Source of the DNA: Escherichia phage vB_EcoM_PHB13
Sequence record: MK573636
DNA length: 64,000 bases
Strand: one strand, 5' to 3'
Positions within the stretch are counted from its first letter, which is position 1. Each line of letters starts with the position of its first letter. The position numbers and the translations under genes were made by a program. The notes under the pieces were generated by a model. That model was not told the origin of the DNA, ran no database searches, and worked only from the letters and a program-made list of their open reading frames with translations. This document shows, piece after piece, positions 1 to 64,000 of this stretch.

Positions 1-90
1 ATGTGCTTTAGATGGGGTCTATACGGCTGGAACGTGTCCGGCGATAGTGAAGCTGAATGTATCAATAAAAATGCCAGAACATTCCACTAA
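1..90 (+). CDS. 3' end of an upstream gene (partial, hypothetical)
   Basis: Frame 1 is open from the window edge to TAA at 88-90; no start within the window. Confidence 0.35.
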   Translation: MCFRWGLYGWNVSGDSEAECINKNARTFH

Positions 91-104
91 GCGAGGTTTT
101 TGAT

Positions 105-347
105 ATGGTTGTTATTAATGATATGGCTAATGTAATACATCTACAATCAATTGTCGCGTGGAACCGTCAAAAGATTCATTGTGACTATGCACAACATGTA
201 ATGAATTTTAACAACAAAGTACGCGCATACATGGCAACGGACCGACTGTTAACCGATAATTACGGTAAAGGAATTATTGATTGTAGCGGTTTCATTCTTG
301 ATAAAAATGATCTGGAGTTATTCCGGCACATCGCGGAGGATATTTAA
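105..347 (+). CDS. hypothetical protein (80 aa)
   Basis: ORF with GAGG Shine-Dalgarno 8 nt upstream of ATG 105; stop abuts dexA start. Confidence 0.5.
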   Translation: MVVINDMANVIHLQSIVAWNRQKIHCDYAQHVMNFNNKVRAYMATDRLLTDNYGKGIIDCSGFILDKNDLELFRHIAEDI

Positions 348-348
348 A

Positions 349-1017
349 ATGCTTCCAGTGGATTTAATGATTGACTTTGAAAGTTTAGGTTATCCGCCTG
401 ATGGGGCGGTTATCAATATGGCGGCAATCGGATTTAAAGAAGATCCGCACAATCCACCTACATTTAAAGAACTGGTTGACAATTCCTTTCTGGTAAAATT
501 TGATATTCCTTCCCAGAAAGGTGTAAGAGTGTTTGATCATGGTGTGGTTGAATGGTGGAAGAATACCGCCTCAGAAGGCATGAGAAAGCAATTAATCACA
601 AATGGTACGGAAGTATCAACTAAAGAAGGTTTAGCGCGTTTTAACGCATTCTGTGAAGCCGTAGGAGTAGATCCGGTTAAATCCGTAATGTGGTCACGCG
701 GTAATGCGTTTGATATTCCGTTACTAGTTGATATGATCCGCCGTGCACACAATACACGAGAGACGTTCAGTCTTGAACCTGTGCGATTCTGGAATATCCG
801 AGATGTTCGCACCGCCATTGAGCGTACATTGATGCATCGCGGGATGTGTGAGTGTCCGTTACCAATGGGTACGCTAGATGGTTTTATCGCACATGATGCG
901 ATTCATGATTGCGCTCGCGATATTCTTATGCTAATCTATGCACAACGTTATGCTATGGGTCTGGAAGACCTGCCAGAAAATCCAGATCCAAATTCAGTTA
1001 AGAAACAAAGGGGATAA
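349..1017 (+). CDS. dexA: exonuclease A (DexA)
   Basis: Protein MLPVDLMIDFESLGYPPDG...WWKN...HDAIHDCARDILM matches T4 DexA along its length; GGAGGA RBS before ATG 349. Confidence 0.85.
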   Translation: MLPVDLMIDFESLGYPPDGAVINMAAIGFKEDPHNPPTFKELVDNSFLVKFDIPSQKGVRVFDHGVVEWWKNTASEGMRKQLITNGTEVSTKEGLARFNAFCEAVGVDPVKSVMWSRGNAFDIPLLVDMIRRAHNTRETFSLEPVRFWNIRDVRTAIERTLMHRGMCECPLPMGTLDGFIAHDAIHDCARDILMLIYAQRYAMGLEDLPENPDPNSVKKQRG

Positions 1018-1018
1018 T

Positions 1019-1192
1019 ATGCCATTATATGATTATTCTTGTGAAGAACACGGTCAATTTCAGAAAATCCGCAAAATTTCAGAGCGTGAAAAAGCGGAAT
1101 GTCCTGAATGTGGTAAAGAATGCAAACAGGGATTAACTGCCCCGCGCGGGATTAATGGCGGGTACTATGATAAAAATGTGCGCGTGTCATGA
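1019..1192 (+). CDS. FmdB-like zinc-ribbon protein (57 aa)
   Basis: MPLYDYSCEEHG...CPECG: two Cys pairs typical of the FmdB zinc-ribbon family. Confidence 0.5.
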   Translation: MPLYDYSCEEHGQFQKIRKISEREKAECPECGKECKQGLTAPRGINGGYYDKNVRVS

Positions 1193-1280
1193 GTCATATA
1201 CTTGACAATCACTCAATTTTTAATATGATTGTTGCAGCCGTCTTTGTGGCGGTTGCAGTAAGTTATGGTTATGTTATGTA

Positions 1281-2024
1281 TTGGAGAGAGAAAAAGTGAA
1301 CATCAAAAAGTTTATTGTTGATGTTCTGGAGGCGAAAAGCGGAAATAGACTAAACTCAAATCTTTTTAAAGAAAATAAAATTCCAGAAATGGAAAAATTG
1401 TATCCTGCGGAATTTCAGATTATAAGGAATGAGTTTAAGTTCTGTAATGGAGGTCTCAGAAATCAACAACCATATAACGAGGCTGTTTATAGATTGCGCC
1501 ACGGAATAACAGGAATAGTTAAATGTGCAAGATGCCCAAATCCCGTAAATTATCATACATACTCTAGAGGCTATCATAAATTTTGCTGTTCTCGTTGCGC
1601 ATCGTTGGACCAGGCACAAAACATAAAGATTGAACGAGAATGCGCTAAATGTGGTAAACCATTTGTTGCAATAAACGCATCTCAAAAGTATTGTTCTGAT
1701 GCGTGTCGATTGTTTGAGAAGCGAGAGCGAGAACTAGATAGGCCATATCATCATGCAGAAAATGGTATAAAAATATCAAAAAGAGAAGCGTTGGAAATTT
1801 TAGGTAGAGTTGACAATTGCGAGATATGCGGTGTAAAATTCATAAATGAACGATGCGGCGAGAGAAAACGCCAAAAGTGGAAACATCTTGACCATAATCA
1901 TAAGACTGGTAAGATAAGAGGTGTTCTTTGTGGAAAATGTAATGCCGGATTAGGAATGTTCAAAGACGATCCTCAAATATTATATGCGGCATTGGAATAC
2001 CTGAAACGAACTGACGGAGAATGA
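1281..2024 (+). CDS. HNH / endonuclease VII-type homing endonuclease-like protein (mob-like)
   Basis: C-terminus CEICG...HLDHNHKTGKIRGVLCGKCNAGLG is the His-Me finger endonuclease VII motif, plus additional Cys clusters; start may be GTG 1296. Confidence 0.65.
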   Translation: MEREKVNIKKFIVDVLEAKSGNRLNSNLFKENKIPEMEKLYPAEFQIIRNEFKFCNGGLRNQQPYNEAVYRLRHGITGIVKCARCPNPVNYHTYSRGYHKFCCSRCASLDQAQNIKIERECAKCGKPFVAINASQKYCSDACRLFEKRERELDRPYHHAENGIKISKREALEILGRVDNCEICGVKFINERCGERKRQKWKHLDHNHKTGKIRGVLCGKCNAGLGMFKDDPQILYAALEYLKRTDGE

Positions 2025-2030
2025 TATAAT

Positions 2031-3854
2031 ATGTCTGAATTTTTGCTGTTAGATGATCGCGCTCACTGTCTTAAGAGACCTTCAATGTACATCGGGTCAA
2101 CTACTTATGAATCACATAATCGTTTCCTATTTGGAAAATGGACCAAAGTTTCATACGTTCCCGGTCTAGTTAAAATTATTGATGAAATTATCGACAACTC
2201 TGTAGACGAGGCGATCCGCACTAATTTTGAGTACGCTAATGTTATTAGTGTGGATATAAAAGATAACATTGTGTCAGTAACAGATAATGGTCGCGGTATT
2301 CCGCAACATATTGTTACGACGCCAGAAGGGAAACAGATTCCACAACCAGTTGCTGCATGGACACGAGCTAAAGCAGGGTCTAACTTTGATGATACAAATC
2401 GTGTTACTATGGGTATGAATGGGATCGGAAGCGCGCTCACATCATTTTTCTCGTCCTGGTTTACTGGTGTGACGTGTGACGGAGAGAATGAACTGACCGT
2501 TCAATGTACCAATGGTGCAGAAAATATTAGCTGGTCATCCAAGCCGTCAAAACTGAAAGGAACTAAGGTTACGTTCTGCCCCGATTTCGATCATTTTGAA
2601 GGTATGATCATGTCACAAGAAATTTCAGATGTGATTTGCGACCGAATGTATTCATTGAGTGTAATCTTTCCTAAGATCACGTTTAAATTTAACGGCAAAA
2701 AGATAACCAGCAAGTTCAAGGATTATGCTAAACTATACAATGATGATCCGTTTGTCATCGAGGATAAAAACTTCTCACTTGCCCTAGTTCCTGCGGTCGA
2801 GGGAGAAGGTTTTAAATCAGTATCCTTTGCTAATGGTCTGTTTACCAAAAACGGGGGAACACACGTAGACTACGTGACAGATGATCTTTGTGAAGAGATT
2901 GTAAAACGAATCAAGAAAGAATATAAGGTTGATGTTACTAAAGCTGCGGTTAAGTCTGGATTGACCTGTATTCTTATTGTTCGTGAATTGCCAAACCTCC
3001 GTTTTGATTCACAGACAAAAGAACGATTGACTAATCCAACTGGTGATATCAAGCGTCATATTGATCTTGATTTTAAAAAGCTGGCTAAAGTCATTGCGAA
3101 GAAAGAAAACATTATCATGCCTATTATTGCTGTAGTCCTGGCACGCAAAGAGGCAGCAGATAAAGCGGCAGCGACTAAGGCAGCAAAGGCAGCAAAACGG
3201 GCTAAGGTAGCAAAACACGTTAAAGCTAACCTTATTGGAACTGACGCAGAAACTACCCTGTTTTTGACGGAAGGTGATTCCGCGATCAACTATCTGATCT
3301 CTGTACGTGATCAAGATTTACATGGCGGTTTCCCATTGCGAGGTAAAACTCTTACAACATGGGAACAACCGGAGGCAAAGATCGTTAAGAACGCCGAAAT
3401 TTTTAACATCATGGCTATCACTGGTTTGCAATTTGGTGTTGATGCATTGGAAGTTATGCAATACAAAAATATTGCGATTATGACTGACGCGGATACCGAC
3501 GGGATCGGGTCTATTAAACCTAGTCTGATCTCCTTCTTTGCACGTTGGCCTGAATTGTTCGAAGATGGACGAATCCGGTTTATCAAAACGCCTATTATCA
3601 TTGCTGAACCAAAGAAAGGTGATGATGTTCGATGGTATTATGACCTAGAAGATTTCGAGAACGACCGAGATAATATCAAAGGTTACAACATTCGATATAT
3701 CAAAGGTTTAGCATCGCTCACAGAATCAGACTATCATCGCGTGATCAACGATCCTGTCATGGAGATCATCACGTTACCGGAAAACTATAAAGAGCTATTC
3801 GATTTGCTCTATAGTGAAGATGCAGATCAGCGCAAAATTTGGATGCAATCATAA
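2031..3854 (+). CDS. 39: DNA topoisomerase II large subunit, fused gp39+gp60 equivalent (607 aa)
   Basis: N-terminal GyrB-like ATPase region matches T4 gp39; C-terminal IAIMTDADTDGIGSI...RIWMQS matches T4 gp60; one uninterrupted ORF. Confidence 0.9.
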   Translation: MSEFLLLDDRAHCLKRPSMYIGSTTYESHNRFLFGKWTKVSYVPGLVKIIDEIIDNSVDEAIRTNFEYANVISVDIKDNIVSVTDNGRGIPQHIVTTPEGKQIPQPVAAWTRAKAGSNFDDTNRVTMGMNGIGSALTSFFSSWFTGVTCDGENELTVQCTNGAENISWSSKPSKLKGTKVTFCPDFDHFEGMIMSQEISDVICDRMYSLSVIFPKITFKFNGKKITSKFKDYAKLYNDDPFVIEDKNFSLALVPAVEGEGFKSVSFANGLFTKNGGTHVDYVTDDLCEEIVKRIKKEYKVDVTKAAVKSGLTCILIVRELPNLRFDSQTKERLTNPTGDIKRHIDLDFKKLAKVIAKKENIIMPIIAVVLARKEAADKAAATKAAKAAKRAKVAKHVKANLIGTDAETTLFLTEGDSAINYLISVRDQDLHGGFPLRGKTLTTWEQPEAKIVKNAEIFNIMAITGLQFGVDALEVMQYKNIAIMTDADTDGIGSIKPSLISFFARWPELFEDGRIRFIKTPIIIAEPKKGDDVRWYYDLEDFENDRDNIKGYNIRYIKGLASLTESDYHRVINDPVMEIITLPENYKELFDLLYSEDADQRKIWMQS

Positions 3855-3857
3855 CAC

Positions 3858-3896
3858 TTGACATACAAGGGAGATTCTCTATAATGGGAGTCTCCC
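3858..3896 (+). promoter_or_regulatory. sigma70-type early promoter with embedded stem-loop (PeSL-like)
   Basis: TTGACA 3858-3863, 16-nt spacer, TATAAT 3880-3885; inverted repeat GGGAGA...TCTCCC (3869-3896) encloses the -10 and is followed by a T-run. Confidence 0.6.
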
Positions 3897-3919
3897 TTTT
3901 CTTTTATGAGGATTTAATA

Positions 3920-4219
3920 ATGAGCAAAAAGAATAACATGATGATGAGTATGGCAAAGTTCATGGAAGCAGACCTGATCAAAAATACAGTACAGCATGAA
4001 CGCCAGCGCGAAGCCGCAGTGATTGCAGAACAAGGTTTTCAGGTTATCCACAATCCACCTAAAGACACGGTTAAATCGAAATACAGAGACGATCTGAAAG
4101 ACCATGAAGTACGGGAACTGGTTAATGATCTGCGTGACATTGCCATCAAATATCATGGTTATCAGTGCTTACGAGAACTGATCGCAGAGCGAGTAATGGA
4201 TGCATTGAAAAAAGATTAA
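3920..4219 (+). CDS. hypothetical protein (99 aa)
   Basis: ORF starting MSKKNN at ATG 3920 downstream of the promoter; the ORF track extends it 5' from a TTG. Confidence 0.5.
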   Translation: MSKKNNMMMSMAKFMEADLIKNTVQHERQREAAVIAEQGFQVIHNPPKDTVKSKYRDDLKDHEVRELVNDLRDIAIKYHGYQCLRELIAERVMDALKKD

Positions 4220-4226
4220 AAATCTG

Positions 4227-4261
4227 TTGACACTGGATCGGGGATATATCATAATGTCCCC
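4227..4261 (+). promoter_or_regulatory. early promoter with stem-loop (PeSL-like)
   Basis: TTGACA 4227-4232, 17-nt spacer, CATAAT 4250-4255; stem GGGGATAT/ATGTCCCC around the -10. Confidence 0.55.
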
Positions 4262-4285
4262 ATCGAAAACAAAAGGTTGACTTAT

Positions 4286-4480
4286 ATGAAACCGTTTAAG
4301 AATGAAGAAACTCAAAAATTTTGTGAAAAAATTGCAGAAATCTACTTGACAGGGAATAAGGAAAAAGCTAATATTATGTTCAAAGAGTCGGTTTCCATGA
4401 TGAAAGTAGCACGCTGGGAACTGATCGCAATGCAAGACCAAATTCGTTATCTAGTAACAAAGGAGAATCAAAATGCGTAA
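4286..4480 (+). CDS. hypothetical protein (64 aa)
   Basis: ORF from ATG 4286 (MKPFKNEE) after AAAAGG; ORF track starts at TTG 4277. Confidence 0.5.
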   Translation: MKPFKNEETQKFCEKIAEIYLTGNKEKANIMFKESVSMMKVARWELIAMQDQIRYLVTKENQNA

Positions 4481-4667
4481 CCATTACATCGAACTGGCAA
4501 GCCGTAAAGTTTCCGATCTGAAAGGCGTAATTGCTTACTATGAAGAAGTCTTGAAAAACGAAATAGCTGATTGGGAACGTAAAGAATACAGCAAGTGCTT
4601 AGAGAAAAGCCGCGCTGAACTGGTTGACGCAGAAGCCCATCTGCAATGGGTGATTGAAAATGTATAA
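4473..4667 (+). CDS. hypothetical protein (64 aa)
   Basis: ORF overlapping the previous stop; GGAG RBS upstream. Confidence 0.5.
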   Translation: MRNHYIELASRKVSDLKGVIAYYEEVLKNEIADWERKEYSKCLEKSRAELVDAEAHLQWVIENV

Positions 4668-4677
4668 GGAGTAGAAA

Positions 4678-4935
4678 ATGAGTCGAAGTTTTGATTTTCT
4701 GATCGCCAAGTGTCATCGAGAAAAGAAATCGATGGACCTGTTTATGGAGTGTTTGAGGTATGAATATGCGCATCTTCATAAACACAAAATTGATCCGCAA
4801 GTTTCCTACGAAAACATCAAGAAATATGCGAAAGAAGTGATTGACAACGATTGCACCGTGACATATAATGCGTTTATTGATTTATGGGCGTGGGATGTAA
4901 TCTACGCAGAGATGGACAAAGAAGATTTTAATTAA
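4678..4935 (+). CDS. hypothetical protein (85 aa)
   Basis: ORF with AGGAG RBS upstream. Confidence 0.5.
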   Translation: MSRSFDFLIAKCHREKKSMDLFMECLRYEYAHLHKHKIDPQVSYENIKKYAKEVIDNDCTVTYNAFIDLWAWDVIYAEMDKEDFN

Positions 4936-4949
4936 GTGAGGATTATATT

Positions 4950-7058
4950 ATGAAAATGCATATTGATAATGAAGAAGTATTTGGCAGTGACTTGAGCGGT
5001 GCGGTTGATTTTTCACTGAAAGCAAGTAGCAAGGCTTTTATGGTGCTTTCTAAGAACACTTATCAATATTGTGAGCGTGCTTGCGTCCGTGAGTATTCGT
5101 GCAATGCTACCGACACTCACAAAGAAGCCGGAACCTTAGATCGTCCGTTTGATATTCATTTACCGACTGCAATCGAACCGTATTTTTCTGTGCGTGATTA
5201 TGGTACTGGTATTCCGTCTAAGAAAGAATTAGAACAACTGTTTACGGTTTACTTTGAATCAACAAAAGACCAGACTAATGACTATATCGGGTCTTTTGGT
5301 TTGGGTGCGAAGTCTGCTTATAGCTATACCGACACCTTTACAATCGTAAACTATTACAATGGTCGCGCTTATGGCTTTACGGCATTTGTGCAAAACTCTA
5401 TGCCGAAAATGGTGCAGATTTTCGACGAACCGACCTATGAAGACAATGGTCTGAAAATCACTATTCCGGTGAAAGAAAAAGATATTAAAACATGGCATCG
5501 AGAAGCACAATTTGTACTGCGTCATTTTGGGGAACATAAACCGAATATCAACGCAATCGAAATTAACTATTTCCCTAGCTTTGATAATTATTATGTGTGT
5601 AATGGGCGTGATAACGATTCCTACGTGGTATATGCAATCATGGGTAAGATCCAGTATCCAATCCCGTATGAATATATTCGCGGAACATGGTTAGAAGCTG
5701 TAAACCGCCAGCACCAGACCATTTACATTAATTTTGAGTTGGGTGATCTGGACCTGATGCCATCGCGTGAAGAAGTTCACTTGTCAATTGAGACTAAAGC
5801 GAACATCGAAAAACGTATTGCAGAAATCAATGAAATGATGTTGGAAAAGGTTAAAGAAAAGATCGCCAGCATTGAAACAGAGCGTAAACTTGCTCAATTT
5901 ATGAGCGAGTATTCATCGACTCAACGCAATATTATTGGCAAGATGGGTAAGATCGGACAATGGGATGATCCGGTAGCAATCTATAATAAGTTTGTGAATG
6001 CTGGCAAAGATTCACCCAATGACGTAGAAGGACAGGTGTATACTCTGTATCATACTCGTCACACAATCAGTAAATTGCGCCCTGCTTTCGTTAGCAGTCA
6101 ATACAACATTACGCATTTTGTATGGATGCATAAAGAAGATATTACGTGTCTTATTGATGATACCGATAAACCGAAACTGCGTGCACTGACTCTTAACGGC
6201 ATGGTCCAGGAATACGGCATCAATAAAAAGGTGCTGGTGTTCCGTCAGAACAACGAAAAACATATGGAGACTTTCGAGTACATCAAACAGTATTATGATG
6301 ATTCTGAAATGACCGTGATTAAGGTATCAGAGGCCGATGATCTTCGTGCTAAAGCAATTAAGCCGGAGAAGACCGAGCGTACACAACGTGAATCAACTCC
6401 TAAGCTGCCTAACGTGTATATCATGGAAAAGATTGGTGACAGTTGGCATAAAACCAGCCATCATATGAAAGCGGCAGAGATTCGCGAGTTATCAGGCTTG
6501 CACATGTTCCGCGTGGGTGATGCATTCGAAAGCCGTAGCCGTCAATCGATCTATAATGAAAATACATTACACACGGCGCTTGACTACTTCGGGGTAACAA
6601 AGTATATTATTACCCGTAACGAGACACAAAAATATCTCGTTGACGAACAATTGGAATGTGCGCTAGAATTTGTTCGCGGTAAGCTGGCTGGTCTGGCTAA
6701 GAAGGTTAAGACCAATCATCTGGGGTATGGCGAATATCTGGGTGTGATCACTATGTTGTTTCATGACGATGAACTAGAACGCTGTGTTCCAGAATTTATT
6801 GACAGACTGTACGGTCGTCATTATAATAAAGAGGTTTCCAAGTTACTCCTTCGTACTCGTTGGATTATGGACGAAGAAACTAAAAAGATCTGTGATGAAA
6901 AATTCACGGCAGCAAACGAACGAATTAAAGCAGTTTGTGCGAAGTTTAAAGAGAATAGCCCGTTACTGTATGATATTGTAGATAACTGGTATCGTATTCT
7001 GCATAACGACAAACGCGCACAAGACTTTATGAAACTGGTTAAGAATGTTAAATTTTAA
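4950..7058 (+). CDS. rIIA: rIIA protein (702 aa)
   Basis: Size and HATPase-like N-terminal region (DYGTGIP...GSFGLGAKSAY) match T4 rIIA; it sits between the topoisomerase gene and rIIB as in T4. Confidence 0.85.
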   Translation: MKMHIDNEEVFGSDLSGAVDFSLKASSKAFMVLSKNTYQYCERACVREYSCNATDTHKEAGTLDRPFDIHLPTAIEPYFSVRDYGTGIPSKKELEQLFTVYFESTKDQTNDYIGSFGLGAKSAYSYTDTFTIVNYYNGRAYGFTAFVQNSMPKMVQIFDEPTYEDNGLKITIPVKEKDIKTWHREAQFVLRHFGEHKPNINAIEINYFPSFDNYYVCNGRDNDSYVVYAIMGKIQYPIPYEYIRGTWLEAVNRQHQTIYINFELGDLDLMPSREEVHLSIETKANIEKRIAEINEMMLEKVKEKIASIETERKLAQFMSEYSSTQRNIIGKMGKIGQWDDPVAIYNKFVNAGKDSPNDVEGQVYTLYHTRHTISKLRPAFVSSQYNITHFVWMHKEDITCLIDDTDKPKLRALTLNGMVQEYGINKKVLVFRQNNEKHMETFEYIKQYYDDSEMTVIKVSEADDLRAKAIKPEKTERTQRESTPKLPNVYIMEKIGDSWHKTSHHMKAAEIRELSGLHMFRVGDAFESRSRQSIYNENTLHTALDYFGVTKYIITRNETQKYLVDEQLECALEFVRGKLAGLAKKVKTNHLGYGEYLGVITMLFHDDELERCVPEFIDRLYGRHYNKEVSKLLLRTRWIMDEETKKICDEKFTAANERIKAVCAKFKENSPLLYDIVDNWYRILHNDKRAQDFMKLVKNVKF

Positions 7059-7069
7059 GAGGTGATATT

Positions 7070-7201
7070 ATGACTAAACTGACCGCTATCCAGAAAGAAA
7101 CCATCCGTAAACAATACGCTCGCGGCTTGACTAAAGGCGAACTGGCACGAATCTATAATGTATCAGACCGCACAATCCGCAAGGTTGTAGAAGCAAAATA
7201 A
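7070..7201 (+). CDS. small helix-turn-helix protein (43 aa) resembling the rIIB N-terminus
   Basis: MTKLTAIQKETIRKQYARGLTKGELARIYNVSDRTIRKVVEAK; resembles the N-terminal HTH region of T4 rIIB; not in the ORF track (below 60 aa). Confidence 0.45.
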   Translation: MTKLTAIQKETIRKQYARGLTKGELARIYNVSDRTIRKVVEAK

Positions 7202-7204
7202 TTC

Positions 7205-7241
7205 TGGTATAATGATGTGAATCGGGCGGCGATAGTCGCCC
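7205..7241 (+). promoter_or_regulatory. possible extended -10 promoter plus leader hairpin upstream of rIIB
   Basis: TGgTATAAT at 7205-7213 with no clear -35; inverted repeat GGGCG...CGCCC at 7224-7241. Confidence 0.35.
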
Positions 7242-7263
7242 AACTAATAGAGGAATGAATACT

Positions 7264-8256
7264 ATGACTAAAGCAAAAATCACCGTCTCTGACCGTAACG
7301 TTCAATGCCTGGATTCTGCGAAACAAATCAAACTGGCTAAACAGTGGGGAGAAGGTAAGTTTACTACCCGCGAAGCACTTGCGGCAGCATTTGGGGTATC
7401 TCGTCGTACTGCCTCCCGTGTATTACTGATTCAGAAAGACGCAGTAGCGGAAGGTCGCAAGGCACTAGAAAAACGTAAAGCACGCCGTAAAACAAGTAAA
7501 GGAAAAGGCGGTGAACGCGCAAAAAAGCCCGTGACTACTACCTCAAAAATCGTAGCCATAGCCTCAACTAAGTTTATTACTATTACATGCGGTGACATTG
7601 TTTATACTGCTGATCCATCACATGTTAACTTTAAGGAAGCACTGGAAGCAGTTAAGCAGAATGATTTTATTAAAGCAATTACGCTGATTGACATTAAGAA
7701 AGCGGTTGAAGTATATTATCACGGCGCTTTCCGTATCGAAAATGGTATTGTGTATTATCATAATATTGTTCTTGATAATAATCTGACTCGTCGAGTTGTT
7801 GAGTCTATTAAAGAGAATAAGCCATATACGCACTATCTGAACTTCTTTGAGAAGTGCAAGAAAAACCCTAGCCGTAAGGCGGTAGATCGTCTGTTTGACT
7901 TCTTAGAACACAACGACATTGAGATCGGGGAAGATGGTTGTTTCTATGCATGGAAACGTGTTGATGTTGATTATAAAGATTTCTTTACTCATACGTTTGA
8001 TAATAGCCCAGGGCGCACGGTTAAAATGAAGCGTAAAGACGTTGACCCAGATGATGATCGCACTTGCTCTAATGGCCTCCACGTTGCAGCGAAACACTAT
8101 ATTCCACACTATAGCGGTGGACGAGGCCGAATCATTAAATGCAAAGTTGATCCTCGTCACGTTGTAAGTATTCCGAAAGATTATGCGAATGCCAAAATGC
8201 GCTGTCATCGTTACTATGTGGTTGAAGATGTAACCGAAGGTTTTAGCCATTACTAA
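7264..8256 (+). CDS. rIIB: rIIB protein
   Basis: C-terminal half (KAVDRLFDFLEHNDIEI...CSNGLHVAAK...RHVVSIP...YYVVEDVTEGF) matches T4 rIIB; AGAGGA RBS favours ATG 7264 over 7255. Confidence 0.85.
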   Translation: MTKAKITVSDRNVQCLDSAKQIKLAKQWGEGKFTTREALAAAFGVSRRTASRVLLIQKDAVAEGRKALEKRKARRKTSKGKGGERAKKPVTTTSKIVAIASTKFITITCGDIVYTADPSHVNFKEALEAVKQNDFIKAITLIDIKKAVEVYYHGAFRIENGIVYYHNIVLDNNLTRRVVESIKENKPYTHYLNFFEKCKKNPSRKAVDRLFDFLEHNDIEIGEDGCFYAWKRVDVDYKDFFTHTFDNSPGRTVKMKRKDVDPDDDRTCSNGLHVAAKHYIPHYSGGRGRIIKCKVDPRHVVSIPKDYANAKMRCHRYYVVEDVTEGFSHY

Positions 8257-8270
8257 CAGAGGAATTAATT

Positions 8271-8597
8271 ATGGTTGATATGAAAGTTACTTGCGAAAGT
8301 GCACATGTTGAAGTTGAAAGTAGCCAATATTCATTGCGTCCGTCCGGTCGCGTTACTGTGACTATGGATGATGTTGATTTGGTTAATAATGTTAGTGTTG
8401 AAGATATCGTTAATGAGTATGATCATAGCGAACTGCTAGACGCAATTCCTGAACATGTTGTGATCCAGCACGTAGTAAGCAATAATGATCCATCGACTTT
8501 CATTAAAGAATACGGCGCTGATGAAATGCTCGATGAAATTGGCGAAAAGATTGTTATTGCATGGCTTGAAAACAACGGTTATACTGTAGAACAATAA
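8271..8597 (+). CDS. hypothetical acidic protein (108 aa)
   Basis: ORF with GAGGAA RBS upstream. Confidence 0.5.
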   Translation: MVDMKVTCESAHVEVESSQYSLRPSGRVTVTMDDVDLVNNVSVEDIVNEYDHSELLDAIPEHVVIQHVVSNNDPSTFIKEYGADEMLDEIGEKIVIAWLENNGYTVEQ

Positions 8598-8605
8598 TCA
8601 ACATA

Positions 8606-8628
8606 GGCCGCTTTGCGCGGCCTTTCTT
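8606..8628 (+). terminator. rho-independent terminator
   Basis: Hairpin GGCCGC-TTTGC-GCGGCC followed by TTTCTT. Confidence 0.5.
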
Positions 8629-8642
8629 AGAGGGAATACATT

Positions 8643-8936
8643 ATGACGGTCACGGTTATTACCAAATACGACGACGAAAATATGATTTACGGTGACGTGG
8701 TTGTTGTTCACGGTCGTAGCATGAAAGTTACTGGTAATTGTAAAGATGGTGCTATTATTTGTGGTGAATTGGTGAGAACAGTCAATCCTATCACCGACGA
8801 ACAAAAGCGAGTCATTATCAGAAAACTTAAAGACAGTGGATATTGTAACGTCGTGGTGATTCAAGAAAAAATTGAAGTAGGCCACTTATACACAAATCAG
8901 AAAACAATTCCGGTATCAATGGTTAAAGGCGGTTAA
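8643..8936 (+). CDS. hypothetical protein (97 aa)
   Basis: ORF with AGAGGG RBS upstream. Confidence 0.5.
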   Translation: MTVTVITKYDDENMIYGDVVVVHGRSMKVTGNCKDGAIICGELVRTVNPITDEQKRVIIRKLKDSGYCNVVVIQEKIEVGHLYTNQKTIPVSMVKGG

Positions 8937-8938
8937 TA

Positions 8939-9301
8939 ATGCTAGGTCATTCTAAAATAGAAGATTGCTCATTCAGAGCAATGAAAGATGATTTTTCGGT
9001 CCTGTACGCGTCTATCCGAGAGTTGTTTGTAGATTTTAAGCAATTCAGAGAATACAAAGGCGTTAAGATGCGGGAGTGGGTATTCTGGCCTTTCTATATC
9101 ATTACTCTGTTTTCTATGGTATTTTGTTTTGTCGGGATCACTATCGCTAGTTTTGTCACTTGCGTTTTCCTGATTATCAGGTGTATCATGTTTGCTTTGA
9201 TTGCTGCCCCGTTTATTGTTTCAATCCTTCCGTTAAAATGGCTATTGGATTGGGCTGATAAATCTGATAAAGTAAAGAATGTGATTTGTAAGCGTGTATG
9301 A
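8939..9301 (+). CDS. small membrane protein (120 aa)
   Basis: Long hydrophobic stretch (WVFWPFYIITLFSMVFCFVGITIASFVTCVFLII...) predicting 2-3 TM helices. Confidence 0.5.
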   Translation: MLGHSKIEDCSFRAMKDDFSVLYASIRELFVDFKQFREYKGVKMREWVFWPFYIITLFSMVFCFVGITIASFVTCVFLIIRCIMFALIAAPFIVSILPLKWLLDWADKSDKVKNVICKRV

Positions 9302-10673
9302 GGTGAAGATGGATAAAATTAGTCAAATTGTAAACACATTTACTTACCGCAGCCTTGAAAGCATTGTACATAATGAAGCTAAGGAATATGCGATCTATTC
9401 TGCCGAGGAACGCGGGATTCCTCAATTAGTGGATGGGCTTAAACCAGTGCAACGCTTTGTTATGGAGTGCGCACTTCAAAAGAGTAAAGGCGACCGTAAG
9501 AAATTCCGTAAGATGGCAGATATTGGATCTGGTGTTGCTGAGTTGGGTTATCACCACGGGGAAACTAATGCCGTAGAAGCCGGATCACTCATGGCGAATA
9601 CATGGAGCAATAATACTCCACTGCTTGACGGTCAAGGTAACTTCGGATCGCGTTTAGTCCAGAAAGCAGGTGCGGCACGTTATATCTTTGCTCGTGTGCA
9701 TGAAAACTTCTTTAAAATCTATAAAGATATGAATTGCGCACCTAAGCACGAAGATCTGGAACACATCCCGCCAGCATTCTACTTGCCAGTTGTGCCAATG
9801 GTATTGGCTAATGGTATTAGTGGTATTGCTACAGGGTATAAAACTGACATTTTACCGCATTCACTGGAAAGCCTTATTGAATGCACAGAGCTAGCACTTG
9901 CCGGAAAACTGGATAAAGAACCTAGTGTTCAATTCCCAAAATTCACGGGTAAAGTTATCCCGCGAGATGATCGCGATGGTGTGATTCTTGAGGGTACATA
10001 TGAACTAAACGGCAAGACTAAACTGACAATATCAGAAGTTCCTTATAAGTTCGACCGTGAAGAATATGTGGCGGTACTGGATGCGCTGGAAGAAAAAGAT
10101 CTGATTGTATCGTATAATGACCGTTGCTCTAAGGACGGATTCAGATTTGAAGTAACACTGAAACGCGATTATTTCAAAAGCGAAGATGAATCCGCTCGAC
10201 ATGAGCAAATCATGAAGGATTTTAAACTAACGCAGTTAGTAGCCCAGAATATCGTGGTAGTTAATGAACGTGGCTTAGTTGAAGTATTCGAGAAAGCGAG
10301 CGATCTGATCCGTCGATTCGTCGAAATCCGATTAGGGTATGTCGATAAACGCATTGAATTGATGCAAGCGGAAACGCTGGAAGCATACAATTATGCAATG
10401 GCTAAAGCCAAATTTATCGACCTTGTAATTAAGGGCGAAATCGAGCTACAGGGAAAGAAAAAGGCCGAGGTAATGCAATCCATCAATGGACATGAAAAAC
10501 TGCGTCCATACGCCGATAAGCTAGTTTCTATGCCATTGTATAGCGTTACTCAAGAAGAGTATGATCGACTGGTCAAAGATGCCGAGAAACATCATAGTGA
10601 ATATGAGTATTGGACAAAGACGACCGCAATGAAGGAATATAAGAAAGATCTTAAAGAACTTAAGAAGGGTTGA
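9294..10673 (+). CDS. 52: DNA topoisomerase II medium subunit (GyrA-like)
   Basis: GLKPVQRF...DIGSGVAELGYHHGE...LLDGQGNFGSR...RYIFARV matches T4 gp52; alternative start ATG 9309. Confidence 0.9.
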   Translation: MYEVKMDKISQIVNTFTYRSLESIVHNEAKEYAIYSAEERGIPQLVDGLKPVQRFVMECALQKSKGDRKKFRKMADIGSGVAELGYHHGETNAVEAGSLMANTWSNNTPLLDGQGNFGSRLVQKAGAARYIFARVHENFFKIYKDMNCAPKHEDLEHIPPAFYLPVVPMVLANGISGIATGYKTDILPHSLESLIECTELALAGKLDKEPSVQFPKFTGKVIPRDDRDGVILEGTYELNGKTKLTISEVPYKFDREEYVAVLDALEEKDLIVSYNDRCSKDGFRFEVTLKRDYFKSEDESARHEQIMKDFKLTQLVAQNIVVVNERGLVEVFEKASDLIRRFVEIRLGYVDKRIELMQAETLEAYNYAMAKAKFIDLVIKGEIELQGKKKAEVMQSINGHEKLRPYADKLVSMPLYSVTQEEYDRLVKDAEKHHSEYEYWTKTTAMKEYKKDLKELKKG

Positions 10674-10873
10674 TTATGAAAGAATATCCAGAAGGCGGTT
10701 ATATTGCATTTCTGTACAACAATAAAAAGATTGTGCCAATTGTCGTTGAAACACTGGAAGAATCCAACCGGATCACCAGTGAATCTCTGAGCAAATTAGC
10801 AGAGATGACAAACACGCCAGAACACAGAGCAAAGATCGACAGCTTGATGAAAGAATTATCAGAGAGGAAATAA
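10670..10873 (+). CDS. hypothetical protein (67 aa)
   Basis: ORF overlapping the gene 52 stop (ATGA). Confidence 0.5.
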   Translation: MIMKEYPEGGYIAFLYNNKKIVPIVVETLEESNRITSESLSKLAEMTNTPEHRAKIDSLMKELSERK

Positions 10874-10876
10874 ATT

Positions 10877-11272
10877 ATGACTGAACGACGCATCACTTCA
10901 AATGGTTTGGGTACTCATCATGCATGGATGGTTGACCCAGACAAAAATCCTTATAAACTTTACGATACAACGATTAAACCGTGGAATAATGGCGTATGGA
11001 AAACACCACACACAACAGCACCTATTATGACTGATCCGAAACCGATTAGCCCGATGGCGGAACCAGTACAGATTAAGCCGTTACCTTACCAGATAACAAC
11101 GAATAGCATCGCCAACAAACAAGAAAATGATATTGATATGATCTACGAGATGATTAAACTTTGGCGTGATGTTTATCTGGGTGTTCTCTGCAACACAGAT
11201 AAAAGTGCACATGCGGCAGCGGTACTGGCATCTCATGCAGTAGACGAAGCCAAAAAGAAATTTAGTAAGTAA
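10877..11272 (+). CDS. hypothetical protein (131 aa)
   Basis: ORF with GAGAGG RBS upstream. Confidence 0.5.
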   Translation: MTERRITSNGLGTHHAWMVDPDKNPYKLYDTTIKPWNNGVWKTPHTTAPIMTDPKPISPMAEPVQIKPLPYQITTNSIANKQENDIDMIYEMIKLWRDVYLGVLCNTDKSAHAAAVLASHAVDEAKKKFSK

Positions 11273-11283
11273 CTGATTATTAA

Positions 11284-11310
11284 GCCGATCCTTGTGGTCG
11301 GCTTTTTTAT
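11284..11310 (+). terminator. rho-independent terminator
   Basis: Hairpin GCCGA...TCGGC followed by TTTTTT. Confidence 0.65.
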
Positions 11311-11322
11311 TTTAAAAAGTTG

Positions 11323-11351
11323 TTGACTTACAGAATCCAACATTGCATAAT
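11323..11351 (+). promoter_or_regulatory. sigma70-type early promoter
   Basis: TTGACT 11323-11328, 17-nt spacer, CATAAT 11346-11351, then conserved leader ending AGGAGAATCAAAG-ATG. Confidence 0.55.
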
Positions 11352-11382
11352 ACACCCATACCAAACAAAAGGAGAATCAAAG

Positions 11383-11655
11383 ATGTGCAACGAAAACAGC
11401 AAAGTGTTGGCAATTGCAGATAAAGTAGGTTACTGGAAATGCTGGGATGATATGGAGAAATTAGGCGGTCGCTATCTCGATAACTTAGAGTTGCATTATT
11501 GCCAAGCGCGTAATGCAGAAGTTGCGGGAGTAGCAATCGAAGATATTCCGTCTAAAGTCTTCGGATTCTCTAAAGATGATACTCTAGAGTATGTTTTTAA
11601 GGCTGTAATGGATCAAGCATGGGAAGACGCAGAGACACGCGCTCTTGATTGGTGA
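11383..11655 (+). CDS. hypothetical protein (90 aa)
   Basis: ATG 11383 follows AAGGAGAA; the ORF track extends 5' across the promoter, which is unlikely to be real. Confidence 0.55.
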   Translation: MCNENSKVLAIADKVGYWKCWDDMEKLGGRYLDNLELHYCQARNAEVAGVAIEDIPSKVFGFSKDDTLEYVFKAVMDQAWEDAETRALDW

Positions 11656-11659
11656 TAAT

Positions 11660-11878
11660 ATGAACTGGTATAAAATTTGGAAAAATCAGGTGGAGGCTTA
11701 TCTAGGGTATAAGCCCACCGACGAAGAATTACTCGATGCAATGTACGAAGACGGACTAAATCCGAAAGTAGCCGCGCGAGAATACGCGGAATGGATGAAG
11801 GTCGAAGATAACCTAGAGGCAACGAAAAATTTTCACGAAAATAATAAAAAAGCAGTTGACGCCAAAGGTCATCGATAG
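11660..11878 (+). CDS. hypothetical protein (72 aa)
   Basis: ORF from ATG 11660 (MNWYKIWK); ORF track starts at TTG 11645. Confidence 0.45.
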   Translation: MNWYKIWKNQVEAYLGYKPTDEELLDAMYEDGLNPKVAAREYAEWMKVEDNLEATKNFHENNKKAVDAKGHR

Positions 11879-11884
11879 TATTAT
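11856..11884 (+). promoter_or_regulatory. sigma70-type early promoter
   Basis: TTGACG 11856-11861, 17-nt spacer, TATTAT 11879-11884, then leader CCCATACCGAAACGAA. Confidence 0.5.
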
Positions 11885-11918
11885 ACTCCCATACCGAAAC
11901 GAACTGGAGGAAATAAAA

Positions 11919-12161
11919 ATGGTTAAAGTTAATGTTATCGAAGTTGCACTGTACGACGCTGGAATCTTCCTGAATGAAAAAGAAGCTGCCGTGCTCGATG
12001 AACTGAAAACTGTTTTTGTTCCTGTAGTAGAAGACGTTGAAGCAATTAAAATCGCTTCTCGTAAACTGTCTCGCGAAGCATTCGACATGATTGATCCGGT
12101 TTTCAAAGTTATGCACGAATGCGCGGTTATGATGACCGAAGAAGAAGCGAAAAATTTCTAA
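11919..12161 (+). CDS. hypothetical protein (80 aa)
   Basis: ATG 11919 (MVKVNVIEV) after GGAGGAA RBS. Confidence 0.55.
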   Translation: MVKVNVIEVALYDAGIFLNEKEAAVLDELKTVFVPVVEDVEAIKIASRKLSREAFDMIDPVFKVMHECAVMMTEEEAKNF

Positions 12162-12168
12162 AAACCAG

Positions 12169-12203
12169 TTGACGTAAAGAAACGGGAGTAGTAAGATACT
12201 CCC
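12169..12203 (+). promoter_or_regulatory. early promoter with stem-loop (PeSL-like, GGGAGTA family)
   Basis: TTGACG 12169-12174, 17-nt spacer, TAAGAT 12192-12197 in the loop of GGGAGTA...TACTCCC (12184-12203). Confidence 0.6.
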
Positions 12204-12226
12204 ATACCAAACGAAAGGAGAATCAC

Positions 12227-12439
12227 ATGAAATCTATCGAGCAAGTAGTAACAGAGTTTATGAGCTACGAAGGAAACCGCATCTTTGGACGTTCTCAAGT
12301 TCGCGAGATCGTGGAAGAGGTCTCTGGAGAGTTTGCGGAATCTGGTCACGTTATCACGCAAGAACGTAAAGAAGAAGCAGTAAACCAGATCATGGCTATG
12401 CAGAAAATGCGTATTAATGCACGAGCGGGTAAAAATTAA
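12227..12439 (+). CDS. hypothetical protein (70 aa)
   Basis: ORF after AAGGAGAATCAC-ATG. Confidence 0.55.
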   Translation: MKSIEQVVTEFMSYEGNRIFGRSQVREIVEEVSGEFAESGHVITQERKEEAVNQIMAMQKMRINARAGKN

Positions 12440-12446
12440 AAAGTAG

Positions 12447-12481
12447 TTGACACCGGATTAAGGGAGTAGTAAGATACTCCC
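12447..12481 (+). promoter_or_regulatory. early promoter with stem-loop (PeSL-like, GGGAGTA family)
   Basis: TTGACA 12447-12452, 17-nt spacer, TAAGAT 12470-12475; stem GGGAGTAGTAAGATACTCCC identical to the 12184 copy. Confidence 0.6.
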
Positions 12482-12508
12482 ATCAAGAAAAACATTGAGG
12501 AATATATT

Positions 12509-13309
12509 ATGAAAAACATTATCGCTGCGATCGTTCTTTCTACTACGGCTTTCGGTGCTAATGCTGCGTCCTTTGATTGCGCTAAAGCTACTACCAAACC
12601 AGAGAAGTTTATTTGTGCTAATGAGTCAATCTCCGCACTGGATTCTAAACTTAATGAAGTATATGTTAAGGCTGTTAAGATTGATCCATCTCTTAAACAA
12701 GAGCAACGCAACTGGAATAAAACTGTTCGTGATACAATGATCAACATCGGGCAAATACAGCCACTGGAGGCTGTATATAACGCTCAAATCCAAAACTTGA
12801 TGAACGTATTACCTAAAGAAGAAACAGCGTCAGAAAGCGATTCAGAGACTTCTGCGAAGGTTGAAGAAGAACAACCGAAACAAGAAGAAAAAGTGGTAGA
12901 GCAACCGAAGAAAGAAGAGAAAATCTATGGATCTATCACTTACCAGTGCATTGCAAAATTTACATGGAAAATCATTGATGGTATTGAGACAGACAGCCGC
13001 AAAGATCCATTGTATGGAAACTCTACTTATGGCAACAAGGGCGGAAAGCTGAAAATGACCATGACCGAAGGTGAATTGTCTTCTTTCGTATATGTTGATG
13101 AGCGCGAAGTGTTTAAATCAAATCTGACACGCAGCAAACAATATAAAAATATGGTTGTTGGTATGAGCAAACCGGATGTAGCAGGATACTTCAACGAGTA
13201 CAAAATGTGGGTAGGGGAAAACGATGAAATCCGCTTTGAAGTCATCGAGAAAGGTCGCATTAGCTATGATTATGGTACTCAATATGTTTGCGAATATAAG
13301 AAGGGTTAA
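12509..13309 (+). CDS. secreted protein with DUF1311 (LprI-like) N-terminal domain
   Basis: Signal peptide MKNIIAAIVLSTTAFGANA; then C..A...E.FIC...S...LD..LN..Y......QRNW...VRD pattern typical of DUF1311. Confidence 0.5.
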   Translation: MKNIIAAIVLSTTAFGANAASFDCAKATTKPEKFICANESISALDSKLNEVYVKAVKIDPSLKQEQRNWNKTVRDTMINIGQIQPLEAVYNAQIQNLMNVLPKEETASESDSETSAKVEEEQPKQEEKVVEQPKKEEKIYGSITYQCIAKFTWKIIDGIETDSRKDPLYGNSTYGNKGGKLKMTMTEGELSSFVYVDEREVFKSNLTRSKQYKNMVVGMSKPDVAGYFNEYKMWVGENDEIRFEVIEKGRISYDYGTQYVCEYKKG

Positions 13310-13591
13310 ATGATGAAATTTAACAACATGAAGTTTAAAAAAGATTGGTGGGATGCTATGAGAGCTAACGACCGGATCGGAATTGGAAAGGCAGAAAAGA
13401 CAGTTGTTATTGTCAAGTATAAAGCGACGCAAGATCTTTTGATTAAGGAACTCATTCGAGCGGGTAACTATCAAACACCGGAAGGTCTTATTGACATGAT
13501 GGTTGATAACATGTATAGTGACGAACCACCAAACATTAAACAATATTACAAGCAGTATTACCGAAAGTGGCAGAATTACAACCGAAAATAA
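13310..13591 (+). CDS. hypothetical protein (93 aa)
   Basis: ORF with TAAATG stop-start overlap with the previous gene. Confidence 0.5.
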   Translation: MMKFNNMKFKKDWWDAMRANDRIGIGKAEKTVVIVKYKATQDLLIKELIRAGNYQTPEGLIDMMVDNMYSDEPPNIKQYYKQYYRKWQNYNRK

Positions 13592-13614
13592 GTTGTTGAC
13601 GTGAGGATTATATT

Positions 13615-13806
13615 ATGGTAATTTTTAATCGCGATGGTATCATAGTTCGGCAACACCCATTCCTTGAATACTATCAGGTTGAACAATGGGGATATGGGGA
13701 TTGTTCTCGATCATACGGTCAAAGCTGGGGATACCGTACAGTTTTTGAATCAACCGATATTGACAAAGTACGACAGAAAGTTTTAGAACTTCTTAACGAT
13801 AAGTGA
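13615..13806 (+). CDS. hypothetical protein (63 aa)
   Basis: ORF after GTGAGGATTATATT-ATG RBS motif. Confidence 0.5.
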   Translation: MVIFNRDGIIVRQHPFLEYYQVEQWGYGDCSRSYGQSWGYRTVFESTDIDKVRQKVLELLNDK

Positions 13807-13816
13807 GGATTAAATC

Positions 13817-14185
13817 ATGGAAATTCAAAACAATTACGAAAAATGTGTTATTATCAATGATTTGCAACGTCAATTGCATCATTACGAAACCGATTATAAA
13901 ACAGCAACCAAAACCGGAAAGTTGAAAGTGTGGGAAGTCTGGTATAACCGAAACTATCTGGGAAGCATCCACAAACTTGATCGCAGTGATGTTTATACAA
14001 TGCATGTGGGCGCGTGTGGCGAATCGGATGTAGCATCTAATTTCATGGAAGCACTTGCATTCTATGTAGAATATCTGGTAGACTATATCGAGTTGGAAGA
14101 GGAAGTGGTAGAATTGCTTCCTCCACCGGAAGAAGCGCCGGAAGCAACGATCCTGAAAGCATTAAAGAAAATCTTTGTTAAGTGA
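13817..14185 (+). CDS. hypothetical protein (122 aa)
   Basis: ORF after GTGAGGATTAAATC-ATG. Confidence 0.5.
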   Translation: MEIQNNYEKCVIINDLQRQLHHYETDYKTATKTGKLKVWEVWYNRNYLGSIHKLDRSDVYTMHVGACGESDVASNFMEALAFYVEYLVDYIELEEEVVELLPPPEEAPEATILKALKKIFVK

Positions 14186-14193
14186 GGTGAACT

Positions 14194-14526
14194 ATGAAAA
14201 ATGTACTGATTGTGTGGGAACTGATTCCAGAAACTACTGAATTATACATGGTACAGGTTGATAATAAAGAATTTGAAATTCTGAAACGCGTCAACTGCAA
14301 ATATATTAACATTGATGACATGACCCCAGAAATGGACTATGTAAACTATGCTCTCATGCAGCCTAGTTGGATTATGGATGAAACTAAAGCCGACGCCGAA
14401 TCGCTGGGTGTACCGGAAGAAGTATTAGCGAAATGGCATCAATTCAAAGTTGAAATAAAAGAGGGCGAACCGTTTATTCCTAGTGGTATGATCGATGCGG
14501 TGATCGTAACAGGTTTTCATCTGTAA
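14194..14526 (+). CDS. hypothetical protein (110 aa)
   Basis: ORF after GAGGTG RBS. Confidence 0.5.
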   Translation: MKNVLIVWELIPETTELYMVQVDNKEFEILKRVNCKYINIDDMTPEMDYVNYALMQPSWIMDETKADAESLGVPEEVLAKWHQFKVEIKEGEPFIPSGMIDAVIVTGFHL

Positions 14527-14538
14527 GGAGATTATACA

Positions 14539-14871
14539 ATGTTTAACTATGACAAATATGAATCATGGAAAGCGACCGAACTGAAAGAGGCAGCGCGGTT
14601 AATCACACCGCGTCTTTATCCGGTGTTGTTTAGCGCCGATAAAGTAACAAGGGAAGTAAACGAGGCGCTATCGGTTTTAGGCTATCTGATCGATAAAGTA
14701 GAGAAGACATCGGTATTCACAAATAGCGTAGAATATACCAGATATCGAGTGTTTTTAGATTCCTTGCTCGTTGTCATTAAAGCACTAAATGATCATAACT
14801 ACACCATGAACATGACGAAAATAATCGACGAAGCAAGAATTATGACAGAGAATATTTTCGGTAAATTTTGA
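14539..14871 (+). CDS. hypothetical protein (110 aa), paralogue of 14986-15309
   Basis: C-terminus ...IIDEARIMTENIFGKF resembles ...IVKDARKLAENVYGKF of the next gene. Confidence 0.5.
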   Translation: MFNYDKYESWKATELKEAARLITPRLYPVLFSADKVTREVNEALSVLGYLIDKVEKTSVFTNSVEYTRYRVFLDSLLVVIKALNDHNYTMNMTKIIDEARIMTENIFGKF

Positions 14872-14985
14872 TTATGAAAGATGATGAATCATTGAAAATT
14901 GCACTGGTTATGCTATTACAAGGTATAGAATTAGCAAACCACGAAAAAATGTTGAAACAACAGCGTGAAATTATGAGAGGTGATT

Positions 14986-15309
14986 ATGATCGAGTTTGAA
15001 ATTGACAACTTTCACGAAAAAGCAGAAGACCTAACCAAAATTTTGATTAGTCGAGGTGCATATAATACGAAAGATATTATAAAAGAAGTTAATGTAGCGA
15101 TGGACGCGATCCGAAAGGAATTTAAACATATTTCAGAGATTGGAGAAAATGGTCATCTTGAAGATGTTGAGCTGGTAGCACTGCGACGCTATTACTTCTT
15201 TGTTGATTGCATCATTGATCTATCTAAAAATTATAGTCATTACATGAAAGATATTGTAAAAGATGCACGTAAGCTGGCAGAGAATGTTTACGGGAAGTTT
15301 CCAGAATGA
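14986..15309 (+). CDS. hypothetical protein (107 aa), paralogue of 14539-14871
   Basis: ATG 14986 after GAGAGG; shared C-terminal motif D.AR...EN..GKF. Confidence 0.5.
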   Translation: MIEFEIDNFHEKAEDLTKILISRGAYNTKDIIKEVNVAMDAIRKEFKHISEIGENGHLEDVELVALRRYYFFVDCIIDLSKNYSHYMKDIVKDARKLAENVYGKFPE

Positions 15310-15554
15310 AATTAGAACAAGCGATTGTATACTTTGAGATGGGCTATGATATTGCTCGTGTAGAGTGGGAAGATGGTGATTTTGTCCGATTGATTAATCT
15401 TCCAGAAACAGCTATTGCACTGGTCAAAGTAGAAAACGGTATACAACGAAATTACGCGTTCTCTGACGAAGACAAACAAGCCGATGACTGGTACGCTACA
15501 TGTTTTCATCATACAGCGTCAAAATGTGATTCAGGGGCTTCTATGCGCCAATAA
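15306..15554 (+). CDS. hypothetical protein (82 aa)
   Basis: ORF overlapping the previous stop (ATGA). Confidence 0.5.
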   Translation: MKLEQAIVYFEMGYDIARVEWEDGDFVRLINLPETAIALVKVENGIQRNYAFSDEDKQADDWYATCFHHTASKCDSGASMRQ

Positions 15555-15557
15555 AAA

Positions 15558-15590
15558 GAAGGGGAGGCCGAAAGGCTTCCCCTTTAAGTT
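15558..15590. terminator. convergent-gene terminator hairpin
   Basis: Stem GAAGGGGAGGCC / GGCTTCCCCTT with GAAA loop between convergent genes; T-run on the - strand side (after holin). Confidence 0.5.
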
Positions 15591-16245
15591 ATCTAATCCT
15601 TCCGAGGATTCTGGCAGATTGATTGCAAAGAGTATCTAAATTCTCAATGTCAATATCCGGTTTATTCTTCCATGAAATGGCGATACTACCAGAATAGACA
15701 TTATCGAGATTGAATATAGGACAAGAATACATGAAACCTATATCGATATTCTCTAATTTCTTTTCTCTTGATGGAATATACTGGAAATCTTTATCGGTAA
15801 AATATGATTTACCTAAAAGATGCCTACGATATTCTTCACTCGTTTTATTGATAGGGAATCCGCCTAAATTTTTTTCATCGATTGTGTGTGGTAGCTTTCC
15901 TTCATATGCCACCAAATCAACAAAATAGTTTAGGTTTTTCGGACGAAAACTAAAAACAGCAGAAAAATCGGCATCAGCCGACACATGAACTATCTGTAAC
16001 TGCTCCTGTGCTGCATTATCAAAATTGCGGTCTTTCTCTACCTGGAGAATGTGAGCATAAGTCTCATAACGAGTCTCTTTATAAAGCGCAAATAACTCGT
16101 TTTTACTATAAACGACAAATGCCAATATGGACAACACGACGGCAGCAAAAACACGAAGTACGAGCAACTCCGTGCTTTTAGTTGTGAAAATAGCGCGCAG
16201 GACATTTGAGATAGCAAAGTCTTTCCCTTTTTCAGAAACTTGCAT
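15589..16245 (-). CDS. t: holin T (218 aa)
   Basis: Matches T4 holin T: ...YKETRYETYAHILQVEK...EQLQIVHVSADADFSAVFSFRPKNLNYFVD...AYEGKLP...MYSCPIFNLDNVYSG...ARILGR; same length. Confidence 0.9.
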   Translation of the reverse strand: MQVSEKGKDFAISNVLRAIFTTKSTELLVLRVFAAVVLSILAFVVYSKNELFALYKETRYETYAHILQVEKDRNFDNAAQEQLQIVHVSADADFSAVFSFRPKNLNYFVDLVAYEGKLPHTIDEKNLGGFPINKTSEEYRRHLLGKSYFTDKDFQYIPSREKKLENIDIGFMYSCPIFNLDNVYSGSIAISWKNKPDIDIENLDTLCNQSARILGRIR

Positions 16246-16278
16246 ATAATGCCCTAAGATAACTATGACAGTGTACTC

Positions 16279-16518
16279 TTATTTAGGTAGTTGACTATCA
16301 CTAGGTTTATCTTGCTCGTTACTATCTTCTGACTGATCTTTATTAAACTCCTTATAAAGTTCTTCCACAAAACGATCATCAATTGGCGTATTGGTATAAG
16401 CCGCAAGACGACGAGCGCAATAGAAGAAAATTTTAGTGAGCATCTTTTCACTAATTAACTTTGACAATAATTTCATTCCGAAATTAGACAAAGCACCAAT
16501 GACGATATTATAGACCAT
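16279..16518 (-). CDS. hypothetical protein (79 aa)
   Basis: - strand ORF with strong RBS (TAAGGAGAAACGGCT-ATG) between gene 37 and holin; no gp38 resemblance. Confidence 0.5.
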   Translation of the reverse strand: MVYNIVIGALSNFGMKLLSKLISEKMLTKIFFYCARRLAAYTNTPIDDRFVEELYKEFNKDQSEDSNEQDKPSDSQLPK

Positions 16519-16558
16519 AGCCGTTTCTCCTTAGTAGTTCCCTTCCCTGGGATTTTCC

Positions 16559-19477
16559 TTAATTCTTTTTAAGTTCCGCTAGTTCAGCTTTAACGGCTTT
16601 CAATTCTTCGCTCATTTCCTGAAACGCCTTAATTAAAAGAGCGTTGACAGCAGAGTTAGAAATTGTTAAGATCTCTTCTGGTTTATCTGGATCGCCGATC
16701 TTAGAAGTTGTTACTGCTTCCGGCAATTCTTTTTCAAGATCCTGAGCAATAATACCAACTTCATGAGCGATAACAGTGCGGTCCGTCAAAGACTTAACCT
16801 TATCGTAGGTGTACACAGTCAAGCGATTAACTTTATCGGTGGCATTCTCCTTATACTCTTCCTTGTTGATTTTCAGACGAGCATCAGAACGAATATACAC
16901 ATCGTTAAACGAACCGTTACGTCCTGCCGACATGTCACCGGTGGCGCTAAAGTCAAAGTTGGCGTCATTAACGTTTAGGCGTGCTATAGCATTACCTATA
17001 GTGCCGCCAGGAACGTGTACACCCATTGCCGCAATATGATATTTTCCCCAATGAGTCGCTTTCCAGATGTTATGAGCGGAATCGGTTGATTGAGGACAGT
17101 CTACGAGGATTCCGGCAGAACGATCACGCCAGCTAGCCCAGCTACCACCAGCAACACTACCACGAATCAAACCTTTATCAGATCCGCCGACGCTACCAGA
17201 TTCCAACTGGATCATTTTATCTGCAAATTTCCACACCTGGGCTTGTTTCTGACCACGGAAGCGAATAACACCAGCATCATCGCAGTACATCAAGCCTAAC
17301 TCTAAACCGTTCGGATCTCTAAACCAGATGTGCTTATTGCCAGTACGACGAAAATCAATATCAGAACCGCCCAAAATAATATTACCGCCAGTGGTAATTG
17401 CTTGCGGCCTAAGAGTACCGTTGATGGCAAACTCGATTAATTCAGTACCCGGACCGCCAGGTCGGTGGGTATACCAATGCCACCCGCTTTCATCACCGCA
17501 TTCAAATATTTGTTTACGACTATCGTTACCCCATACACGTAGAGTAAACGTAGATGCGGCGGTCCCTTTACCCCATTTAATTTGACCAGCAGATTCCAAA
17601 TCACCGAAGAATTTAGTTTTAATCGCACCAGTTGATAAAGTACGTTCAGTGGTGAAGTGTGCACCCATGCTATCGTCAAGCTGTAAGATGTTATCACGCG
17701 CGTTATTGCTATCGCCCCAATGGTTAAACCGGAAGTAGTCGCGGGAATTTAATCGCCCAGCGTCGAAAGTCAAATGCCCTTTCTTAATGTAAACGTCATT
17801 ACTAAAGCGAGCGGCACGAGAAGCACGTTCTAACGTTAATGCTTCTTCGTTACCATCACCGCCTAATTGAACGTTACCGGAAGTTAAATCATAAATGAAT
17901 GGACGATAGCTATTCCATCCACCAAAACGATCATTTTCGGCAGTAGAAAGAAGATAAACTTTAGTGCCGTCATTACGCCAGAATGCACCGTAATTACCAA
18001 AGATCATACGGTATGCATTAGAGTTAGCGGAATAATATTGTCCGTTGGTATATACAATTTTTGTTTTTCCTACCGACAGCGTAACCTGACCAGTATCATC
18101 CAGTCTTAATGAGTTAGTACCTTCCGTTAATTCATTTACTAACTGTACGGTGTTAGTAGTAGCGTCACCATACCCTAGATAACCTTGACGGCGGTTAGCA
18201 CCGGAACGATAATCATAAAATTCTAGGTAATTACTTTGTCCGTCTCTACGCTCCATTCTGATAGCGTTATTTCCCTTAACGAAAAGACGATTTACAGTAA
18301 CCCCATTAAAATCAATTTTTAGTTGGTCTGACTGATCAGTAACGCCAGTAGCTAAACGATATACGCCACCCTCGACAACCTCATGCCATATTGTTTCTGC
18401 GGATTTGCTACGAAACTTACGAAGATATTTTTTATTGCTATCAGTCGAGTTATTCAAGCTGATAATATCATACGTTCCTTGACCGTTATTATCAAACATC
18501 AACGTTCCGGCTTTGTTTTCGGTGTTGAACATGGTAATAACACGAGCATCAAATTTAGTTCCGGTTTCTGGTTTAGTCGCCGAAAATTCAGGAACATCGT
18601 GAACAGTCAATGCAACATCAACAGTTTTTCCAAACTCTACAATAACGTTATCAGTGAAGCGACCATAGTTAACATAAATGTCATAGTTATCACCGGAAGT
18701 ATTAATTGCAAATACTTCATGGACGTTCAAAGAATTTCGACGATATGCAGCAATACTAACGCCTTTAGGGTTATTATTACCACTACGAATCACAATTTCA
18801 AGGAAATCCACCTGATCGTAGGAGTTAACATTAAATCCGTTCCCACCATAGATTCGCAGAAACGCCATCCGACCACTCTGCGGGATCATTGCGGATGCAA
18901 TTTTAAAATAACCACGGGTTGCTCCACCAGAAGGAGTAGACATTTTAACGTTCTTAACAAACATACGGTCAATTTCTTGTTTGCTATAGACGTTCAATTC
19001 TGAGGGAGTAGGTTTATCACCTTCGTGATACATGCGAAAGCTGAATCTCTTGTTACCATCCTTATCAAAGCCATAGGTTTTAACCTGAGAGGAACTAGAA
19101 CCATATTGAAATTCGAACCCGCGACCGTGTGCTTTACCGCTGGGATGAGGAATGTTCAGAATCAAGTTAGACCAATCATCAGCATTATTCGGTCGAAACG
19201 CACCAAAATAATTAAGATCTCGCGCGGTTTGGTCTTCAAAATAATTAGCGGTTTTACTTAAAATATAATTATTTCCTTTAACCTTACCCGCCATTGTAAC
19301 ATCGCTGTCATAAACCGGAGGACAACTTAAATTGATAATAGCACCGGAATCATTTTTAGTAAGAAGATATTGATCCGCAAGGTTGATTGCCAATTCCCCC
19401 GGATTCATCGTACTAGCATCCGGTCGACGACCTTTAGTGCTAGTGCGTTTAAATTGGATTCTGCTTAAATCTGCCAT
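16559..19477 (-). CDS. 37: long tail fibre distal subunit gp37 with C-terminal intramolecular chaperone domain
   Basis: N-terminus MADLSRIQFKRTSTKGRRPDAS...GELAINL matches T4 gp37; C-terminus ...SDARLKINKEEY...AVKAELAELKK resembles S74-type self-cleaving chaperone domains. Confidence 0.85.
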   Translation of the reverse strand: MADLSRIQFKRTSTKGRRPDASTMNPGELAINLADQYLLTKNDSGAIINLSCPPVYDSDVTMAGKVKGNNYILSKTANYFEDQTARDLNYFGAFRPNNADDWSNLILNIPHPSGKAHGRGFEFQYGSSSSQVKTYGFDKDGNKRFSFRMYHEGDKPTPSELNVYSKQEIDRMFVKNVKMSTPSGGATRGYFKIASAMIPQSGRMAFLRIYGGNGFNVNSYDQVDFLEIVIRSGNNNPKGVSIAAYRRNSLNVHEVFAINTSGDNYDIYVNYGRFTDNVIVEFGKTVDVALTVHDVPEFSATKPETGTKFDARVITMFNTENKAGTLMFDNNGQGTYDIISLNNSTDSNKKYLRKFRSKSAETIWHEVVEGGVYRLATGVTDQSDQLKIDFNGVTVNRLFVKGNNAIRMERRDGQSNYLEFYDYRSGANRRQGYLGYGDATTNTVQLVNELTEGTNSLRLDDTGQVTLSVGKTKIVYTNGQYYSANSNAYRMIFGNYGAFWRNDGTKVYLLSTAENDRFGGWNSYRPFIYDLTSGNVQLGGDGNEEALTLERASRAARFSNDVYIKKGHLTFDAGRLNSRDYFRFNHWGDSNNARDNILQLDDSMGAHFTTERTLSTGAIKTKFFGDLESAGQIKWGKGTAASTFTLRVWGNDSRKQIFECGDESGWHWYTHRPGGPGTELIEFAINGTLRPQAITTGGNIILGGSDIDFRRTGNKHIWFRDPNGLELGLMYCDDAGVIRFRGQKQAQVWKFADKMIQLESGSVGGSDKGLIRGSVAGGSWASWRDRSAGILVDCPQSTDSAHNIWKATHWGKYHIAAMGVHVPGGTIGNAIARLNVNDANFDFSATGDMSAGRNGSFNDVYIRSDARLKINKEEYKENATDKVNRLTVYTYDKVKSLTDRTVIAHEVGIIAQDLEKELPEAVTTSKIGDPDKPEEILTISNSAVNALLIKAFQEMSEELKAVKAELAELKKN

Positions 19478-19514
19478 TTTATAAAATCCTTAAACGGTTA
19501 TTAGAATAATATTA

Positions 19515-19545
19515 TTTAGAAAAGCGGGGAGATAATCCCCGCTAA
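19515..19545 (-). terminator. rho-independent terminator or attenuator between genes 36 and 37
   Basis: On the - strand: GCGGGGATTATCTCCCCGC followed by TTTTCT. Confidence 0.45.
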
Positions 19546-19547
19546 AA

Positions 19548-21038
19548 TTAGAAAGTACCAAAATCAATCACCGCATTAAGTGGAACTGCGCCAACATCAG
19601 CCGGAGTAGGTTTATTGCCTTCATGATAAAGCTGATAGCGGTCCACGGTTTGAGTATTGTTTCTAGAACGGAAAAACACGACCTTTGAGTCGTGGGTGAT
19701 CCCCAGCTTTTCGGTCCCTTTAATATCACTAATACGGTGAATCATAGCAGTACCATCAGCACCGCTTAACGCCGCATAACAGTTATCCCCGTTATAGTTA
19801 GTTTTAGCTGTTCTAACACCGTTTGCAGCCGGAACAGTTAACGGTCCTGTCATGGTATCGCCAGTTACGTTAACATAGCGAATATCGGCTAATTTACGGT
19901 GATCTACATAGTTCCATGCAGTCCATGATTCATTAGAACACGAACGCCAGCACATCGGATGATCAATAGATTCAGGATAATACACCTGAACAATTCGACG
20001 AGTACCGACCGCATCTTCTGGGCGATATACCATCAAAACGCCGTTATAATAACTATCAGACGGTTTATTAGTACCCGACCCAGCATTTTCCACACGATAG
20101 ATACCGCGATTAATAAGAGTGTTCCAATCAACGTTTCCAATGATGGTTGGATTTGCTACCATTGATTTTCTCTCAAAGTAGCTCAAACGAACCAATTCAT
20201 TAGGACCAGCAGGATCGTTTGTCGCCAACATTCTAGGCGCTTGCAAGTTACCTTCCATAATATCACCAGCACGTTTAACCTGTGCATCATTGGTGACATT
20301 GCCTAGCCCAACATCGGCTTTAGTTGGTTTATTGTTGGTGTGATAAAAACGACCTTCTCTGCCATTAACAAAAATGGTAGGCTCATCTTTACTTCGGAAT
20401 ACCAACGTATCAAGAACGTTACCATAATAGATCTTAGTCGCATCAAAATTAATTAAATCACGTTCCCTTGCAATTAATTTCGAATCAACCGATAGTTTAA
20501 CAGTGACAGTGTTTAAATTATATGTTCCTGTGAGAGTATCACCGCGACGAGACACCAAATCTAAATCATTATTCGTTGGTTTATTAACAGGGCTATAGAC
20601 GCGTTGACCTGTGTCTTTAATGGTTGTCCCTTCGATAGTCCCTTTAGACTTAAATTCGCCCGTTGTGGTGTCAATATACGCCATAATAACGCCATCACGG
20701 GCATTAACAAAGCCGATTGACTTCCATGAATGCAAACCCCAGCTTACGCCGTCAAAATTAGCGGCATCACTCTGGCCTTTAAAGATACCATTCTTTTTGG
20801 TTTCTCCAGCCGATGCGCTACCTACGCTTAAACCTTCCTCGAAATGAACTTGCTTTTGAAATGTGCCACCTTCGGATGCACTAACAGCATCAAAATCGGT
20901 AGCCGAAGGTCTATCAAAAGCGGTATAGATTTTATGACCTTTGTAGAAAAGCTGGTCCCCCGCTGGCTGGATCGTCAAGTTTCCTTGCGTCCAAATGGGA
21001 GATCCGCCTACAGTAGATCCATATTTCAAATCTGCCAT
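19548..21038 (-). CDS. 36: long tail fibre subunit gp36 (496 aa)
   Basis: N-terminus MADLKYGSTVGGSPIWTQGN matches T4 gp36 (MADLKVGSTTGGSVIW); position between 35 and 37. Confidence 0.8.
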   Translation of the reverse strand: MADLKYGSTVGGSPIWTQGNLTIQPAGDQLFYKGHKIYTAFDRPSATDFDAVSASEGGTFQKQVHFEEGLSVGSASAGETKKNGIFKGQSDAANFDGVSWGLHSWKSIGFVNARDGVIMAYIDTTTGEFKSKGTIEGTTIKDTGQRVYSPVNKPTNNDLDLVSRRGDTLTGTYNLNTVTVKLSVDSKLIARERDLINFDATKIYYGNVLDTLVFRSKDEPTIFVNGREGRFYHTNNKPTKADVGLGNVTNDAQVKRAGDIMEGNLQAPRMLATNDPAGPNELVRLSYFERKSMVANPTIIGNVDWNTLINRGIYRVENAGSGTNKPSDSYYNGVLMVYRPEDAVGTRRIVQVYYPESIDHPMCWRSCSNESWTAWNYVDHRKLADIRYVNVTGDTMTGPLTVPAANGVRTAKTNYNGDNCYAALSGADGTAMIHRISDIKGTEKLGITHDSKVVFFRSRNNTQTVDRYQLYHEGNKPTPADVGAVPLNAVIDFGTF

Positions 21039-21071
21039 AAAGTAACCTCAAAAATTAGTTATAGTTCCGAG

Positions 21072-21079
21072 TATTTATA
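21072..21079 (-). promoter_or_regulatory. candidate T4-type late promoter for gene 36
   Basis: Exact TATAAATA on the - strand 34-41 nt upstream of the gene 36 ATG. Confidence 0.4.
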
Positions 21080-21204
21080 GAATGTTAACAAAATATCGCT
21101 TCGCGACGTGCCGTAGGCACTGACTAATTTTTAACCGAAACAAACTTTTCTATATTCTAAAGATCTTTCTTCGTTTTGGTTACATTTTAACCAACTGTAT
21201 AAAA

Positions 21205-21240
21205 ATAAAGCCGACCACATGGATCGGCTTGTAAAAAATG
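21205..21240 (-). terminator. rho-independent terminator after gene 35
   Basis: On the - strand: hairpin AGCCGA...TCGGCT followed by TTATTTTTAT. Confidence 0.5.
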
Positions 21241-22380
21241 TTAATCAACATCGAACTCTTTAAAGTTGTTGGATGTGATGTGTTTATTATCTCTGGGTAG
21301 TTTAAGAAGACTCATTACAGGGTTAGTAAAATCACCGTTATCCTGAATATGAGTTGTTCTAACACCATTAACACCAAATGAAGTAGGACCAGTAGTTTTG
21401 ACGACTCCACTGATCGGCGTTATTAGTATGTTTCTAATTTTAACAATACCTTCATTGGAGTTGGTTGGATATCTGATACAACCAGTTACTACACTATCGA
21501 CACCTTCCGGTACTGTATAGACTGCTTCAAACTTTTCCCATTGGTCTTTTTTGCTGGCATTGTATCTAACACCAGTTTTATATTGTCCATCGGTGAAGTA
21601 GTTGTGATAGAAACGCGCTGTTACGTTGGCTGCGGCTGCGGCACTATCACGGAACAATTCAAAGGATATTGATAGTTTGTCACCTGCCTTTATGTTAAAA
21701 TCTTCAAGTGGTGCGCTGATCTCATCGTGAGGCCATTGTATTAGCTCGAAATGTTCGGCATCTTCGCTAACATACTCAACCGGATAATCTAAAAATCGTT
21801 GTGGTGTTCCTGTTATAGCAAGATCATCTATAGTATCATAGACTTTCTCAATTTGTATAGATGAATCTTGTCCTTCCCCGTGAGTTGCTTGCATCCCTTC
21901 GCACACAATTTTACCCATTTTAGTAGAATAAATTGCTGCATATGATACACGAGGCATTTGCTGTAACAAAATGTGATTCGGGAATGATACCGATCCCATC
22001 TTAGAAAATACAACATCACTTATCGGATCTGCAAACAATTCTCCATGAGTTGCCATCGCAATGATATAATCACCTTTCAGCAAAGAAAGATAATCACGCA
22101 TTGCCAAAACAGCACCGCGACCATAGAATACCTTTTCTTCGTGTAGTTGTCCAGTTGGAGTAAGAACTTTAAAATTTAGGCCATTTTCATAGCCAGTGCC
22201 AACGATATCCACTCCATTAAATCTAATCCTTGCTGGTTTGGTAGAATCCGCATTAGATCCGCGCACTTCCAGCTTATACATCACAGAGTTATTTTCTGAA
22301 ATGCTGGTAAATGTCGCAGAGTCTTCGTCGAAATGCGCAAACCTAATTCCAGTGTTGCGTAATTCTATATCTTGTGTCAT
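21241..22380 (-). CDS. 35: long tail fibre hinge protein gp35 (379 aa)
   Basis: Size and position between gp34 and gp36 as in T4 (gp35 372 aa). Confidence 0.7.
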   Translation of the reverse strand: MTQDIELRNTGIRFAHFDEDSATFTSISENNSVMYKLEVRGSNADSTKPARIRFNGVDIVGTGYENGLNFKVLTPTGQLHEEKVFYGRGAVLAMRDYLSLLKGDYIIAMATHGELFADPISDVVFSKMGSVSFPNHILLQQMPRVSYAAIYSTKMGKIVCEGMQATHGEGQDSSIQIEKVYDTIDDLAITGTPQRFLDYPVEYVSEDAEHFELIQWPHDEISAPLEDFNIKAGDKLSISFELFRDSAAAAANVTARFYHNYFTDGQYKTGVRYNASKKDQWEKFEAVYTVPEGVDSVVTGCIRYPTNSNEGIVKIRNILITPISGVVKTTGPTSFGVNGVRTTHIQDNGDFTNPVMSLLKLPRDNKHITSNNFKEFDVD

Positions 22381-22392
22381 AATAACCCCATA

Positions 22393-22410
22393 GGGGGGCT
22401 TTCGCCCCCC
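22393..22410 (-). other. GNRA-tetraloop hairpin between genes 34 and 35
   Basis: - strand reads GGGGGGC-GAAA-GCCCCCC; no T-run follows. Confidence 0.5.
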
Positions 22411-22417
22411 CCTTTAA

Positions 22418-25400
22418 TTAGTCTTCCCAGATAAAGTCTACGGTACGAGTCAGATTATTGGCGATGATTTTAACATTACCAACTTTGATCCAATCACGAA
22501 CCGTCATAGAGTTCATTAAACCACCTTCTGCAACTACTGCCCCGATTTCCTGAGCTGTAGGCTTATTCTGTTTGGTGTAAATTTCACCCCATGCGGTCCA
22601 TTGACCACCAGTACCGGAACGGATATAATGTTTATGAGTACCATCAGGGGACCAAAGCTGGGTAAGCCCGTCCGCGTCAGTACCCCATTGCATCAGAGTA
22701 CCGTTTTTCTTCTCTGGATAAGTTTCTTTGATGTTCTGGGTAGTAACTCGCATATTCCAGAAACCGATGTTACCGATTGCTGGAGCGGTTGCCGCGCTAG
22801 CTTCATGCTTAACAGAAACAATAGGCGCATTATCCATAGTCAGCTTACCGACCATTGTATCGCCAGCATTCTTAACAAACTGACGGTTAAGAACTTCGTC
22901 AGCGTTTCCTGCGTGTACGATCTGATATTTCTGTCCGGCGATCTCTGTAGTTAACGTTTGATGACCTGCCTTGATGTTAACACTTCCACCGTGCCCGATA
23001 TTCAGCATACCATCTGGGGAACGAGTCATTGCCGGATTAGACTGGTCAACAATGTATAAACCGCCTTGTTTCGCATACAGGTTACGACCTGCAATAAAGT
23101 CTCTATATGCTGTCGCGTCGCCATTGTGTTTCATAGCAAAGGCGTAATGCTCGACGACTCCACCATCATTGATTTTACCGAAAGCGATAGCATCACTATC
23201 AACAACTTGCGCTGTTCCAGTACCACCAACGATAATAGACCATGAGTTTTTCATGCCTTCCGATGCGGTTGTGCCATGCAGAGTAATTCCGGTGTGTCCG
23301 TCAACTCCACGCTCACCCAACACCAGATGACCATTACTCGGATCATCAGTAGAGTTCTTAGTCACAGACAGAGTTTCAAAGGAACCAGATTTTAAGCACT
23401 CTAAATCGCCCTTCACGTTAACGTTTTTATTAAACGTGTAATTGCTCTCTATGGTCTGGTCAATGTCTCTACGCGCCCATTTAGCGGCCTCTACGTTACC
23501 CAATTTCAAACTATTCTGAGCGGTTGCCATCTTAGGTAAGAAATTAGCAAGTGCGTAGTTTAATCCTTTAGGGGTAACAGCAATTCCGTCATGCTGGTAG
23601 TTTCCTAGTTCTTGAGTAGAACCTTGCAGATTATCACCAACAAAACAGTTTTCCTGAGTAGCAACTTTCAAGAATCCACGACGCGCTTCTGTTGCTTTCC
23701 ATGTATCCTCTGTCTGAACAACATATTTGAAGTTCTTCGGAGAAATTGCTACATTAGCCAGTGTACCAGCCACGGTTTCGGCTTGAGTACCAACTCGGAT
23801 AATACCTTCTTTACCTTCGGTGGCTTTTTTGCCTTGTAGCTTTTTAGGCGTGATGATTGTAGTATCATCTTGACCAGCATCCGTAAGCTGAGTAGTAGCA
23901 ACTTTAGCGACACCTTTTGTGTCTTCGGTTGCATCCAGACCGCTGATCATGATACCTTGCCACAAATCACCAGTAAGGTTAAGCCCCTGAGTCGGATCTA
24001 CTTTCAAACGCTGTGCATTCTCAAAGAAGGTTTTAATCTTCAATGGGGTAGAAATGCGAGCATCGTCAAGACCTGCGTCAAACTCCGGTTGAGTTGCAAT
24101 TTCTGCTAAACCATGTAAAGTTTCCGTTGCGCGGCGAGTATGCAGCTTTTTAGGCGTGATGATATGGTTATCACTTTGACCTAAGTTTGTTTCTTCCTGA
24201 GTTGCAATTTCAGCGATACCAGTGCGCGATTCTGTAGCAGTACGTTTCGTTAGCGTGCGAGTCGTGATTAGTAAAGCATCTTGCGGGGTTGATTCTGTAG
24301 CCCCTTGCACTTCCGCGTCAGTTGCCAGATAGCCAACACCACGGGAAGTTTCGGTCGCCTTGACTTCGTTGATGTTTTGTGGCGTAACAATTTTAGCATG
24401 GTCGTTGATGTTATAGATCCCTGTACCAGCTTCGCCACGTCGAGCGGCAGCACTACCGCCAACCTGAACAATTTCAGCAATACCAGCGAGATCTTCGGAA
24501 GCGCGACGTTCTTCTAATTTCTTAGGAGTTATTGCGCGAGTATCGTCTAAACCTTCGTTGGTTTCATGTTGAGTTGCAATTTCCATCACACCACGACGGG
24601 CTTCGGTAGCAACACAATCATTTAACTTTTTAGGCGTAACGATAACATCATCCAGGAAGCTGGAACCAGTATCTTGATGCGTTTCCGCTTGAGTCGCAAT
24701 GCGAGCAATACCGCGTCGAGTTTCGTTGGCGGTTTTATTAGCCAGCATTTTTGGTGTTACCGCAACTTCGTCGCTAGGATTCTCTTCATGATTTTTATTC
24801 GTTTCAGTCTGGGTAGCCAGTGCAATTACACCAACACGATCTTTACGAGTCGGATCTACTCGTTCTACAATCGGGTGAGCATGTGCCACCAACCAGTATT
24901 TCTTACCATCATCAACTTCTGAATAAGAGAACTCCAGATAAGGTACATAATCATTTGCAGCGTTGAAAGACAATTCAGACACTCCCGTCCATGTATCGGT
25001 CCCATTGAATGGGTACTCGCTACGCTTAGGAAACTGAACCATGTTTTTCTGAATAAGGATTTTTGTATCCTCTGTGGCGGTGATAATACGGCAATTCTGG
25101 TTTCCTTGCATATACTGCATAGAAACTTGAATACGATCACCCTGCTCGACATTGGTCGGCAGCGTCAGAGTAACATCACGATCACCAAATACAGCAACAT
25201 AGCTATTAGGTTGCAAGCGAGTGTCATCGATGATCGGTTTAAGACGAACAGACTGATCACCATCCCACAAACGCCATAAGTTTTCCGTCTTGTCAAAGAT
25301 GAATACACCATGACCGCTACGCTTACCGATAATCTCTTTTAGACCGGACGTGCCAATTGATTGTTCTTCTGCGTGCTCATGAACTTTAACCGTAACGTGG

Positions 25401-26158
25401 TTGGTTGCGGTTAATCCGTCAAGGTCTGTAGTCTGGATCATGTCGCCATTGTTGGCAAACTTAGGAAGCACTAAGGTAATATTACCCAACGAACTACGAC
25501 GAAATACCTGATCACCATTCTGCATTTGAATAGCATCAATCGCTGGCTGTGCGTACACACCGCGCGGCTCTGTTCCCGTCTGATAAACATGCCAACGATT
25601 CCGAACAAAGATGAAATAGTTCATTGCATACGGGGTAGTGCAATACCATTTTCGGTTATACACATTACCGTTATGGTAAAACTCATGTCCTGAACTCAAG
25701 AACGATAATTCGTTAACACCACACTTGCCACCGATATCTTTTACTGTTATAGTGTCTCCCTCTGCTGGTTTAGTTGGCATAGAGAAAGTCAAGTTTGCAA
25801 ATTGACCATCTGCTGCGATATAATCACCAGACTTTAAAGGAGTATCACCGGAAGTTGCTGCAATATAATCCCAACGTGGGTCAGTGCGCAGTGCTTGCCA
25901 TTTAGTCGGGTCAAAATCACCTGCTGGCTTTGTGATATCTTCTTTTGCATAATACGGACGGTTTTGATAGATTGTAGTTCCGTATTGATCATAACCGCGA
26001 GTTGTGTCATACTGAGTAATACCATTATGGTAATTGAAAAATTCAACGTTGACCGCATCCGTTGATGTGTTTTTATCTGCGTATGCTACATTGACGACCT
26101 TTTCATTACCAGCGTCAAAGCCAAATGTGGCCTTGAAATGTTGAGAAAAATCTGCCAT
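22418..26158 (-). CDS. 34: long tail fibre proximal subunit gp34 (1246 aa)
   Basis: N-terminus MADFSQHFKATFGFDAGNEKVVNVAYADKN matches T4 gp34; internal ...GIARIATQAET... and ...GIAEIATQ... repeats and C-terminus ...IRDFLRIGNV-like also match. Confidence 0.9.
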   Translation of the reverse strand: MADFSQHFKATFGFDAGNEKVVNVAYADKNTSTDAVNVEFFNYHNGITQYDTTRGYDQYGTTIYQNRPYYAKEDITKPAGDFDPTKWQALRTDPRWDYIAATSGDTPLKSGDYIAADGQFANLTFSMPTKPAEGDTITVKDIGGKCGVNELSFLSSGHEFYHNGNVYNRKWYCTTPYAMNYFIFVRNRWHVYQTGTEPRGVYAQPAIDAIQMQNGDQVFRRSSLGNITLVLPKFANNGDMIQTTDLDGLTATNHVTVKVHEHAEEQSIGTSGLKEIIGKRSGHGVFIFDKTENLWRLWDGDQSVRLKPIIDDTRLQPNSYVAVFGDRDVTLTLPTNVEQGDRIQVSMQYMQGNQNCRIITATEDTKILIQKNMVQFPKRSEYPFNGTDTWTGVSELSFNAANDYVPYLEFSYSEVDDGKKYWLVAHAHPIVERVDPTRKDRVGVIALATQTETNKNHEENPSDEVAVTPKMLANKTANETRRGIARIATQAETHQDTGSSFLDDVIVTPKKLNDCVATEARRGVMEIATQHETNEGLDDTRAITPKKLEERRASEDLAGIAEIVQVGGSAAARRGEAGTGIYNINDHAKIVTPQNINEVKATETSRGVGYLATDAEVQGATESTPQDALLITTRTLTKRTATESRTGIAEIATQEETNLGQSDNHIITPKKLHTRRATETLHGLAEIATQPEFDAGLDDARISTPLKIKTFFENAQRLKVDPTQGLNLTGDLWQGIMISGLDATEDTKGVAKVATTQLTDAGQDDTTIITPKKLQGKKATEGKEGIIRVGTQAETVAGTLANVAISPKNFKYVVQTEDTWKATEARRGFLKVATQENCFVGDNLQGSTQELGNYQHDGIAVTPKGLNYALANFLPKMATAQNSLKLGNVEAAKWARRDIDQTIESNYTFNKNVNVKGDLECLKSGSFETLSVTKNSTDDPSNGHLVLGERGVDGHTGITLHGTTASEGMKNSWSIIVGGTGTAQVVDSDAIAFGKINDGGVVEHYAFAMKHNGDATAYRDFIAGRNLYAKQGGLYIVDQSNPAMTRSPDGMLNIGHGGSVNIKAGHQTLTTEIAGQKYQIVHAGNADEVLNRQFVKNAGDTMVGKLTMDNAPIVSVKHEASAATAPAIGNIGFWNMRVTTQNIKETYPEKKNGTLMQWGTDADGLTQLWSPDGTHKHYIRSGTGGQWTAWGEIYTKQNKPTAQEIGAVVAEGGLMNSMTVRDWIKVGNVKIIANNLTRTVDFIWED

Positions 26159-26209
26159 TATTGGGTCTCCTGTTATAATATGAAATTATTTATTATGTGA
26201 GGTGTTGTT

Positions 26210-26774
26210 GTGGCAAAAACAAAATTTTGGGATATCGAGACACAGAAAGCGATAAAAGGTAGATTTTATCATGTTGATGGAATATTATACCATTTAAAGG
26301 ATTCTGTATCTGCTGGATTCCGAAAAGAAGGGTCCAGATACAAAAAAAGGTGATGTGGTAAGGGTACGTCTCCATAAAGAAGGATATTTATACTTTACAT
26401 TTTATAACAATGGTCATAAACTTAATCTGTTTGTACATAGAGTTGTCTGGTTTTTAGAGTATGGTACTCAGGTTGAACTAATAGATCACATAGACCAAGA
26501 CAAAACTAACAATAGACCGTCAAACATGAGAGAAGCAACAGAACAGCAAAATCAGTTTAACGTCTCAAAGAAAAAGGCTTGCCATAGCAAATATAAAGGT
26601 GTATCATTATCAACAAGCAAGAAAAAGCCGTGGAAGGCGTATATTGTTATCAATCGAAAGAATATACATCTAGGATACTTTGAGACAGAAGTTGAGGCGG
26701 CTAAGGCTTATGACCGTGCAGCACATGAAAGAGTTGGCGAGTATGCTTATTTAAATTTTCCAAAAAGAGGATGA
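26210..26774 (+). pseudogene. HNH-AP2 homing endonuclease-like gene interrupted by a frameshift at an A7 tract
   Basis: Fragment 26210-26353 (...FWDIETQKAIKGRFYHVDGILYHL...) stops just after AAAAAAA (26342-26348); downstream ORF 26355-26774 carries the HNH (FVHRVVW...IDHIDQDKTNN) and AP2 (YKGVS...AYIVINRKNIHLGYFETEVEAAKAYDRAA) motifs; removing one A joins them. Confidence 0.6.
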
Positions 26775-26780
26775 TATATT

Positions 26781-26966
26781 ATGGTTAAAGTTGATTTGTC
26801 AGAAGGTGCAAAATGGGTAGTTGACAGAATCCCTGATAAGGATTATAATTATTTCCGTGCCGAATTAAACAATGCAATTCTGCGAGTTATGGAAAAGTAC
26901 GGGTATGACCGTGAAGTATCTAACTCGTTTGGTGAATATGTTGTTGTGAGAGTGGAGAGAACTTAA
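26781..26966 (+). CDS. hypothetical protein (61 aa)
   Basis: ORF with AGAGGA RBS upstream. Confidence 0.5.
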   Translation: MVKVDLSEGAKWVVDRIPDKDYNYFRAELNNAILRVMEKYGYDREVSNSFGEYVVVRVERT

Positions 26967-26968
26967 TT

Positions 26969-27916
26969 ATGACGTATAACCCGTTTACAAAAACTACCGC
27001 TACACTTAATGATTTCTTCGATGATCCAGAAGATAAACTGCCGGAAGGTGTGCATTTGATTGATATGTCGCAGCTTATGATTGCTACTATCTCGCATACC
27101 TTTAAACCGGAAGATCCTATTAGTGAAGGTATGATCCGTCATCTTATTCTTGACACCATGCGTTATAATATGACAAAATTCAAAGAGCAATACCCAATTA
27201 CGGTACTTGCCTTTGATTCAAGCAAAGGTTACTGGCGACGTGATATCGCACCTTACTATAAACGCAACCGTAAGGAAAAACGAGACGCAGATCCGCGTGA
27301 TTGGGAGATGATCTTTGCTGCGATCAATAAGATCACCGAAGAGTTTAAAGAGAACATGCCTTATCACGTTATTAAGGTTGACAAAGTTGAAGCAGATGAT
27401 ATAATCGCTGTGTTAACTAAAAAGTTTTCTGTAGAAGGTCGCCAGGTGCTAATCAACTCCGGTGATGGTGACTACACACAGTTGCACAAATACAAAAACG
27501 TGAAACAGTGGGCACCAGTACAGAAAACATGGAAGAAGTGCAAATATGGTAGCCCATACAAAGACCTTATGGTAAAATGTGTTAAGGGTGACGCAAAAGA
27601 CGGTGTAGCTTCTATCAAGTGCCGTAGTGATTTCATTATCTCACGACTGGAAGGGGAACGAGCTAAACCAATTGCAACCAAATGGTTAGAGCAAATTTTC
27701 GATGCCGAAGATCCAAAGTCTTTGATGACAGAGGAAGAAGCACGACGCTTTGACGAAAACCGCGAACTTATTGATTTTGAATTTATTCCTGATAACATCG
27801 AATATGAAATTTTGTTAGCATGGGAGAAATCTAAACCAGCACCACGCGGTAAAATTTATAACTATTTTGTAACAAATGCGTTAGTTAAAATGTTGCAGAA
27901 AATTGGTGAGTTCTAA
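26969..27916 (+). CDS. rnh: RNase H / flap endonuclease
   Basis: GVHLIDMSQLMIATI... and downstream acidic clusters match T4 RNase H (305 aa); sits next to gene 34 as in T4. Confidence 0.85.
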   Translation: MTYNPFTKTTATLNDFFDDPEDKLPEGVHLIDMSQLMIATISHTFKPEDPISEGMIRHLILDTMRYNMTKFKEQYPITVLAFDSSKGYWRRDIAPYYKRNRKEKRDADPRDWEMIFAAINKITEEFKENMPYHVIKVDKVEADDIIAVLTKKFSVEGRQVLINSGDGDYTQLHKYKNVKQWAPVQKTWKKCKYGSPYKDLMVKCVKGDAKDGVASIKCRSDFIISRLEGERAKPIATKWLEQIFDAEDPKSLMTEEEARRFDENRELIDFEFIPDNIEYEILLAWEKSKPAPRGKIYNYFVTNALVKMLQKIGEF

Positions 27917-27926
27917 GGGTTGACAT

Positions 27927-28523
27927 ATGAAAGAACTTGAATTAAAATACTATGCACACTCACAAATTGGCGTCGAAACAATCTGTGATTTGTGGGTAGC
28001 AATGTATGACGGGTACAATCTAGTAGATCGTGCTAACACTCTAAAACACGAATTTTATTATGATACCGAAGATCATGCACTGCGTCGAAAAGGAATTTAT
28101 GCTAGACTTGACGTTAATAGATCATTGATCATGGTCAAAATAGGTGATAGTGAATCTGGACTCTTCAACCGAGAAGAAATTACTTTTTCAACAACGGATG
28201 ATTTCTATCACTATGTTGATAGTCTAGGCGTAAACTCCGACCTTATCATTCCTTTACTTCAAGTAATGACATACCGCAAGTCATTGACACTTGACCTTGA
28301 GGGTGCTATAGTGGAAATGTGCAAAGACACTTTCTATTATTGCAAAGTCGGCGAAGTAATGGGAGATGCTCACTATGAACTTGAGTTCGAGTTAAAATCA
28401 GGTGATGAAAAAGCACTTGACATTATCCGAGAAATGATGCTAGAATATGTTGGTGACGATTTAAGTCCTAGCGAAATTTCAAAAGCTGAACGTGGTTTTC
28501 AATTAATGACGAAAGAGGGTTAA
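27927..28523 (+). CDS. CYTH-like (triphosphate tunnel metalloenzyme-like) protein
   Basis: N-terminal ELELKY and C-terminal YELEFELK resemble the E-x-E-x-K signatures of CYTH domains; assignment is tentative. Confidence 0.4.
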   Translation: MKELELKYYAHSQIGVETICDLWVAMYDGYNLVDRANTLKHEFYYDTEDHALRRKGIYARLDVNRSLIMVKIGDSESGLFNREEITFSTTDDFYHYVDSLGVNSDLIIPLLQVMTYRKSLTLDLEGAIVEMCKDTFYYCKVGEVMGDAHYELEFELKSGDEKALDIIREMMLEYVGDDLSPSEISKAERGFQLMTKEG

Positions 28524-28528
28524 ATATT

Positions 28529-28804
28529 ATGACTGAACAGAAAAAAGAAAAAGTAGTATTCGATGAAAATGTACACGGAAATACCCTGGCACAACTGATT
28601 AAAGAAGCCAGCGATCAGAAAACCATTCAAGAAGCATACGGCGATAAGATCAAAGAGATCAAACAGCGTGCTAAAGAAGAATTAGGCGTAGACGGTAAAA
28701 TGTGGGGCATTCTGTTTAAACTGTATCACCAGCAACAGCGCGAAACCTTCGAAGCAGAACGCGATGAAGCGGTAGAACTCTATGATCGGGTGTTCAATGC
28801 TTAA
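28529..28804 (+). CDS. dsbA: double-stranded DNA-binding protein DsbA-like
   Basis: 91-aa basic/acidic protein in the T4 dsbA position between rnh and gene 33. Confidence 0.55.
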   Translation: MTEQKKEKVVFDENVHGNTLAQLIKEASDQKTIQEAYGDKIKEIKQRAKEELGVDGKMWGILFKLYHQQQRETFEAERDEAVELYDRVFNA

Positions 28805-29051
28805 TGAACATGCGGTAAAAGCCGCGAATAAAACAGCAAACGGTCTTGCAATCGAAAAACTGGTTGTTGAAGAGGGATTGACCTATCTTGAAGCAACAAC
28901 TCAGTTTGTAGAGGAAAACTCTATCGAATATGGTCACTATCAGAAGTATATTCCGGTGTCCATTATTGACAAGATCACACAAGAATGTATAGTAAATAGA
29001 ACGCTCAGGAAGGGAGTGATCGACGAACCGACCAACACTCTCGATATTTAA
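28782..29051 (+). CDS. 33: late transcription co-activator gp33
   Basis: IEKLVVEEGLTYLEATTQFVEENSI matches T4 gp33 (IEKMVEEFGMSYLEATTAFLEENSI); start may be ATG 28797. Confidence 0.8.
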   Translation: MIGCSMLNEHAVKAANKTANGLAIEKLVVEEGLTYLEATTQFVEENSIEYGHYQKYIPVSIIDKITQECIVNRTLRKGVIDEPTNTLDI

Positions 29052-29060
29052 GGGGTATGT

Positions 29061-29741
29061 ATGATCAGAAACCGTCTTCCTCCAGATCCAGATATGCGAA
29101 TTAATGCTAAATCTGTGTATATGTTATATTGCATGATGAAAGCTCATATGAACGGGCGTTATGATTGCGTAAAATACAATTGGAGGATGCGGTTGTCTGA
29201 TGCCGCATTCAATAAACGCAGAGATAAGTATTATTTCGCAAAATTAGCGGAAAAGTACAATCTAAGAGAACTATACTTCCTATTCCTAAGCAATCTGGTG
29301 GCTAATACCGATGCATGGGTAGGTGAAATCACTGATGTTGACGCATACGGCTTTTATATGGAATACATAGGAAAGATAACCGATGCAGCAACAAGATTTG
29401 ACGATGACATTAAAAGTCTGGTATACTTCTCCGAGAAACGCGGGGTTACTCTTAAAGAGCTAATTACATACAATCCCGCAACCGAAACAAGCGGTATCTT
29501 TAAACTACTGCAAAATCGGATTATATCGTTTGAGTCGTTTATGTTGTTAGATAGCTTTCTAAATATAATCGACGAACACGACAAGGTAGCCAAAGACTTG
29601 ATTTGGCAAACTTATAGTGTTAAAATGAAGGCGTACAAGAAACTACTTGTTATTGACGCCGCAAAAGCAAGAGCATTATTTGTTAAAGTAGTTAAAGAGT
29701 GTAAAGAAATATCTCAATTAAAAACCGAAACAAATAGTTGA
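29061..29741 (+). CDS. 59: helicase loader gp59
   Basis: ...KSVYMLYCMMKAHMNGRYDCVKYNWRMRLSDAAFNKRRDKYYF... matches T4 gp59 closely. Confidence 0.9.
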   Translation: MIRNRLPPDPDMRINAKSVYMLYCMMKAHMNGRYDCVKYNWRMRLSDAAFNKRRDKYYFAKLAEKYNLRELYFLFLSNLVANTDAWVGEITDVDAYGFYMEYIGKITDAATRFDDDIKSLVYFSEKRGVTLKELITYNPATETSGIFKLLQNRIISFESFMLLDSFLNIIDEHDKVAKDLIWQTYSVKMKAYKKLLVIDAAKARALFVKVVKECKEISQLKTETNS

Positions 29742-29765
29742 CAAGTAAATTTAAATCTGTATAAT
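29738..29765 (+). promoter_or_regulatory. sigma70-type promoter upstream of gene 32
   Basis: TTGACA 29738-29743, 16-nt spacer, TATAAT 29760-29765. Confidence 0.5.
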
Positions 29766-29795
29766 AATCTAGTAAATTAATCAAAAGAAGGAATA

Positions 29796-30770
29796 GTGAA
29801 TATGTTTAAACGCCAAGATTCTTCCAAACTGCAAGCTCAACTGGCCGCACTGAAAGGTGGCAACGGTTTCTCCAAAGAAGATCCGAAAGAGTGGAAGATT
29901 AAGACTGATGCAGCAGGTAACGGTGAAGCCCTGATTCGCTTCCTGCCGTCTAAGACAGAAGACGGTCTGCCGATTGTGAAACTGGTAAACCATTCCTTCA
30001 AAGTTAATGGCAAATGGTATTGGGAAAACTGCTCCAGCACCCACGGTGATTTTGATTCTTGCCCTGTGTGCAAATATATTAACGAAAAAGACCTGTACAA
30101 TACCGATAAAACAGAATGGCAACTGATTAAGCGTAAAGCGTCTTACTACGCAAATATTCTGGTACTGAAAGATCCTCAAGCACCAGAAAATGAAGGTAAG
30201 GTATTCAAATTCCGCTTCGGTCAGAAAATTTATGATAAGATCGTTGCAATGGTGAACGTGAATACCGATATGGGCGAAGTTCCGGTCGATGTAACTTGTG
30301 TGTTCTCTGGTGCTAACTTCCTCCTGAAAGCTAAGAAGGTTGATAAACACCAGAACTATGATGATTCTCGTTTCATGCAGCAATCACAGCTTCCGAAAAT
30401 TGAAGACGAAGCATATCAGAAATATCTGATGGAAAACATGGTTGATCTGAGTGAGATTGTAGCGCCTAGCCAGTTTAAACCGTTCGATGAACTGGAAACC
30501 AAATTTAAGAAAACTATGGGCGTTTCTATGGTAGCTGGTGCTGCGGCTTCCAGTGCTGCGGCAGCGATTAACAGCCAGCTTGACGATTTTGACGCACAGA
30601 TGAATGCATTCGATTCTGGTATGACCGCAGCTAGCACTGTAGTTGGTATTAACGCAGCTAGCACGGCGTTAGATTCTTCCGCTGATGACCTGATGGCATC
30701 GCTGGATCTGGGTGGCGGTACTTCCTCCGCTTCTGATCTGGATGATCTCGACGCTCTGTTAGGGATGTAA
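29796..30770 (+). CDS. 32: single-stranded DNA-binding protein gp32
   Basis: MFKRQDSS...[30 protein letters not shown]...[17 protein letters not shown]...acidic C-terminus matches T4 gp32; ATG 29802 is the likely start. Confidence 0.95.
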
Positions 30771-30780
30771 TGAATTTTAA

Positions 30781-30809
30781 AGCCTTCCTTCGGGGAGGCT
30801 TTTTTATTA
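30781..30809 (+). terminator. rho-independent terminator after gene 32
   Basis: Hairpin GCCTTCC-TTCG-GGGAGGC followed by TTTTTTATT. Confidence 0.65.
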
Positions 30810-30833
30810 CCTAAATTTTTATGAAAAAATATA

Positions 30834-30861
30834 TTGACATGCTGGCGCGGTAATGTATAAT
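30834..30861 (+). promoter_or_regulatory. sigma70-type early promoter
   Basis: TTGACA 30834-30839, 16-nt spacer, TATAAT 30856-30861, then leader CACATCGAAACAA and GGAGGA RBS. Confidence 0.55.
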
Positions 30862-30896
30862 ACACACATCGAAACAACGGAGGATAATATTATATT

Positions 30897-31226
30897 ATGT
30901 GGACTGTAGAACAAATCGTAGATGAAAAAGTAAGTATTATCTCGTGCGGCACTATTGAAGAATGCCTTAAAGCCGCTAATCGTGAATGTATTACGGTTTA
31001 TGAAGCCCGTCGCGGGGATGGTACTGTGTTAACCAGCGACTATCGATATGAACCAAAAATGATTACCTTTCGTTTTTGGGAAAATGGTGTTAATGTTGGG
31101 GTATCTCACTTAAAACGTTTTCGTGATTATTCTGACCGTTATTTCATCACACCGGATAACGGTCAAGAATTTAAGACAGCAATCACAGAAGAAAATGTAA
31201 ACGAAAACTATTTCAAACTGATTTGA
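30897..31226 (+). CDS. hypothetical protein (109 aa)
   Basis: ORF after GGAGGA RBS. Confidence 0.5.
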   Translation: MWTVEQIVDEKVSIISCGTIEECLKAANRECITVYEARRGDGTVLTSDYRYEPKMITFRFWENGVNVGVSHLKRFRDYSDRYFITPDNGQEFKTAITEENVNENYFKLI

Positions 31227-31241
31227 TGGGAGATTTATATT

Positions 31242-31811
31242 ATGATTCAATGTGTATTTGCGATTGGTGACACTAAAATGTCAGATGAAAATTGGGCTTT
31301 TGGTTTTAAAGGCGGTTTACCGTGGGGTCGTCCAATCAAAAAGGACATGGAAAACTTTAAAATGCGCACTATGGGAGATGTTGACCTTGCGGCGGTGGTA
31401 ATGGGACGTAATACCTTTGAAAGTCTCCCTAAAGCACTGGAAGGACGTCTTAATGTGGTTATTAGCACCGATGCCAGTAAGCCGACACCAAAAGCTAAAA
31501 ACGGCGACCAGCCTAATGTGTATACTGGAATTGAATTAAAGGATCTGTTAAAAGTCCTGGAGAAAACGCAAGGTTTGGTAAGCGTTATCGGTGGACCTTC
31601 CCTAATTGAAAAAGCAGTTGACTTTGCGGACCGTATTGTGTTAACGTATGTTCAACGTTCAGGGACCAACGATCCATTGGAATATGATGTTGGAATCTCT
31701 AAGGATATGATTCAGGAATTATTTTTTGACTTTGCAACAAAAGAAGAACATAATTACTTCCTTGATGATTACCTGATCAGCGAACAAATTTTAGAACGTA
31801 AGAAGGCGTAA
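31242..31811 (+). CDS. frd: dihydrofolate reductase
   Basis: ...AFGFKGGLPWGRPIKKDMENFKMRT...VVMGRNTFESLP...VIGGPSL... are DHFR motifs; sits upstream of td as in T4. Confidence 0.8.
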   Translation: MIQCVFAIGDTKMSDENWAFGFKGGLPWGRPIKKDMENFKMRTMGDVDLAAVVMGRNTFESLPKALEGRLNVVISTDASKPTPKAKNGDQPNVYTGIELKDLLKVLEKTQGLVSVIGGPSLIEKAVDFADRIVLTYVQRSGTNDPLEYDVGISKDMIQELFFDFATKEEHNYFLDDYLISEQILERKKA

Positions 31812-31812
31812 C

Positions 31813-31905
31813 ATGAAAATTCTGACAGATTATGAGTGCAAACATTGTGGTGAATCTTTGATGTTTGCTGGTAGTCGGTGCTTACATTGCGGACGGGAAC
31901 AATAA
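31813..31905 (+). CDS. possible 30-aa zinc-ribbon micro-ORF
   Basis: MKILTDYECKHCGESLMFAGSRCLHCGREQ: two CxxC pairs; stop overlaps the next start (TAATG). Confidence 0.3.
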   Translation: MKILTDYECKHCGESLMFAGSRCLHCGREQ

Positions 31906-32174
31906 TGAAAGTCGGTATTATTCAATTATGGACGGCTACCAGTGAAAACTACGCAGTAGCCGTAGATTATTACGGTTTACAATATCTCTATGATGAAGCG
32001 AGCGCATCATGGCTTCCTGTGCAAGAAAATAGCGATATCTCAAGACCTGCAACTGTATTCGACCGTGGCGTTGTCTTTATCGATATTGACGAGACAGTAG
32101 CAAAACTGCGTAAGAAAGCAATCAACAAGAAAAAGGTGATGTGGGATGAAAGAATATTTGAAACTGTTGCGTGA
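31905..32174 (+). CDS. hypothetical protein (89 aa)
   Basis: ORF from ATG 31905 (MKVGIIQLW); overlaps the td start. Confidence 0.5.
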   Translation: MKVGIIQLWTATSENYAVAVDYYGLQYLYDEASASWLPVQENSDISRPATVFDRGVVFIDIDETVAKLRKKAINKKKVMWDERIFETVA

Positions 32175-33366
32175 TGTTCTTGATAATGGCTGGCCTCGTG
32201 AAGACCGCACGGGGGTAGGTACGCTCTCTAAATTCGGCGCAGAGATGCGAATTGATTTAAGCAAGGGTTTCCCATTACTGACCACTAAAAAGATGGCTAC
32301 AGCCTCTGTAATTGGCGAATTGCTATGGTTTATGGAAGGGTCACTTGACCGCCGTCGCTTACAGGAAATTACACGCGGTAAGTTTGACGAAGAAGCCTTT
32401 GACATTTGGCGCGGTAATTGTCTTGATATGAAAGAAAAGAATCCTTTGCGATTCAATGGTTATAATGTTGGCAATATGTATGGTATGGCATGGCGACGCA
32501 AACCGATTCATCCACACGGTGAGATCAAAATTAAGCGCGTTAAGAGCAAATATACACATACATTTAAACACCCGTGGGTAGAAGACTTTACGCCAACCAA
32601 TGAAACAGAAGACCGTTTATGTGCTATCTGGCGTGGTATGATTTATGAAGAGTTTGATTGTATTCTGGTAGCAGACCACTGGAAGACTCAATCTAATTTT
32701 GTTAATGATGCATATTGCTTGTGGGGATTCCAGGAATGGGTAGATAGTGGTTATTTCGATTATCTGCTTGATAGTGATTATCTGGGTGGCGACATTTTAG
32801 CACCGGATACCACGATGTTTGTTAGTATGGACGTAGACACATCAAGCACTAAAGACGATGAAGAATATGTCTATCGCCCGAAGATTTGGGAAGACCAGTT
32901 ACAAAACGTGATTGAACAAATTAAAAACAATCCAACGGATCGCCGGATCATTATTGACTCATGGAACGTACAAGGAACACATAATGCTGTATTAGGTGTA
33001 TGTCATCCTTTCGTGCAATTCTATGTCAATGAAGGTAAACTGTCTTGTATGTGGTTTCAGCGAAGCGTAGACAGCTTTTTGGGCTTGCCCTTTAACGTCG
33101 CCAGCTATGCGCTGTTAACTCACATCATAGCGAAAATGTGTGATCTTGAGGTAGGAGAACTGATTTTCTCTGGTGGAGATACTCACATTTACAAAAACCA
33201 CTTTAATCAAGTTATGGAACAGTTAAGCCGTGTTCCGTTTGATAAACCAACAATTGAGTTGCCGGAATTTAAATCTTTAGATGAGATATTGACAAAGACT
33301 CCGAAAGACTTTAAAATTCACAACTATCAAAGCCATCCAGCGATCCCCGCTCAAATGGCAGTATAA
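32146..33366 (+). CDS. td: thymidylate synthase with ~125-aa internal insertion (406 aa)
   Basis: N-terminal MKEYLKLLRDVLDNG...DRTGVGT and C-terminal RRIIIDSWNV...VCHPFVQFYV...FQRSVDSFLGLPFNVASYALLTH...GDTHIYKNH...HPAIPAQMAV match T4/E. coli TS; an extra block follows YGMAWR. Confidence 0.85.
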   Translation: MKEYLKLLRDVLDNGWPREDRTGVGTLSKFGAEMRIDLSKGFPLLTTKKMATASVIGELLWFMEGSLDRRRLQEITRGKFDEEAFDIWRGNCLDMKEKNPLRFNGYNVGNMYGMAWRRKPIHPHGEIKIKRVKSKYTHTFKHPWVEDFTPTNETEDRLCAIWRGMIYEEFDCILVADHWKTQSNFVNDAYCLWGFQEWVDSGYFDYLLDSDYLGGDILAPDTTMFVSMDVDTSSTKDDEEYVYRPKIWEDQLQNVIEQIKNNPTDRRIIIDSWNVQGTHNAVLGVCHPFVQFYVNEGKLSCMWFQRSVDSFLGLPFNVASYALLTHIIAKMCDLEVGELIFSGGDTHIYKNHFNQVMEQLSRVPFDKPTIELPEFKSLDEILTKTPKDFKIHNYQSHPAIPAQMAV

Positions 33367-33372
33367 ACAAAG

Positions 33373-33388
33373 GGGGGCGAAAGCCCCC
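33373..33388 (+). other. GNRA-tetraloop hairpin between td and nrdA
   Basis: GGGGGC-GAAA-GCCCCC with no T-run after it. Confidence 0.5.
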
Positions 33389-33436
33389 AATATGGAGGAT
33401 AAAACTTGTTCCTGCTAAAATATGAAGTGAGGTAAT

Positions 33437-35680
33437 ATGATTAAAAATGTTGTTAAGTCTTCCGGTCTGACTGTTCCGTTTGAAAAAGAAAAAGTAATGA
33501 AAATTCTGGAAGCGGCAGCCGAAGGTCATAACGTTGATCCATATGAATTGTTTGATATGGTTGAACCACTTCTGACAGAAGGTATGTCTACCAATGATAT
33601 CCAGAAAGTATTGATTAAGGTCGCCGCAGATAACATTACTGTAGAAACGCCTGATTATCAATATGTAGCAAGTAACCTTGCAATGTTCGCTCTTCGTAAA
33701 TCAGTATACGGTCAATTCCAACCGATTGATTTTTATAGCCATATTGAGCGTAATATTGCAACCGGAAAATATGATCGTGAAATTCTGCAAAAGTATTCCC
33801 GTGAAGAAGTGGAATATCTGGAGAAATTCATCGACCATAAACTTGATTTTAAAATGACCTATGCTGGTGCGATGCAGTTAAAAGAGAAATATCTTGTTCA
33901 GGATCGCAGCACTAAGAAAATCATTGAAACACCGCAATTTGCGTATATGCTGATCGGTATGTGCTTGCATCAAGAAGAGACAGAAAATCGACTTGAACAT
34001 GTGATTGATTTTTATAATGCTGTTGCGAATAAGCAAATCTCTCTGCCTACTCCGATTATGGCAGGTGTGCGTACCCCAACACGCCAATTTAGTTCGTGTG
34101 TGGTGATTGAAAGTGATGACTCATTGCAGGGCATCAACGAAACAGCAAATGCAATCATCAAGTATATTAGCAAGCGTGCTGGTATCGGTATCAACGCTGG
34201 CATGATTCGCGCGGAAGGATCTAAGATCGGGCATGGTGAAGTTCGTCATACTGGCGTTATCCCATTCTGGAAACATTTTCAGACTGCCGTTAAGTCATGC
34301 TCACAAGGCGGTATTCGTGGCGGGGCGGCGACTCTCTATTACCCAATGTGGCATTTAGAGTTTGAAAGTCTTATTGTGTTGAAGAACAATAAGGGGGTGG
34401 AAGATAACCGCATTCGTCATCTTGATTACGGCGTACAGATTAATAACCTGATGGTAGAGCGATTCCTTAAACGGGATTACATTACTCTGTTTAGTCCAGA
34501 TGTTGCAGGTGGCTTGTTGTGGGATCTGTACTTCCGAGATGAGGAAGGTTTCCGCCAGCTTTACGAAAAACTGGAAAAAGATCCGAGTGTTCGTAAAACT
34601 CGTGTTAAAGCCGAAGACCTGTTTTTAGCGGTGGCAATTGAACGTTTTAACACTGGTCGAATCTATCCAGCGTTCACAGACAACATGAACAATCACGGGG
34701 CGTTTATTCGTAATGTAGCACCGATTAAACAATCCAACCTGTGTTGTGAAATTGCTCTGCCGACAAAACCGATGGGTCGTGATGATTCAGAGATCAGTCT
34801 ATGCACTTTGGCAGCATATGTTTTAGGAAACTTTGATATCGAAAATATGGAAGAAGTAGAACGCATTGCTATGGTTATGGTGCGTGCACTTGACAACCTG
34901 TTAGATTATCAGGATTATCCTGTAGAACAAGCTCTGACAGCCAAAAAACGTCGCTCTCTGGGTGTTGGCGTGACTAACTTTGCATCGTATCTCGCGGATA
35001 ATTTCTTCACATATGAAGACGCTAACGAGTTTACGCATAAAACGTTTGAACGCTTGCAATATGCTCTGATTAAGGCTAGTGTGCAACTAGCAAAAGAGAA
35101 GGGTACTTGCGAACTGATGCACGAAACACGTTATGGTCGCGGTGAACTGCCTATCGACTGGTACAAAAAGACAGTAGATGAACTGGTTGATCCGGTGTAT
35201 GAGATGGATTGGGAAGAACTGCGCGAAGACCTGAAAAAATATGGCATTCGTAACAGTACGCTTTCGGCTCTGATGCCTTGTGAGTCGTCTTCTCAGGTAT
35301 CTAACAGCACAAACGGTATTGAACCGCCTCGCGGGATTGTATCGGTTAAAGGATCAAAGGAAGGACAATTTAATCAGGTTATTCCGAACGTAGAGAATAA
35401 TGCTGATGTTATTGACCTGCTTTGGACACTGATCAAGAAAGGTAACAAGCCTTATCTGACACTGGCAGCGATTATGCAGAAGTTTGTAGATCAGGCGATT
35501 AGTTCCAATACATCCTATGATCCAAGCACTTATAAGACTGGTAAAGTCGATATTGCTGATGTGTTAGATGATATGTTGTTCGCTCAACATTACGGTCTGA
35601 AAACCCTGTATTATGCGAACGTTCGCGACGGTGCAGATGGTACGGAAGACGCTAGCGAGTGCTCATCTTGCAAGCTGTAA
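33437..35680 (+). CDS. nrdA: ribonucleotide reductase large subunit
   Basis: 747-aa ORF with N-terminal ATP-cone region and class I RNR features (…NLCCEIALP…, C-terminal CxxC); size matches T4 NrdA (754 aa). Confidence 0.9.
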   Translation: MIKNVVKSSGLTVPFEKEKVMKILEAAAEGHNVDPYELFDMVEPLLTEGMSTNDIQKVLIKVAADNITVETPDYQYVASNLAMFALRKSVYGQFQPIDFYSHIERNIATGKYDREILQKYSREEVEYLEKFIDHKLDFKMTYAGAMQLKEKYLVQDRSTKKIIETPQFAYMLIGMCLHQEETENRLEHVIDFYNAVANKQISLPTPIMAGVRTPTRQFSSCVVIESDDSLQGINETANAIIKYISKRAGIGINAGMIRAEGSKIGHGEVRHTGVIPFWKHFQTAVKSCSQGGIRGGAATLYYPMWHLEFESLIVLKNNKGVEDNRIRHLDYGVQINNLMVERFLKRDYITLFSPDVAGGLLWDLYFRDEEGFRQLYEKLEKDPSVRKTRVKAEDLFLAVAIERFNTGRIYPAFTDNMNNHGAFIRNVAPIKQSNLCCEIALPTKPMGRDDSEISLCTLAAYVLGNFDIENMEEVERIAMVMVRALDNLLDYQDYPVEQALTAKKRRSLGVGVTNFASYLADNFFTYEDANEFTHKTFERLQYALIKASVQLAKEKGTCELMHETRYGRGELPIDWYKKTVDELVDPVYEMDWEELREDLKKYGIRNSTLSALMPCESSSQVSNSTNGIEPPRGIVSVKGSKEGQFNQVIPNVENNADVIDLLWTLIKKGNKPYLTLAAIMQKFVDQAISSNTSYDPSTYKTGKVDIADVLDDMLFAQHYGLKTLYYANVRDGADGTEDASECSSCKL

Positions 35681-35688
35681 AATAAGTG

Positions 35689-35717
35689 TTGACGCGGGGA
35701 GAAATCCCCGCTATAAT
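35689..35717 (+). promoter_or_regulatory. early promoter with stem-loop in the spacer (PeSL-like)
   Basis: TTGACG 35689-35694, stem GCGGGGA-GAAA-TCCCCGC in the spacer, TATAAT 35712-35717. Confidence 0.6.
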
Positions 35718-35748
35718 ACAACCATCAAAAACAAGTGAGGATTTTATT

Positions 35749-35916
35749 ATGACCAAATTAAAATGTGTTGCTGTAGATTTTGAGCTAGCTGATAGCTTTG
35801 TTGTCGGTGATGTATATGATGCTCGACATGATGGGACTTGCTACTACGTTGAGGATGAATACGGCGTAGAATGGGCTATTCTTCCTGATGATAAATGTTT
35901 TGAGGTTGTCGGATAA
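35749..35916 (+). CDS. hypothetical protein (55 aa)
   Basis: ATG 35749 (MTKLKCVAVDF) after GTGAGGA RBS. Confidence 0.5.
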   Translation: MTKLKCVAVDFELADSFVVGDVYDARHDGTCYYVEDEYGVEWAILPDDKCFEVVG

Positions 35917-36089
35917 TGGCTACTGTATGGTTATTGATTGCAATCAGCAATTCAATGTATAATTACGGAAATATGTCAAGCATTGAGTTTGCAACAAAGC
36001 AGGATTGCGTTAAAGCTCGCGAGGTTATCCGCGAAGACAATAAACGCTTTATGAATCTGTACTGTGTTGAAAAGCAGAAGGTGAACTAA
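35916..36089 (+). CDS. small protein (57 aa), tandem paralogue A
   Basis: MATVWLLIAISNSMYNYG...SIEFATKQDC...CVEKQ; TAATG overlap with neighbours; not in the ORF track (below 60 aa). Confidence 0.5.
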   Translation: MATVWLLIAISNSMYNYGNMSSIEFATKQDCVKAREVIREDNKRFMNLYCVEKQKVN

Positions 36090-36256
36090 TGGCTACAATA
36101 TGGTTATTGCTTTCCGTTAGCGTAGGCGTATATAATAAAGGAACTGTTACCAGCGTAGAGTTTTCATCACATCAAAATTGTTTTGAAGCTGTGCAGGAAT
36201 TGCAGCAGGATAGCGAAATAAACAGAAATACTAAGTTCTTTTGTGTTAAAAAGTGA
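36089..36256 (+). CDS. small protein (55 aa), tandem paralogue B
   Basis: MATIWLLLSVSVGVYNKG...SVEFSSHQNC...CVKK; clearly similar to the preceding ORF. Confidence 0.5.
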   Translation: MATIWLLLSVSVGVYNKGTVTSVEFSSHQNCFEAVQELQQDSEINRNTKFFCVKK

Positions 36257-36271
36257 TAGTGAGGTGAATTA

Positions 36272-37435
36272 ATGAGCGTATTTAATCGTGAACATGTTGA
36301 TATTATGAATGAACCGATGTTTCTGGGTAGTGGGTTGGGTATCGCTCGCTATGATATTCAGCGTCATCAAGTATTTGAAGAATTAATTGAAAAATCTCTG
36401 TCATTTTTCTGGCGTCCAGAAGAAATTTCACTCGCAACCGACCGTATTCAATATCTTAATATGTGTGACGTTGAAAAGCGTTTCTTTACCGAAAACTTGA
36501 AGTATCAGACATTACTTGATTCTATTCAAGGTCGCGCACCGTCCGCAGCATTTGGTCCAATTGTATCTGATCCGACTCTCGATACATGGTTGCAAACATG
36601 GACATTCAGCGAAACGATTCATAGCCGAAGCTATACACACATTATGCGTAACTGTTTCATTGATCCGGCTAGTGAGTTCGACCAGATCATCGATAACCCT
36701 GCTATCATGAAGCGAGCGGAATCTATCGGGCAATATTATGATGATGTTCTGGTGAAAATCCGTGAATACGAGGACGCTAAAGAAAGTTTTAGTCGTTCTT
36801 CTGAAAATGAATTTGACCTTGATGCATATTCTGATAGCATTTCGTACGTGGAAGAAACTAAACGCAATCTGATGGACTCACTCTATCTGTGTATGCATTG
36901 CGTTAATGCACTGGAAGCAATCCGTTTTTATGTGTCCTTTGCATGTACTTTCAGCTTTGCCGAACGTGGTTTACTGGAAGGTAACGCGAAGATCATGAAA
37001 TTTATTGCGCGTGATGAACAACTTCACTTAAAAGGAACACAATACATTATTCGTCAATGGCAAACGGGGGCTGATGGTGATGAGTGGAAACAGATTGCGG
37101 AAGAACTTGAAGACGAAGCAACGAAAATCTTTCTGGATGTTGTCGAGCAAGAAAAAGAATGGGTAGATCACTTATTCGCAATGGGGGCAATTCCTGGCTT
37201 GTCACCGGAAATTCTGAAAACCTATGTAGAATACCTGGCAGATTCCCGTATGCGTGCTGCCGGACTGAAAAGCCCGTTTAGTGTTCGTCGTCATCCGTTA
37301 CCGTGGATGCGTAAATGGTTGAACTCTGACGAAGTACAGAATGCAGCGCAGGAAGTAGAGATTATGTATCTGGTATCTCAGGTTAATACCGATTTAACAG
37401 ACGACGACTACAACCGATTCGGGAAATATCTATGA
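36272..37435 (+). CDS. nrdB: ribonucleotide reductase small subunit
   Basis: 387-aa ORF with di-iron/tyrosyl radical region motifs; size matches T4 NrdB (388 aa); no intron interruption. Confidence 0.9.
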   Translation: MSVFNREHVDIMNEPMFLGSGLGIARYDIQRHQVFEELIEKSLSFFWRPEEISLATDRIQYLNMCDVEKRFFTENLKYQTLLDSIQGRAPSAAFGPIVSDPTLDTWLQTWTFSETIHSRSYTHIMRNCFIDPASEFDQIIDNPAIMKRAESIGQYYDDVLVKIREYEDAKESFSRSSENEFDLDAYSDSISYVEETKRNLMDSLYLCMHCVNALEAIRFYVSFACTFSFAERGLLEGNAKIMKFIARDEQLHLKGTQYIIRQWQTGADGDEWKQIAEELEDEATKIFLDVVEQEKEWVDHLFAMGAIPGLSPEILKTYVEYLADSRMRAAGLKSPFSVRRHPLPWMRKWLNSDEVQNAAQEVEIMYLVSQVNTDLTDDDYNRFGKYL

Positions 37436-37908
37436 TATATTTTGTCGATTTAGATTTTACGATCACAGATCCAACGCATCGACTAGCAAAGATGCCAACC
37501 GAAAATCTTGATAAAGTCGAGTCGTGGATCGAATATAACAAGGCATGTGGGGGAGATTCCCCCATTTACGATGTAGTTCGTGTTATTAATGCTCTTTCCG
37601 ACAACGGGCATTTGATTTACATCCTCACCGGACGAAGTTCACATGCTTACATGGAAACAATTGATTGGTTAATTTCTAACGGGGTGTGTTTTGATAAAAT
37701 CTTTATGAGAGGCCGTACCGATTCCCGTAAAGACTATCACATCAAATTAGAGGTAATTAAATCCTTTGATAAAGATGAAGTTGTCGGAGTCTTTGAGGAT
37801 AACCCAGAAGTGATTAAAGTTTTGCGTGAAAATGGTTATCGTGTCTTTGACGTAGGAAATCACAAAGATAAGACGCGAGCGGATATTGCAAATCACGGTC
37901 ATGATTAA
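37432..37908 (+). CDS. HAD-superfamily phosphatase-like protein
   Basis: N-terminal FVDLDFTITD (DxDxT motif) and C-terminal GVFEDN are HAD motifs; occupies the position of T4 denA but shows no endonuclease II similarity. Confidence 0.55.
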   Translation: MIYFVDLDFTITDPTHRLAKMPTENLDKVESWIEYNKACGGDSPIYDVVRVINALSDNGHLIYILTGRSSHAYMETIDWLISNGVCFDKIFMRGRTDSRKDYHIKLEVIKSFDKDEVVGVFEDNPEVIKVLRENGYRVFDVGNHKDKTRADIANHGHD

Positions 37909-37918
37909 TGTTTGTTCA

Positions 37919-37946
37919 AAGTCGCCCATAGTGGCGACTTTTTTTG
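37919..37946 (+). terminator. rho-independent terminator
   Basis: Hairpin GTCGCC...GGCGAC followed by TTTTTTTGTT. Confidence 0.65.
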
Positions 37947-37956
37947 TTATTGGGTG

Positions 37957-37985
37957 TTGACAATCTGATCTTGCCATAGCATAAT
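37957..37985 (+). promoter_or_regulatory. sigma70-type early promoter
   Basis: TTGACA 37957-37962, 17-nt spacer, CATAAT 37980-37985, leader CACATCGAAACGGAGGAA. Confidence 0.55.
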
Positions 37986-38009
37986 ACGCACATCGAAACG
38001 GAGGAACAT

Positions 38010-38228
38010 ATGGAAACAGAAGAACAAGTCATTGCATATTTTCATCGTAAAAAGATGAAACTTAGAATCGAAAAGCAGTACATCAATCACTACATTGACC
38101 GAGTTCACTTAACAAGTACACCTTACCTATTCCGGTTGATAAACCCTAGAAAACGGTGGGAGAAGTTGGATAGAAACACAAAAATAATTGATAAGCTCAC
38201 CCAATGGTGGAATGAATACAACAAGTAA
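38010..38228 (+). CDS. hypothetical protein (72 aa)
   Basis: ORF after GGAGGAA RBS. Confidence 0.5.
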   Translation: METEEQVIAYFHRKKMKLRIEKQYINHYIDRVHLTSTPYLFRLINPRKRWEKLDRNTKIIDKLTQWWNEYNK

Positions 38229-38242
38229 AAAGTAAAAAGTAG

Positions 38243-38276
38243 TTGACACTGAATAACGGGGTAGTAAGATACTCCC
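38243..38276 (+). promoter_or_regulatory. early promoter with stem-loop (PeSL-like, GGGAGTA family variant)
   Basis: TTGACA 38243-38248, TAAGAT 38265-38270 within GGGGTAGTAAGATACTCCC. Confidence 0.55.
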
Positions 38277-38301
38277 ATCAAGAAAACAAAGGAGAATCAA
38301 A

Positions 38302-38520
38302 ATGAAATTTACTTGCACCGACTCTATCAACAAACACTTTGTAGTGGGCGAAGTATACGAATCTACTACCATTCGCCAGCGTGACCTGATGGGTCGCCTT
38401 TACAATCAGCCAGTATTCATTATTGGTGAAGAATTGTTCTACATTGAAAACCGTCCGTGGGTTGCTTTCAATAAACGAGGACGCAAGGTAGCAAAATTCG
38501 AACTTGTCATTAAAAAGTAG
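38302..38520 (+). CDS. hypothetical protein (72 aa)
   Basis: ORF after AGGAGAATCAAA-ATG. Confidence 0.55.
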   Translation: MKFTCTDSINKHFVVGEVYESTTIRQRDLMGRLYNQPVFIIGEELFYIENRPWVAFNKRGRKVAKFELVIKK

Positions 38521-38555
38521 TTGACAGCATGAAACGGGGGTAGTAATATACCCCC
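38521..38555 (+). promoter_or_regulatory. early promoter with stem-loop (PeSL-like)
   Basis: TTGACA 38521-38526, 17-nt spacer, TAATAT 38544-38549 in loop of GGGGGTA...TACCCCC. Confidence 0.6.
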
Positions 38556-38588
38556 CATCGAAACGAAATACACTTTAAGGAGAATCAA

Positions 38589-38738
38589 ATGAACAACTTT
38601 GACGCGGTACTGAAAATGGCAATCGAAACTTACGCGGAGATCTCCGGCGAGAAAGTAGAGGACATTATCAAAGAATGTCAGAACTTTGAAAGCCAGACAG
38701 CCAAGAATGTTCAAATGTTGATGTTTGCGGTTGCATAA
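38589..38738 (+). CDS. hypothetical protein (49 aa)
   Basis: MNNFDAVLKMAIETYAEISGEK... after AAGGAGAATCAA-ATG; not in the ORF track. Confidence 0.45.
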   Translation: MNNFDAVLKMAIETYAEISGEKVEDIIKECQNFESQTAKNVQMLMFAVA

Positions 38739-38746
38739 AAAAGCAG

Positions 38747-38781
38747 TTGACAGCATATCACGGGAGTAGTAAGATACTCCC
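38747..38781 (+). promoter_or_regulatory. early promoter with stem-loop (PeSL-like, GGGAGTA family)
   Basis: TTGACA 38747-38752, 17-nt spacer, TAAGAT 38770-38775 within GGGAGTAGTAAGATACTCCC. Confidence 0.6.
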
Positions 38782-38808
38782 ATACCAAAACAACTAAGGA
38801 GTATCAAG

Positions 38809-39207
38809 ATGATTAAATTTCAAACTCGCAAAGACGTTCTGGACTTCGTTAAAGTTTTCGGTTACGCTGCATTGCAACATGCAATGGACAAAATGACCAT
38901 CTCCCCAGATCAGACTATGCTGATCCGTATGGTTAAAGCAACCGCCTACAAAAACGACATTACCCTCTCAGAAATCAACGACGGTAATACTGTCCGCGAG
39001 GTAATTGTTTCTTTCGAATCACCGAAAATTGGCGGTTTTCATACCACGATGTTAGGTGAAATCACTGTCACTGTATACGGGCAAGGTGGCGGAGTGTTTA
39101 CCGTCAAAGAAGCAATGGAAAATGGAACGCTGAACAAAGAAAAACTGGAATTTGTCCTGAAAATCATCAAGGAGCGTAACGAAGCTCGCGATATTCTGGA
39201 AAGTTAA
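38809..39207 (+). CDS. hypothetical protein (132 aa)
   Basis: ORF after TAAGGAGTATCAAG-ATG. Confidence 0.55.
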   Translation: MIKFQTRKDVLDFVKVFGYAALQHAMDKMTISPDQTMLIRMVKATAYKNDITLSEINDGNTVREVIVSFESPKIGGFHTTMLGEITVTVYGQGGGVFTVKEAMENGTLNKEKLEFVLKIIKERNEARDILES

Positions 39208-39213
39208 TAAGGT

Positions 39214-39240
39214 GGGCGGGAGAAATCCCGCCTTTGTTGT
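39214..39240 (+). terminator. rho-independent terminator
   Basis: Hairpin GGGCGGGA-GAAA-TCCCGCC followed by TTTGTTGT. Confidence 0.6.
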
Positions 39241-39257
39241 GACGTGAGGAAAGGATA

Positions 39258-39719
39258 ATGATTAATGAGCTAATAGAAAACTATGGATTCGTTAAATATT
39301 CATGTTTAGAGTGTAAAGATGGTGATGTGATTCTACCGCCTCAGAAGAACCGTTTAAATGTTCTTTATGCTATTGTGGTTGATGATGAACTGGTATACAT
39401 TGGTCAGACTGTCAATCTCAGAAAGCGGATCAATTATTACCGGACTAGCATTAACAGACAAACACCAACAGCGGATACTCGCAAGAGTAAGAATATTCAT
39501 AAGGCGCTAGAGGAAGGGAAGACAGTAACATTCTATTACCGCCAGTGCTTTGAGTTATATATTGAGAATCCAACGGGTAAAGATATTATAAGCACTGCCG
39601 ATATCGAAGAACCTGTTTTGATCACCAAATTTAAACCAGAATGGAACACAAATTATGTCAACAAAAGAAAACAACAAAAAAGTTTTAGCATTGTTCAAAA
39701 ATCTGATGGCACTATGTGA
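39258..39719 (+). CDS. GIY-YIG nuclease domain protein (153 aa)
   Basis: VLYAIVVDDELVYIGQTVNLRKRINYY matches the GIY...YIG...R motif; possibly a seg-like endonuclease. Confidence 0.55.
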   Translation: MINELIENYGFVKYSCLECKDGDVILPPQKNRLNVLYAIVVDDELVYIGQTVNLRKRINYYRTSINRQTPTADTRKSKNIHKALEEGKTVTFYYRQCFELYIENPTGKDIISTADIEEPVLITKFKPEWNTNYVNKRKQQKSFSIVQKSDGTM

Positions 39720-40824
39720 CGGATCTGATACGTTCTATTACAAAGATGAAATTACGGCGATGCAAACCCGTATGCGCATTTTTAGCTATCTGTACTTGAG
39801 CAAACCGGAAATGTGGAATAAACCAGATGCGTTAGAGTGTCGCGGGATCATGTTTGAAATTGACGATAAAGGTCGTCCGGTCCGCATCGCATCTCGTCCT
39901 ATGGAGAAGTTTTTTAATTTGGGTGAGAATGATCGCGCTCGCTTTAAGCCGGAAGATGTGGAAATGGTCATGGACAAAATGGACGGTAGTCTAGTAAGCA
40001 CATACATTGATAACGGCTATGTTCAGTTGAAGTCTAAAGCGGCCTTGTACTCAAGCCAGGCAGAGAGAGCAAACGGTCTTCTGTATTCAGAGAAGTATGC
40101 GGATCTACGAGCTAAGATCGCTGATATTGGGTCTGATTATACTTTCAACTTTGAATATACAGCACCCAGCAACCGAATTGTTGTAGAATATTCTGAACCG
40201 TCGCTAACACTTCTGAATGTACGCCATAACGTCACAGGAGAATACGTACCGCATCAAATGCTATTTGCTGACGCAATCCTACGTTCTCATCTGGTAAATG
40301 CGTTACAGGTTGATTCAGCGCGTTTTAGTAATATTCTTGATGAAGTTCGGACCGCAGAAGGTATCGAAGGAATTGTTGCACGCACTAAAGACGGTCAAAT
40401 GTTCAAGGTGAAGAGTGAATGGTATATTGGTGTGCATAACATTAAAAACACATCGATGTTTCCTAATAACCTGATCTACTATGTCGTAGAAAGCGAAACC
40501 GATGATTTGCGTGCTGCATATGAAGGCGAACCGGAAGCACTGGAACGAATCGAGCTATTCGAGGAAGCATTCAGGTCTATTCTTCGCAATGCCTTCACGA
40601 CAGCAACAGAATTTTATAACGCACACGCGGGAGAAGACAGAAAGACATATGCATCCAATGCGACTATCGAATCACGTAAACATGGTGACGCACAAGCATA
40701 TATTTTCATGTGTCTGATGATTGCATTTGATGGTCTTGATTATGACCGTATTCTGGCTTCAATGAAAACCTACTATCTACGGAATTATAAGAAACTGATT
40801 CCGGCTGATAAGATTGATTGGTAA
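39655..40824 (+). CDS. rnlA: RNA ligase 1
   Basis: ...DALECRGIMFEIDDKGRPVRIASRPMEKFFNLGEN...DGSLVSTY...FEYTAPSNRIV...KDGQMFKVKSEWY...GEDRKTYA...NYKKLIP matches T4 RnlA; start uncertain (overlaps the previous ORF). Confidence 0.85.
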   Translation: MSTKENNKKVLALFKNLMALCDGSDTFYYKDEITAMQTRMRIFSYLYLSKPEMWNKPDALECRGIMFEIDDKGRPVRIASRPMEKFFNLGENDRARFKPEDVEMVMDKMDGSLVSTYIDNGYVQLKSKAALYSSQAERANGLLYSEKYADLRAKIADIGSDYTFNFEYTAPSNRIVVEYSEPSLTLLNVRHNVTGEYVPHQMLFADAILRSHLVNALQVDSARFSNILDEVRTAEGIEGIVARTKDGQMFKVKSEWYIGVHNIKNTSMFPNNLIYYVVESETDDLRAAYEGEPEALERIELFEEAFRSILRNAFTTATEFYNAHAGEDRKTYASNATIESRKHGDAQAYIFMCLMIAFDGLDYDRILASMKTYYLRNYKKLIPADKIDW

Positions 40825-40830
40825 TAATAA

Positions 40831-40856
40831 GCGGGGCTTGCCCCGCCTTTTGTCGT
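40831..40856 (+). terminator. rho-independent terminator
   Basis: Hairpin GCGGGG-CTTG-CCCCGC followed by CTTTTGTCGTT. Confidence 0.6.
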
Positions 40857-40866
40857 TGGGGGTAAT

Positions 40867-41190
40867 ATGTCAAAACTGATATACATTGTTATCATATCTG
40901 TGTTGCTGGGGGTAGGTGGCAATATGTGGTGGGAAAATAAAAAGGAGGTAGATCGACTGAATCAGGAATTTACAGAGTATAAGAAAAAGACAGATGAGAA
41001 GATGAAGATTGTAGACTCACTACAAAAGGAGATGTACGGAATAAGAACTAAGTTTGCAGAAGAACAAAACAAAGCAATGAAAGACGCTACACGAGGCTAT
41101 GTAGTAGCACAAAAACCCAAGTTGGTAGAGAAACAGCTTAATGATTCATTTAAGGAGTTTACCGAAGAATTAAAGGAGGCTACTAAATGA
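40867..41190 (+). CDS. putative i-spanin (107 aa)
   Basis: N-terminal TM helix (LIYIVIISVLLGVGG) then charged coiled-coil region; next to pseT like the T4 i-spanin PseT.3. Confidence 0.5.
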   Translation: MSKLIYIVIISVLLGVGGNMWWENKKEVDRLNQEFTEYKKKTDEKMKIVDSLQKEMYGIRTKFAEEQNKAMKDATRGYVVAQKPKLVEKQLNDSFKEFTEELKEATK

Positions 41191-41306
41191 GCATAGAAAT
41201 ATTGCCTACACAAGAGCAGATAAGCAATTTTAATCTGGTTGATTATCTGTGGATAGGTGCAAGCATTATTATCCTGATGGTGTTTTCAATTTTCGTGATA
41301 CACTGG

Positions 41307-41639
41307 ATGTTTAAGAAAGCACATAAGAATTTTCAGACCGCCATAATCCATGTCTTCGCTGTGCCTATTGTATTTGCTCTTTCTTCGTGTACAATGGACC
41401 ATTATTCACAGGAACCGAAATTACATCCTCCACTACCAGCACCAATAGAAAAAGTTGACATTGACCTGAATGTGGATACAATAGACGGTAAGCCTAGAGT
41501 TTCTATGTCGTGGGAGGACTCCCAAAAATTTAGAGTCTGGTTGGCTGATATTAAGAGATATACACTTGAAAGTAAGTTGATCCTGTGTTATTATCGCAAA
41601 GAACTCAATGAGGAACGGTGTAAACCGAAGGAGAAATAA
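41307..41639 (+). CDS. putative o-spanin lipoprotein
   Basis: From ATG 41307: signal peptide MFKKAHKNFQTAIIHVFAVPIVFALSSC with lipobox LSSC; the ORF track starts earlier at 41187. Confidence 0.45.
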   Translation: MFKKAHKNFQTAIIHVFAVPIVFALSSCTMDHYSQEPKLHPPLPAPIEKVDIDLNVDTIDGKPRVSMSWEDSQKFRVWLADIKRYTLESKLILCYYRKELNEERCKPKEK

Positions 41640-42517
41640 TGCCGAAATGTGAAGTGATTTTAACCGTTGGTTGTTCTGGGTCCGGTAAAACTACATGGGC
41701 TATGGAAACGTGTAAACGGTTTAGTAATTATCGTAATGTGAATCGTGATGATCTTCGTCTTATGTTGTTTGGTGTTGACTCACCTTTGAAATACAAATAT
41801 ACTAAGGAAAAGGAAAAGCTGGTAGAGTCTATTCAGAGAATGATTGCTCGCGAGACTCTATCACGCGGATTAAGTATCATTATCTCTGATACTAACCTGA
41901 AAGAAAAACATCGTGTATTCTACAAAGAACTTGCAAAAGAATTTAACGCGGTGTATACTGAACAAGTGTTCAATGAATCATTTGAGACACTAAAGAAACG
42001 TAATTTCTATCGCGGCGAGAAAGCAATTCCACTTTCTCATTTGCGCAACCAATTTTATCTGATGCAGGAATATATGGGTCAAGAAGTATACAATCCGAAT
42101 ACCATGCTGCCGAAGGCAGTGATCTTTGATATTGATGGAACATTAGCGGATAAGGGCGGTCGTCATCCGTTTGACTGGACAAAGGTCAAAGAAGATAAAC
42201 CACGTCCGCAAGTGATCGAAATGCTTAAACTGTATCGTGATAATGGCTATCGTATCATTACATGCTCAGGGCGTGAGGATGTTTGCGAAGAAGATACTCT
42301 GCAATGGTTGCGTGAACAGGGTATTGAACCGAGTGATCACTTTCAACGTGAAACTAATGATCGTCGTCCTGATCATGAAGTGAAGAAAGAGATTTTCTTC
42401 TCTGAAATTGCACCGCGTTATCATGTTGTGTTGGCAGTAGATGATCGTGATCAAGTGGTTGACATGTACCGCTCAATTGGTGTAGAATGTTTTCAGGTTA
42501 ACTACGGAGACTTTTAA
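41639..42517 (+). CDS. pseT: polynucleotide kinase / 3'-phosphatase
   Basis: Walker A ILTVGCSGSGKTTWA plus HAD motif AVIFDIDGTLA and C-terminus ...IGVECFQVNYGDF match T4 PseT. Confidence 0.9.
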   Translation: MPKCEVILTVGCSGSGKTTWAMETCKRFSNYRNVNRDDLRLMLFGVDSPLKYKYTKEKEKLVESIQRMIARETLSRGLSIIISDTNLKEKHRVFYKELAKEFNAVYTEQVFNESFETLKKRNFYRGEKAIPLSHLRNQFYLMQEYMGQEVYNPNTMLPKAVIFDIDGTLADKGGRHPFDWTKVKEDKPRPQVIEMLKLYRDNGYRIITCSGREDVCEEDTLQWLREQGIEPSDHFQRETNDRRPDHEVKKEIFFSEIAPRYHVVLAVDDRDQVVDMYRSIGVECFQVNYGDF

Positions 42518-42720
42518 TGTTTACCGATAAAATCAAGCAATTAGGCGAAGCACTTGCTAAACGTGGTTTTAGTGTTGATATTGAACCAGCGCCAGTTATG
42601 CCGTTTAGCGATGAACGTCGTAGTTTATATGTCATCATGAGAAATAATCATGGTGTGAATACATTCAATGTAAAACAGTATAGCGACGGATCAGTAGAAT
42701 ACTTTCGCGTATACGGTTAA
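42517..42720 (+). CDS. hypothetical protein (67 aa)
   Basis: ORF overlapping the pseT stop (TAATG). Confidence 0.5.
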   Translation: MFTDKIKQLGEALAKRGFSVDIEPAPVMPFSDERRSLYVIMRNNHGVNTFNVKQYSDGSVEYFRVYG

Positions 42721-42741
42721 TTAATATGTGAGTATTATATT

Positions 42742-43248
42742 ATGTTGTCACAAACTTACATGCAGATCGCCTATCTAATCGCAAAGAACTCTAAATGCGT
42801 TTCGTGGAAGGTAGGCGCACTGATCGAAAAAGACGGGCGAATCATTTCTACTGGATTTAACGGCACTCCAGCAGGGCAAGTAAATTGTATCTGTCATGCA
42901 CATAAAAGCGGTTGGCTGGATGATGACGGCAAAATGATCTCAGAAAAACGACCAGAGCATAGTGCATGGTCACAGAAAAACGAGATCCACGCTGAATTAA
43001 ATGCTATTTTGTTTGCTGCCCGTAGCGGTGTATCGATTGAAGGCGCTAGTATGTGGTGTACTGCTTCACCGTGTCCAGATTGCGCTAAAGCAATTGCAAA
43101 CAGTGGAATTAAACATTTATACTATTGCGACACATATGATCGAAATGGTGGGCGTGATTGGGCTGATATTCTGAATAATGCAGATATTACGATCACGCGT
43201 ATTCCAAAAGCATTATTGACTGATTTGAAGGGTATTGATAATGACTGA
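42742..43248 (+). CDS. cd: dCMP deaminase
   Basis: HAELNAILFAA...C.ASPCPDCAKAI are cytidine/dCMP deaminase zinc motifs; position as in T4. Confidence 0.85.
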   Translation: MLSQTYMQIAYLIAKNSKCVSWKVGALIEKDGRIISTGFNGTPAGQVNCICHAHKSGWLDDDGKMISEKRPEHSAWSQKNEIHAELNAILFAARSGVSIEGASMWCTASPCPDCAKAIANSGIKHLYYCDTYDRNGGRDWADILNNADITITRIPKALLTDLKGIDND

Positions 43249-43561
43249 ACAAGTTGATAATATCGCACTTCGTGAAGCACTAAAGAAAATGTTTTCGGTC
43301 GGTACTCACTCTTTGCAGTTTACTAAGAAAGATGGTACTGTCCGTGAGATGATCGCCACGCGAGATCCGGCACTGATGCCATTTGAAACATACGAAAAAT
43401 GGTTAGTTCCTAATGTTGAAAAACCGCGTAAAGAATCAGAAACATCTTTGCCAGTATATGAAATTGCAGTTGAAGGTTTCCGTAGTTTTGGGCTTGATAG
43501 TCTGATTAATGTAGACGGGCTGACTCCAGCGCAGATCGTCGAAATTTACGGTGGCAGTTGA
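43235..43561 (+). CDS. hypothetical protein (108 aa)
   Basis: ORF overlapping the cd stop. Confidence 0.5.
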   Translation: MIMTEQVDNIALREALKKMFSVGTHSLQFTKKDGTVREMIATRDPALMPFETYEKWLVPNVEKPRKESETSLPVYEIAVEGFRSFGLDSLINVDGLTPAQIVEIYGGS

Positions 43562-43563
43562 CA

Positions 43564-44175
43564 ATGGAAACAAAAGATGATAATATCGTATTACCAGCGC
43601 CGGAAGAATGGAGACAAGCTGTAGGTTATCCGTGGTATGAAATCTCTAATTATGGTAGATTGAGATCTATTGACCGAAGTATCGAATTTTATAGAGAAGT
43701 TTCTCCCGGTAATATTAAGCTCGTAAAACAAAAACGTGCTGGTAAAATAATAAAACCAATTTTAGACCGATATGGATATTATTATTCAACATTGTCAAAA
43801 CAAAAAGACAATGGTAAAATCTCAGTTAAAGCCGAAAAGATACATCGACTTGTAGCAAATGCATTTCTAGGAGACGTTACCGGACTTGAGGTTAATCACA
43901 TCAATGGTGTAAAAACCTGCAATTATGTGTGGAATCTAGAAATAGTAACCTTACTAGAAAATATGAGACATTCATTTAGAACTGGACTCAATAACAATGT
44001 CGGTGAAAACCACTCACGGGCAAAACTGACAAATGCGCAAGTCGAAGAAATAATGCGGCTTAAAGGAAAAGTTAAGAAGCAAATTATAGCTGATATGTTT
44101 AATGTTTCTTATTGTTGTATAGCGCAAATACATTCCGGTCTGCGGAGAAATCCAAAGGTCGCGAAATATAAATAA
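43564..44175 (+). CDS. HNH homing endonuclease-like protein with C-terminal HTH
   Basis: YPWYEISNYGRLRS (NUMOD4-like), HRLVANAF...VNHINGVKTCNYVWNLE (HNH) and a C-terminal HTH-like region. Confidence 0.7.
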   Translation: METKDDNIVLPAPEEWRQAVGYPWYEISNYGRLRSIDRSIEFYREVSPGNIKLVKQKRAGKIIKPILDRYGYYYSTLSKQKDNGKISVKAEKIHRLVANAFLGDVTGLEVNHINGVKTCNYVWNLEIVTLLENMRHSFRTGLNNNVGENHSRAKLTNAQVEEIMRLKGKVKKQIIADMFNVSYCCIAQIHSGLRRNPKVAKYK

Positions 44176-44211
44176 TTTACTATTGAGATGAATTGAAGAG
44201 GTAAGAAAATT

Positions 44212-44535
44212 ATGACCGTTAAAACTCCTAAAGCACTTGGTGACTATGTGATCATTGAAGCTAAAGCGGAAAGCGCAGGGACCGAAGTAAAGAGCGATTT
44301 TGGTATTATCATCGAGCAAAAACGAACTATGGGAGAGATTCCTTTAGTCGGTAAGATTATTGATATCGGTGATAACGTTGATAAAGAATTGCTGGGCAAG
44401 ACTGTATTGCTTCCTCATGGGAAACTTAATAAAGTTCCTCATCCAGACGTTATTAACGGCGTTAAGAAGGAAGAAGAGATCGACCTGAAATGGACTGTAA
44501 CGCACAAACAGAATATTGTGGTAGTTTACGGTTAA
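44212..44535 (+). CDS. 31: co-chaperonin gp31 (GroES-like)
   Basis: ...LGDYVIIEAKAESAGTE...GIIIEQKRTMGEIP...NKVPHP matches T4 gp31 in size and motifs. Confidence 0.8.
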   Translation: MTVKTPKALGDYVIIEAKAESAGTEVKSDFGIIIEQKRTMGEIPLVGKIIDIGDNVDKELLGKTVLLPHGKLNKVPHPDVINGVKKEEEIDLKWTVTHKQNIVVVYG

Positions 44536-44546
44536 TGATTTTAAAC

Positions 44547-44574
44547 GGCGGGAAATAATCCCGCCTATATTTTG
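44547..44574 (+). terminator. rho-independent terminator after gene 31
   Basis: Hairpin GGCGGGA-AATAA-TCCCGCC followed by TATATTTTGG. Confidence 0.6.
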
Positions 44575-44617
44575 GCTATATGATTTTGTAAGTTATTGAT
44601 TATTAAGGAATTTTATT

Positions 44618-44782
44618 ATGAAAACTATGAATGTAAACATCCACGAAATCCATACCGAAGTATTCACCGAAGAAGACCAGTTTGGTGTATGGGTAAATCC
44701 TCATTCGATTACTATCGATATTCCTAATGACGATTATGATCCGTTCTCTCTGATTAGCGAGATTAGTTTCAATGACTTCTGA
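44618..44782 (+). CDS. hypothetical protein (54 aa)
   Basis: MKTMNVNIHEIHTEVFTEEDQF...; not in the ORF track. Confidence 0.4.
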   Translation: MKTMNVNIHEIHTEVFTEEDQFGVWVNPHSITIDIPNDDYDPFSLISEISFNDF

Positions 44783-45251
44783 AATTGATATCTATGCGGG
44801 TGGACCTTATCCATCGGGTGAATTGAGTAATTTCAATAAAAGACCATTCCGTCTATTTGGTTGCGATATTAACAGCACAGAAGGATTTTTACAGGGGCTA
44901 AGATTTAAGAACCCTCAGAGACAAAGAGAAATCTTTTTGATGCATGGTGGCAAAGCAAAAAGAACCGGAAGAACTGAAAAGATTGAGAATCACATGTTAT
45001 ATTTTCAGGGTCGCCCGATTCATCGAATGAGTGAGCATTATTACAAACTGGTACATCTGGCATTTGTTACGATGGCACGGAATAACCCAGAATTTTGTAA
45101 AGCATTACTCTCGACCGGAAATAAGAAATTACGTCATAGTATAGGTGGAACTGATCCGTTAAAGACTATATTGACTGAATCGGAATTTTGTAGTATCCTC
45201 AATGATATTCGTGAACGTTTAACAAAACGAGGTGAAAATGTCAATTCTTAA
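44772..45251 (+). CDS. NADAR-like (YbiA/DUF1768-like) protein
   Basis: GELSNFNKRPFRLFGCDINSTEGFLQGLRF resembles the NADAR signature (...SNF...F...G..F.S.EH.YQA.KF); tentative. Confidence 0.45.
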   Translation: MTSEIDIYAGGPYPSGELSNFNKRPFRLFGCDINSTEGFLQGLRFKNPQRQREIFLMHGGKAKRTGRTEKIENHMLYFQGRPIHRMSEHYYKLVHLAFVTMARNNPEFCKALLSTGNKKLRHSIGGTDPLKTILTESEFCSILNDIRERLTKRGENVNS

Positions 45252-46734
45252 TATCATTAATCAGCTTGCAGCAACAGACAAAACATCGCTGAAAGAAAAG
45301 ATCCTGAAAGAATCTGCAAGCAATGAAACGCTGAAAGAATGCTTTTATCTGGCATATTGCAAACAGGTTACGTTTGGCGTAAAGAAATACGATAAACCAT
45401 CGCGTTATTCGTCTGTATTGTCTTTATCCGGTGCATTACAGGTCTTTAAAAATAAACTTGCCACGCGTCAAGTAACTGGTAACGCAGCATTACAGCTAGT
45501 TACCGATACTCTGACTTGCTTGTCAGAAGATGATGCTAAAGTTGCAATGATGGTCCTGAATCGTGATCTGGAATGTGGTTGTTCCGCTACCACTGCAAAC
45601 AAGGTATGGAAGAAACTGATCCCCCAGCAACCGTGTCACCTTGCATCGTCATGTTCTGATAAGACTATTGCTAATATCAAGTATCCGGCGTATGCACAAC
45701 TTAAAAGCGATGGCGCTCGTGGTATGGCTGATATTGACGGGGAAACATTAGCAATCTATACCCGTTCAGGTAATACCTATCAGGGACTTGATGATTTGTT
45801 TGCGGTTTTAGAGCGTCTACGAGGCCGTGGAATTGTTCTAGATGGCGAATTGGTATATATGCCTACCCTTTCGCAAACACCAGCGCAGAACTTCGTTGAG
45901 AGCATTTATGATGGTACTCTGTCATGGATATTTGAAGAAGAGGAAATGCCATTAACGCCAGTAGCGGAAGCAGTAAAAGAATCCGTTGTTGCAGATCGTC
46001 AGACCGGAAATGGTATCCTCAACAAATCACTGAAAGGAACTATTCCAAAAGAAGAAGCCCAATGTATTGTTTACACTGTCTGGGATGTTATCGACCGTGA
46101 TGTGTATTACGGAAACGAGAAAGCAACGAAGCAATATAAAGATCGATTCGAAGAACTAAAACAGATTGTTGAAGAACTTAACGATCCTCGTGTTCAGATA
46201 ATCGAAAACACTGTAGTTAACAATATAGATGAAGCTCGCGAAGTATATCATCGCTATGTAAACATGGGCTTAGAAGGTATTATCCTTAAAAATTTACATG
46301 GTGTATTTGAAGATCGTCGCAGTAAAGATCAGGTTAAATTTAAAGAAGTGATTGACTTCGACGCGGAAATTGTTGATGTATATCCGCATAGTAAAGACCC
46401 TAATAAGGTAGGCGGTTTTACTGTCCGTAGTGCGTGCGGACGAATGATGACTAACACCGGATCGGGATTGACTGACACCACAACCGAAAAAGGTGATGAT
46501 GGTATTGAACGTGTAATTCCGTTCGATCGTCGAAATGAACTCGACCGAGAAATGTTATGGGCTGACCGTCATAACCTGATTGGAAAAGTCATTGAGATGA
46601 CATGCAACGGGTATATCCGCAGCAAATCACGTAAAGAAGATGAACCGGAGTTCTCTTTATTTCTCCCGATCATCAAACGTATTCGCTACGACAAGACCAC
46701 TGCAAATACAGTAAAAGAGGTATTCGATGTGTGA
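45232..46734 (+). CDS. 30: ATP-dependent DNA ligase
   Basis: ...AYAQLKSDGARG (adenylation lysine motif)...VLDGELVY...EGIILKN...KFKEVIDFD... matches T4 gp30 (487 aa). Confidence 0.9.
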   Translation: MKMSILNIINQLAATDKTSLKEKILKESASNETLKECFYLAYCKQVTFGVKKYDKPSRYSSVLSLSGALQVFKNKLATRQVTGNAALQLVTDTLTCLSEDDAKVAMMVLNRDLECGCSATTANKVWKKLIPQQPCHLASSCSDKTIANIKYPAYAQLKSDGARGMADIDGETLAIYTRSGNTYQGLDDLFAVLERLRGRGIVLDGELVYMPTLSQTPAQNFVESIYDGTLSWIFEEEEMPLTPVAEAVKESVVADRQTGNGILNKSLKGTIPKEEAQCIVYTVWDVIDRDVYYGNEKATKQYKDRFEELKQIVEELNDPRVQIIENTVVNNIDEAREVYHRYVNMGLEGIILKNLHGVFEDRRSKDQVKFKEVIDFDAEIVDVYPHSKDPNKVGGFTVRSACGRMMTNTGSGLTDTTTEKGDDGIERVIPFDRRNELDREMLWADRHNLIGKVIEMTCNGYIRSKSRKEDEPEFSLFLPIIKRIRYDKTTANTVKEVFDV

Positions 46735-47200
46735 TAATGAAGGGGCGAAAGCCCCTAAACCTAAAAAATTGTCAAAGAAAGAGCAACGCCAGATCCTGAA
46801 AATGAAATATGGTGGACGTTGTGCCTATTGTGGCGAGGAACTAGGGGATCGCTGGCACGCAGACCACATCAAACCAGTATTGCGACGCTCAAAGGTAGTC
46901 TATGATGAAAATGGACGAATTGCCCGTAATGATGATGGATCGTGGAAGTATAAGGTTGTAGGAATGCATAAACCGGAACATGATATACTTGATAACATGA
47001 ATCCGGCGTGTGTGCAATGCAATCTTTATAAAAGCTGTATGGGCTTAGAATACTGGCGTAAGTTTATACGCGAGAACTTCCAGAAGTACATTCAGCGAAA
47101 TATGGGGTTGCGAGCGGCTAAACGCTTTGGCTTGCTGTCAATTCATGACCAGCCAGTAGAATTTTATTTCGAAAAGTACGAGCGCGAAAATAAGGAGTAA
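46727..47200 (+). CDS. HNH endonuclease-like protein
   Basis: CAYCGEE...WHADHIKP...NMNPACVQCNLYK is an HNH motif; true start may be downstream at MKYGG given the hairpin at 46743. Confidence 0.6.
   Translation: MCDNEGAKAPKPKKLSKKEQRQILKMKYGGRCAYCGEELGDRWHADHIKPVLRRSKVVYDENGRIARNDDGSWKYKVVGMHKPEHDILDNMNPACVQCNLYKSCMGLEYWRKFIRENFQKYIQRNMGLRAAKRFGLLSIHDQPVEFYFEKYERENKE
46743..46756 (+). other. GNRA-tetraloop hairpin just after the ligase stop
   Basis: GGGGC-GAAA-GCCCC with no T-run; lies in the annotated 5' end of the next ORF. Confidence 0.45.
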
Positions 47201-47207
47201 CCATTAT

Positions 47208-47552
47208 ATGTTCTTTATGTTTATCTATATCCTTTTTGTTTTCCTGGTAGGCATGTACGCAAGCCGTTTAAACCGTAGCGTTATCGGTTATGTTCTCCTA
47301 TCTTTGATCATTAGCCCGTTGATCACCTTTATCATTTTGTTGGTGTTGGGTCCAACTAAATCATATGAACAGGAACAAGCAGACAAGCTAAAAGCAGAGA
47401 TGGTAGAGAAACAATTTGTTCAACTGTATCTAGAAAACCCAGAGTTTGAGGAAGTTTCCACCCTTAAGCGAATGTATGACGATCTAACACGATACCCTAA
47501 CTATCGAAATGTGCTGGCTATGGAAGAAGCCATTAAGCTCATGAAAAAATAA
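47208..47552 (+). CDS. small membrane protein (114 aa)
   Basis: Two hydrophobic helices (FMFIYILFVFLVGMY, VLLSLIISPLITFIILLVLG). Confidence 0.5.
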   Translation: MFFMFIYILFVFLVGMYASRLNRSVIGYVLLSLIISPLITFIILLVLGPTKSYEQEQADKLKAEMVEKQFVQLYLENPEFEEVSTLKRMYDDLTRYPNYRNVLAMEEAIKLMKK

Positions 47553-47565
47553 TTCAAAAAAGTTG

Positions 47566-47594
47566 TTGACAGGGGATCACGTATCCCCTATACT
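47566..47594 (+). promoter_or_regulatory. early promoter with stem-loop (PeSL-like, GGGGATC family)
   Basis: TTGACA 47566-47571, stem GGGGAT-CACGT-ATCCCC, TATACT 47589-47594; conserved leader and AGGAGAATCAAAA-ATG. Confidence 0.6.
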
Positions 47595-47637
47595 ACACAC
47601 ATCAAAACGAAACACACTTTCTTAAGGAGAATCAAAA

Positions 47638-47949
47638 ATGAAATACATCGTAACGCTGCCAATGATTGACTTCGACGGAACCATGAACACCCAGAAGACC
47701 ATGAGCGCGGAGAACCAACTGAAAAACGCTACCCTGATTCGTGAAGTTCGCAAGGCACTGGCAAAAGAATTTAACACCAAAATTCATTCTGTAACTGGCG
47801 AACGTTTCGCGGATCATCTTGATATCAATATCAAACCAGTGCGCAACGGTGTTATCTCTGTAACAACCAACCGCCCACATGCTGACGCTGATAATCTGAC
47901 CGCTCGCGCAGAAGATGTAATTATGACCGTTATCATGGAAAAACTTTAA
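47638..47949 (+). CDS. hypothetical protein (103 aa)
   Basis: ORF after the cassette; shares A.R.VR.A.AKEFN.K with the 50954 ORF. Confidence 0.55.
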   Translation: MKYIVTLPMIDFDGTMNTQKTMSAENQLKNATLIREVRKALAKEFNTKIHSVTGERFADHLDINIKPVRNGVISVTTNRPHADADNLTARAEDVIMTVIMEKL

Positions 47950-47958
47950 AAAAAGTTG

Positions 47959-47988
47959 TTGACAGGGGAGGTTAAACTCCCCTATAAT
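47959..47988 (+). promoter_or_regulatory. early promoter with stem-loop (PeSL-like)
   Basis: TTGACA 47959-47964, stem GGGGAG-GTTAAA-CTCCCC, TATAAT 47983-47988. Confidence 0.6.
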
Positions 47989-48022
47989 ACACACATACCG
48001 AAACGAACTAGGAGAATCAATT

Positions 48023-48202
48023 ATGAACTTCAACGAAATCATCGCTAAAATCCGCTACAACGAAGAAACCATTGAACTGATGCAAAACAATATCACCAAT
48101 GGATATATGATTGCAGCGTCACAAGAAATCATTGATTTGACGGTAGCAGAAAATGCTCAGTTGAAACATCAACTTTCAACGGCTGGCGTGATTGTTATGT
48201 AA
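48023..48202 (+). CDS. hypothetical protein (59 aa)
   Basis: MNFNEIIAKIRYNEETIELMQ... after AGGAGAATCAATT-ATG. Confidence 0.45.
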   Translation: MNFNEIIAKIRYNEETIELMQNNITNGYMIAASQEIIDLTVAENAQLKHQLSTAGVIVM

Positions 48203-48219
48203 TAAAGAGAGGTGACTAA

Positions 48220-48522
48220 ATGGCAAAAGTTCAGGTAGGTGAGGTCTTCAAAATGGAAGACCATACCGTGGAAGAGATGAAAGGCGCAGTATTGAAAGTA
48301 ATTAATTCAATGTGGCGTAGTGTGCTTTACATCAACTTTATCGACGGTGATGTGTGGTGGGCTAGCGATAGCGATAAATGGGATATCAAGTTCTACAAAG
48401 GTCATACTCACTGGTTAGGATCAGAGGATGTTGTAGAAGTTCTGGCGGTTGATGTTATGCCAGGAGAGATCGAGAATCTTAGCGGAACAGCAAAAGAAGC
48501 ATTGACACGCCATTTTGCGTAA
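48220..48522 (+). CDS. H-x-H-W family paralogue 1 (100 aa)
   Basis: ...YINFIDGDV...KGHTHWLGSEDVVEVLAVDV... Confidence 0.55.
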   Translation: MAKVQVGEVFKMEDHTVEEMKGAVLKVINSMWRSVLYINFIDGDVWWASDSDKWDIKFYKGHTHWLGSEDVVEVLAVDVMPGEIENLSGTAKEALTRHFA

Positions 48523-48578
48523 TGTAGTATAACAATAATCGGGAGGGTAATACTCTCCCACAAATTGAGGATAATATT

Positions 48579-48770
48579 ATGTGTGGTCTTAAAATGGTTG
48601 CTGAATATAAGCGAACTGGTAATGTTATGATGTATCGACGCAATGCCAACGAAGAATGGAAACCTTCAAACCGCATTAAATCCATCCAGACGTTTATGAA
48701 TAACATCAAAGAAAACCTTTTCGTTAAGCGTGCTGGTGCTGGACATTGGGAAGTTTACGAAGCTGTATAA
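48579..48770 (+). CDS. hypothetical protein (63 aa)
   Basis: ORF after GAGGATAATATT-ATG; preceded by a stem GGGAG...CTCCC lacking a -35. Confidence 0.5.
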   Translation: MCGLKMVAEYKRTGNVMMYRRNANEEWKPSNRIKSIQTFMNNIKENLFVKRAGAGHWEVYEAV

Positions 48771-48786
48771 TTTTGAGGAAAATATT

Positions 48787-49095
48787 ATGGAACAAACTAA
48801 GCTATTTGTCGCGGAACCTTTTGTAAGAGACAATAAAAATCTGGCTAAAACAATCATTTTGTATTCGGATTGGATCTTTTATATCGATGGTAATTTAGAC
48901 GTATATTGTCGCACAGCTCCAACTGATTCGTTTTATATCGAAGAAAACGACACTCATAATCATTGGTATGATGGAAACGACAAAACCGAACTAGCTGTTG
49001 TCCTAGCGTCAGACGTAGAACCTGAAAACGCGGACAAAGTAGCAGACAAATTTATGAAGTACGCATATAAAGATAAAAATGAAGATGAAGAATAA
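48787..49095 (+). CDS. H-x-H-W family paralogue 2 (102 aa)
   Basis: ATG 48787; ...WIFYIDGNLDVY...DTHNHWYDGNDKTELAVVLASDV... Confidence 0.55.
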   Translation: MEQTKLFVAEPFVRDNKNLAKTIILYSDWIFYIDGNLDVYCRTAPTDSFYIEENDTHNHWYDGNDKTELAVVLASDVEPENADKVADKFMKYAYKDKNEDEE

Positions 49096-49102
49096 AAAGT
49101 TG

Positions 49103-49131
49103 TTGACAGGGGATCACCGATCCCCTATAAT
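49103..49131 (+). promoter_or_regulatory. early promoter with stem-loop (PeSL-like, GGGGATC family)
   Basis: TTGACA 49103-49108, stem GGGGATC-ACC-GATCCCC, TATAAT 49126-49131. Confidence 0.6.
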
Positions 49132-49165
49132 ACACACATACCAACGAGATATAGGAGAATCAAAA

Positions 49166-49333
49166 ATGTTCCAGACTAAAGCAGAATGCGAAGCATACAT
49201 TGTAGCAAACCACGGTGAAGACTACCTGAAATTCGATATCGTAGTAGCACAGAAGATCACCGGAATGGTTGCAAAATATCTGGGTGTTAAAGAAGGTTAC
49301 TATCCTAGCAACGCACCAGAAATTAACAAATAA
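49166..49333 (+). CDS. small protein (55 aa), copy 1 of a duplicated gene
   Basis: MFQTKAECEAYIVANHGEDYLKFDIVVAQKITGMVAKYLGVKEGYYPSNAPEINK; near-identical to 52424-52591. Confidence 0.6.
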   Translation: MFQTKAECEAYIVANHGEDYLKFDIVVAQKITGMVAKYLGVKEGYYPSNAPEINK

Positions 49334-49336
49334 TAG

Positions 49337-49371
49337 TTGACAATGATTAAAGGGAGTAGTAAGATACTCCC
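49337..49371 (+). promoter_or_regulatory. early promoter with stem-loop (PeSL-like, GGGAGTA family)
   Basis: TTGACA 49337-49342, TAAGAT 49360-49365 within GGGAGTAGTAAGATACTCCC. Confidence 0.6.
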
Positions 49372-49397
49372 ATCAAGACAACAAACGGAGAATCAAA

Positions 49398-49577
49398 ATG
49401 AAAGCTATCGAAGTTCAGAAGTACATGGAAATCATCGTTGAAAGTAAAGCACATTTAGTGTTGACTACTCACGTAGGATATGATAAAAATGTGCATATGC
49501 TGGTAGACAACATCGGCTGGATGAAGTTTAATCCTAACGAGAACGTACAAGCTCAAGAAATGACCATCCCTTTCTAA
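49398..49577 (+). CDS. hypothetical protein (59 aa)
   Basis: MKAIEVQKYMEIIVESKAHLVLTTHVGYDK...; not in the ORF track. Confidence 0.45.
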   Translation: MKAIEVQKYMEIIVESKAHLVLTTHVGYDKNVHMLVDNIGWMKFNPNENVQAQEMTIPF

Positions 49578-49589
49578 GAGGAATATATT

Positions 49590-49868
49590 ATGATGCGAAT
49601 TACTGCAACGCTGGATAAGACACACAAAGAAAGATTTTTCGGTATGATCTTAAAAACGCCGATTTTCGATAATTACCTTTATGTTGACTATAACGGTCAC
49701 ATTAGCTATAAATGTAAAAATGATATTCGTGATTCCTTTGGTGATAAATCACAAGCCGATATTCACGATCATTGGTGGAACCATGACGAACCTTTACGGG
49801 TTATCGCAGTTGATGTAAAAACAACAAAAGAAGCTGATAAGGTAGTGAATGATTATGAGCAAATTTAA
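49590..49868 (+). CDS. H-x-H-W family paralogue 3 (92 aa)
   Basis: ...NYLYVDYNGHISY...DIHDHWWNHDEPLRVIAVDV... Confidence 0.55.
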   Translation: MMRITATLDKTHKERFFGMILKTPIFDNYLYVDYNGHISYKCKNDIRDSFGDKSQADIHDHWWNHDEPLRVIAVDVKTTKEADKVVNDYEQI

Positions 49869-50064
49869 AGATTATAAAGCATATCAACAGATCTTGCGAG
49901 TATACGAACCAGAGTTCGCCGAAAAGATGATGGAAGATGCATCAAAATGCCCGTCCTTTTCTGGAAACAAAAACCATTATTCTACTGGTATTGTATCATG
50001 GAAAGAAACCGCATATACTCAACAATGGATAGATGTGTTTTCAAAAACTCTTGATTGGTGTTAA
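49855..50064 (+). CDS. small protein, MSKFKDY family copy 1
   Basis: MSKFKDYKAYQQI...MMEDASKC...; tandem paralogue of the next ORF. Confidence 0.5.
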   Translation: MSKFKDYKAYQQILRVYEPEFAEKMMEDASKCPSFSGNKNHYSTGIVSWKETAYTQQWIDVFSKTLDWC

Positions 50065-50066
50065 TT

Positions 50067-50282
50067 ATGAGTAAATTTAAAGATTATCGAGCATATAAAG
50101 CGATCTGCGATATATTCGATGAAAAGACCGCTCATGCAATGATGGAAGATGCAGAACAATATGAATCATTCGTCAATTCCAAAGATTGCACAGTAAACGA
50201 GGTTGTGTGCTGGAAAGATACAAAGTATGAAGAAAAATGGATTACTGTGTATTACGGAGAACTAGAATATGAAATTAACTAA
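50067..50282 (+). CDS. small protein, MSKFKDY family copy 2
   Basis: MSKFKDYRAYKAI...MMEDAEQY... Confidence 0.5.
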   Translation: MSKFKDYRAYKAICDIFDEKTAHAMMEDAEQYESFVNSKDCTVNEVVCWKDTKYEEKWITVYYGELEYEIN

Positions 50283-50589
50283 AAAGATTTTCCCAGAATT
50301 GCGTAACTGTCTGTTACTGGTTACTGAATATAAACCTTATACGATCTACTTGTATGTTGATGAAAATCTGAAAATCCGTTACTATGATTATACGTCTCCA
50401 GTAATGAGATCATTTGCTCACGCGATAGCAAACAATTGTATGAATCATAATCATTGGGTAAGTGATAATGATCATGATGCGTCAGAAGTTGTAGTGATCG
50501 CATGGAATCTATCACCAGCGGAAGCAGATCAAGCACGCATTAAGCATTATGCGAAAAACAATTGGTTTGACCTTATAAGTGAGGACTAA
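50269..50589 (+). CDS. H-x-H-W family paralogue 4 (106 aa)
   Basis: ...YTIYLYVDENLKIRYYDY...NHNHWVSDNDHDASEVVVIAWNL... Confidence 0.55.
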   Translation: MKLTKKIFPELRNCLLLVTEYKPYTIYLYVDENLKIRYYDYTSPVMRSFAHAIANNCMNHNHWVSDNDHDASEVVVIAWNLSPAEADQARIKHYAKNNWFDLISED

Positions 50590-50593
50590 TATT

Positions 50594-50872
50594 ATGTTCA
50601 AAGTAGGTGATAAGTTTATTCTTAGTCGTGATATTCTCCCTAATCTGAAAGGTTGTATCATCAATCCTAGTAAAAATTCATGGTTTTATCTGTTTATCGA
50701 CGACAAACTGAATGTACGCGCCGAATATAAAGAAGGTCTTCGTACTGGTCTAGGTTTCTTTCACGATCATGATCATAGCCATTGGCTAAACGGTGGATTC
50801 GAAGCAACGGTGCTAGCGGTTGATGTGACTTACACGAACATCATAGAAAAATATCAAAAAATTATTTTATAA
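50594..50872 (+). CDS. H-x-H-W family paralogue 5 (92 aa)
   Basis: ATG 50594 after GAGGAC; ...WFYLFIDDKLNV...HDHDHSHWLNGGFEATVLAVDV... Confidence 0.55.
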   Translation: MFKVGDKFILSRDILPNLKGCIINPSKNSWFYLFIDDKLNVRAEYKEGLRTGLGFFHDHDHSHWLNGGFEATVLAVDVTYTNIIEKYQKIIL

Positions 50873-50878
50873 AAAGTG

Positions 50879-50913
50879 TTGACATAAGATCGGGTGTATA
50901 GCATAATACACCC
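50879..50913 (+). promoter_or_regulatory. early promoter with stem-loop (PeSL-like, GGGTGTAT family)
   Basis: TTGACA 50879-50884, 17-nt spacer, CATAAT 50902-50907 in loop of GGGTGTAT...ATACACCC. Confidence 0.6.
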
Positions 50914-50953
50914 ATCGAAACGAGATACACTTTCTAACTAGGAGAATCAAATT

Positions 50954-51241
50954 ATGGCATACATCACTATCACTCTGAAAGTTAACAAATTTGCTCACGC
51001 TGCACACGAAACCGATAATGCAATCCGTAACAACAAGTTTGCACGTCTGGTACGCGATGCAGTAGCTAAAGAGTTCAACTTCAAATTTGCAGATGGTAAA
51101 GTTATCACTAAATGGACTCATGACGGCGAAACTAAAGTAGAACTTGCTGACAACTTCGCAAATCAGGAATATGCACACCGCCGCATCAATGAAATCATCA
51201 GCGATGAACTCTACTACGGAGTACAGGAAGGTTTGTTTTAA
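50954..51241 (+). CDS. hypothetical protein (95 aa)
   Basis: ORF after the cassette; weak similarity to the 47638 ORF. Confidence 0.55.
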   Translation: MAYITITLKVNKFAHAAHETDNAIRNNKFARLVRDAVAKEFNFKFADGKVITKWTHDGETKVELADNFANQEYAHRRINEIISDELYYGVQEGLF

Positions 51242-51245
51242 TATA

Positions 51246-51267
51246 GGGGGCGTTAAGCCCCTTTTAA
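51246..51267 (+). terminator. rho-independent terminator
   Basis: Hairpin GGGGC-GTTAA-GCCCC followed by TTTT. Confidence 0.55.
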
Positions 51268-51290
51268 TCTATCTGAATGAGGATATCACT

Positions 51291-51599
51291 ATGAAAAATC
51301 TTGTAGTTGAATTTACCCGCGAGAATTTACCACAATTTCGCAATTCTCTGCTTAAACTAGAGAACAGTAATTATGATGTATATTTTTACATCACCGAAGA
51401 TCTAGAGATCCTTTACGCTGATTACCCAGGTCCGATCCGTACCTTCGAAACCGCATCAAAATATAAAAATGTGCACGGTCATGAGCACTGGTTACGAGAA
51501 AACCCAGGTCGCAAGAAAGCACGCGTTAAAGTGTTGGCGATTGACATAACACCAGCATACGCCGACCGGATTGCACAGAATGATTATTTGTCTAAATGA
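51291..51599 (+). CDS. H-x-H-W family paralogue 6 (102 aa)
   Basis: ATG 51291; ...YDVYFYITEDLEILYADY...HGHEHWLRENPGRKKARVKVLAIDI... Confidence 0.55.
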   Translation: MKNLVVEFTRENLPQFRNSLLKLENSNYDVYFYITEDLEILYADYPGPIRTFETASKYKNVHGHEHWLRENPGRKKARVKVLAIDITPAYADRIAQNDYLSK

Positions 51600-51606
51600 T
51601 TTCATT

Positions 51607-51633
51607 AGCCGACCTTAGTGTCGGCTTTTTTAT
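51607..51633 (+). terminator. rho-independent terminator
   Basis: Hairpin AGCCGAC...TCGGCT followed by TTTTTTATT. Confidence 0.6.
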
Positions 51634-51657
51634 TGCATAAAATTTAAAAAAAAGGCA

Positions 51658-51686
51658 TTGACACCAGATCACGCCTATAGCATAAT
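51658..51686 (+). promoter_or_regulatory. early promoter (degenerate GGGTGTAT-family cassette)
   Basis: TTGACA 51658-51663, 17-nt spacer, CATAAT 51681-51686; right arm ATACACCC kept, left arm degenerate. Confidence 0.5.
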
Positions 51687-51726
51687 ACACCCATCGAAAC
51701 GAGATACCACTTAGGAGAATCAAACA

Positions 51727-51996
51727 ATGGCGCTGACTAAAACCACTACCAACTTTGCAAAACGTCACGGCTTCGACCTTGAAATCAATAGCTTTAACGA
51801 TTACACCCTTCTGTGTGTATATGAAATCGAAAATGATTGCGAGTGGATGTTCAGCTATCGCGTAAACGAAGACGGATCTTTCACTTGGAACGGAAATATC
51901 TATCTTGCACAGGAAGTAAAAGAAGAACTTCCGGCGACTATCAAAGATGAGAAACATTTACGTCAAGTTTTAAAATTTATTTCTGAAAATATCTAA
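51727..51996 (+). CDS. hypothetical protein (89 aa)
   Basis: ORF after TTAGGAGAATCAAACA-ATG. Confidence 0.55.
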   Translation: MALTKTTTNFAKRHGFDLEINSFNDYTLLCVYEIENDCEWMFSYRVNEDGSFTWNGNIYLAQEVKEELPATIKDEKHLRQVLKFISENI

Positions 51997-52003
51997 AAAG
52001 TTG

Positions 52004-52032
52004 TTGACACCAAAGTAAGAACATAGCATAAT
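52004..52032 (+). promoter_or_regulatory. early promoter (degenerate GGGTGTAT-family cassette)
   Basis: TTGACA 52004-52009, 17-nt spacer, CATAAT 52027-52032, then ATACACCC. Confidence 0.5.
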
Positions 52033-52065
52033 ACACCCATACCGAAACGAACTGGAGAATCAAAA

Positions 52066-52347
52066 ATGAAATTCATCAAAGCAACCGAAATCCTGAAAAA
52101 CAAAGAAGCATACATCGGAAACATCGTTGGTATGAACATTCGCGGCGCTGGTAGCCAGTGGACCAAACTGGTTGATGTTAAAGCTAAAGGCGATAAAATT
52201 GAGTTCACTGTAAAAATGCTTACTCATAACGCACATATGGGTATCAAGACAAAAACGATGGCAGCAGATAAAAGCATCAACTATCAGGATCTGGGTGATT
52301 GGCTGAACTGGTGCAAAATGCACAACATCGAAACTAATCACGAATAA
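52066..52347 (+). CDS. hypothetical protein (93 aa)
   Basis: ORF after GGAGAATCAAAA-ATG. Confidence 0.55.
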   Translation: MKFIKATEILKNKEAYIGNIVGMNIRGAGSQWTKLVDVKAKGDKIEFTVKMLTHNAHMGIKTKTMAADKSINYQDLGDWLNWCKMHNIETNHE

Positions 52348-52361
52348 TTTTAAAAAAGTTG

Positions 52362-52390
52362 TTGACGGGGATCGGGAGATCCCCTATAAT
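52362..52390 (+). promoter_or_regulatory. early promoter with stem-loop (PeSL-like, GGGGATC family)
   Basis: TTGACG 52362-52367, stem GGGGATC-GGGA-GATCCCC, TATAAT 52385-52390. Confidence 0.6.
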
Positions 52391-52423
52391 ACACACATAC
52401 CGAAACGAAATAGGAGAATCAAA

Positions 52424-52591
52424 ATGTTCGAGACTAAAGCAGCATGTGAAGCATATATCATTGAAACCCACGGCGAAGATTATCTGAAATTTGACATTGT
52501 AGTAGCACAGAAGATTGTAGGGATGGTTGCGAAATACCTCGGAGTTAAAGAAGGTTACTATCCAAGCAACGCACCGGAAATTAACAAATAA
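52424..52591 (+). CDS. small protein (55 aa), copy 2 of a duplicated gene
   Basis: MFETKAACEAYIIETHGEDYLKFDIVVAQKIVGMVAKYLGVKEGYYPSNAPEINK; about 90% amino-acid identity to 49166-49333. Confidence 0.6.
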   Translation: MFETKAACEAYIIETHGEDYLKFDIVVAQKIVGMVAKYLGVKEGYYPSNAPEINK

Positions 52592-52606
52592 TTTTTATAA
52601 AAAGTG

Positions 52607-52635
52607 TTGACAGGGGAGACACCCTCCCCTATAAT
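52607..52635 (+). promoter_or_regulatory. early promoter with stem-loop (PeSL-like)
   Basis: TTGACA 52607-52612, stem GGGGAG-ACACC-CTCCCC, TATAAT 52630-52635. Confidence 0.6.
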
Positions 52636-52675
52636 ACAACCATCAAGACGAGATACCACTTAGGAGAATCAAACA

Positions 52676-52927
52676 ATGGCTAACATCGAAACCGCAAAGA
52701 AAATCGCTAAAGACCTGAACGTTAAAGGCTTCCGTAAACTGAAATTACAGCGTGTACGCTACACCATCGGCAAACAGTGCTCTTTCATGAGCGAAGAAGT
52801 TGCTAACAGCCTCATTGATAACCTGATTGCGGCTGGCTGGGAAGTTGCGGATCTGAAAACTTGCCGCGAACTGGCTAACAAAGGTCTTTTAGATTCTGTT
52901 ACTATAAAACCAATGGGGGCAGCGTGA
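52676..52927 (+). CDS. hypothetical protein (83 aa), first gene of a coupled operon
   Basis: MANIETAKKIAKDL...; first 16 coding nt identical to the 54805 ORF; stop overlaps the next start (GTGA). Confidence 0.55.
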   Translation: MANIETAKKIAKDLNVKGFRKLKLQRVRYTIGKQCSFMSEEVANSLIDNLIAAGWEVADLKTCRELANKGLLDSVTIKPMGAA

Positions 52928-53169
52928 AAAGAAAATTAATTAAACGAAATAAGGAATTTTTGAATAACTGCATTAAGGTTGCTAATGGTTGGCCTTTGTT
53001 CCTCTTCCTTTATGATTGGTATTCTAAACAATCGGTAGAGGAAACACGACACTATAAGAAGATCAGAAAAGAATCATATACAAAACAAGGCCGCATTAAC
53101 GGACTTTACTTAATGTGGCACGGCAAAGAACCTTCTAAAATCTGTGTTGGATTAAAGGGGCGTATATGA
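52924..53169 (+). CDS. hypothetical basic protein (81 aa)
   Basis: GTG start overlapping the previous stop; its stop overlaps the next start (ATGA). Confidence 0.45.
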   Translation: MKRKLIKRNKEFLNNCIKVANGWPLFLFLYDWYSKQSVEETRHYKKIRKESYTKQGRINGLYLMWHGKEPSKICVGLKGRI

Positions 53170-53882
53170 AACAAAAATTAATATTCTGCAACTTTGACGG
53201 ATCGGGGATAATGGGGCTAGAATGGGCTAAAGCAGGTCATAAGGTGATCTGCTTTAATGCAGATGATGCCGACCACGGCACATACAAAAAGTATAATACC
53301 CGATTTGAACATCCAAACATTACATATGTAAACACATGGATTGATTTGGATTGGCTGGAAAGAGCAATGGACCTTGAATGGGGAAAACCAGATATTATCT
53401 TTGCATTCCCACCGTGCACCAATTTAGCTGTTAGTGGCGCTGCACACTTTGAACGAAAGAAACGAGAACAAGGACCATTAATTCAAGTTCATGATGTAAG
53501 GGCAGCTAAAATAACCGCTTATTTGGGCGAATGGTTAGAAGTTCCCTACATGATAGAGAATCCTGTAAGCGTTATCTCTAGCATGTGGCGTAAGCCTGAT
53601 TACATGTTCCACCCGTGGGAATATGGCGGTTATTTGCCGGAATATGATATACATCCTACGTTTCCTGAGTATATTGCCTCCCGTGATATGTACCCGAAAA
53701 AGACTTGCTTATGGACGGGACAAGGTTTTATAATGCCAGAAAAGAAACCTATACCGATTAATAAAGGGTACAGTAAACAGCATTCTAAGCTAGGCGGGAA
53801 AGGAACCAGAACAAAGACTATCAGGTCACTTACCCCGCGAGGATTCGCAAAGGCAGTATTTGAAGCCAATAAGGATCTATGA
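53166..53882 (+). CDS. cytosine-C5 methyltransferase-like catalytic core protein (238 aa)
   Basis: Motif I-like FCNFDGSGIMG, motif IV-like IIFAFPPCTNLAVSGA (Pro-Cys) and motif VI-like YMIENPVSV in DNA C5-MTase order; too short for a target-recognition domain. Confidence 0.5.
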   Translation: MKQKLIFCNFDGSGIMGLEWAKAGHKVICFNADDADHGTYKKYNTRFEHPNITYVNTWIDLDWLERAMDLEWGKPDIIFAFPPCTNLAVSGAAHFERKKREQGPLIQVHDVRAAKITAYLGEWLEVPYMIENPVSVISSMWRKPDYMFHPWEYGGYLPEYDIHPTFPEYIASRDMYPKKTCLWTGQGFIMPEKKPIPINKGYSKQHSKLGGKGTRTKTIRSLTPRGFAKAVFEANKDL

Positions 53883-54211
53883 TGGGATTGTTTAAGTATT
53901 CGCTAACGTCAAATTACGATAAACAAGGTCATTGCATCAGTTGCCCTGATTGTCGTAGCCATAACATCGAAAGCAAGATCACCGATCATATTGATGGACT
54001 TTGGTCGCCAGCAAGCGAGATAGAATACTATTGCGCTGATTGTGGAATTGTAGTAGCATATTGGGCATACGGATCATATGATCCTTACTTCCAGATGGGA
54101 GAGCGTTCAATCCCTGCTCTTATCTGGAGAATTAAGAACAATATCCGCCATTCATGGGATGAGTTCTTAAAAGATATTGATTTACGTGATGATCCATTCA
54201 GGAGACTATAA
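53879..54211 (+). CDS. zinc-ribbon protein (110 aa)
   Basis: CISCPDC ... CADCG: four-Cys zinc ribbon; start overlaps the previous stop (ATGA). Confidence 0.5.
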   Translation: MMGLFKYSLTSNYDKQGHCISCPDCRSHNIESKITDHIDGLWSPASEIEYYCADCGIVVAYWAYGSYDPYFQMGERSIPALIWRIKNNIRHSWDEFLKDIDLRDDPFRRL

Positions 54212-54212
54212 C

Positions 54213-54731
54213 ATGAACCGTTTGACGCCTAAACGCCGTTACTATACCAATACTAAAAACTTTGTCATCTCTGTTTATGAGGCGTGGTTAGAAGATGGCT
54301 ATATCAACATGAACCCAGATTACCAGCGTCCTTTGGTATGGGACACCGAAAACAAACGTATGTTTATCGAAAACCTGATTAATGATTTTCCGGTTGGTGC
54401 TATCGCAATGGCTAAGATTGATGATGGCTCTCGCTATGAGATCGAAATCGTGGACGGTAAACAGCGTTTAAACGCAATATTCTCCTTTATGAAAGATGAG
54501 TTTAGCATTGCTGGTAATGATGATTCTATGTTGTATTACAGTGATTTTACGCCAGCAGAAAAGCGACGTTTTCGCAATCTCGGACTACCCGCGATCATGA
54601 TGGAAGAGAGCACACGAGAAGATCGATTAGAATATTTCTACAAAACAAACTTTTTCGGTGTGCCTCAATCAGAAGATCATCGCCAGCATGTGATTGCATT
54701 ATTGCAAGATGAGCAATTAAAAAATAACTAA
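54213..54731 (+). CDS. DUF262 / ParB-like nuclease-domain protein (172 aa)
   Basis: NPDYQRPLVW...FIENLINDFPVGAI...EIVDGKQRLNAI matches the DUF262 hallmarks (YQR...W, DGQQR-like); ATG 54213 after GGAGA. Confidence 0.55.
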   Translation: MNRLTPKRRYYTNTKNFVISVYEAWLEDGYINMNPDYQRPLVWDTENKRMFIENLINDFPVGAIAMAKIDDGSRYEIEIVDGKQRLNAIFSFMKDEFSIAGNDDSMLYYSDFTPAEKRRFRNLGLPAIMMEESTREDRLEYFYKTNFFGVPQSEDHRQHVIALLQDEQLKNN

Positions 54732-54738
54732 AAAGTTG

Positions 54739-54768
54739 TTGACAGGGGGATCGGTGATCCCCTATAAT
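54739..54768 (+). promoter_or_regulatory. early promoter with stem-loop (PeSL-like, GGGGATC family)
   Basis: TTGACA 54739-54744, stem GGGGGATC-GGT-GATCCCC, TATAAT 54763-54768. Confidence 0.6.
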
Positions 54769-54804
54769 GCAAACATACCGAAACGAACTACTAAGGAGTA
54801 TCAA

Positions 54805-55017
54805 ATGGCTAACATCGAAATCATCATTACCGACGTAACTTATGACCGCATTAACGAAATCGGTACTGCTTTGCTAGAAGATGGAACAACTCGCACCATC
54901 AACTACGCAGAATACGTTGAAATGCGCGGTTGTATTAAACGAGTAGGAAAATATATCCTGATTGAAAAAGACTATTCAGGATACACATTAGAGCAATTGC
55001 TCGATGGTGCATTATAA
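54805..55017 (+). CDS. hypothetical protein (70 aa)
   Basis: MANIEIIITDVTYDRINEIG... after TAAGGAGTATCAA-ATG. Confidence 0.55.
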   Translation: MANIEIIITDVTYDRINEIGTALLEDGTTRTINYAEYVEMRGCIKRVGKYILIEKDYSGYTLEQLLDGAL

Positions 55018-55023
55018 TAAATT

Positions 55024-55044
55024 GGGGCGTTAAGCCCCCTTTTC
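55024..55044 (+). terminator. rho-independent terminator
   Basis: Hairpin GGGGC-GTTAA-GCCCC followed by CTTTT; same loop as the 51246 terminator. Confidence 0.55.
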
Positions 55045-55084
55045 ATAAATATAGGTTTATAGGTTATCAACTAGAGGATATAAA

Positions 55085-57136
55085 ATGTTTAACTTAGAAA
55101 TCGACGATCTAATGATTGAATCTTTCGAGAAATGGCTGTTGACGGAAGAGGAAGAAAACTTTGGCAGTATTGCTCCGGTACAGTGCTTAAAGCCTAAGCA
55201 GAATCCTAAACAGCTTTTTGCAGTACAGACACGCGATAAAGATGTGATTGTCCGTCTTTGTAACTTCACCAACAAAACACCTAAAATCATTCGTATGGGT
55301 GACAAGACCGCACATGTTGTACTGTGCGAAATGAACAAAAGCGGTCGTATTGTACAGCTTAAAAATGGTCTAGGCGATAACCCGATTGCAGTTATGGCAA
55401 GTGCTTTTGATGTGGTTATGGAAACAGCCCGTAAAGCGCAATTAGACGCTGTTATGTTCCGTTTTAACGTATCCCGCATGAAAGGTAAGACCGAACTGGT
55501 TAAGCGCGTTATAGAGCGTTTGGTGCGTCGTACACCGAAGTTTGAAGTATTCCAGCAGGAAGTAATGACCAGCAAAAAGATCGCTTTAGTTGTTGTCAAG
55601 CGTCGAGGTATGGCGATTGATAAGATTAAAGGGATTAAACTTGATGAATCCTTGTTCACTAAAGTAGAAAGTGATTTAGGTGATCGCTGGGTATCTAAAG
55701 CTACTGGCGAATCTCTGACTAAAGATGAAGCATATGCGGCTAGTCTTGTGTCAGAAGAAGAACGAAACGCGGAAGCAGAACAACGCGTAGCGGCTAAATC
55801 TCGTTTGACTAAAGAAGAAATGCTGAAAACTCAAGCGACCTATAACAGCGACTATGTGAATCATCCAGAAAAAATTAATCTTAAACCGGAAGAAGATATC
55901 ACCGAAGCAGAACCTAAGAAACAGTTTAATACTCTGATTGACCGTCAAGCCTTAGAACGTTCAACCGCCCGTTCTCTGAATGACTGGACAAGTGATATTA
56001 TCACTCGCTATGGTTTCATGCGTACTATTTTTGAAAGCGAAGCCGATGCAAAATACGCAGTAAGCGAACTGGTAAAAGTTCAGGACCAATATGATCCGTT
56101 GTCTGCGGAAGTTATCGCAGCATCAATCAAACGCTTAAAAGAAATCATGAGCGAGGAAGTATTCGAAAACAAGATCACTGCGTTGGCAATGGATCGAGTA
56201 GACCAGTCTATGCCAGCAGATGTAAAAGCTGAAATGCTGCGTAGTCATATCACACAGATTAAAACCGATGCCCTTCGTAATGTTGCCTCCGGTATGTTTG
56301 AAGCAATTGCAAGTAACATGGGTGAAATGATGGCAGATATTGATCTTGACCTACCAGGCGCGGAAGGTTTTGTGTTGAGCGAATATGCGGATGCAGCATA
56401 CATCAATATGAACAACTTCCTAACCGATCGTAAGCTGGATGAGTTCGAAGGGATCGCTGACCCAGAAGAATTGGTCAAGATGTGCGACGCACTGGATAAT
56501 GCCTTCGCTAACTATGGCGTTAAACTTGATCCGGGTACTATTCTGTATCGTGGTATGGACTTCCGGTCTCAAATGTGGGAAACTGCACGTAAGCAAAAAG
56601 CGTTTTACTTTAAAAACTATGTGAGCACTTCCCTTGCACCTAACATTTTTGGCGGCTGGAATGCAAACGTGGCTAGTGCCGTTGCTGGTGTTGATTCTAT
56701 GGCTGGCTCTCGCGGTGAAGGTGGCGCGAATGTTGCTTTCTCCATTGCTGGCGCGGAAAACATCCCTGTATTGCCAGTAGGTAACAAAGCATTTGCTTAC
56801 AAAGAATGCGAGATTTTACTTCCTCGCGGTGTTGTGTTATCCTTTGATACGGTAACTCGTGCTACGGCATCGACGGATTCACAAGAAACATATTACATTG
56901 AGGCACATATTATGAACAAAAGTGAACTGGCAGCATTACAAGAATCTGGCGAAATGATCGCGGATGGTGATGCATTCATCCGTGAAGGTGTTGTTAAACC
57001 TGCTTCTGACCTGTCTTTCTCCAGATTCATTACAGAAGCTAAAACCGAACGTAAGAAAGCAGATAAGGCAACTCTACGTCAGCTTATCGCTGATCTGGTG
57101 TCTGTAGACGCAATGCCAGATAAATTTAAAATGTAA
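55085..57136 (+). CDS. alt: Alt ADP-ribosyltransferase (683 aa)
   Basis: Length equals T4 Alt (682 aa); catalytic region LYRG...YVSTSL...ECEILLPRG (R / STS / E-x-E) and C-terminus ...PDKFKM match T4 Alt (...PLKFVM). Confidence 0.85.
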   Translation: MFNLEIDDLMIESFEKWLLTEEEENFGSIAPVQCLKPKQNPKQLFAVQTRDKDVIVRLCNFTNKTPKIIRMGDKTAHVVLCEMNKSGRIVQLKNGLGDNPIAVMASAFDVVMETARKAQLDAVMFRFNVSRMKGKTELVKRVIERLVRRTPKFEVFQQEVMTSKKIALVVVKRRGMAIDKIKGIKLDESLFTKVESDLGDRWVSKATGESLTKDEAYAASLVSEEERNAEAEQRVAAKSRLTKEEMLKTQATYNSDYVNHPEKINLKPEEDITEAEPKKQFNTLIDRQALERSTARSLNDWTSDIITRYGFMRTIFESEADAKYAVSELVKVQDQYDPLSAEVIAASIKRLKEIMSEEVFENKITALAMDRVDQSMPADVKAEMLRSHITQIKTDALRNVASGMFEAIASNMGEMMADIDLDLPGAEGFVLSEYADAAYINMNNFLTDRKLDEFEGIADPEELVKMCDALDNAFANYGVKLDPGTILYRGMDFRSQMWETARKQKAFYFKNYVSTSLAPNIFGGWNANVASAVAGVDSMAGSRGEGGANVAFSIAGAENIPVLPVGNKAFAYKECEILLPRGVVLSFDTVTRATASTDSQETYYIEAHIMNKSELAALQESGEMIADGDAFIREGVVKPASDLSFSRFITEAKTERKKADKATLRQLIADLVSVDAMPDKFKM

Positions 57137-57153
57137 TTTTTAAGAAATAATGG

Positions 57154-57194
57154 TTGACTCAAACGGGGACTAGTTTTATACTAGCCCCGTTTTC
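57154..57194 (+). promoter_or_regulatory. promoter with stem-loop that may also terminate alt transcripts
   Basis: TTGACT 57154-57159; stem GGGGACTAG...CTAGCCCC around TATACT (57177-57182), followed by GTTTTCTGTT. Confidence 0.5.
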
Positions 57195-57214
57195 TGTTAT
57201 ATGGGAGGTTTAAA

Positions 57215-58039
57215 ATGTTCAAGAAATTACAGGATTTTCGTCTTTCAGAAGAATCACGCGAATCAATGATGGAACGTATGGATAATTACATCGAAACATA
57301 TGACATTGAGGGGATTAATGGTTACATGATCACTGAGATGATCAGCGATCAGATTAACTTTGATGATTATGTGAAGGTTATCCGCTTCCTTGAGCGTGAG
57401 ACACAAGATTATGGATTTGTCAAGAAAATCATTAATGTGATGTATGAAGTACACTCCGAAGACTTTGGAGATAATGTATTCAAACATTACAAACATAACA
57501 ACATAACCCCAGCAGAATATAATGCAATCTGTGATTATGTGTCTGAACAATACGAATGGGTAAATGGTGCTCTCTTAGGGGAAGAAGACATGACCGATGA
57601 GATATCAGAGATTGTTGATTTGATGGATTGCGCCATGGATAAAACCGAAAAGTTAAACGGTACTCTTTATCGCGGTCAACATCTTGACATTCAGACAATA
57701 GAGCGTATTATTGAAGATAAGGAATTTACCTTTAAAAACTTTGTGTCAACCAGCATGACACCGATCATCTTTGGAGGCTGGCTATCAAACAGCACTAGCC
57801 TTTATTGTGAGAATCGATATGAATCCATGACCGGAAAGATGCAACATTCTTGTAATGTATCGTGGGTAATTGACGTAAAAGATCATAAAGGTTTTGTTGT
57901 TGGGTCAATTGCATGGAATCCTTGCGAATGTGAAGTAATTTTACCGCGCGGGACTTGCGTCAAGGTAAACGACGTAGTAGAATCTTTCGGTGATGAGAAT
58001 CGTAGACAATTTACAATTTTCGGTGAGGTGACTAAATGA
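57215..58039 (+). CDS. second, shorter ADP-ribosyltransferase (Alt paralogue, 274 aa)
   Basis: LYRGQ...FTFKNFVSTSMTPIIFGGW...CECEVILPRG parallels the Alt catalytic region (FYFKNYVSTSLAPNIFGGW...ECEILLPRG). Confidence 0.7.
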   Translation: MFKKLQDFRLSEESRESMMERMDNYIETYDIEGINGYMITEMISDQINFDDYVKVIRFLERETQDYGFVKKIINVMYEVHSEDFGDNVFKHYKHNNITPAEYNAICDYVSEQYEWVNGALLGEEDMTDEISEIVDLMDCAMDKTEKLNGTLYRGQHLDIQTIERIIEDKEFTFKNFVSTSMTPIIFGGWLSNSTSLYCENRYESMTGKMQHSCNVSWVIDVKDHKGFVVGSIAWNPCECEVILPRGTCVKVNDVVESFGDENRRQFTIFGEVTK

Positions 58040-58548
58040 AAATGATTAAACTGATTGGTCTTGCGGCTTTAGTGGCTATGCTTAATGGGTGCGCTGTGCA
58101 TGATCTGGCACTTGCATCTAAGAATACACACGAGTTTGTACGGTCATGTGAACGATGGCAGAAAGAGTCACGTTTTCCATTTAATAGCGTTGAAGATTGC
58201 GTGATTGACTACCTTGAAAAGAAAGACGCCTCATTACAGCGTTTAGGTCGTCAACCGGAATCAGCAGAACAGATCGCAAAGATTAAGGCAGATAAAGAAG
58301 CAGAGAAGAAACGCATTTACGAATATTATTATGGTCATGAAAATTCAATTGAAGAAATGAATCGCAAAGCAATGGAAGATGCCGACCGTCGTAGAAAATT
58401 TGGAGTATGTGTAATCGGGACGGAAGCAGCATATCAAGATGATCTTTCGGCTGCATATGAGGAAGGGGATTATGAAAAACTTCAATTGCTACAATCAAAA
58501 CAGTATCGCTATAAACTACGCAAACAATGTGATGATTTAATCAAATAA
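58036..58548 (+). CDS. putative lipoprotein (170 aa)
   Basis: Signal peptide MKMIKLIGLAALVAMLNGC with lipobox LNGC; charged mature part. Confidence 0.55.
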   Translation: MKMIKLIGLAALVAMLNGCAVHDLALASKNTHEFVRSCERWQKESRFPFNSVEDCVIDYLEKKDASLQRLGRQPESAEQIAKIKADKEAEKKRIYEYYYGHENSIEEMNRKAMEDADRRRKFGVCVIGTEAAYQDDLSAAYEEGDYEKLQLLQSKQYRYKLRKQCDDLIK

Positions 58549-58575
58549 AAGGCGGGGATTATCCCCGCCTTTCGC
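58548..58575. terminator. bidirectional terminator between convergent genes
   Basis: Hairpin GGCGGGGA-TTAT-CCCCGCC with T-runs on both strands (TTTCGCTT on +, TTTTATTTGA on -). Confidence 0.6.
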
Positions 58576-58578
58576 TTA

Positions 58579-59511
58579 TCAGAACCAGTTAGTGACAGTA
58601 TTCACCACACGCCCACCAACGCCATTTAGACGCGATAAAGCATTACCAGCAGCAGATAACCCACTATCAAGTAAATTATTGCCGAACGTGTTTGTTATTG
58701 CGTTTATTGCCTTATCCTCAATCCATTCTCGCGCGGCTTGCTCTCCTACAGCACCAGTTTGCATAGAACGATATGCGAAAGTAACATCGAATGTTGTGAT
58801 TTCGTTGTTGTTTTCATAGTTTAATTCCGGTGCACTCACACCAACAGGAACACAACCATTAAACATCATGATCGTGTGAGGAACTCCCATTCGGTTATGT
58901 AAGTTGACCTGAATATCTGCTTCAACGTCAACAGGAAGCGCACGAAGCCCTGTAACGGGGTCTTCTACTGAGTTAACCCAATCCTGCATTGCTCGATAGT
59001 TTGATGCGCTAGAGTCCATTCTAAAGCTCAATACAAGCGGATCGAAATCACGTCCGGTAATTCGAATGTTTGGCGCATTGTGGTTACGGTCCATTTCATA
59101 ATTCAATCTGTTTTCTGGAACCTTAACAGCATACACCAGAAGACCGCTTGTCTTATATGCCATATTGAACCAGTCAAGCGCATATGTACCAACATCAAAT
59201 TGCCCCAGAAGAGATTGAACTACGCGGGATGACATTGCACCTAAAAGATACTTTTTGACACCAGATGAATCAACAGCACGCCTAACACCCTGTACAGCAA
59301 GATTTGTTAATGCGTCAGTATAATCACCACGAGTAATCCCGAAATAGTCATTTAATGCATTTGGTATAATATCATATACCGCACCGCCCATACTTTCTAG
59401 GATCGCTTGTGTCTTATTACTTGGAGTGGTGGCAAATGCCACGCTGAATAAGTTAGATCGCTGAAAGTCAAGGTTAGCGGCTTGTTCGTTAAAGTCATTT
59501 AAATCAAACAT
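58579..59511 (-). CDS. 54: baseplate tail-tube initiator gp54
   Basis: 310-aa - strand ORF in the gp54 position next to alt; size close to T4 gp54 (320 aa). Confidence 0.7.
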   Translation of the reverse strand: MFDLNDFNEQAANLDFQRSNLFSVAFATTPSNKTQAILESMGGAVYDIIPNALNDYFGITRGDYTDALTNLAVQGVRRAVDSSGVKKYLLGAMSSRVVQSLLGQFDVGTYALDWFNMAYKTSGLLVYAVKVPENRLNYEMDRNHNAPNIRITGRDFDPLVLSFRMDSSASNYRAMQDWVNSVEDPVTGLRALPVDVEADIQVNLHNRMGVPHTIMMFNGCVPVGVSAPELNYENNNEITTFDVTFAYRSMQTGAVGEQAAREWIEDKAINAITNTFGNNLLDSGLSAAGNALSRLNGVGGRVVNTVTNWF

Positions 59512-60569
59512 TATGCCGCACTCCCAAATATAGTACCACGGGAAAGTGTCAAGATCTCTCTAAATGATACTTCCAGAACAAAGGTACTCGGCAAGTTAGG
59601 AGAAATAGCAAGGCCATTAAACTTACCATCAGGCGACTTGTCCAGACGTACACTTGAGATCTGAGCGGGACCAAATGCATCGCTACGCCCTTCAAACGAT
59701 GTACGCTTACCGAAGTTAGAGATCATCCATATTGTCGGGTTAGATACAGTAATTGCGTTTGATAGAAAATCGGTGATCCCTTCAAACAGAGTATCATTTC
59801 TCTTCGCTTCCTCTGGGGTGGATTTTCTCAATAGTGTATTTTTATACCACGCATCAACTTCCGCTTTTAGTTCTTTTGCGGTGCTTGAAATACCACTAGA
59901 TCCATAAGACAATTCTAAAAACGTTTCGTATATGATCAGAATATTGCGAAGGTCTTCAATACTACGTGGGGTTAAATGCCATACATAGTTTTTAGTTCGT
60001 GCGTCAGCACCCGCATACATGCTTCGTGCAGTATTATAAATCTGTTCACCGTGATCGGCAAGGTATCCACCAGTAATACTTTCGATACCACCAAAAACGG
60101 CAGTAGATGCCATATTAGAAAGAGCACCGCCTAAAGTACCACCGCCGCGAGAAATGACAGATTCACCAACATCATTAAACTTATGGCTAGCAGCGTCAAC
60201 GTCAGATTGACTACGAGGAAGAAGAATATTAGCAATTGCCTCTCGGTCAAATGCAGCATTTCTCCCACCCAAATTTAAATCAAAACCAGCGATATTAACG
60301 CTACCACCAAAACCACTAGCAACATTTTTCTTTTTCCTGAAATCACGCAACGATCCGGTAGTACGAGATGTATAATCGTATGCAGTGAATAACAGACCAT
60401 TATTATATAAGTCGTTGATATAATAACCGCTAGCATCATTACCGCTAGCACGTTCAGCGGGGAATTGAGCGGTTAATGTTTTCCCTTTATTTTTTGAGGT
60501 AAAACCAGCGGAGGTTTTAACCCCCGCTTTAAAGCTATCAACGGCATCATTGATAACACTAATTTTCAT
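59511..60569 (-). CDS. 48: baseplate tail-tube junction protein gp48
   Basis: 352-aa ORF coupled to gp54 (start/stop overlap); size close to T4 gp48 (364 aa). Confidence 0.7.
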   Translation of the reverse strand: MKISVINDAVDSFKAGVKTSAGFTSKNKGKTLTAQFPAERASGNDASGYYINDLYNNGLLFTAYDYTSRTTGSLRDFRKKKNVASGFGGSVNIAGFDLNLGGRNAAFDREAIANILLPRSQSDVDAASHKFNDVGESVISRGGGTLGGALSNMASTAVFGGIESITGGYLADHGEQIYNTARSMYAGADARTKNYVWHLTPRSIEDLRNILIIYETFLELSYGSSGISSTAKELKAEVDAWYKNTLLRKSTPEEAKRNDTLFEGITDFLSNAITVSNPTIWMISNFGKRTSFEGRSDAFGPAQISSVRLDKSPDGKFNGLAISPNLPSTFVLEVSFREILTLSRGTIFGSAA

Positions 60570-62296
60570 TAAAAGTTCCCCATATTAATTGTACCGGGGG
60601 CATCAATTCTAGTTGTTGGTGCACCCTGTTTAATAGTTCTATTGTTTGTTACAATTTGTGTATTATTTACGTTTGAGGTCTGATTTGTCGTTTGTTGCTG
60701 GATTGCAGCTTGTTTCTGCATTTGTTCAGTACGTTCCGCTTGTTTTGCTGTTTCCGTTTCAGTTGCAGGAACAGGATTAGTTGGAACCACACCATTAGTT
60801 TTATCAGCATACATCTCATCAAATTTTTCAATAAGACGCTCTAACTGAGAACGATCACTTTCAACTAATGTAGGATCTTGAACTTGCTCACGGTAAACAT
60901 CAATATCCTTTTTCAACTCTACCATTCTTTCTTTGTCATAGTCACCGCTCAAATTCTCCATAACTTCATTAATATTATTGATCGCACCCTCGCTTTTAAT
61001 TCTAAGTTTACGACTAGCAGATCGTTGTTCAGCAGAAACAGACTTGTATTCCCCTCGTTTTAATTCTTCTTGTCGTTTCTCTGCGTCAACATCCTTTTGA
61101 TCTCTCCAGCCCAGACTAACAAGACCTTCATTAAATTTATCTTTAATAGATTCGCCTATGGCCTCGCCAATATCACGGGCTTTTCCTGTCCATCCTGTGC
61201 GCTCTCCATATTTGTCTTCTTCGTGTTCAGACTCGACCTTATCCATTAATTCGAGTTCTCTGTCATTTGGCTTATAGCCTTTAGCAACAGCAGACTTTAA
61301 AGCACCGTATTCTAAATTATCGGCATAATCACCCATACCAGGGATCATGCGAAGAATTTTAGCAATACCAGTAGTGATAATTCGATCAAGTTGGATAAAG
61401 GTTTTATAGAATGCATCACCAATACCCATAACCAGCGATTTAATTAATTCTTTATATTCTCCTTTAGACCAATAATCTCGAACCTGACGAACAGTAGTTA
61501 AAATATCGCTAATAGGACCAGCCCATCCTCCGGCCTTATCCATAAATTCATTGAATTTTGTTTCGAATAAATCACTCCAATATCTGAAATGAACCATCAG
61601 GGTATCAATAACAAAAACAATACCCAGCAAAATAGCACCCCATTTTGCGGCTTCTGCCATTGCGGTTAAGGTGATCTTAAATAACATCCCTAAGACCTTA
61701 TTAGAGATTCCTATGGTTTCTTTAAATCCACCACGAACAACTTTAATAAGATTTTCCATAGAGTCTTTATCTAACTCTTTCCTTTTCTTCTTTTTGTCTT
61801 CCTGTTCAGGTTTCCTCTTAGGGAGATTCTGATAATTGTCGTTGTTAGGTTGTTCAGGGACAGTAGGCAAAACTGGCTGAGGTGATGGCATTGTTTGCGG
61901 TTGTTCCGGTTTTTTCAGTGCTTCTTCAATCGCACCAATACCGCTAGCCATTTTACTGACAACACCAAATCTACGTTCCATCATAACACCAAAACCACGT
62001 AATTTCTCATTCATCTGAGAAGAGAAATTATTGAGTTTTTGCAATTCTTCATAAGTTTTTTGGGTATTGCCAGCGGTAGATTGTGTATTTTCTGCCGTCA
62101 ATTCATTGGCTGCGGTGTTATCCTCTACCGCACCAACAACTTCATTAGATTTTTGTTCCACTGTCTCCGCCACCAATTCGGTAGCGGCTTGCAAATTATC
62201 AATAGAATCAAGTTTATCTAATTTGTTAAGTTTATCAATCGGGTTTTCTTCCGCTTCCTTGCGCATCCCGCGAAATGATGTTAATGCGTCATTCAT
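60569..62296 (-). CDS. 29: baseplate hub / tail-length determinator gp29
   Basis: 575-aa ORF, size close to T4 gp29 (590 aa), in the 28-29-48 order. Confidence 0.7.
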   Translation of the reverse strand: MNDALTSFRGMRKEAEENPIDKLNKLDKLDSIDNLQAATELVAETVEQKSNEVVGAVEDNTAANELTAENTQSTAGNTQKTYEELQKLNNFSSQMNEKLRGFGVMMERRFGVVSKMASGIGAIEEALKKPEQPQTMPSPQPVLPTVPEQPNNDNYQNLPKRKPEQEDKKKKRKELDKDSMENLIKVVRGGFKETIGISNKVLGMLFKITLTAMAEAAKWGAILLGIVFVIDTLMVHFRYWSDLFETKFNEFMDKAGGWAGPISDILTTVRQVRDYWSKGEYKELIKSLVMGIGDAFYKTFIQLDRIITTGIAKILRMIPGMGDYADNLEYGALKSAVAKGYKPNDRELELMDKVESEHEEDKYGERTGWTGKARDIGEAIGESIKDKFNEGLVSLGWRDQKDVDAEKRQEELKRGEYKSVSAEQRSASRKLRIKSEGAINNINEVMENLSGDYDKERMVELKKDIDVYREQVQDPTLVESDRSQLERLIEKFDEMYADKTNGVVPTNPVPATETETAKQAERTEQMQKQAAIQQQTTNQTSNVNNTQIVTNNRTIKQGAPTTRIDAPGTINMGNF

Positions 62297-62811
62297 GATA
62301 GGCGATCCAATATGTTAATTCCACCATAGATAGTACCTTCCGGTGTATCCAGTGCAATAGTTTTTCTTAATCCTGTAGCCCAATCCATAATAAAAGCTGG
62401 GAAATCATGGAAGTCTACGCTAGGATCGTGATAATGATGACTCAAGAAATCAGCGTCATCGATAATGGGGTCAGAAGTATACATTGGATTTTTAAATTTA
62501 AAGACTTTACCATTTAAAGTAAATTCAGTCTCTGTACAAATATACACATCAGACAGCTTAAGACCATCTTTTTCTTCCAGACACTTACCATTAAACGCAC
62601 AAAGGTTAAGCATAACCAATTCAGACTCGGCAGCGTTTAACCCAGGACAGATTGAATCAAGAAGAATCTTTAATGTTTCATCACAGCTACGAACATCTTT
62701 TAATAATCGATGTTGCTTAATCCCCATTTTTGGGATCTTAATATGTTTCCCGTTTATCTCTAATTTTTTTACAGGAACAACAAATTTTAACATAGGTTTA
62801 GTTTCTGTCAT
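62293..62811 (-). CDS. 28: baseplate hub distal subunit gp28
   Basis: 172-aa ORF, size close to T4 gp28 (177 aa); overlaps neighbours by 1-4 nt. Confidence 0.65.
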   Translation of the reverse strand: MTETKPMLKFVVPVKKLEINGKHIKIPKMGIKQHRLLKDVRSCDETLKILLDSICPGLNAAESELVMLNLCAFNGKCLEEKDGLKLSDVYICTETEFTLNGKVFKFKNPMYTSDPIIDDADFLSHHYHDPSVDFHDFPAFIMDWATGLRKTIALDTPEGTIYGGINILDRLS

Positions 62812-63920
62812 TATATCTTACCTTCAAATTTGACTTCCTGTAATTCTTCGCTGTTACCGATCATATACAGGTGAGTTAATGATTGCTCTCGGCTAATTTC
62901 ATGCACAACTTCGTCAACAATAAAATCATTGCGTGCTTGTTGCTTCTCATCAAAGAATCGAATAACCATACCGGGGCGCAACGAAAAATTACCGTGACAC
63001 ACGGCGGTAGCATATGAATCATATTGTTCTATTGTGGCAAGTTTAGAACCTTCCAAAAACGCATTCTTATAAGTTAAATCGCCATAAGCGCCACCATGAG
63101 CAAAGTGTGCAATATTATCCCCATTACCAACAATAATTTTATTATACTGCTTAGTAACAAAATCAATAGTTGTGTATGTCACATTGCTAAACGAATTTTT
63201 AACTTTAGCATTGCTCTTAGTCTGCCATTCGAAATTAAAAACCATCAGATTAGGCGACATATCAATAAATTGCCCCATGAGTCTAGGCTCACAGATTATA
63301 GCTGGTATTGGCTCATTTTTTAGTATTGTATCGTGTCCAGCGATCGTTATACCATCAAAATCTTCCCAGCAATACACGAAAGACTCTGTTTCTACGCTTT
63401 GCCCGTATGCCCTCACAAAATCCATATAGTCATTTATGGTACTAACCCACGGACAACGAGGAATAACAACGTTATCACCCTTTATAGTAGGTTTCCATAA
63501 AGGAACTTCCTTATAGATGGCATCAATCATGCTAGTTACGTTATTAACCGCGTTATTTGTCAATGAGCGAGAAAATTTAAGGTTTAATGTTTCGTGATAG
63601 CTCTTTAACTGGAATGTTAAAATATTGTCGGATTTTTGGTCAATTGTTACATTACTATGAGAGATCCCATAGATTCGGTTAAACACTTCATCTGTATTAG
63701 CAGTGGATAGCGAAATCTGAATGATCTCTCTCCCGTTTAATTTTGTATGCATCGCCTTATTATCATAGAATTGCAACAATCCTTCATTCACCCCACGAAT
63801 CGAATCACGCAGAGTCATTGTAACAAAGGTAGCACCCAACTCTATAAAGCGATGATTTAGAAATGCCTCATAATCCTGATAAAGTTTTATTGAGACATTA
63901 GGAAACCCCGTTCTTTGCAT
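62811..63920 (-). CDS. 27: baseplate hub subunit gp27
   Basis: 369-aa ORF, size close to T4 gp27 (391 aa); synteny 51-27-28-29-48-54. Confidence 0.7.
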   Translation of the reverse strand: MQRTGFPNVSIKLYQDYEAFLNHRFIELGATFVTMTLRDSIRGVNEGLLQFYDNKAMHTKLNGREIIQISLSTANTDEVFNRIYGISHSNVTIDQKSDNILTFQLKSYHETLNLKFSRSLTNNAVNNVTSMIDAIYKEVPLWKPTIKGDNVVIPRCPWVSTINDYMDFVRAYGQSVETESFVYCWEDFDGITIAGHDTILKNEPIPAIICEPRLMGQFIDMSPNLMVFNFEWQTKSNAKVKNSFSNVTYTTIDFVTKQYNKIIVGNGDNIAHFAHGGAYGDLTYKNAFLEGSKLATIEQYDSYATAVCHGNFSLRPGMVIRFFDEKQQARNDFIVDEVVHEISREQSLTHLYMIGNSEELQEVKFEGKI

Positions 63921-64000
63921 TATTTGCCTCTTTTACGTCTTTCTCGACCAGTGTCAGCGCAATGTTTCTCTCAATCGGTAACATATCCATAAGATCACTG
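63920..64000 (-). CDS. 51: 3' end of the baseplate hub assembly gene (gp51-like), partial
   Basis: - strand reading frame open to the window edge, ending with a TAATG overlap onto the gp27 start. Confidence 0.45.

Follow-up and report, generated by a model that had tools for sequence, protein, structure and literature searches.

Two unrelated small early genes of a T4-type coliphage, each led by its own promoter cassette, open with the same 16 bases, ATGGCTAACATCGAAA. This identity is an isolated island outside the cassette, and we regard it as a minor curiosity and not a new mechanism. The window, that is, the whole 64-kb stretch of DNA analysed (MK573636), is the genome of an RB49/phi1-like Krischvirus, and its cassettes are the promoter-early stem-loops, or PeSLs, of an already known system (Arbiol 2010). 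RB49 ORF190 and ORF185 have their orthologues here in the ORFs at 52676 and 54805, respectively, which are ordinary and unrelated PeSL-driven early genes in hyperplastic region 3 of the Krischvirus genome. PeSL-type units number 21 in the window, and promoter-led genes 58 in RB49, clustered in the hyperplastic regions.

The PeSLs described in RB49, phi1 and JSE (PMC2839356; Comeau et al. 2014, PMC4122927) come from the same genus and the same hyperplastic region, with the same ORFs 185–194. The published coliphage elements and those of the window have a common architecture: an AT-rich tract, sigma-70 −35 and −10 hexamers, a G/C stem-loop, and a Shine–Dalgarno sequence (SD) with its ATG. They are also alike in that cassette-flanked ORFans are gained and lost among relatives, with junctions within the cassette. 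Promoter and terminator activity in vivo come from experiments on other PeSLs, and the same study documented frequent PeSL recombination for the region that holds ORF190 and ORF185, including an experimentally observed mini-circle with PeSL 195/194 and PeSL 191/190 as the crossover partners and with published junctions between the −10 and the SD or ATG (Arbiol 2010, PMC2839356). Like a lambdoid moron or an integron gene cassette, a PeSL gene is a lone gene flanked by regulatory or recombination sequences of its own, and variable regions gain and lose all three. However, morons are without the conserved flanking repeats of PeSL-led genes, and integron cassettes use attC and an integrase, whereas PeSL exchange is driven by homology between promoter repeats, with no integrase. 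The features at the two loci, all on the + strand, are as follows.

51658–51731, +: PeSL 195/194 with the initial 5 nt of ORF194; repeat family D12; its leader is a sibling of the ORF190 leader
52324–52333, +: additional copy of the 10-mer core AACATCGAAA, in frame within ORF193 and close to its C-terminus (HNIET)
52587–52675, +: PeSL 191/190, orthologue of the RB49 ORF191–ORF190 intergenic region; repeat families D1/D3/D8/D12
52607–52612, +: −35 of PeSL 191/190, TTGACA, preceded by an AT-rich tract after the ORF191 stop
Between −35 and −10, +: stem-loop of PeSL 191/190 read from the sequence, GGGGAG-ACAC-CCTCCCC
52630–52635, +: −10 of PeSL 191/190, TATAAT; TTGACA-17-TATAAT matches the sigma-70 consensus at 12/12 positions
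Leader of PeSL 191/190 read from the sequence, +: 40 nt, CATCAAGACGAGATACCACTT subtype, with the SD AGGAG at 52662–52666
52676–52691, +: shared 16-mer ATGGCTAACATCGAAA, copy 1; codons 1–5 plus 1 nt of the ORF190 orthologue
52676–52927, +: ORF190 orthologue, 83 aa, phrog_14908
53963–53972, +: extra in-frame copy of AACATCGAAA within ORF188, which is zinc-ribbon-like (HNIES)
54719–54804, +: PeSL 187/185, chimeric with respect to RB49, which has an extra ORF186 at the site
Left part of PeSL 187/185, +: AT-rich tract, −35 at 54739–54744, stem-loop GGGGGATCGGTGATCCCC, −10 at 54763–54768 and GCA, like RB49 PeSL187/186
Right part of PeSL 187/185, +: CATACCGAAACGAACTACTAAGGAGTATCAA, with the SD at 54793–54798, like RB49 PeSL186/185
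54805–54820, +: shared 16-mer ATGGCTAACATCGAAA, copy 2; codons 1–5 plus 1 nt of the ORF185 orthologue
54805–55017, +: ORF185 orthologue, 70 aa, phrog_10679; the final small ORF before alt (55085–57136)

In both PeSLs the AT-rich tract runs from the upstream stop codon, with TAATTTTTATAAAAAGTG before 52607 and TAAAAAGTTG before 54739 (repeat family D3). The promoter of PeSL 187/185 (TTGACA-18-TATAAT, 54739–54768) is likewise a 12/12 match to the sigma-70 consensus, with a G-run/C-run stem-loop, GGGGGATC-GG-TGATCCCC, between the two hexamers. With sigma-70 hexamers 17–18 nt apart, an AT-rich tract, a stem-loop, and an SD with a start codon, both cassettes are predicted promoters of PeSL architecture. 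True duplicates of a PeSL together with its gene are found nearby, ORF191 and ORF205 being 85% identical over 172 nt. The PeSL-free block at 52924–54731 has the same GC content as its flanks, and compositional foreignness was rejected for it.

As the earlier note had reported, the two ORFs share an exact start and then part: beyond base 16 they agree at 6/20 positions, a random level. The 64-kb window contains exactly two occurrences of ATGGCTAACATCGAAA, both on the + strand at an ORF start with a Shine–Dalgarno sequence 6–10 nt upstream, and no further matches with up to two mismatches were found there (0.06 expected). The match covers every synonymous site and thus goes beyond the peptide level. 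In the window the identity reaches 17 nt by way of an A at −1, although metagenomic variants differ in the spacer at that point. Both copies are unchanged in RB49, kaaroe, JSE, JK32, phiS, three IMG/VR contigs and four metagenome contigs, and MIZ4 has the ORF185 copy alone, likewise unchanged. The proteins themselves are not homologous: BLASTP between them gave no alignment, hhalign of the two family profiles gave a probability of 0.1%, and they belong to different PHROGs. In both protein families it is at the N-terminus that variation, not conservation, is greatest.

The earlier note had taken the identity as a sign that conservation of the promoter/leader unit carries on beyond the start codon, a proposal that alignment of the cassette-downstream starts did not support. 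When the 21 cassette-led ORFs of the window were anchored at their ATG, information content was at background immediately after the start codon, from +4. Nor is the identity contiguous with a shared leader. The ORF190 and ORF185 leaders are of different subtypes, rank only 13th and 19th of 57 as each other's matches, and align with a 3-nt indel that separates them from the 16-mer just before the ATG. The close relative of the ORF190 leader is instead that of ORF194: in RB49 the two are identical at 36/36 positions over the 36-nt leader, and the match stops at +5 (ATGGC), diverging at +6, while in the window they share 31 nt exactly (GAGATACCACTTAGGAGAATCAAACAATGGC). Isoleucine stands at codon 4 in 8/21 cassette-led ORFs of the window, as counted from the listed starts, and a general N-terminal motif M-[KA]-x-I-[EK] was considered but dropped because it was not enriched genome-wide in RB49 (10/58 versus 23/221, Fisher p=0.17).

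Junction positions agree with these alignments. The earlier note had also placed recombination junctions within the 5′ end of the coding sequence, but in all four natural rearrangements that we mapped (the ORF186 indel, the ORF192 indel, the MIZ4 deletion of ORF191–187 and the JK32 deletion of ORF191) they lie upstream of the Shine–Dalgarno sequence, in the AT-rich, −35, −10 or early-leader part. Genes were therefore gained or lost in these four cases by junctions inside the element, as for published PeSLs, and exchange within the coding sequence is retained only as a rival explanation for the one pair. The mobile recombining unit is the known PeSL, which reaches no further than the start codon, and each gene has its own gene-proximal leader. 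In the published descriptions the 3′ limit of a PeSL is the start codon, and coding sequence is unmentioned in PMC2839356 and PMC4122927; the 16-nt identity lies past that limit, is confined to a single pair and is not an extension of leader homology.

Chance expectation was estimated from a null in which codons were permuted within each codon position over the annotated RB49 starts. The probability that any pair shares at least 16 nt is then 0.0035–0.0045 among the 58 promoter-led RB49 genes and 0.03 among all 279 RB49 genes. The shared start is therefore unusual, rarer than chance at roughly the 1e-2 level, but not overwhelming, since it was spotted post hoc. The next-longest shared starts among cassette-led RB49 ORFs are 12 and 11 nt, which matches the null; no other cassette pair in the RB49 genome is above chance in start identity, and no second such pair was seen among the 58 cassette-led genes and their divergent relatives. 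The earlier note had allowed for a chance match confined to these two genes and this genome. The second part of that can be set aside, since ATGGCTAACATCGAAA was found in every Krischvirus genome inspected, whereas the first part stands, none of the other cassettes having it. An exact scan of IMG/VR returned 31 loci, of which three are Krischvirus (ORF190 or ORF185) and the others unrelated phages, where the string opens unrelated genes and its total is estimated to be near random expectation. A metagenome scan for an SD followed by the 16-mer likewise gave ORF190 and ORF185 alone, with no other PeSL-type SD leading ATGGCTAACATCGAAA, so that the search for a third type of ORF with this start was negative in the Krischvirus contigs of IMG/VR and in the metagenome scan.

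We consider that the chances are about even that the shared start is the product of coincidence or convergence, in an initiation region that is codon-optimised and unstructured. Drift under shared constraints, rather than DNA exchange, would then have given the 16-nt match. Both genes use the host-optimal codons GCT AAC ATC GAA, and both would need an A-rich, unstructured initiation region; the 5′ regions of the two genes fold more weakly than 191/200 and 199/200 shuffles. Each family already had a portion of the string: in the ORF190 family this is x-I-E, and in the ORF185 family it is M-A together with a variable N-terminus. Homologues of ORF190 start MNIEAAKK or MLTIETAKK, and because I-E-[T/A]-A-K-K is kept in homologues down to 57–60% identity it is ancestral in that family. 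In the ORF185 family the N-termini vary (MVTSKK, MAIRQ, MAIKV, MTIKT) ahead of a conserved core from about residue 6–7; an equal-length homologue starts MAIRQIVIT and the homologue in a T1-like phage starts ATGGCTATCAAAG. The distant homologue P0018 has an N-terminus equal in length to that of ORF185, with M-A common to both. Counting against coincidence are the permutation probabilities (about 0.004 when only cassette-led genes are considered, about 0.03 when all genes are), the identity at synonymous sites, the separation of only 2.1 kb within one recombination-prone region, a local excess of the core AACATCGAAA, a match in register between ORF185 bases 12–21 and ORF209, and the confinement to codons 2–6 of the divergence between ORF185 and its nearest outgroup, P0016.

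The main competitor is exchange of DNA within the coding sequence, by which the ORF190 start was copied onto ORF185 in a Krischvirus ancestor. Such a recombinational origin stays live for this pair because the identity is real and rarer than chance would give, at roughly the 1e-2 level, although we hold it to be rather unlikely. It could have proceeded by an ectopic templated conversion patch of ∼13–17 nt, or by an illegitimate microhomology junction at codon 5/6, in which case the leader would have to have been replaced subsequently by a PeSL crossover between SD and ATG. In its favour are the low probability under the permutation null (about 0.004), the identity of all synonymous positions, and the arrangement of candidate donor and recipient as direct repeats, 2.1 kb from each other, where PeSL recombination is documented as frequent. 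The polarity is also plausible, N-I-E being ancestral in the ORF190 family and MANIE lineage-specific in the ORF185 family. Compared with P0016, the first five codons are the sole unconserved part of ORF185: nucleotide identity over codons 2–6 is ∼40% by hand count, whereas the residues after codon 6 (IIxDVTYDRINEIGTA) are almost fully conserved, P0016 being a single outgroup. Since crossovers between −10 and ATG are documented, the leader could have been swapped after the exchange. Templated mutagenesis from imperfect repeats is reportedly established in T4, through work by Ripley and by Schultz and Drake in 2008. As is seen in the isolated 16-nt island, such templated or short-patch ectopic events would make nearby direct quasi-repeats identical over a stretch of several bases while the flanks are not transferred, but here no polymorphic intermediate was found among the genomes compared. 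Against exchange, the adjoining upstream leaders are dissimilar and carry the 3-nt indel, so that two events or an unusually short patch are required. Every junction that was mapped falls before the ATG, a second example is absent among the 58 RB49 cassette-led genes and divergent relatives, the ORF185 N-terminus has the same length as that of P0018 and shares its M-A, and co-variation of the two starts, a sign of ongoing conversion, was not found among the genomes compared. The element that bears P0016 also has ORF190 and ORF193 homologues. Concerted evolution of the two starts was rejected in that element, whose ORF190 homologue is N-terminally extended (128 aa), with the starts unrelated.

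A broader version, in which PeSL-linked exchange or template switching is at times resolved a few codons into the downstream gene and ORFans swap promoters together with first codons, seems to us doubtful. On this view ORF185 would owe its 5′ end to ORF190 and might bear a second patch in common with ORF209, and repeated short-patch copying in this hyperplastic region would have left the AACATCGAAA copies as its traces. AACATCGAAA occurs six times in RB49, all on the early strand, where about 0.5 are expected, with four copies within 3.3 kb; four fall in 2.5 kb against about 0.2 expected locally. It is the sole non-PeSL 10-mer with at least four copies in 4 kb, although comparable clusters appear in 8% of genome-wide codon shuffles. 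The ORF193 copy is polymorphic (AATATCGAAA) in kaaroe and metagenomic Krischvirus contigs, with D-I-E or K-I-E in outgroups, and the ORF188 copy is polymorphic (AACATTGAAA) in metagenomic relatives, with D-I-A or D-I-D in outgroups. Among Krischviruses these extra copies differ synonymously, with AAT for AAC and ATT for ATC, which is how ordinary coding sequence behaves. The idea that AACATCGAAA is an inserted element or a functional site was rejected because outgroups have x-I-E or x-I-x at the orthologous positions, the extra copies drift synonymously and 8% of shuffles give a comparable cluster. The 10-mer also resembles a PeSL leader start, ACATCGAAAC, and the related CATCGAAAC opens many PeSL transcripts. 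A decayed PeSL in the 3′ end of ORF193 was considered, where AAAATGCACAACATCGAAAC resembles a −10 with leader; there is no −35 at usable spacing, and homologues have ordinary conserved coding sequence at the site.

It is improbable that the string or AACATCGAAA is a selected signal kept identical in both genes, whether a translation-initiation enhancer, a site where early mRNA or DNA is bound by a protein or cleaved, or an N-terminal signal. The excess of AACATCGAAA in RB49 on the early strand only, its standing as the sole such repeated 10-mer, the use of CATCGAAAC at the start of many PeSL transcripts and the unusually unstructured 5′ regions would fit a signal. However, the two extra copies are synonymously polymorphic, the copies are found in different ORFs, at the N-terminus in some and internally or towards the C-terminus in others, the motif is absent in homologues elsewhere, a comparable cluster arises in 8% of codon shuffles, and most other strong PeSL-led genes start without the string. 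The shared start matches no Rfam family and forms no stable structure, which removes the RNA explanations. By reasoning alone, MANIE was also set aside as a capsid-targeting or protease site, N-I-E being unlike the L/I-x-E of the T4 prohead protease and the peptide too short. Ancient paralogy, with only the N-terminal five codons spared divergence, is effectively refuted. Both are small PeSL-led ORFs of the same region, and PeSL-plus-gene duplication exists nearby (ORF191/ORF205), but the lack of a BLASTP alignment, the hhalign probability of 0.1%, the different PHROGs and the variability of the N-terminus in both families all speak against it.

It has been proposed that T4-type phages shuffle genes as modules with PeSLs as a general vehicle. 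Were PeSL exchanges to cut coding sequence regularly, chimeric N-termini and new ORFans would result, and the picture of hyperplastic-region evolution would be altered. The main use of this case is as a worked check of the published PeSL model on a new genome: the module boundary is as in the literature, at or before the start codon, with the shared 16 nt a single exception of modest statistical weight.

The ORFs at 52676 and 54805 (ORF190 and ORF185; ORF numbers follow the RB49 annotation) begin with the same 16-mer, ATGGCTAACATCGAAA, which encodes MANIE; this shared start is one minor, unreported detail of a system that is already known. A 3-kb query around the two genes matched 58 phage records at 94–97% identity, nearly all full-length, and all 58 belong to Krischvirus (RB49, phi1, JSE and relatives; T4-type myoviruses of E. 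coli). The cassettes of the earlier note are the published promoter-early stem-loops (PeSLs), made up of an AT-rich tract, sigma-70 -35 and -10 elements, a G/C stem-loop, a Shine-Dalgarno sequence (SD) and the ATG (Arbiol et al. 2010, PMC2839356; Comeau et al. 2014, PMC4122927). The locus studied here, eight PeSLs in ∼5 kb, is the example region HPR3 with ORFan192 of Arbiol et al., and the mini-circle crossover that they sequenced is exactly the ORF190 and ORF194 cassette pair (PMC2839356).

Features of the locus (window coordinates unless stated)
52676–52927: ORF190, 83 aa (RB49 annotation)
54805–55017: ORF185, 70 aa, final small ORF before alt (RB49 annotation)
52924–54731: block with 81-aa ORF, C5 methyltransferase, zinc-ribbon-like ORF188 and GmrSD_N-domain protein
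52348–52423: single chimeric PeSL left by the absence of ORFan192 (vs RB49)
54719–54804: single chimeric PeSL left by the absence of ORF186 (vs RB49)
52348–54804: window equivalent of the ∼2.4 kb PeSL-to-PeSL deletion in MIZ4 and MIZ5 (L037, phage MIZ4, 2160–2250)
52324–52333 (ORF193), 52682–52691 (ORF190), 53963–53972 (ORF188), 54811–54820 (ORF185): 10-mer AACATCGAAA, in frame as N-I-E
5802–5811: further copy of AACATCGAAA

Within the window the 16-mer has exactly two copies, one at each of these starts, and no near-match of up to two mismatches lies elsewhere in it. Each copy is preceded at 6–10 nt by an SD, and the promoters upstream of both match the consensus at 12/12 positions. Past base 16 the two ORFs agree at 6/20 positions, which is random; their proteins give no BLASTP alignment, their family alignments score an hhalign probability of 0.1%, and they fall in different PHROGs, both of unknown function. 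The identical start followed by full divergence is therefore as the earlier note described it. The proteins are unrelated at every level tested, and paralogy, for all the identity of the starts, is effectively excluded.

It had also been proposed that the promoter/leader unit runs past the start codon. When 21 cassette-led ORFs were aligned on the ATG, information was ∼1 bit at the SD positions and at background from +4 on. A bump at codons 4–5 was rejected as a cassette feature (genome-wide Ile4 10/58 versus 23/221, p = 0.17). In mutual similarity the leaders of ORF190 (CATCAAGACGAGATACCACTTAGGAGAATCAAACA) and ORF185 (CATACCGAAACGAACTACTAAGGAGTATCAA) come only 13th and 19th of 57, with a 3-nt indel directly before the ATG, and the 16-mer is no continuation of a shared leader. 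The leaders of ORF190 and ORF194, identical at 36/36 positions in RB49 and over 31 nt in the window, precede genes that split at +6, past ATGGC. These comparisons contradict the proposed extension as a general property of the cassettes.

Nor do natural rearrangements at these genes place recombination junctions inside 5' coding sequence, as had been suggested (0/4). RB49 carries an additional ORF186 between ORF187 and ORF185; in the window, which lacks it, the remaining PeSL (54719–54804) is a chimera joined between the -10 and the shared CATACCGAAACGAA. ORF192 of RB49, also missing in phi1, is absent from the window, and the junction falls within the AT-rich tract at the ORF193 stop. In MIZ4 and MIZ5, ORF191 to ORF187 are missing and the junction is at the AT-rich/-35 part; JK32 lacks ORF191, with the junction between the -10 and the ORF190 leader. 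In all four cases, the ORF moved jointly with ∼30 nt of gene-proximal leader.

The MIZ4/MIZ5 deletion removes a predicted C5 DNA methyltransferase and a GmrSD_N/DUF262-domain protein. The four-gene block between ORF190 and ORF185 has no internal cassettes, and its AT skew is below that of cassette-led ORFs at equal GC content. A PeSL and its gene are duplicated nearby (49163–49334 versus 52421–52592, 85% identity over 172 nt), the pair being 55-aa ORFs at 49166 (ORF205) and 52424 (ORF191), each with its own cassette. Adjacent small ORFs at 49852–49948 and 50064–50160 have 97-nt starts that are 71% identical (ATGAGCAAATTTAAAGATTAT...) and look like tandem paralogues, with no cassette between.

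We give about even weight to the most likely reading, that coincidence or convergence within a constrained initiation region accounts for the 16-mer. As a null, codons were permuted within each codon position across all 279 annotated RB49 starts, preserving position-specific codon bias, including the contribution of ORF190 and ORF185 themselves. The probability of any pair sharing at least 16 nt was 0.0035–0.0045 for the 58 promoter-led genes and ∼0.03 for all 279; the next-longest shared starts (13, 12 and 11 nt) are as the null predicts. A broader test, for in-register runs of at least 13 anywhere in the first 36 nt, gave p ∼ 0.02. These tests place the match at about the 10^-2 level, which is unusual and meaningful, though not compelling given that it was noticed post hoc. 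A chance match confined to these two cassettes and this genome had been named as the alternative; the 16-mer is invariant in ORF190 and ORF185 across every Krischvirus genome and contig inspected. A metagenome scan for a third ORF with a PeSL-type SD and the 16-mer returned only these two. Divergent relatives with PeSL-like cassettes gave no shared starts. Only three of 31 exact IMG/VR loci are Krischvirus, the others lying on unrelated contigs, often at the start of unrelated genes, and we estimate the number of these others to be near the random count. Both 5' mRNA regions show weaker structure than 191/200 and 199/200 shuffles, with no Rfam match; the 5' UTR plus first codons (52642–52720 and 54774–54850) form folds much less stable than those of dinucleotide shuffles (z = +1.5 and +1.9). 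Such weak folding fits selection for an open initiation region and is expected of strongly translated early genes. Selection for a motif is an unlikely explanation.

Less probable, but still a serious rival, is that a short ectopic conversion or an illegitimate junction carried the start of ORF190 to ORF185. Outgroup homologues of ORF190 (57–73% identity) start MNIEAAKK (ATGAACATCGAAGCA), MLTIETAKK, MLNAAKK and MKVDAAKK; x-I-E-[T/A]-A-K-K is thus ancestral in this family, with only the first two to three codons varying. ORF185 homologues, found in T1-like Drexlerviridae and, as P0016 (56% identity), in an unrelated element, start MVTSKKIII, MAIRQIVIT, MTIKTIVFV and MAIKVTKKETKII. Codons 2–6 of ORF185 and P0016 have ∼40% nucleotide identity (hand count from the alignment), and the residues after codon 6 (IIxDVTYDRINEIGTA) are almost fully conserved; a further homologue, P0018, has an N-terminus of equal length and shares the M-A start. 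Copying, if this hypothetical event occurred, ran from ORF190 to ORF185.

A 2.5-kb stretch of the window contains four copies of AACATCGAAA, each in a different ORF. RB49 has six, all on the early strand, against ∼0.5 expected; 4/8 of its N-I-E tripeptides are concentrated in 3.3 kb, and AACATCGAAA, which resembles the opening of many PeSL leaders (ACATCGAAAC), is its sole non-PeSL 10-mer with at least four copies in 4 kb. The extra copies in ORF193 and ORF188 behave as ordinary coding sequence, since outgroups have orthologous residues there (D-I-E, K-I-E, D-I-A) and both sites vary synonymously among Krischviruses (AAT for AAC, ATT for ATC). A comparable cluster arises in 8% of genome-wide codon shuffles. 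We take the cluster as weak, unexplained support for local non-randomness rather than as a functional site. Bases 12–21 of ORF185 (CGAAATCATC, E-I-I; 54816–54825) match the ORF209 orthologue (48034–48043, start 48023) in the same register, so that with the ORF190 match its first 21 nt can be tiled by two neighbouring genes; the leader closest to ORF185's is also that of ORF209. In-register runs of at least 10 nt among cassette-led pairs numbered 2 against 0.34 expected (p ∼ 0.06).

Of the ORF185-family occurrences in T1-like Drexlerviridae and in the element (L033 6001–7390; L051; L052), the element codes for OmpW-like proteins as well as a serine recombinase, and carries ORF185, ORF193 and ORF190 homologues in changed order, the last with a 45-aa N-terminal extension. 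The PeSL boundary is where the literature placed it, and ORFans of the ORF185, ORF190 and ORF193 types seem to travel widely, partly together.

Follow-up and report, generated by a model that had tools for sequence, protein, structure and literature searches.

A short Alt-derived ADP-ribosyltransferase gene beside alt in an RB49-like phage, with a predicted early-type promoter of its own

The window analysed here is the whole 64,000-nucleotide stretch of Escherichia phage vB_EcoM_PHB13 (record MK573636), whose genome is that of a Krischvirus, i.e., an RB49-like T4-type coliphage. A first-pass annotation had placed two neighbouring ADP-ribosyltransferases (ARTs) in this stretch, and both open reading frames were indeed found: one encodes an Alt homolog of 683 aa, the other a 274-aa protein, hereafter the short ART. 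The two proteins are 37% identical over 109 residues (E 1e-16). The order Alt, short ART, lipoprotein, gp54 recurs in every contig long enough to show the neighbouring genes. The features of the locus, in window coordinates, are as follows.

55024..55038, + strand: terminator hairpin GGGGC-GTTAA-GCCCC followed by a T run, closing the upstream early unit (terminator scan).
55044..55051, + strand: T4-type late-promoter core CATAAATA, 34 nt upstream of the alt start codon.
55085..57136, + strand: alt, a full-length Alt-like ADP-ribosyltransferase of 683 aa (ORF, Pfam, PHROG, translation).
56549-56551, 56624-56632 and 56804-56812, + strand: Alt catalytic codons R489, S514-T-S516 and E574-C-E576, respectively (translation).
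57154..57182, + strand: promoter half of a PeSL, with -35 TTGACT (57154-57159), a 17-nt spacer and -10 TATACT (57177-57182) (promoter scan); AT-rich TAATTTTTAAGAAATAATG lies upstream of this promoter, and the start point is expected at ~57188-57190, with CCC just before it (+ strand).
57161..57198, + strand: terminator half of the PeSL, stem-loop AAACGGGG(A)CTAGT-TTTAT-ACTAGCCCCGTTT and then TTTTCTGTT (fold).
7 nt upstream of the short-ART ATG, + strand: Shine-Dalgarno sequence GGGAGG.
57215..58039, + strand: short Alt-clade ADP-ribosyltransferase of 274 aa, the RB49p183 orthologue (ORF, profiles, alignment, model).
57671-57673, 57746-57754 and 57926-57934, + strand: short-ART catalytic codons R153, S178-T-S180 and E238-C-E240, respectively (translation).
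58036..58548, + strand: predicted lipoprotein of 170 aa (MKMIKLIGLAALVAMLNG and then C), whose start overlaps the ART stop codon (ATGA).
58547..58573, no strand assigned: bidirectional terminator between the ART-lipoprotein unit and the converging late gene 54 (scan; 12 pairs, 7 GC).

The gene pair is real, yet it had been annotated and published earlier and is no discovery. RB49p183 (RB49ORF183c, NP_891754.1) is identical to the short ART at 273 of 274 residues and has matching neighbours, with alt upstream and ORF182 and gene 54 downstream. RefSeq names its product 'ADP-ribosyltransferase' and adds the note 'similar to C-terminal part of T4 Alt protein', and Nolan et al. 2006 (PMC1524935) listed RB49ORF183c as a paralogous duplication of alt; the pair thus entered RB49 annotation and the published record in 2003-2006. 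In addition, the BFVD entry A0A482MMH4 is a protein identical to the short ART. The present analysis adds the transcription layout, evidence of selection, and the boundaries of the family.

The larger protein matches Pfam PF03496 with 36.1 bits (E 5.4e-09; gathering cut-off 23.4) and the Alt-like PHROG 802 with E 3e-179, is identical to RB49 Alt at 675 of 683 residues, and is 27% identical to T4 Alt over 695 columns (E 1.5e-60). Translation places its motifs LYRGM at 487, STS at 514-516 and ECEILLPRG at 574. The short ART scores higher against PF03496 (ADPrib_exo_Tox; 62.8 bits, E 3.5e-17, above the curated cut-off of 23.4), is covered at full length by PHROG 15144 (ADP-ribosyltransferase; E 1e-197), also matches PHROG 802 (E 3e-46), and is 32% identical to T4 Alt over 181 residues (E 3e-24). 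NCBIfam contains no model for either enzyme.

The proposal that both enzymes possess the same catalytic core holds up on translation, with the catalytic Arg, Ser and Glu all retained. In the short ART the motifs are LYRGQ at 151-155, STS at 178-180 and CECEVILPRG at 237-246, and alignment revealed no loss of catalytic residues, R153, S178-T-S180 and E238/E240 being invariant in all eight homologues. An ART fold is predicted as well. The AlphaFold model of the short ART (pLDDT 80.5, pTM 0.75) matches R-S-E toxins; specifically, Foldseek returned Vis, C3bot2, Certhrax, CDTa and iota Ia at E 2e-10 to 1e-8 with probability 1.0. A sequence search of the PDB gave weak matches (Tre1, E 0.027; Vis, E 0.16), and the fold search was needed. 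By profile, residue order and predicted fold, the short ART belongs with the R-S-E (C3/VIP2-type) mono-ADP-ribosyltransferases, and its E-x-E motif suggests arginine specificity.

T4-type phages rely centrally on ADP-ribosylating host proteins to take over the cell, and the subject has attracted renewed attention since one of the T4 enzymes, ModB, was reported to attach RNA chains to host proteins (RNAylation). When the two window enzymes were aligned with T4 Alt, ModA and ModB, the E-x-E lined up across all five proteins. In the MAFFT alignment, the Arg and Ser motifs of ModA/ModB did not fall in register with their counterparts in the Alts, E-x-E being the only motif placed reliably; a second alignment served to check the Mod motifs. 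BLASTP with the short ART gave E > 1 against T4 ModA and RB49 Mod and no alignment to T4 ModB, and membership of the short ART in the Mod family was rejected because no pairwise sequence similarity was detectable. RB49 has one mod gene, whose product is ModB-like (33% identity to T4 ModB, E 8e-10; 23% to ModA, E 2e-5) with R-S-ExE intact, whereas T4 has two, so that each phage carries three intact ARTs.

How the short ART relates to Alt outside the core required a closer description. The first-pass annotation spoke of a different N-terminal region; this is correct insofar as the first 330-375 residues of Alt are absent, but the wording is imprecise because most of the short N-terminal region is homologous to the pre-catalytic helices of Alt. 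In hhalign, residues 47-273 of the short ART pair with Alt 376-610 (probability 99.9%, E 6e-37), and with the PHROG 802 profile residues 8-268 pair with Alt-profile positions 330-602. The short ART is therefore without the N-terminal 330-375 residues (a third to half of Alt) and without the 73-residue C-terminal tail. The full Alt architecture (~650-710 aa, with N-terminal PF26846 and a tail ending MPxKF) is absent from the 274-aa protein, and the tail itself is found in full-length and split Alts and is missing from the short family. Conversely, an invariant loop, NSTSLYCENRY, lies between STS and E-x-E and is specific to the short family, at a position where the Alts differ.

We examined the intergenic regions for transcription signals. 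The terminator hairpin before alt folds at -10.7 kcal/mol; the GEC-3S record annotates a terminator there, TransTerm predicted the same one in RB49 ('alt<--RB49ORF185c', PMC1524935 supplement), and a hairpin occupies this position also in T4, RB27, AnYang and L008. Directly after the terminator, an ATAAATA core is present in the window, in RB49, in L008 (AATAAATA), in T4 and RB27 (TATAAATA) and in AnYang (CATAAATA). ATAAATA is depleted in the window (5 copies observed versus 24 +/- 5.6 expected), and all five copies sit 20-45 nt upstream of a same-strand ORF start; none lies between alt and the short ART (57137-57214). The accessible supplement text of PMC1524935 gives no late-promoter prediction for RB49 alt. 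T4 alt belongs to the late genes, and the T4 proteins ModA and ModB to the early class (PMC9697503).

The gap between alt and the short ART instead contains a PeSL (promoter-early stem-loop), which combines a predicted sigma-70-type early promoter with a predicted GGGG...CCCC terminator hairpin, the -10 box falling within the loop and 3' arm of the hairpin. As RNA, this element folds at -18.9 kcal/mol (z -6.1), and none of 200 shuffles folded as well. Across five diverged lineages, in which the flanking proteins are just 44-62% identical to those of the window, the hexamers and their spacing are invariant, and 93.8% of cells in the stem are paired as compared with 34-51% in slid controls; two of the 13 stem pairs exhibit compensatory changes on both sides. 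The hexamers, TTGACT and TATACT, both depart from consensus at a single base. The GEC-3S record annotates the same promoter before the short ART, and Nolan 2006 predicted an early promoter at RB49 112338-112388 on the minus strand with an HMM score of 9.3, versus scores of 30-39 for strong RB49 early promoters. The layout matches the definition of PeSLs in PMC2839356, where experimental evidence for strong promoters and efficient terminators concerns PeSL193/192, 206/205 and 211/210 only. At least 13 similar PeSL-like elements were found in the window by a scripted scan. As a separate observation, identity to L012 falls sharply just 3' of the PeSL, which fits PeSL-mediated exchange.

No promoter or terminator was found between the short ART and the lipoprotein gene, and together with the overlap of the two genes this arrangement implies a single transcription unit. 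In RB49, GEC-3S, L008, L010 and L012 the ART is likewise followed by a lipoprotein gene, and L020 and L025 have an ORF of similar length in that position. The 170-aa lipoprotein matches PHROG 16112, of unknown function. At the end of the unit, the terminator facing gene 54 is annotated on both strands in GEC-3S and was predicted in RB49 by TransTerm ('54-><-RB49ORF182c'; PMC1524935 supplement).

Orthologues of the short ART, the diverged ones taken from Logan and ENA contigs, are 272-288 aa long down to 44% identity; an IMG/VR scan with the short-family alignment yielded two near-identical loci only. The short family is monophyletic (bootstrap 100) and branches outside all full-length Alts sampled. 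Its dN/dS is in the range of 0.02-0.10, at 0.019 against RB49 (12 synonymous changes to 1 non-synonymous) and 0.10 against an 83%-identical relative. These values bear on whether the short ART could be a functionless, decaying leftover from tandem duplication of alt, comparable to T4 alt.-1/alt.-2, the remains of a second alt whose RB27 counterpart is full length. The alt locus is prone to such duplication and decay, as T4 alt.-1/alt.-2 and the split copies of L014 (273 + 415 aa) and L013 (356 + 316 aa) illustrate. However, the reading frame of the short ART is intact and of constant length, its catalytic residues and NSTSLYCENRY loop are invariant, a conserved promoter and Shine-Dalgarno sequence of its own precede the gene, and the substitution pattern is that of a maintained gene. 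A remnant is thus extremely improbable, the pseudogene reading being effectively refuted by the selection and conservation data and rejected; the short-ART gene is intact and selectively maintained.

Together, these observations appear to suggest that the short ART is an early-made, probably non-packaged, Mod-like derivative of Alt beside a late-made, packaged Alt, an account that we consider the likelier one. The short ART would be the catalytic module of Alt (the pre-catalytic helices plus the R-S-ExE core, Alt ~330-610) with the N-terminal region and the tail trimmed. The two genes would be transcribed separately. Terminators on both sides would insulate alt, and a T4-type late promoter would drive it, which suits a head component destined for injection. 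The short ART and the lipoprotein gene would be read from the PeSL, inside the hairpin that terminates alt transcripts; RNA initiated at the PeSL promoter begins within the 3' arm, so that the hairpin cannot fold in it and read-through is expected. Separate late and early signals would then mean that the phage delivers one Alt enzyme with its DNA and makes a second, Alt-derived enzyme in the cell soon after infection, the latter filling the role of ModA and ModB in T4. The suggestion in the first-pass annotation that the second enzyme might differ in packaging behaviour fits an alt gene with a late core next to a short gene with a PeSL and a product that lacks the N-terminal region and tail. 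Our search of the literature found no expression or virion-proteome data for any Krischvirus, and we therefore infer early timing and absence from the virion from sequence signals, and Mod-like action likewise.

Conversely, the short ART might be a second injected head protein, packaged via a short N-terminal capsid-targeting peptide and delivered alongside Alt. T4 internal proteins reach the head via only ~10 N-terminal residues, and the small ones, IPI-III, are packaged through just such a short N-terminal capsid-targeting peptide. How proteins localise to the T4 core is not known according to the consulted text of the review PMC9958956, so the loss of the Alt N-terminus is circumstantial as an argument against packaging. 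The N-terminus of the short ART, MFKKLQDFRLSE, contains an L-x-E motif of the kind cut by the prohead protease, and several orthologues have a roughly comparable [LI]-x-E close to their N-terminus, but the motif is not conserved family-wide, and our regex scan for capsid-targeting-like N-termini was too permissive to discriminate. The alt locus adjoins baseplate genes, a context that has been read as pointing to packaging of the Alt family (PMC5512222, PMC9503650), and the sibling Alts of RB27 (two copies) and AnYang (three) are full length and presumably all packaged. However, no late-promoter core precedes the short gene, although ATAAATA is a specific and depleted signal in this genome; the gene sits behind a conserved early-type PeSL; and its product is without the N-terminal region and C-terminal tail that full-length Alts, and the split halves jointly, have kept. 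On balance, injection of the short ART appears unlikely.

If the short ART is an early-made Alt derivative, a narrower form of this explanation is that it replaces a missing ModA and completes the early ADP-ribosylation of RNA polymerase alpha (Arg265). The single mod product of RB49 is closer to ModB, which would leave a ModA equivalent missing while the number of ARTs stays at three; the short ART derives from Alt, which in T4 modifies RNA polymerase alpha (PMC10468400); and its promoter signals are of the early type, like those of the mod genes. However, the invariant loops of the short family are equally compatible with a new target, and the single RB49 Mod could itself cover the ModA role, making this version somewhat unlikely. 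Slightly less doubtful, but still tentative, is that a freed Alt catalytic module behind a mobile early cassette and next to a fast-changing lipoprotein forms an exchangeable early unit, its family-specific invariant loops giving it a host target different from that of the injected Alt; that target might then be, for example, a defence or translation factor and not RNA polymerase alpha. In any event, the locus lets an apparent injection copy be compared with an apparent early-synthesis copy of the same enzyme family in the same phage, which is convenient for separating the delivery parts of Alt from its catalysis and target choice.

Among known systems, the RB49p183 locus differs in nothing material except the downstream lipoprotein allele, which in the window is 36% identical to that of RB49. 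T4 Alt (682 aa, PHROG 802) belongs to the same R-S-ExE clade as the short ART and lies at the same locus beside gene 54, and the two have in common P-x-IFG-x-W after STS and the block E-x-E-[VI]-[IL]-LPRG. Unlike T4 Alt, the short ART lacks the N-terminal portion and C-terminal tail, and is preceded by a putative early PeSL promoter instead of a late-promoter core; packaging and N-terminal processing are documented features of T4 Alt (PMC9958956). T4 ModA and ModB (200 and 207 aa) are small, stand-alone R-S-ExE enzymes, early, sigma-70-type and non-packaged, to which the short ART may be likened by inference. However, the short ART is ~70 residues longer, with Alt-specific insertions, and is located at the alt locus, whereas the mod genes adjoin srd. 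As for the PeSLs of RB49 and phi1 (Arbiol et al. 2010; Comeau et al. 2014), all of their sequence features recur in the element between alt and the short ART: an upstream stop codon in an AT-rich stretch, near-consensus -35/N17/-10, a GGGG-loop-CCCC stem overlapping the -10 box, and, downstream, a Shine-Dalgarno sequence with its start codon. The hexamers of this element fall short in strength of the typical TTGACA/TATAAT, and the consulted text of those papers makes no mention of it. Finally, RB27 alt2, AnYang alt1-3, Ursula alt1-2, the split copy of Acinetobacter phage ZZ1 (annotated as 'split RNA polymerase ADP-ribosylase' at the alt locus) and T4 alt.-1/alt.-2 are, like the short ART, products of duplication at the same locus, and the C-terminal halves of split Alts (316-463 aa) likewise carry the catalytic part alone. 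Copies in other T4-type phages are full length, or split with an N-terminal partner ORF and the tail kept, or non-catalytic remnants, whereas the Krischvirus short ART is a separate, old and stably maintained lineage with a promoter of its own.

The first-pass annotation had described two adjacent ADP-ribosyltransferase (ART) genes, an Alt homolog followed by a short paralog with the same catalytic core, and both were recovered as open reading frames of 683 and 274 codons. The core motifs quoted for the short ART were located (LYRGQ at residue 151, STS at 178, ECEVILPRG at 238), with counterparts in Alt (LYRGM at 487, STS at 514, ECEILLPRG at 574). No loss of the catalytic arginine or glutamates was seen: R153, STS, E238 and E240 are invariant across short-family homologs, as is the family-specific stretch NSTSLYCENRY. 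An ART fold is also predicted, as the AlphaFold model of the short protein matches ART toxins. The original observation is thus real and its reading correct. The features of the locus are as follows.

55024-55038: terminator upstream of alt
55044-55051, + strand: late-promoter core CATAAATA, directly after that terminator
55085-57136, + strand: alt, 683 aa
57154-57182, + strand: promoter TTGACT-17-TATACT, interlaced with the hairpin
57161-57192, + strand: hairpin, then TTTTCTGTT, between alt and the short ART gene
57215-58039, + strand: short ART, 274 aa
58036-58548, + strand: predicted lipoprotein, 170 aa, lipobox LNG|C, start overlapping the short ART stop
58547-58573: bidirectional terminator, facing gene 54 and closing the short ART-lipoprotein unit

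Both proteins exceed the Pfam threshold for PF03496. Alt matches PHROG 802 (E 3e-179), whereas the short ART matches PHROG 15144 end to end (E 1e-197) and PHROG 802 at E 3e-46. Its core is 37% identical to that of the neighboring Alt, and it shares 32% identity with T4 Alt over 181 residues. When profiles of six short-family members and eight full-length Alts were compared, short residues 47-273 corresponded to Alt 376-610 (probability 99.9%, E 6e-37); the PHROG 802 profile widens the aligned part to residues 8-268. The first 330-375 residues of Alt and its conserved 73-residue tail ending MPxKF are absent. Because of these alignments, we take the short ART to be the Alt catalytic module plus the preceding helices. 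The AlphaFold model, built from eight sequences (pLDDT 80.5, pTM 0.75), retrieved Vis, C3bot2, Certhrax, CDTa and iota Ia with Foldseek (E about 1e-10) and, among viral models, the identical phage PHB13 protein followed by Alt and "split Alt" proteins. In R-S-E transferases, E-x-E, unlike Q-x-E, marks arginine as the acceptor, and the E-x-E motif indicates arginine as the predicted acceptor here.

Krischviruses are RB49-like T4-type coliphages. Window positions 55000-58600 match 58 phage records at 95-99% identity, phage E26 being nearest (98.6%); RB49, E26 and GEC-3S were confirmed as Krischviruses by taxonomy and others by record name. Genes are arranged as at the alt locus of T4, with small early ORFs followed by alt, two more ORFs and then late genes 54, 48 and 29 in converging orientation. 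Two early-region ORFs lie 5' of alt (53166-53882 and 54177-54731, + strand), one a DNA methyltransferase in the RB49 annotation and the other of 184 aa. The short ART and its relation to Alt are already known: in 2006, PMC1524935 described RB49ORF183c as an alt paralog that arose by duplication, RefSeq labels the RB49 ortholog [quoted passage not shown], and PHROG 15144 already includes the family. The main addition of this analysis is the set of transcription signals at the locus.

The terminator and ATAAATA ahead of alt recur in RB49, a 47%-identical relative, T4, RB27 and AnYang. ATAAATA is strongly depleted in the window (5 copies against 24 +/- 5.6 expected), and all five copies (21072, 26187 and 26385 on the - strand; 44168 and 55045 on the + strand) lie 20-45 nt upstream of a same-strand ORF start; the motif therefore behaves like a real late-promoter signal here. 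It is absent between alt and the short ART gene (57137-57214). That interval holds the promoter interlaced with a hairpin (-18.9 kcal/mol, z -6.1); hexamers, spacing and hairpin are kept in five lineages with flanking proteins just 44-62% identical to those of the window. Two stem pairs show compensatory changes on both sides (CTAG/CTAG, TCAG/CTGA, ACAG/CTGT), and 93.8% of stem positions pair, compared with 34-51% in slid controls. Coming from five sequences, these statistics are modest; the covariation score was reached in 10 of 500 shuffles. An early promoter is predicted at the same site in RB49 (low score, 9.3) and in GEC-3S.

The element fits the PeSL (promoter-early stem-loop) class of RB49/phi1, other copies of which were shown to have strong promoter and terminator activities (PMC2839356, PMC4122927). 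The + strand of the window carries at least 13 PeSL-like elements (12169, 12447, 35689, 38521, 38747, 47566, 47959, 49103, 49337, 52362, 52607, 54739 and 57154), combining near-consensus sigma-70 promoters with interlaced GGGG...CCCC or GGGAG...CTCCC stem-loops in two layouts, the stem either separating the -35 and -10 boxes or overlapping the latter. Here the loop and 3' arm contain the -10 box, so RNAs initiated at about 57188-57190 would lack the 5' arm and escape termination. In the metagenomic relative L012, identity to the window is about 85-99% across alt (mostly >90%); within 57154-57600 it falls, immediately 3' of the PeSL, to about 70-75%, and it rises again over the catalytic half of the short ART gene. 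The pattern resembles a recombination breakpoint at the PeSL, as expected under the PeSL shuffling model.

From these signals, alt looks like a late gene with insulation on either side. In T4, too, alt is late, and its product is N-terminally trimmed and packaged in about 40 copies (PMC9697503, PMC9958956). The short ART gene appears to be early. Its early-gene signals, together with loss of the Alt N-terminal region and tail, point to a protein made early in the cell and not injected. Packaging through a short N-terminal signal is a less likely alternative. A literature search found no Krischvirus expression data, virion proteome or substrate data for the short ART. The downstream lipoprotein gene (PHROG 16112) has two allelic types among Krischviruses: exactly between 58050 and 58490, identity to RB49 is 33-52% instead of about 98%; it rises again at the terminator, and the signal peptide is kept.

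The short ART gene is being maintained rather than decaying. It differs from its RB49 counterpart by 12 synonymous substitutions and a single non-synonymous one (dN/dS 0.02); for a relative with 83% identity the ratio is 0.10. Orthologs of 272-288 aa are 83, 62, 48, 45 and 44% identical, and the order Alt, short ART, 155-170-aa ORF, gene 54 is kept in every contig long enough to show neighbors. Neighbor joining on the catalytic region recovers the short family as monophyletic (bootstrap 100), and all full-length Alts sampled form a clade that excludes it (bootstrap 84); the short ART is no closer to its own neighbor (29% identity) than to the Alts from other genera (29-36%). The split from Alt is therefore old. 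Among 1.84 billion cluster representatives, the family comprises only three proteins of about 271-282 aa; the next hits are a single multi-ART protein of 3254 aa and, after it, Alts measuring 600-710 aa. The 3254-aa protein, P0010, is metagenomic and matches the short-ART profile over nine separate stretches; several further proteins, 1300-4300 aa long, show 3-8 matching stretches each.

Other T4-type phages carry varying numbers of full-length alt genes: two in RB27 and Ursula, three in AnYang and one in Apostate. Copies split into N- and C-terminal ORFs occur in two contigs: the second copy of the Tequatrovirus-like L014 (7183-9248) is split into 273 + 415 aa, and a copy in L013 (2366-4386) into 356 + 316 aa. 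The N-terminus of T4 alt.-1 (1066-1451 of the T4 locus) is nearly identical to that of the second full-length alt of RB27 (3747-5804 of its locus) and to the 273-aa ORF of L014, so that alt.-1/alt.-2 are the decayed N-terminus of the second alt copy, intact in RB27. Given these multiple, split and decayed copies, the alt locus is a duplication hotspot, with the short form of Krischviruses as one stable result.

Membership in the Mod family (the T4 early ARTs ModA and ModB) is ruled out, the short ART having no sequence similarity to Mod proteins. It would nonetheless work as ModA and ModB do, made early in the cell and not injected. RB49 has only one mod gene, ModB-like with R-S-ExE intact; with Alt and the short ART, Krischviruses therefore have three intact ARTs, as does T4, the short Alt derivative filling ModA's place in the count.

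Follow-up and report, generated by a model that had tools for sequence, protein, structure and literature searches.

The lytic-conversion lipoprotein of phage T5, Llp, blocks the receptor FhuA. Llp and Cor of phage T1 are early lipoproteins that inactivate receptors, and Llp, the Cor proteins of T1 and phi80 and the Rtp factor are all encoded beside the gene for a receptor-binding protein (PMC11990801). In T4-type phages, the early envelope proteins Spackle (Sp, gp61.3) and Imm both exclude superinfecting T-even phages after adsorption; Sp, soluble and 97 residues long, inhibits the gp5 lysozyme in the periplasm, and Imm resides in the inner membrane. The o-spanins, such as lambda Rz1 and T4 PseT.2, are outer-membrane lipoproteins that are short, proline-rich, expressed late and paired with an i-spanin gene.

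We analyzed a lipoprotein gene at positions 58036-58548 of a 64,000-nucleotide stretch (hereafter the window) from a Krischvirus (RB49-like T4-type phage), and compared it with each of these systems. It resembles Llp (PMC11990801) as a phage lipoprotein that would be made early, with a predicted outer-membrane anchor facing the periplasm and probable disulfides. However, mature Llp has about 60 residues, whereas the mature protein here has 152, is predicted to be all-helical and contains four internal cysteines; Llp binds a plug-containing TonB-dependent transporter, and its gene lies beside the receptor-binding gene, while the gene studied here belongs to the alt operon, far from gp37 and gp38. 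No PHROG or Pfam family annotated with exclusion matched the protein, and no PDB fold matched with E <1. Cor (T1, phi80 and N15; phrog_1119) is likewise a small phage outer-membrane lipoprotein and was weakly matched by 6 of 13 relatives, but cor genes lie in the tail-fibre region (PMC11990801) and the present gene does not. The window protein itself gave no phrog_1119 match at E up to 0.1. The matches of the relatives (E 0.0014-0.016) fell mostly within residues 1-20, in the signal peptide, and the two longest ended at residues 53-54, and identity with Cor was rejected because they largely reflect signal-peptide similarity. Alignment to Spackle with hhalign reached a probability of 7.7% and covered the signal peptides only. 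With the o-spanins, the protein shares the predicted outer-membrane lipid anchor and periplasmic domain, conserved cysteines and the sequence LNGC at its putative lipobox, but not the length, proline content, timing or gene pairing.

Gene order and expression signals

The first-pass annotation had placed a lipoprotein gene between the ADP-ribosyltransferase and baseplate genes. Its open reading frame was recovered with the same coordinates, strand and ATG start, encoding 170 residues, and it does lie between two ADP-ribosyltransferase genes (Alt and ART2) and the convergent baseplate and tail-tube genes (Table 1). It is the final gene of the early alt operon, and its start codon overlaps the TGA stop of ART2 (ATGA). 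Upstream of the two-gene unit formed by ART2 and the lipoprotein gene lies a sigma-70-type site that, judged by its match to the consensus, presumably acts as an early promoter, and its counterpart in phage GEC-3S is annotated as a promoter. No T4-type late promoter (TATAAATA) was found near the gene. The hairpin that follows is common to the lipoprotein gene and gp54, with a predicted RNA fold of -19.6 kcal/mol (z = -4.7); Rfam gave only sub-threshold matches for it, and GEC-3S carries a terminator annotation on both strands at the equivalent hairpin.

The order Alt, ART2, lipoprotein and convergent gp54 was observed in E26, RB49, Whisky, Skers, KFS-EC, PTE-Eco09 and other phages, as well as in two metagenomic loci from distant relatives (L007 and L009), in which the ART2 stop and the lipoprotein start also overlap or abut. 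Given the purifying selection described below, the Shine-Dalgarno sequence, the conserved signal and the rarity of comparable signals in shuffled windows, the frame is a genuine gene whose signal is likewise genuine, and not a chance open reading frame.

Table 1 Coordinates of the lipoprotein gene, its parts and other features of the window.
Feature	Position	Strand	Details
i-spanin	40867-41190		
o-spanin candidate	41307-41639		Pro-rich lipoprotein
Alt ADP-ribosyltransferase	55085-57136		PF03496 match
Promoter-like site, sigma-70-type early	57154-57182	+	TTGACT-17-TATACT; consensus scan, 10/12 positions
ART2, short Alt-like ADP-ribosyltransferase	57215-58039	+	274 aa; PF03496, E 3.5e-17; phrog_15144, E 1e-197
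Shine-Dalgarno sequence	58025-58029	+	GAGGT, 6 nt before the lipoprotein ATG; read from sequence
Lipoprotein gene	58036-58548	+	ATG start; 170 aa including signal peptide; stop codon within coordinates
Signal peptide (predicted)	58036-58089	+	residues 1-18, MKMIKLIGLAALVAMLNG; hydropathy/charge pattern, kept in 29 relatives
Hypervariable cassette	58060-58542	+	sliding identity, MAFFT alignment of six phages
Lipobox L16-N17-G18-C19	58081-58092	+	
Cys19 codon	58090-58092	+	predicted lipid-modified first mature residue; then Ala20 (+2)
Mature domain	58093-58545	+	151 residues beyond Cys19, predicted all-helical
Invariant Cys38 codon	58147-58149	+	
Invariant Cys55 codon	58198-58200	+	
Invariant Cys125 codon	58408-58410	+	
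Invariant Cys165 codon	58528-58530	+	
Bidirectional intrinsic terminator hairpin	58548-58572	both	AAAGGCGGGGA-TTA-TCCCCGCCTTT; terminator scan
gp54	58579-59511	-	convergent with the lipoprotein gene; followed by gp48 and gp29

Signal peptide, mature domain and family

The N-terminus of the protein reads MKMIKLIGLAALVAMLNGC, followed by Ala at +2. Its n-region is positively charged (K2, K5) and leads into LIGLAALVAML, which is free of charged residues, in line with the uncharged hydrophobic stretch of 7-22 residues that a lipoprotein signal requires; mean hydropathy was 1.4-2.3 over windows starting at residues 1-10. In the lipobox, L at -3, G at -1 and C at +1 fit the consensus, whereas Asn at -2 is non-canonical and makes both the strict PROSITE-type pattern and the pattern [LVI][ASTVI][GAS]C fail. 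LNGC is probably still a working lipobox: the canonical LTGC is found in most relatives, the Gly-Cys pair (G18 and C19) does not vary among 29 sequences, and LNGC is listed among the deviant lipoboxes of phage o-spanins (PMC6139136). A relaxed lipoprotein-signal filter applied to all six frames of the window returned this frame, the o-spanin candidate and two spurious short open reading frames; in 20 shuffles of the window it returned 0-3 matches, mostly 0. The homologue in phage W115 is annotated as a 'putative lipoprotein' by authors who used LipoP, and that of KFS-EC is named 'Lipoprotein' in its UniProt entry.

Under the Lol rule of E. coli, lipoproteins with a residue other than Asp at +2 are sorted to the outer membrane. 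This position is Ala in nearly all of the 29 sequences and Thr or Val in two, and it is never Asp. From Ala20, outer-membrane sorting would thus be expected. The lipoprotein prediction of the first-pass annotation is therefore well supported, by a signal peptide and lipobox cysteine conserved across the family, by the +2 residue and by four further invariant cysteines, and its choice of 'outer- or inner-membrane' can be narrowed, as the +2 residues of all members point to the outer membrane.

AlphaFold2 models of the lipoprotein reached pLDDT values of 81 and 83, with helices at residues 31-42, 52-69, 77-99, 105-143, 146-152 and 155-169. Exactly four cysteines beyond that of the lipobox are invariant among 29 relatives, which fits the oxidising periplasm, and these would pair as 38-55 and 125-165. 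Based on the models, the mature part probably lies in the periplasm, stapled by disulfides and suspended from the outer membrane. It contains 2 Pro in 152 residues, and its C-terminal 50 residues are strongly hydrophilic (windowed hydropathy -0.4 to -2.5), with no transmembrane segment.

The protein matched PHROG 16112 (phrog_16112) over residues 1-170 with E 3.7e-12, and relatives matched it with E values down to 1e-103. This full-length match, together with the conserved gene order, places it in that family, whose proteins were found only in Krischvirus (RB49-like) phages and are annotated as 'hypothetical protein' or 'putative lipoprotein' with no assigned function. The window protein is 100% identical to an open reading frame in phages E26 and G37-3, and the family member RB49p182 occupies the equivalent position in RB49. 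T4 Alt.-3, which has the same position in T4, was considered and rejected as unrelated.

Searches of Pfam, NCBIfam and PADLOC with the protein and 13 relatives gave only noise. The best match of a profile search against PDB sequences was non-significant (E 0.64), and Foldseek with two AlphaFold2 models found no PDB match with E <1 (TM-scores of at most 0.33), while in a viral library the only matches were family members. A profile search of billions of proteins returned only 9-24 clusters, all of them Krischvirus-like and unnamed, and IMG/VR held only 2 loci. Neither plasmids, which bear on TraT-like proteins, nor E. coli genomes yielded a homologue. For one metagenomic homologue, automatic annotation gave the name 'outer membrane protein assembly factor', which no search reproduced. 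A literature search found no study of the PHROG 16112 lipoprotein gene.

Alleles of the mature domain

The DNA encoding the signal peptide is 96-100% identical to that of RB49 up to about position 58059. Within the cassette that follows, sequence identity with RB49-type phages drops from 96-100% to an almost random level before rising again at the terminator; judged from the alignment, the swapped cassette is the part coding for the mature domain. At the protein level, the mature lipoprotein is 28% identical, compared with 99% for Alt, 99-100% for ART2 and 100% for gp54. Three deep alleles of the lipoprotein (28-100% identity) occur in genomes that are otherwise 97-100% identical, and elsewhere in these phages the holin is 97-100% and gp5 at least 98.8% identical. 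The window carries the rarer type A, which shares only 28-30% identity with the common RB49 type. Phages Skers and JK32 combine signal-peptide and mature-domain types in shuffled form.

The dN/dS of the lipoprotein gene was 0.22-0.29, as under purifying selection; set against the neighboring genes, with 0.04-0.05, it was 0.25-0.29, five to seven times higher yet below 1. Alleles A' and B are located in a divergent gp29-gp48-gp54 haplotype. Hence, part of the apparent hypervariability came in by introgression from another, diverged lineage and does not reflect rapid evolution in situ. Among distant relatives, the divergence of the lipoprotein (about 25% identity) does not exceed that of the adjacent ART2 (27-41%).

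Proposed envelope-level exclusion and its alternatives

The predicted course up to the periplasm is very probable. The gene would be transcribed together with ART2 from sigma-70-type early promoters and translated in a coupled manner through the ATGA overlap. After export by Sec, the product would receive its lipid at Cys19 and lose its signal peptide to signal peptidase II, and the Lol system would place it in the inner leaflet of the outer membrane, as Ala instead of Asp at +2 predicts. From there, a helical domain of about 150 residues, stapled by two disulfides, would face the periplasm.

As to what the protein does there, our best guess, a tentative one, is superinfection exclusion in the broad sense, exerted at the envelope. 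The lipoprotein would alter the envelope of the infected cell such that later phages fail, and progeny may in addition be shielded from cell debris; the precedents are T5 Llp and T1 Cor. Known Krischvirus receptors are OmpA loops, the O-antigen and the LPS core. Since these would be hard to mask from the periplasm, and since the alleles do not follow adhesin type, we favor a block of the tail tip or of genome delivery under the outer membrane over masking of a surface receptor. On this view, the depth of the allelic polymorphism would stem from a conflict, either with competing phages or with variable components of the host envelope. The confinement of the cassette swap to the mature domain, the shuffled types and the raised dN/dS are consistent with such a conflict-type gene. 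Searches by tblastn (E up to 1) detected no homologue of T4 Imm or Spackle in the window or in positions 1-70000 of RB49, with the syntenic 61-41 and uvsX-43 intervals covered, so that functional replacement by the lipoprotein is conceivable. It is more doubtful that the family constitutes a structurally unprecedented class of envelope exclusion that replaces Imm and Spackle throughout Krischvirus, with alleles that define exclusion specificities. In such a replacement, the tethered, disulfide-stapled helical protein would act beneath the outer membrane and intercept the tail tip or the genome-delivery machinery of an incoming phage, and the three divergent, recombining alleles would be the specificities among co-circulating coliphages.

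We consider it unlikely that the helical domain instead binds a component of the host envelope and is not aimed at other phages at all. Targets of this kind could be a peptidoglycan hydrolase or inhibitor, Lpp, Pal or Tol, the Bam or Lpt machinery, or an envelope defence or stress sensor, and the effect would be to keep the infected cell intact, or the host response silenced, until programmed lysis. The predicted topology, which puts the lipoprotein at the interface of outer membrane and peptidoglycan, agrees with such a role, as do co-transcription with the host-takeover enzymes Alt and ART2 and a fast, allele-rich evolution typical of host-interaction genes; the automatic name of the metagenomic homologue offers a lead only, as no search recovered it. 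Against it, the protein shows no similarity to host-binding families, no PADLOC or PDB match and no host homologue in E. coli genomes or plasmids, and no specific target is indicated.

According to the first-pass annotation, phage lipoproteins at such positions often mediate superinfection exclusion by masking receptors. The known masking lipoproteins adjoin the gene for a receptor-binding protein, however, and this one does not: it lies about 38 kb from the gp37 gene in the window, and in RB49 about 65 kb from the gene for the adhesin gp38, which is encoded elsewhere in that genome than gp37. Neither the generalization about position nor the masking role found support, as every computational check (homology, gene position and allele co-variation) was negative. 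Masking of the Llp or Cor type, in which the lipoprotein would bind the periplasmic side of OmpA, inactivate this receptor and block adsorption of further phages, and of progeny to debris, thus appears improbable. It would be in keeping with the early expression and outer-membrane topology shared with Llp and Cor, with the weak matches of relatives to the Cor PHROG, and with the reliance of RB49-like phages on OmpA and O-antigen by way of gp38 (PMC9569957; preprint 10.64898/2026.04.02.716166). But those Cor matches lie mostly in the signal peptide, neither sequence nor fold comparison linked the protein to Llp, Cor, Spackle or TraT, and OmpA would lack a plug domain on which a binder in the periplasm might act.

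The alleles, moreover, cut across the adhesin groups. Group I of gp38 comprises RB49 with lipoprotein type C, AV108 and PTE-Eco09 with A' and Whisky with B, and group II comprises E26 and 011D4 with A, JK32 with B and GEC-3S with C; the four types are likewise scattered among the gp37 tip types. In Brandy, the most divergent adhesin is combined with a type C lipoprotein, and in Whisky an RB49-like adhesin is combined with type B. No co-variation was found with gp38 adhesin type, gp37 tip type or gp5, and none with gp29 beyond physical linkage; hence, no phage partner is indicated. Across all Krischvirus records, gp5 shows 98.8-100% identity irrespective of the lipoprotein allele.

A part in lysis, as an additional o-spanin-like protein or unimolecular spanin or as a regulator acting on the holin or spanins from the periplasm, is very unlikely. 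Phage outer-membrane lipoproteins are most often o-spanins, LNGC occurs among their lipoboxes, and the modelled helical, coiled-coil-like content resembles spanin periplasmic domains. However, the window encodes a separate, full spanin pair (40867-41639), and Rz and Rz1 have been reported as core genes of Krischvirus. A two-component o-spanin of the Rz1/PseT.2 type was rejected on account of that pair, the low proline content and the gene context: the upstream gene encodes a cytoplasmic ADP-ribosyltransferase, and no gene for a type II membrane protein lies on either side. A unimolecular spanin of the T1 gp11 type was rejected on the hydrophilic C-terminus, and an antiholin on the presence of rI in RB49 and on a holin that is invariant while the lipoprotein varies. 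The expression signals are early, not late. A toxin-immunity pair with ART2 is unlikely, since ART2 carries no export signal while the lipoprotein would leave the cytoplasm.

The lipoprotein family is an obvious candidate for handling superinfection and adsorption to debris in Krischvirus, in which the early regions searched contain no recognizable Imm or Spackle. Krischviruses are broad-host-range coliphages and are used in therapy cocktails. If the lipoprotein excludes other phages, cocktail design would be affected, since the phages of a cocktail could interfere with one another; if it does not, it would be one more fast-evolving early accessory gene with no assigned function. The cassette exchange, which has the signal-peptide coding sequence and the terminator as its limits, provides a natural experiment in which three alleles stand in near-isogenic backbones.

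The lipoprotein gene and its neighbours

The window genome belongs to a T4-type coliphage of the RB49-like genus Krischvirus. The first-pass annotation had placed a lipoprotein gene between ADP-ribosyltransferase and baseplate genes, and its coordinates and context are correct: the ORF is as read, the transferases Alt and ART2 (a short Alt-like enzyme) lie upstream, and a strong hairpin (free energy -19.6 kcal/mol, z = -4.7) separates it from the convergent late genes. The start ATG shares bases with the ART2 stop codon TGA (ATGA), and a Shine-Dalgarno sequence, GAGGT, lies 6 nt 5' of it. The GEC-3S annotation includes a promoter site equivalent to the sigma-70-type site of the window, as well as a bidirectional terminator, and the T4-type late motif TATAAATA, with three occurrences in the whole window scanned, is never near the lipoprotein gene. 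From these consensus matches, ART2 and the lipoprotein gene appear to form an early unit of two genes. Phages E26 and G37-3 carry an ORF whose product is 100% identical to the lipoprotein, as is a PHB13 protein in the library of viral structures. The E26 GenBank record (MN655998.1, locus L001 5001-5510) has no CDS over the identical ORF; in other Krischvirus records it is annotated as a hypothetical protein.

Features of the lipoprotein and spanin regions of the window
Feature	Position	Strand	Details
i-spanin, 107-aa type II membrane protein	40867-41190	+	N-terminal transmembrane segment, coiled coil
o-spanin, Pro-rich lipoprotein	41307-41639	+	lipobox LSSC, Cys28; internal ATG start at 41307
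Alt, ADP-ribosyltransferase, 683 aa	55085-57136		phrog_802, E 3e-179
sigma-70-type site TTGACT-17-TATACT	57154-57182		consensus match
ART2, short Alt-like ADP-ribosyltransferase, 274 aa	57215-58039		PF03496, E 3.5e-17
Lipoprotein ORF, 170 codons	58036-58548	+	ORF call, ATG start
Hairpin AAAGGCGGGGA-TTA-TCCCCGCCTTT	58548-58572		directly 3' of lipoprotein stop codon
gp54, convergent late gene	58579-59511		beyond hairpin, then gp48 and gp29

The N-terminus, MKMIKLIGLAALVAMLNGC-A, comprises two Lys, an uncharged hydrophobic core, L-N-G-C and Ala at +2. Two strict regular expressions fail on this lipobox because Asn at -2 falls outside the consensus [LVI][ASTVI][GAS]C. Among 29 family members, the lipobox Gly-Cys is invariant, and position -2 is mostly Thr (giving the canonical LTGC) and otherwise Asn. 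The LNGC-type signal peptide is joined to three kinds of mature domain, A (window), B (JK32) and C (Skers), and the LTGC type likewise to several, so both are kept in working genes. In Kongari et al. (PMC6139136), LNGC is one of the deviant lipoboxes listed for phage o-spanins, and AWAC, which deviates further, was shown by experiment to work. In phage W115, for which the authors employed LipoP, the RB49-type homologue is annotated 'putative lipoprotein', and that of KFS-EC is named 'Lipoprotein' in UniProt. Taken together, the Gly-Cys invariance, the shuffling of signal types, LNGC in o-spanins and the homologue annotations argue that the lipoprotein signal is real, as first proposed. A relaxed lipoprotein filter, run over six frames of the window with shuffled windows as control, picked out no more than this ORF, the candidate o-spanin and two short ORFs that are spurious; the shuffled windows mostly gave zero matches. 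The +2 residue is Ala, Thr or Val in every family member. Under the Lol rule of E. coli, a residue other than Asp at +2 leads to outer-membrane sorting, which is predicted here since Asp never occurs at this position.

Mature protein and distribution of the family

The mature lipoprotein (152 residues) is hydrophilic, with a pI of ~6 and no further hydrophobic segment. Exactly five Cys are present in 29/29 sequences, that of the lipobox and four at constant alignment positions (C38, C55, C125 and C165 of the window protein); Asp64, Gly71 and Gly144 are likewise invariant. For an exported protein, four conserved Cys are consistent with a place in the periplasm. AlphaFold2, run once on 10 and once on 25 sequences, predicted all-helical models (pLDDT 81 and 83, pTM 0.47-0.49; helices 31-42, 52-69, 77-99, 105-143, 146-152 and 155-169) with each Cys on a separate helix. 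Because the Cys lie in different helices of two helix-loop-helix units, we infer disulfides 38-55 and 125-165 from the models. With Foldseek, no fold match emerged from the PDB (TM-scores <=0.33, lowest E about 1) and the viral library gave family members only, and Pfam, NCBIfam, PADLOC and PDB sequence-profile searches returned nothing or noise.

The family is PHROG 16112, also the family of RB49p182, where function is not assigned; databases already list its members under the names 'hypothetical protein' or 'putative lipoprotein'. The family was found by tblastn in 58 phage records, all Krischvirus; protein searches (5.8 billion and 1.8 billion sequences) gave only 9-24 family clusters, 0 with a Pfam domain, IMG/VR held 2 loci, and plasmids and E. 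coli genomes yielded no member. The order Alt, ART2, lipoprotein and convergent gp54 is retained in metagenomic loci L007 and L009, at identities of only 27-41% for ART2 and about 25% for the lipoprotein. Krischvirus and distant relatives have a complete short second ADP-ribosyltransferase (57215-58039 in the window), always paired with the lipoprotein gene. The equivalent position in T4 (L010 4066-4451) holds alt.-1 and alt.-2, annotated as remnants of a partial alt duplication; T4 Alt.-3 has the same position but is unrelated to the lipoprotein, and was rejected as its counterpart. Also rejected as a relative was P0012, a 489-aa metagenomic protein of the representative library, which resembles an artefact of assembly or of repeats: it is built from a ~100-aa unit repeated five times in tandem almost unchanged, has no signal peptide, and matches the family profile (E 4e-12) over positions 67-151. 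P0005 (171 aa, MAG Caudoviricetes) is a homologue between allele types A and B; its automatic name, 'outer membrane protein assembly factor', was not reproduced by any search here.

Allelic polymorphism

Identity within the genus is 97-100% for the holin, 98.8-100% for gp5 and 99-100% for Alt and ART2, and ranges from 28% to 100% for the lipoprotein. Type A alleles occur in the window, E26, G37-3 and 011D4, and A', a 91% variant, in PTE-Eco09 and AV108; type B (Whisky, JK32) is about 47% and type C (RB49 and 50 other records) 28-33% identical to the window protein. The window and RB49 DNA are 96-100% identical as far as ~58059, near random from 58090 to 58542, and back to 86-100% at the terminator. 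The exchanged stretch is exactly the part coding for the mature domain, bordered by the signal-peptide sequence and the terminator. Types A and B have a common C-terminal module (GTEAAYQDDL...YRYKLRKQC) and different N-terminal modules, which suggests two separately shuffled modules. Skers (L004 3001-3489) and JK32 (L014 1001-1513) are chimeric, joining the LNGC-type signal peptide of the window to an RB49-type and a Whisky-type mature domain, respectively; these chimeras show recombination break-points within the gene, right after the lipobox.

The tail-tube/tape-measure block gp54-gp48-gp29 has two haplotypes in the genus (window 59511-62296 (-); L003, L006, L014, L015). The A' and B alleles occur with the divergent one, so part of the lipoprotein diversity is introgression from a diverged lineage; gp29 identity is 54-66% in PTE-Eco09, AV108, JK32 and Whisky versus 92-96% in the other 54 records. 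The Whisky annotation splits the gp29 region into two ORFs, of 537 and 1113 nt. The window carries a type A cassette within an RB49-like backbone (gp54 100%, gp29 96%). The dN/dS of the lipoprotein was 0.29 among type C alleles and 0.22-0.25 for A versus A', compared with 0.02-0.05 for ART2 and gp54 between the same phages. By these ratios the gene is functional and constrained, without overall positive selection, but its protein changes five to seven times faster than its neighbours.

Candidate roles of the lipoprotein

Judged from sequence, the following course is very probable as a whole: the gene would be transcribed early together with ART2 and its translation coupled to that of ART2; the product would be exported by Sec, lipidated and cleaved at Cys19, and carried by the Lol system to the inner leaflet of the outer membrane, with a disulfide-stabilised helical domain in the periplasm. 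Our best single guess at its role, a tentative one, is envelope-level exclusion of later-arriving phages, possibly with progeny also protected from debris. A role as a host-envelope or counter-defence factor is less probable.

The comparisons lent no support to receptor masking, the mode of exclusion first proposed. The window lipoprotein matches no exclusion family in Pfam and PHROG searches. The Cor PHROG is matched weakly by 6/13 relatives (E 0.0014-0.016), mostly over the signal peptide only (residues 1 to ~20; the two longest alignments reach 53-54), and with T4 Spackle the signal peptide alone aligns (hhalign, probability 7.7%). Masking lipoproteins had been said to be frequent at such positions, which is inaccurate because genes of Llp, Cor and Rtp-type factors adjoin the receptor-binding protein gene (PMC11990801; preprint 10.64898/2026.04.02.716166), and here the lipoprotein gene lies ~38 kb from gp37 (16559-19477 (-)) in the window and ~65 kb from the gp38 adhesin gene (45.4-46.1 kb) in RB49. 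RB49 gp38 (L025 13368-14144; RB49 45367-46143) is located in an early-gene region ~108 kb from gp37 and does not adjoin gp37 and the holin gene; the window has holin gene t (15589-16245) as the next gene after the distal fibre gene (972 aa), with ~300 bp between them.

Among the best 60 rows of the gp38 comparison, which do not include G37-3 (type A), one group is >=94% identical to RB49 (RB49, Phi1, JSE and KFS-EC, type C; AV108 and PTE-Eco09, A'; Whisky, B) and another 81-84% (E26 and 011D4, A; JK32, B; GEC-3S, Sf20 and the Makalu phages, C). The gp37 tips closest to that of the window are those of Phi1 (91%) and RB49 (90%), both type C, while E26 (79%), 011D4 (79%) and G37-3 (56%) are more distant despite an identical lipoprotein. 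No record exceeds 91.5% identity to the window tip, so in that region the phage differs from every deposited genome. Efimov et al. found the adhesins of RB49, Cognac and Whisky similar and that of Brandy divergent (PMC9569957); the lipoprotein is type B in Whisky and type C in Brandy. Since alleles spread across gp38 groups and gp37 tips, the allele is, on these comparisons, unlinked to receptor specificity. Co-variation with gp5 was absent because gp5 is practically invariant. With alleles that ignore adhesin type, and with Krischvirus receptors (OmpA loops, O-antigen, LPS core; PMC9569957; preprint 10.64898/2026.04.02.716166) that are hard to mask from the periplasm, classical Llp/Cor-type masking is unlikely.

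A lysis component is very improbable, given the phage's own spanin pair at 40867-41639, just 5' of pseT, which also led us to reject the lipoprotein as the spanin. The longest-ORF call probably over-extends the o-spanin, which begins at an internal ATG of the 150-aa ORF 41187-41639. Within the genus, Rz and Rz1 reportedly belong to the core genes, and rI is present in RB49.

Exclusion by the lipoprotein would act after adsorption, on the tail tip or the genome-delivery step, a reading favoured over masking by the points on receptors and on adhesin type given above and because the genus seems to be without Imm and Spackle. Homologues of these T4 proteins were not found by tblastn (E up to 1) in RB49 1-70000, which stops short of the late structural block at 70-106 kb, and in the window; the interval between genes 61 and 41 holds the unrelated dc1 and dc2, and that between uvsX and gene 43 an unrelated 62-aa soluble protein. 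The lipoprotein is outside the Llp, Cor, Spackle, TraT and spanin families, whose defining features were tested for and not found. It is alike in kind to the known early phage lipoproteins but differs from them in its unmatched fold, larger size, genomic position and cassette-type polymorphism. The natural allele swaps between near-isogenic phages make the question of its function easy to test.
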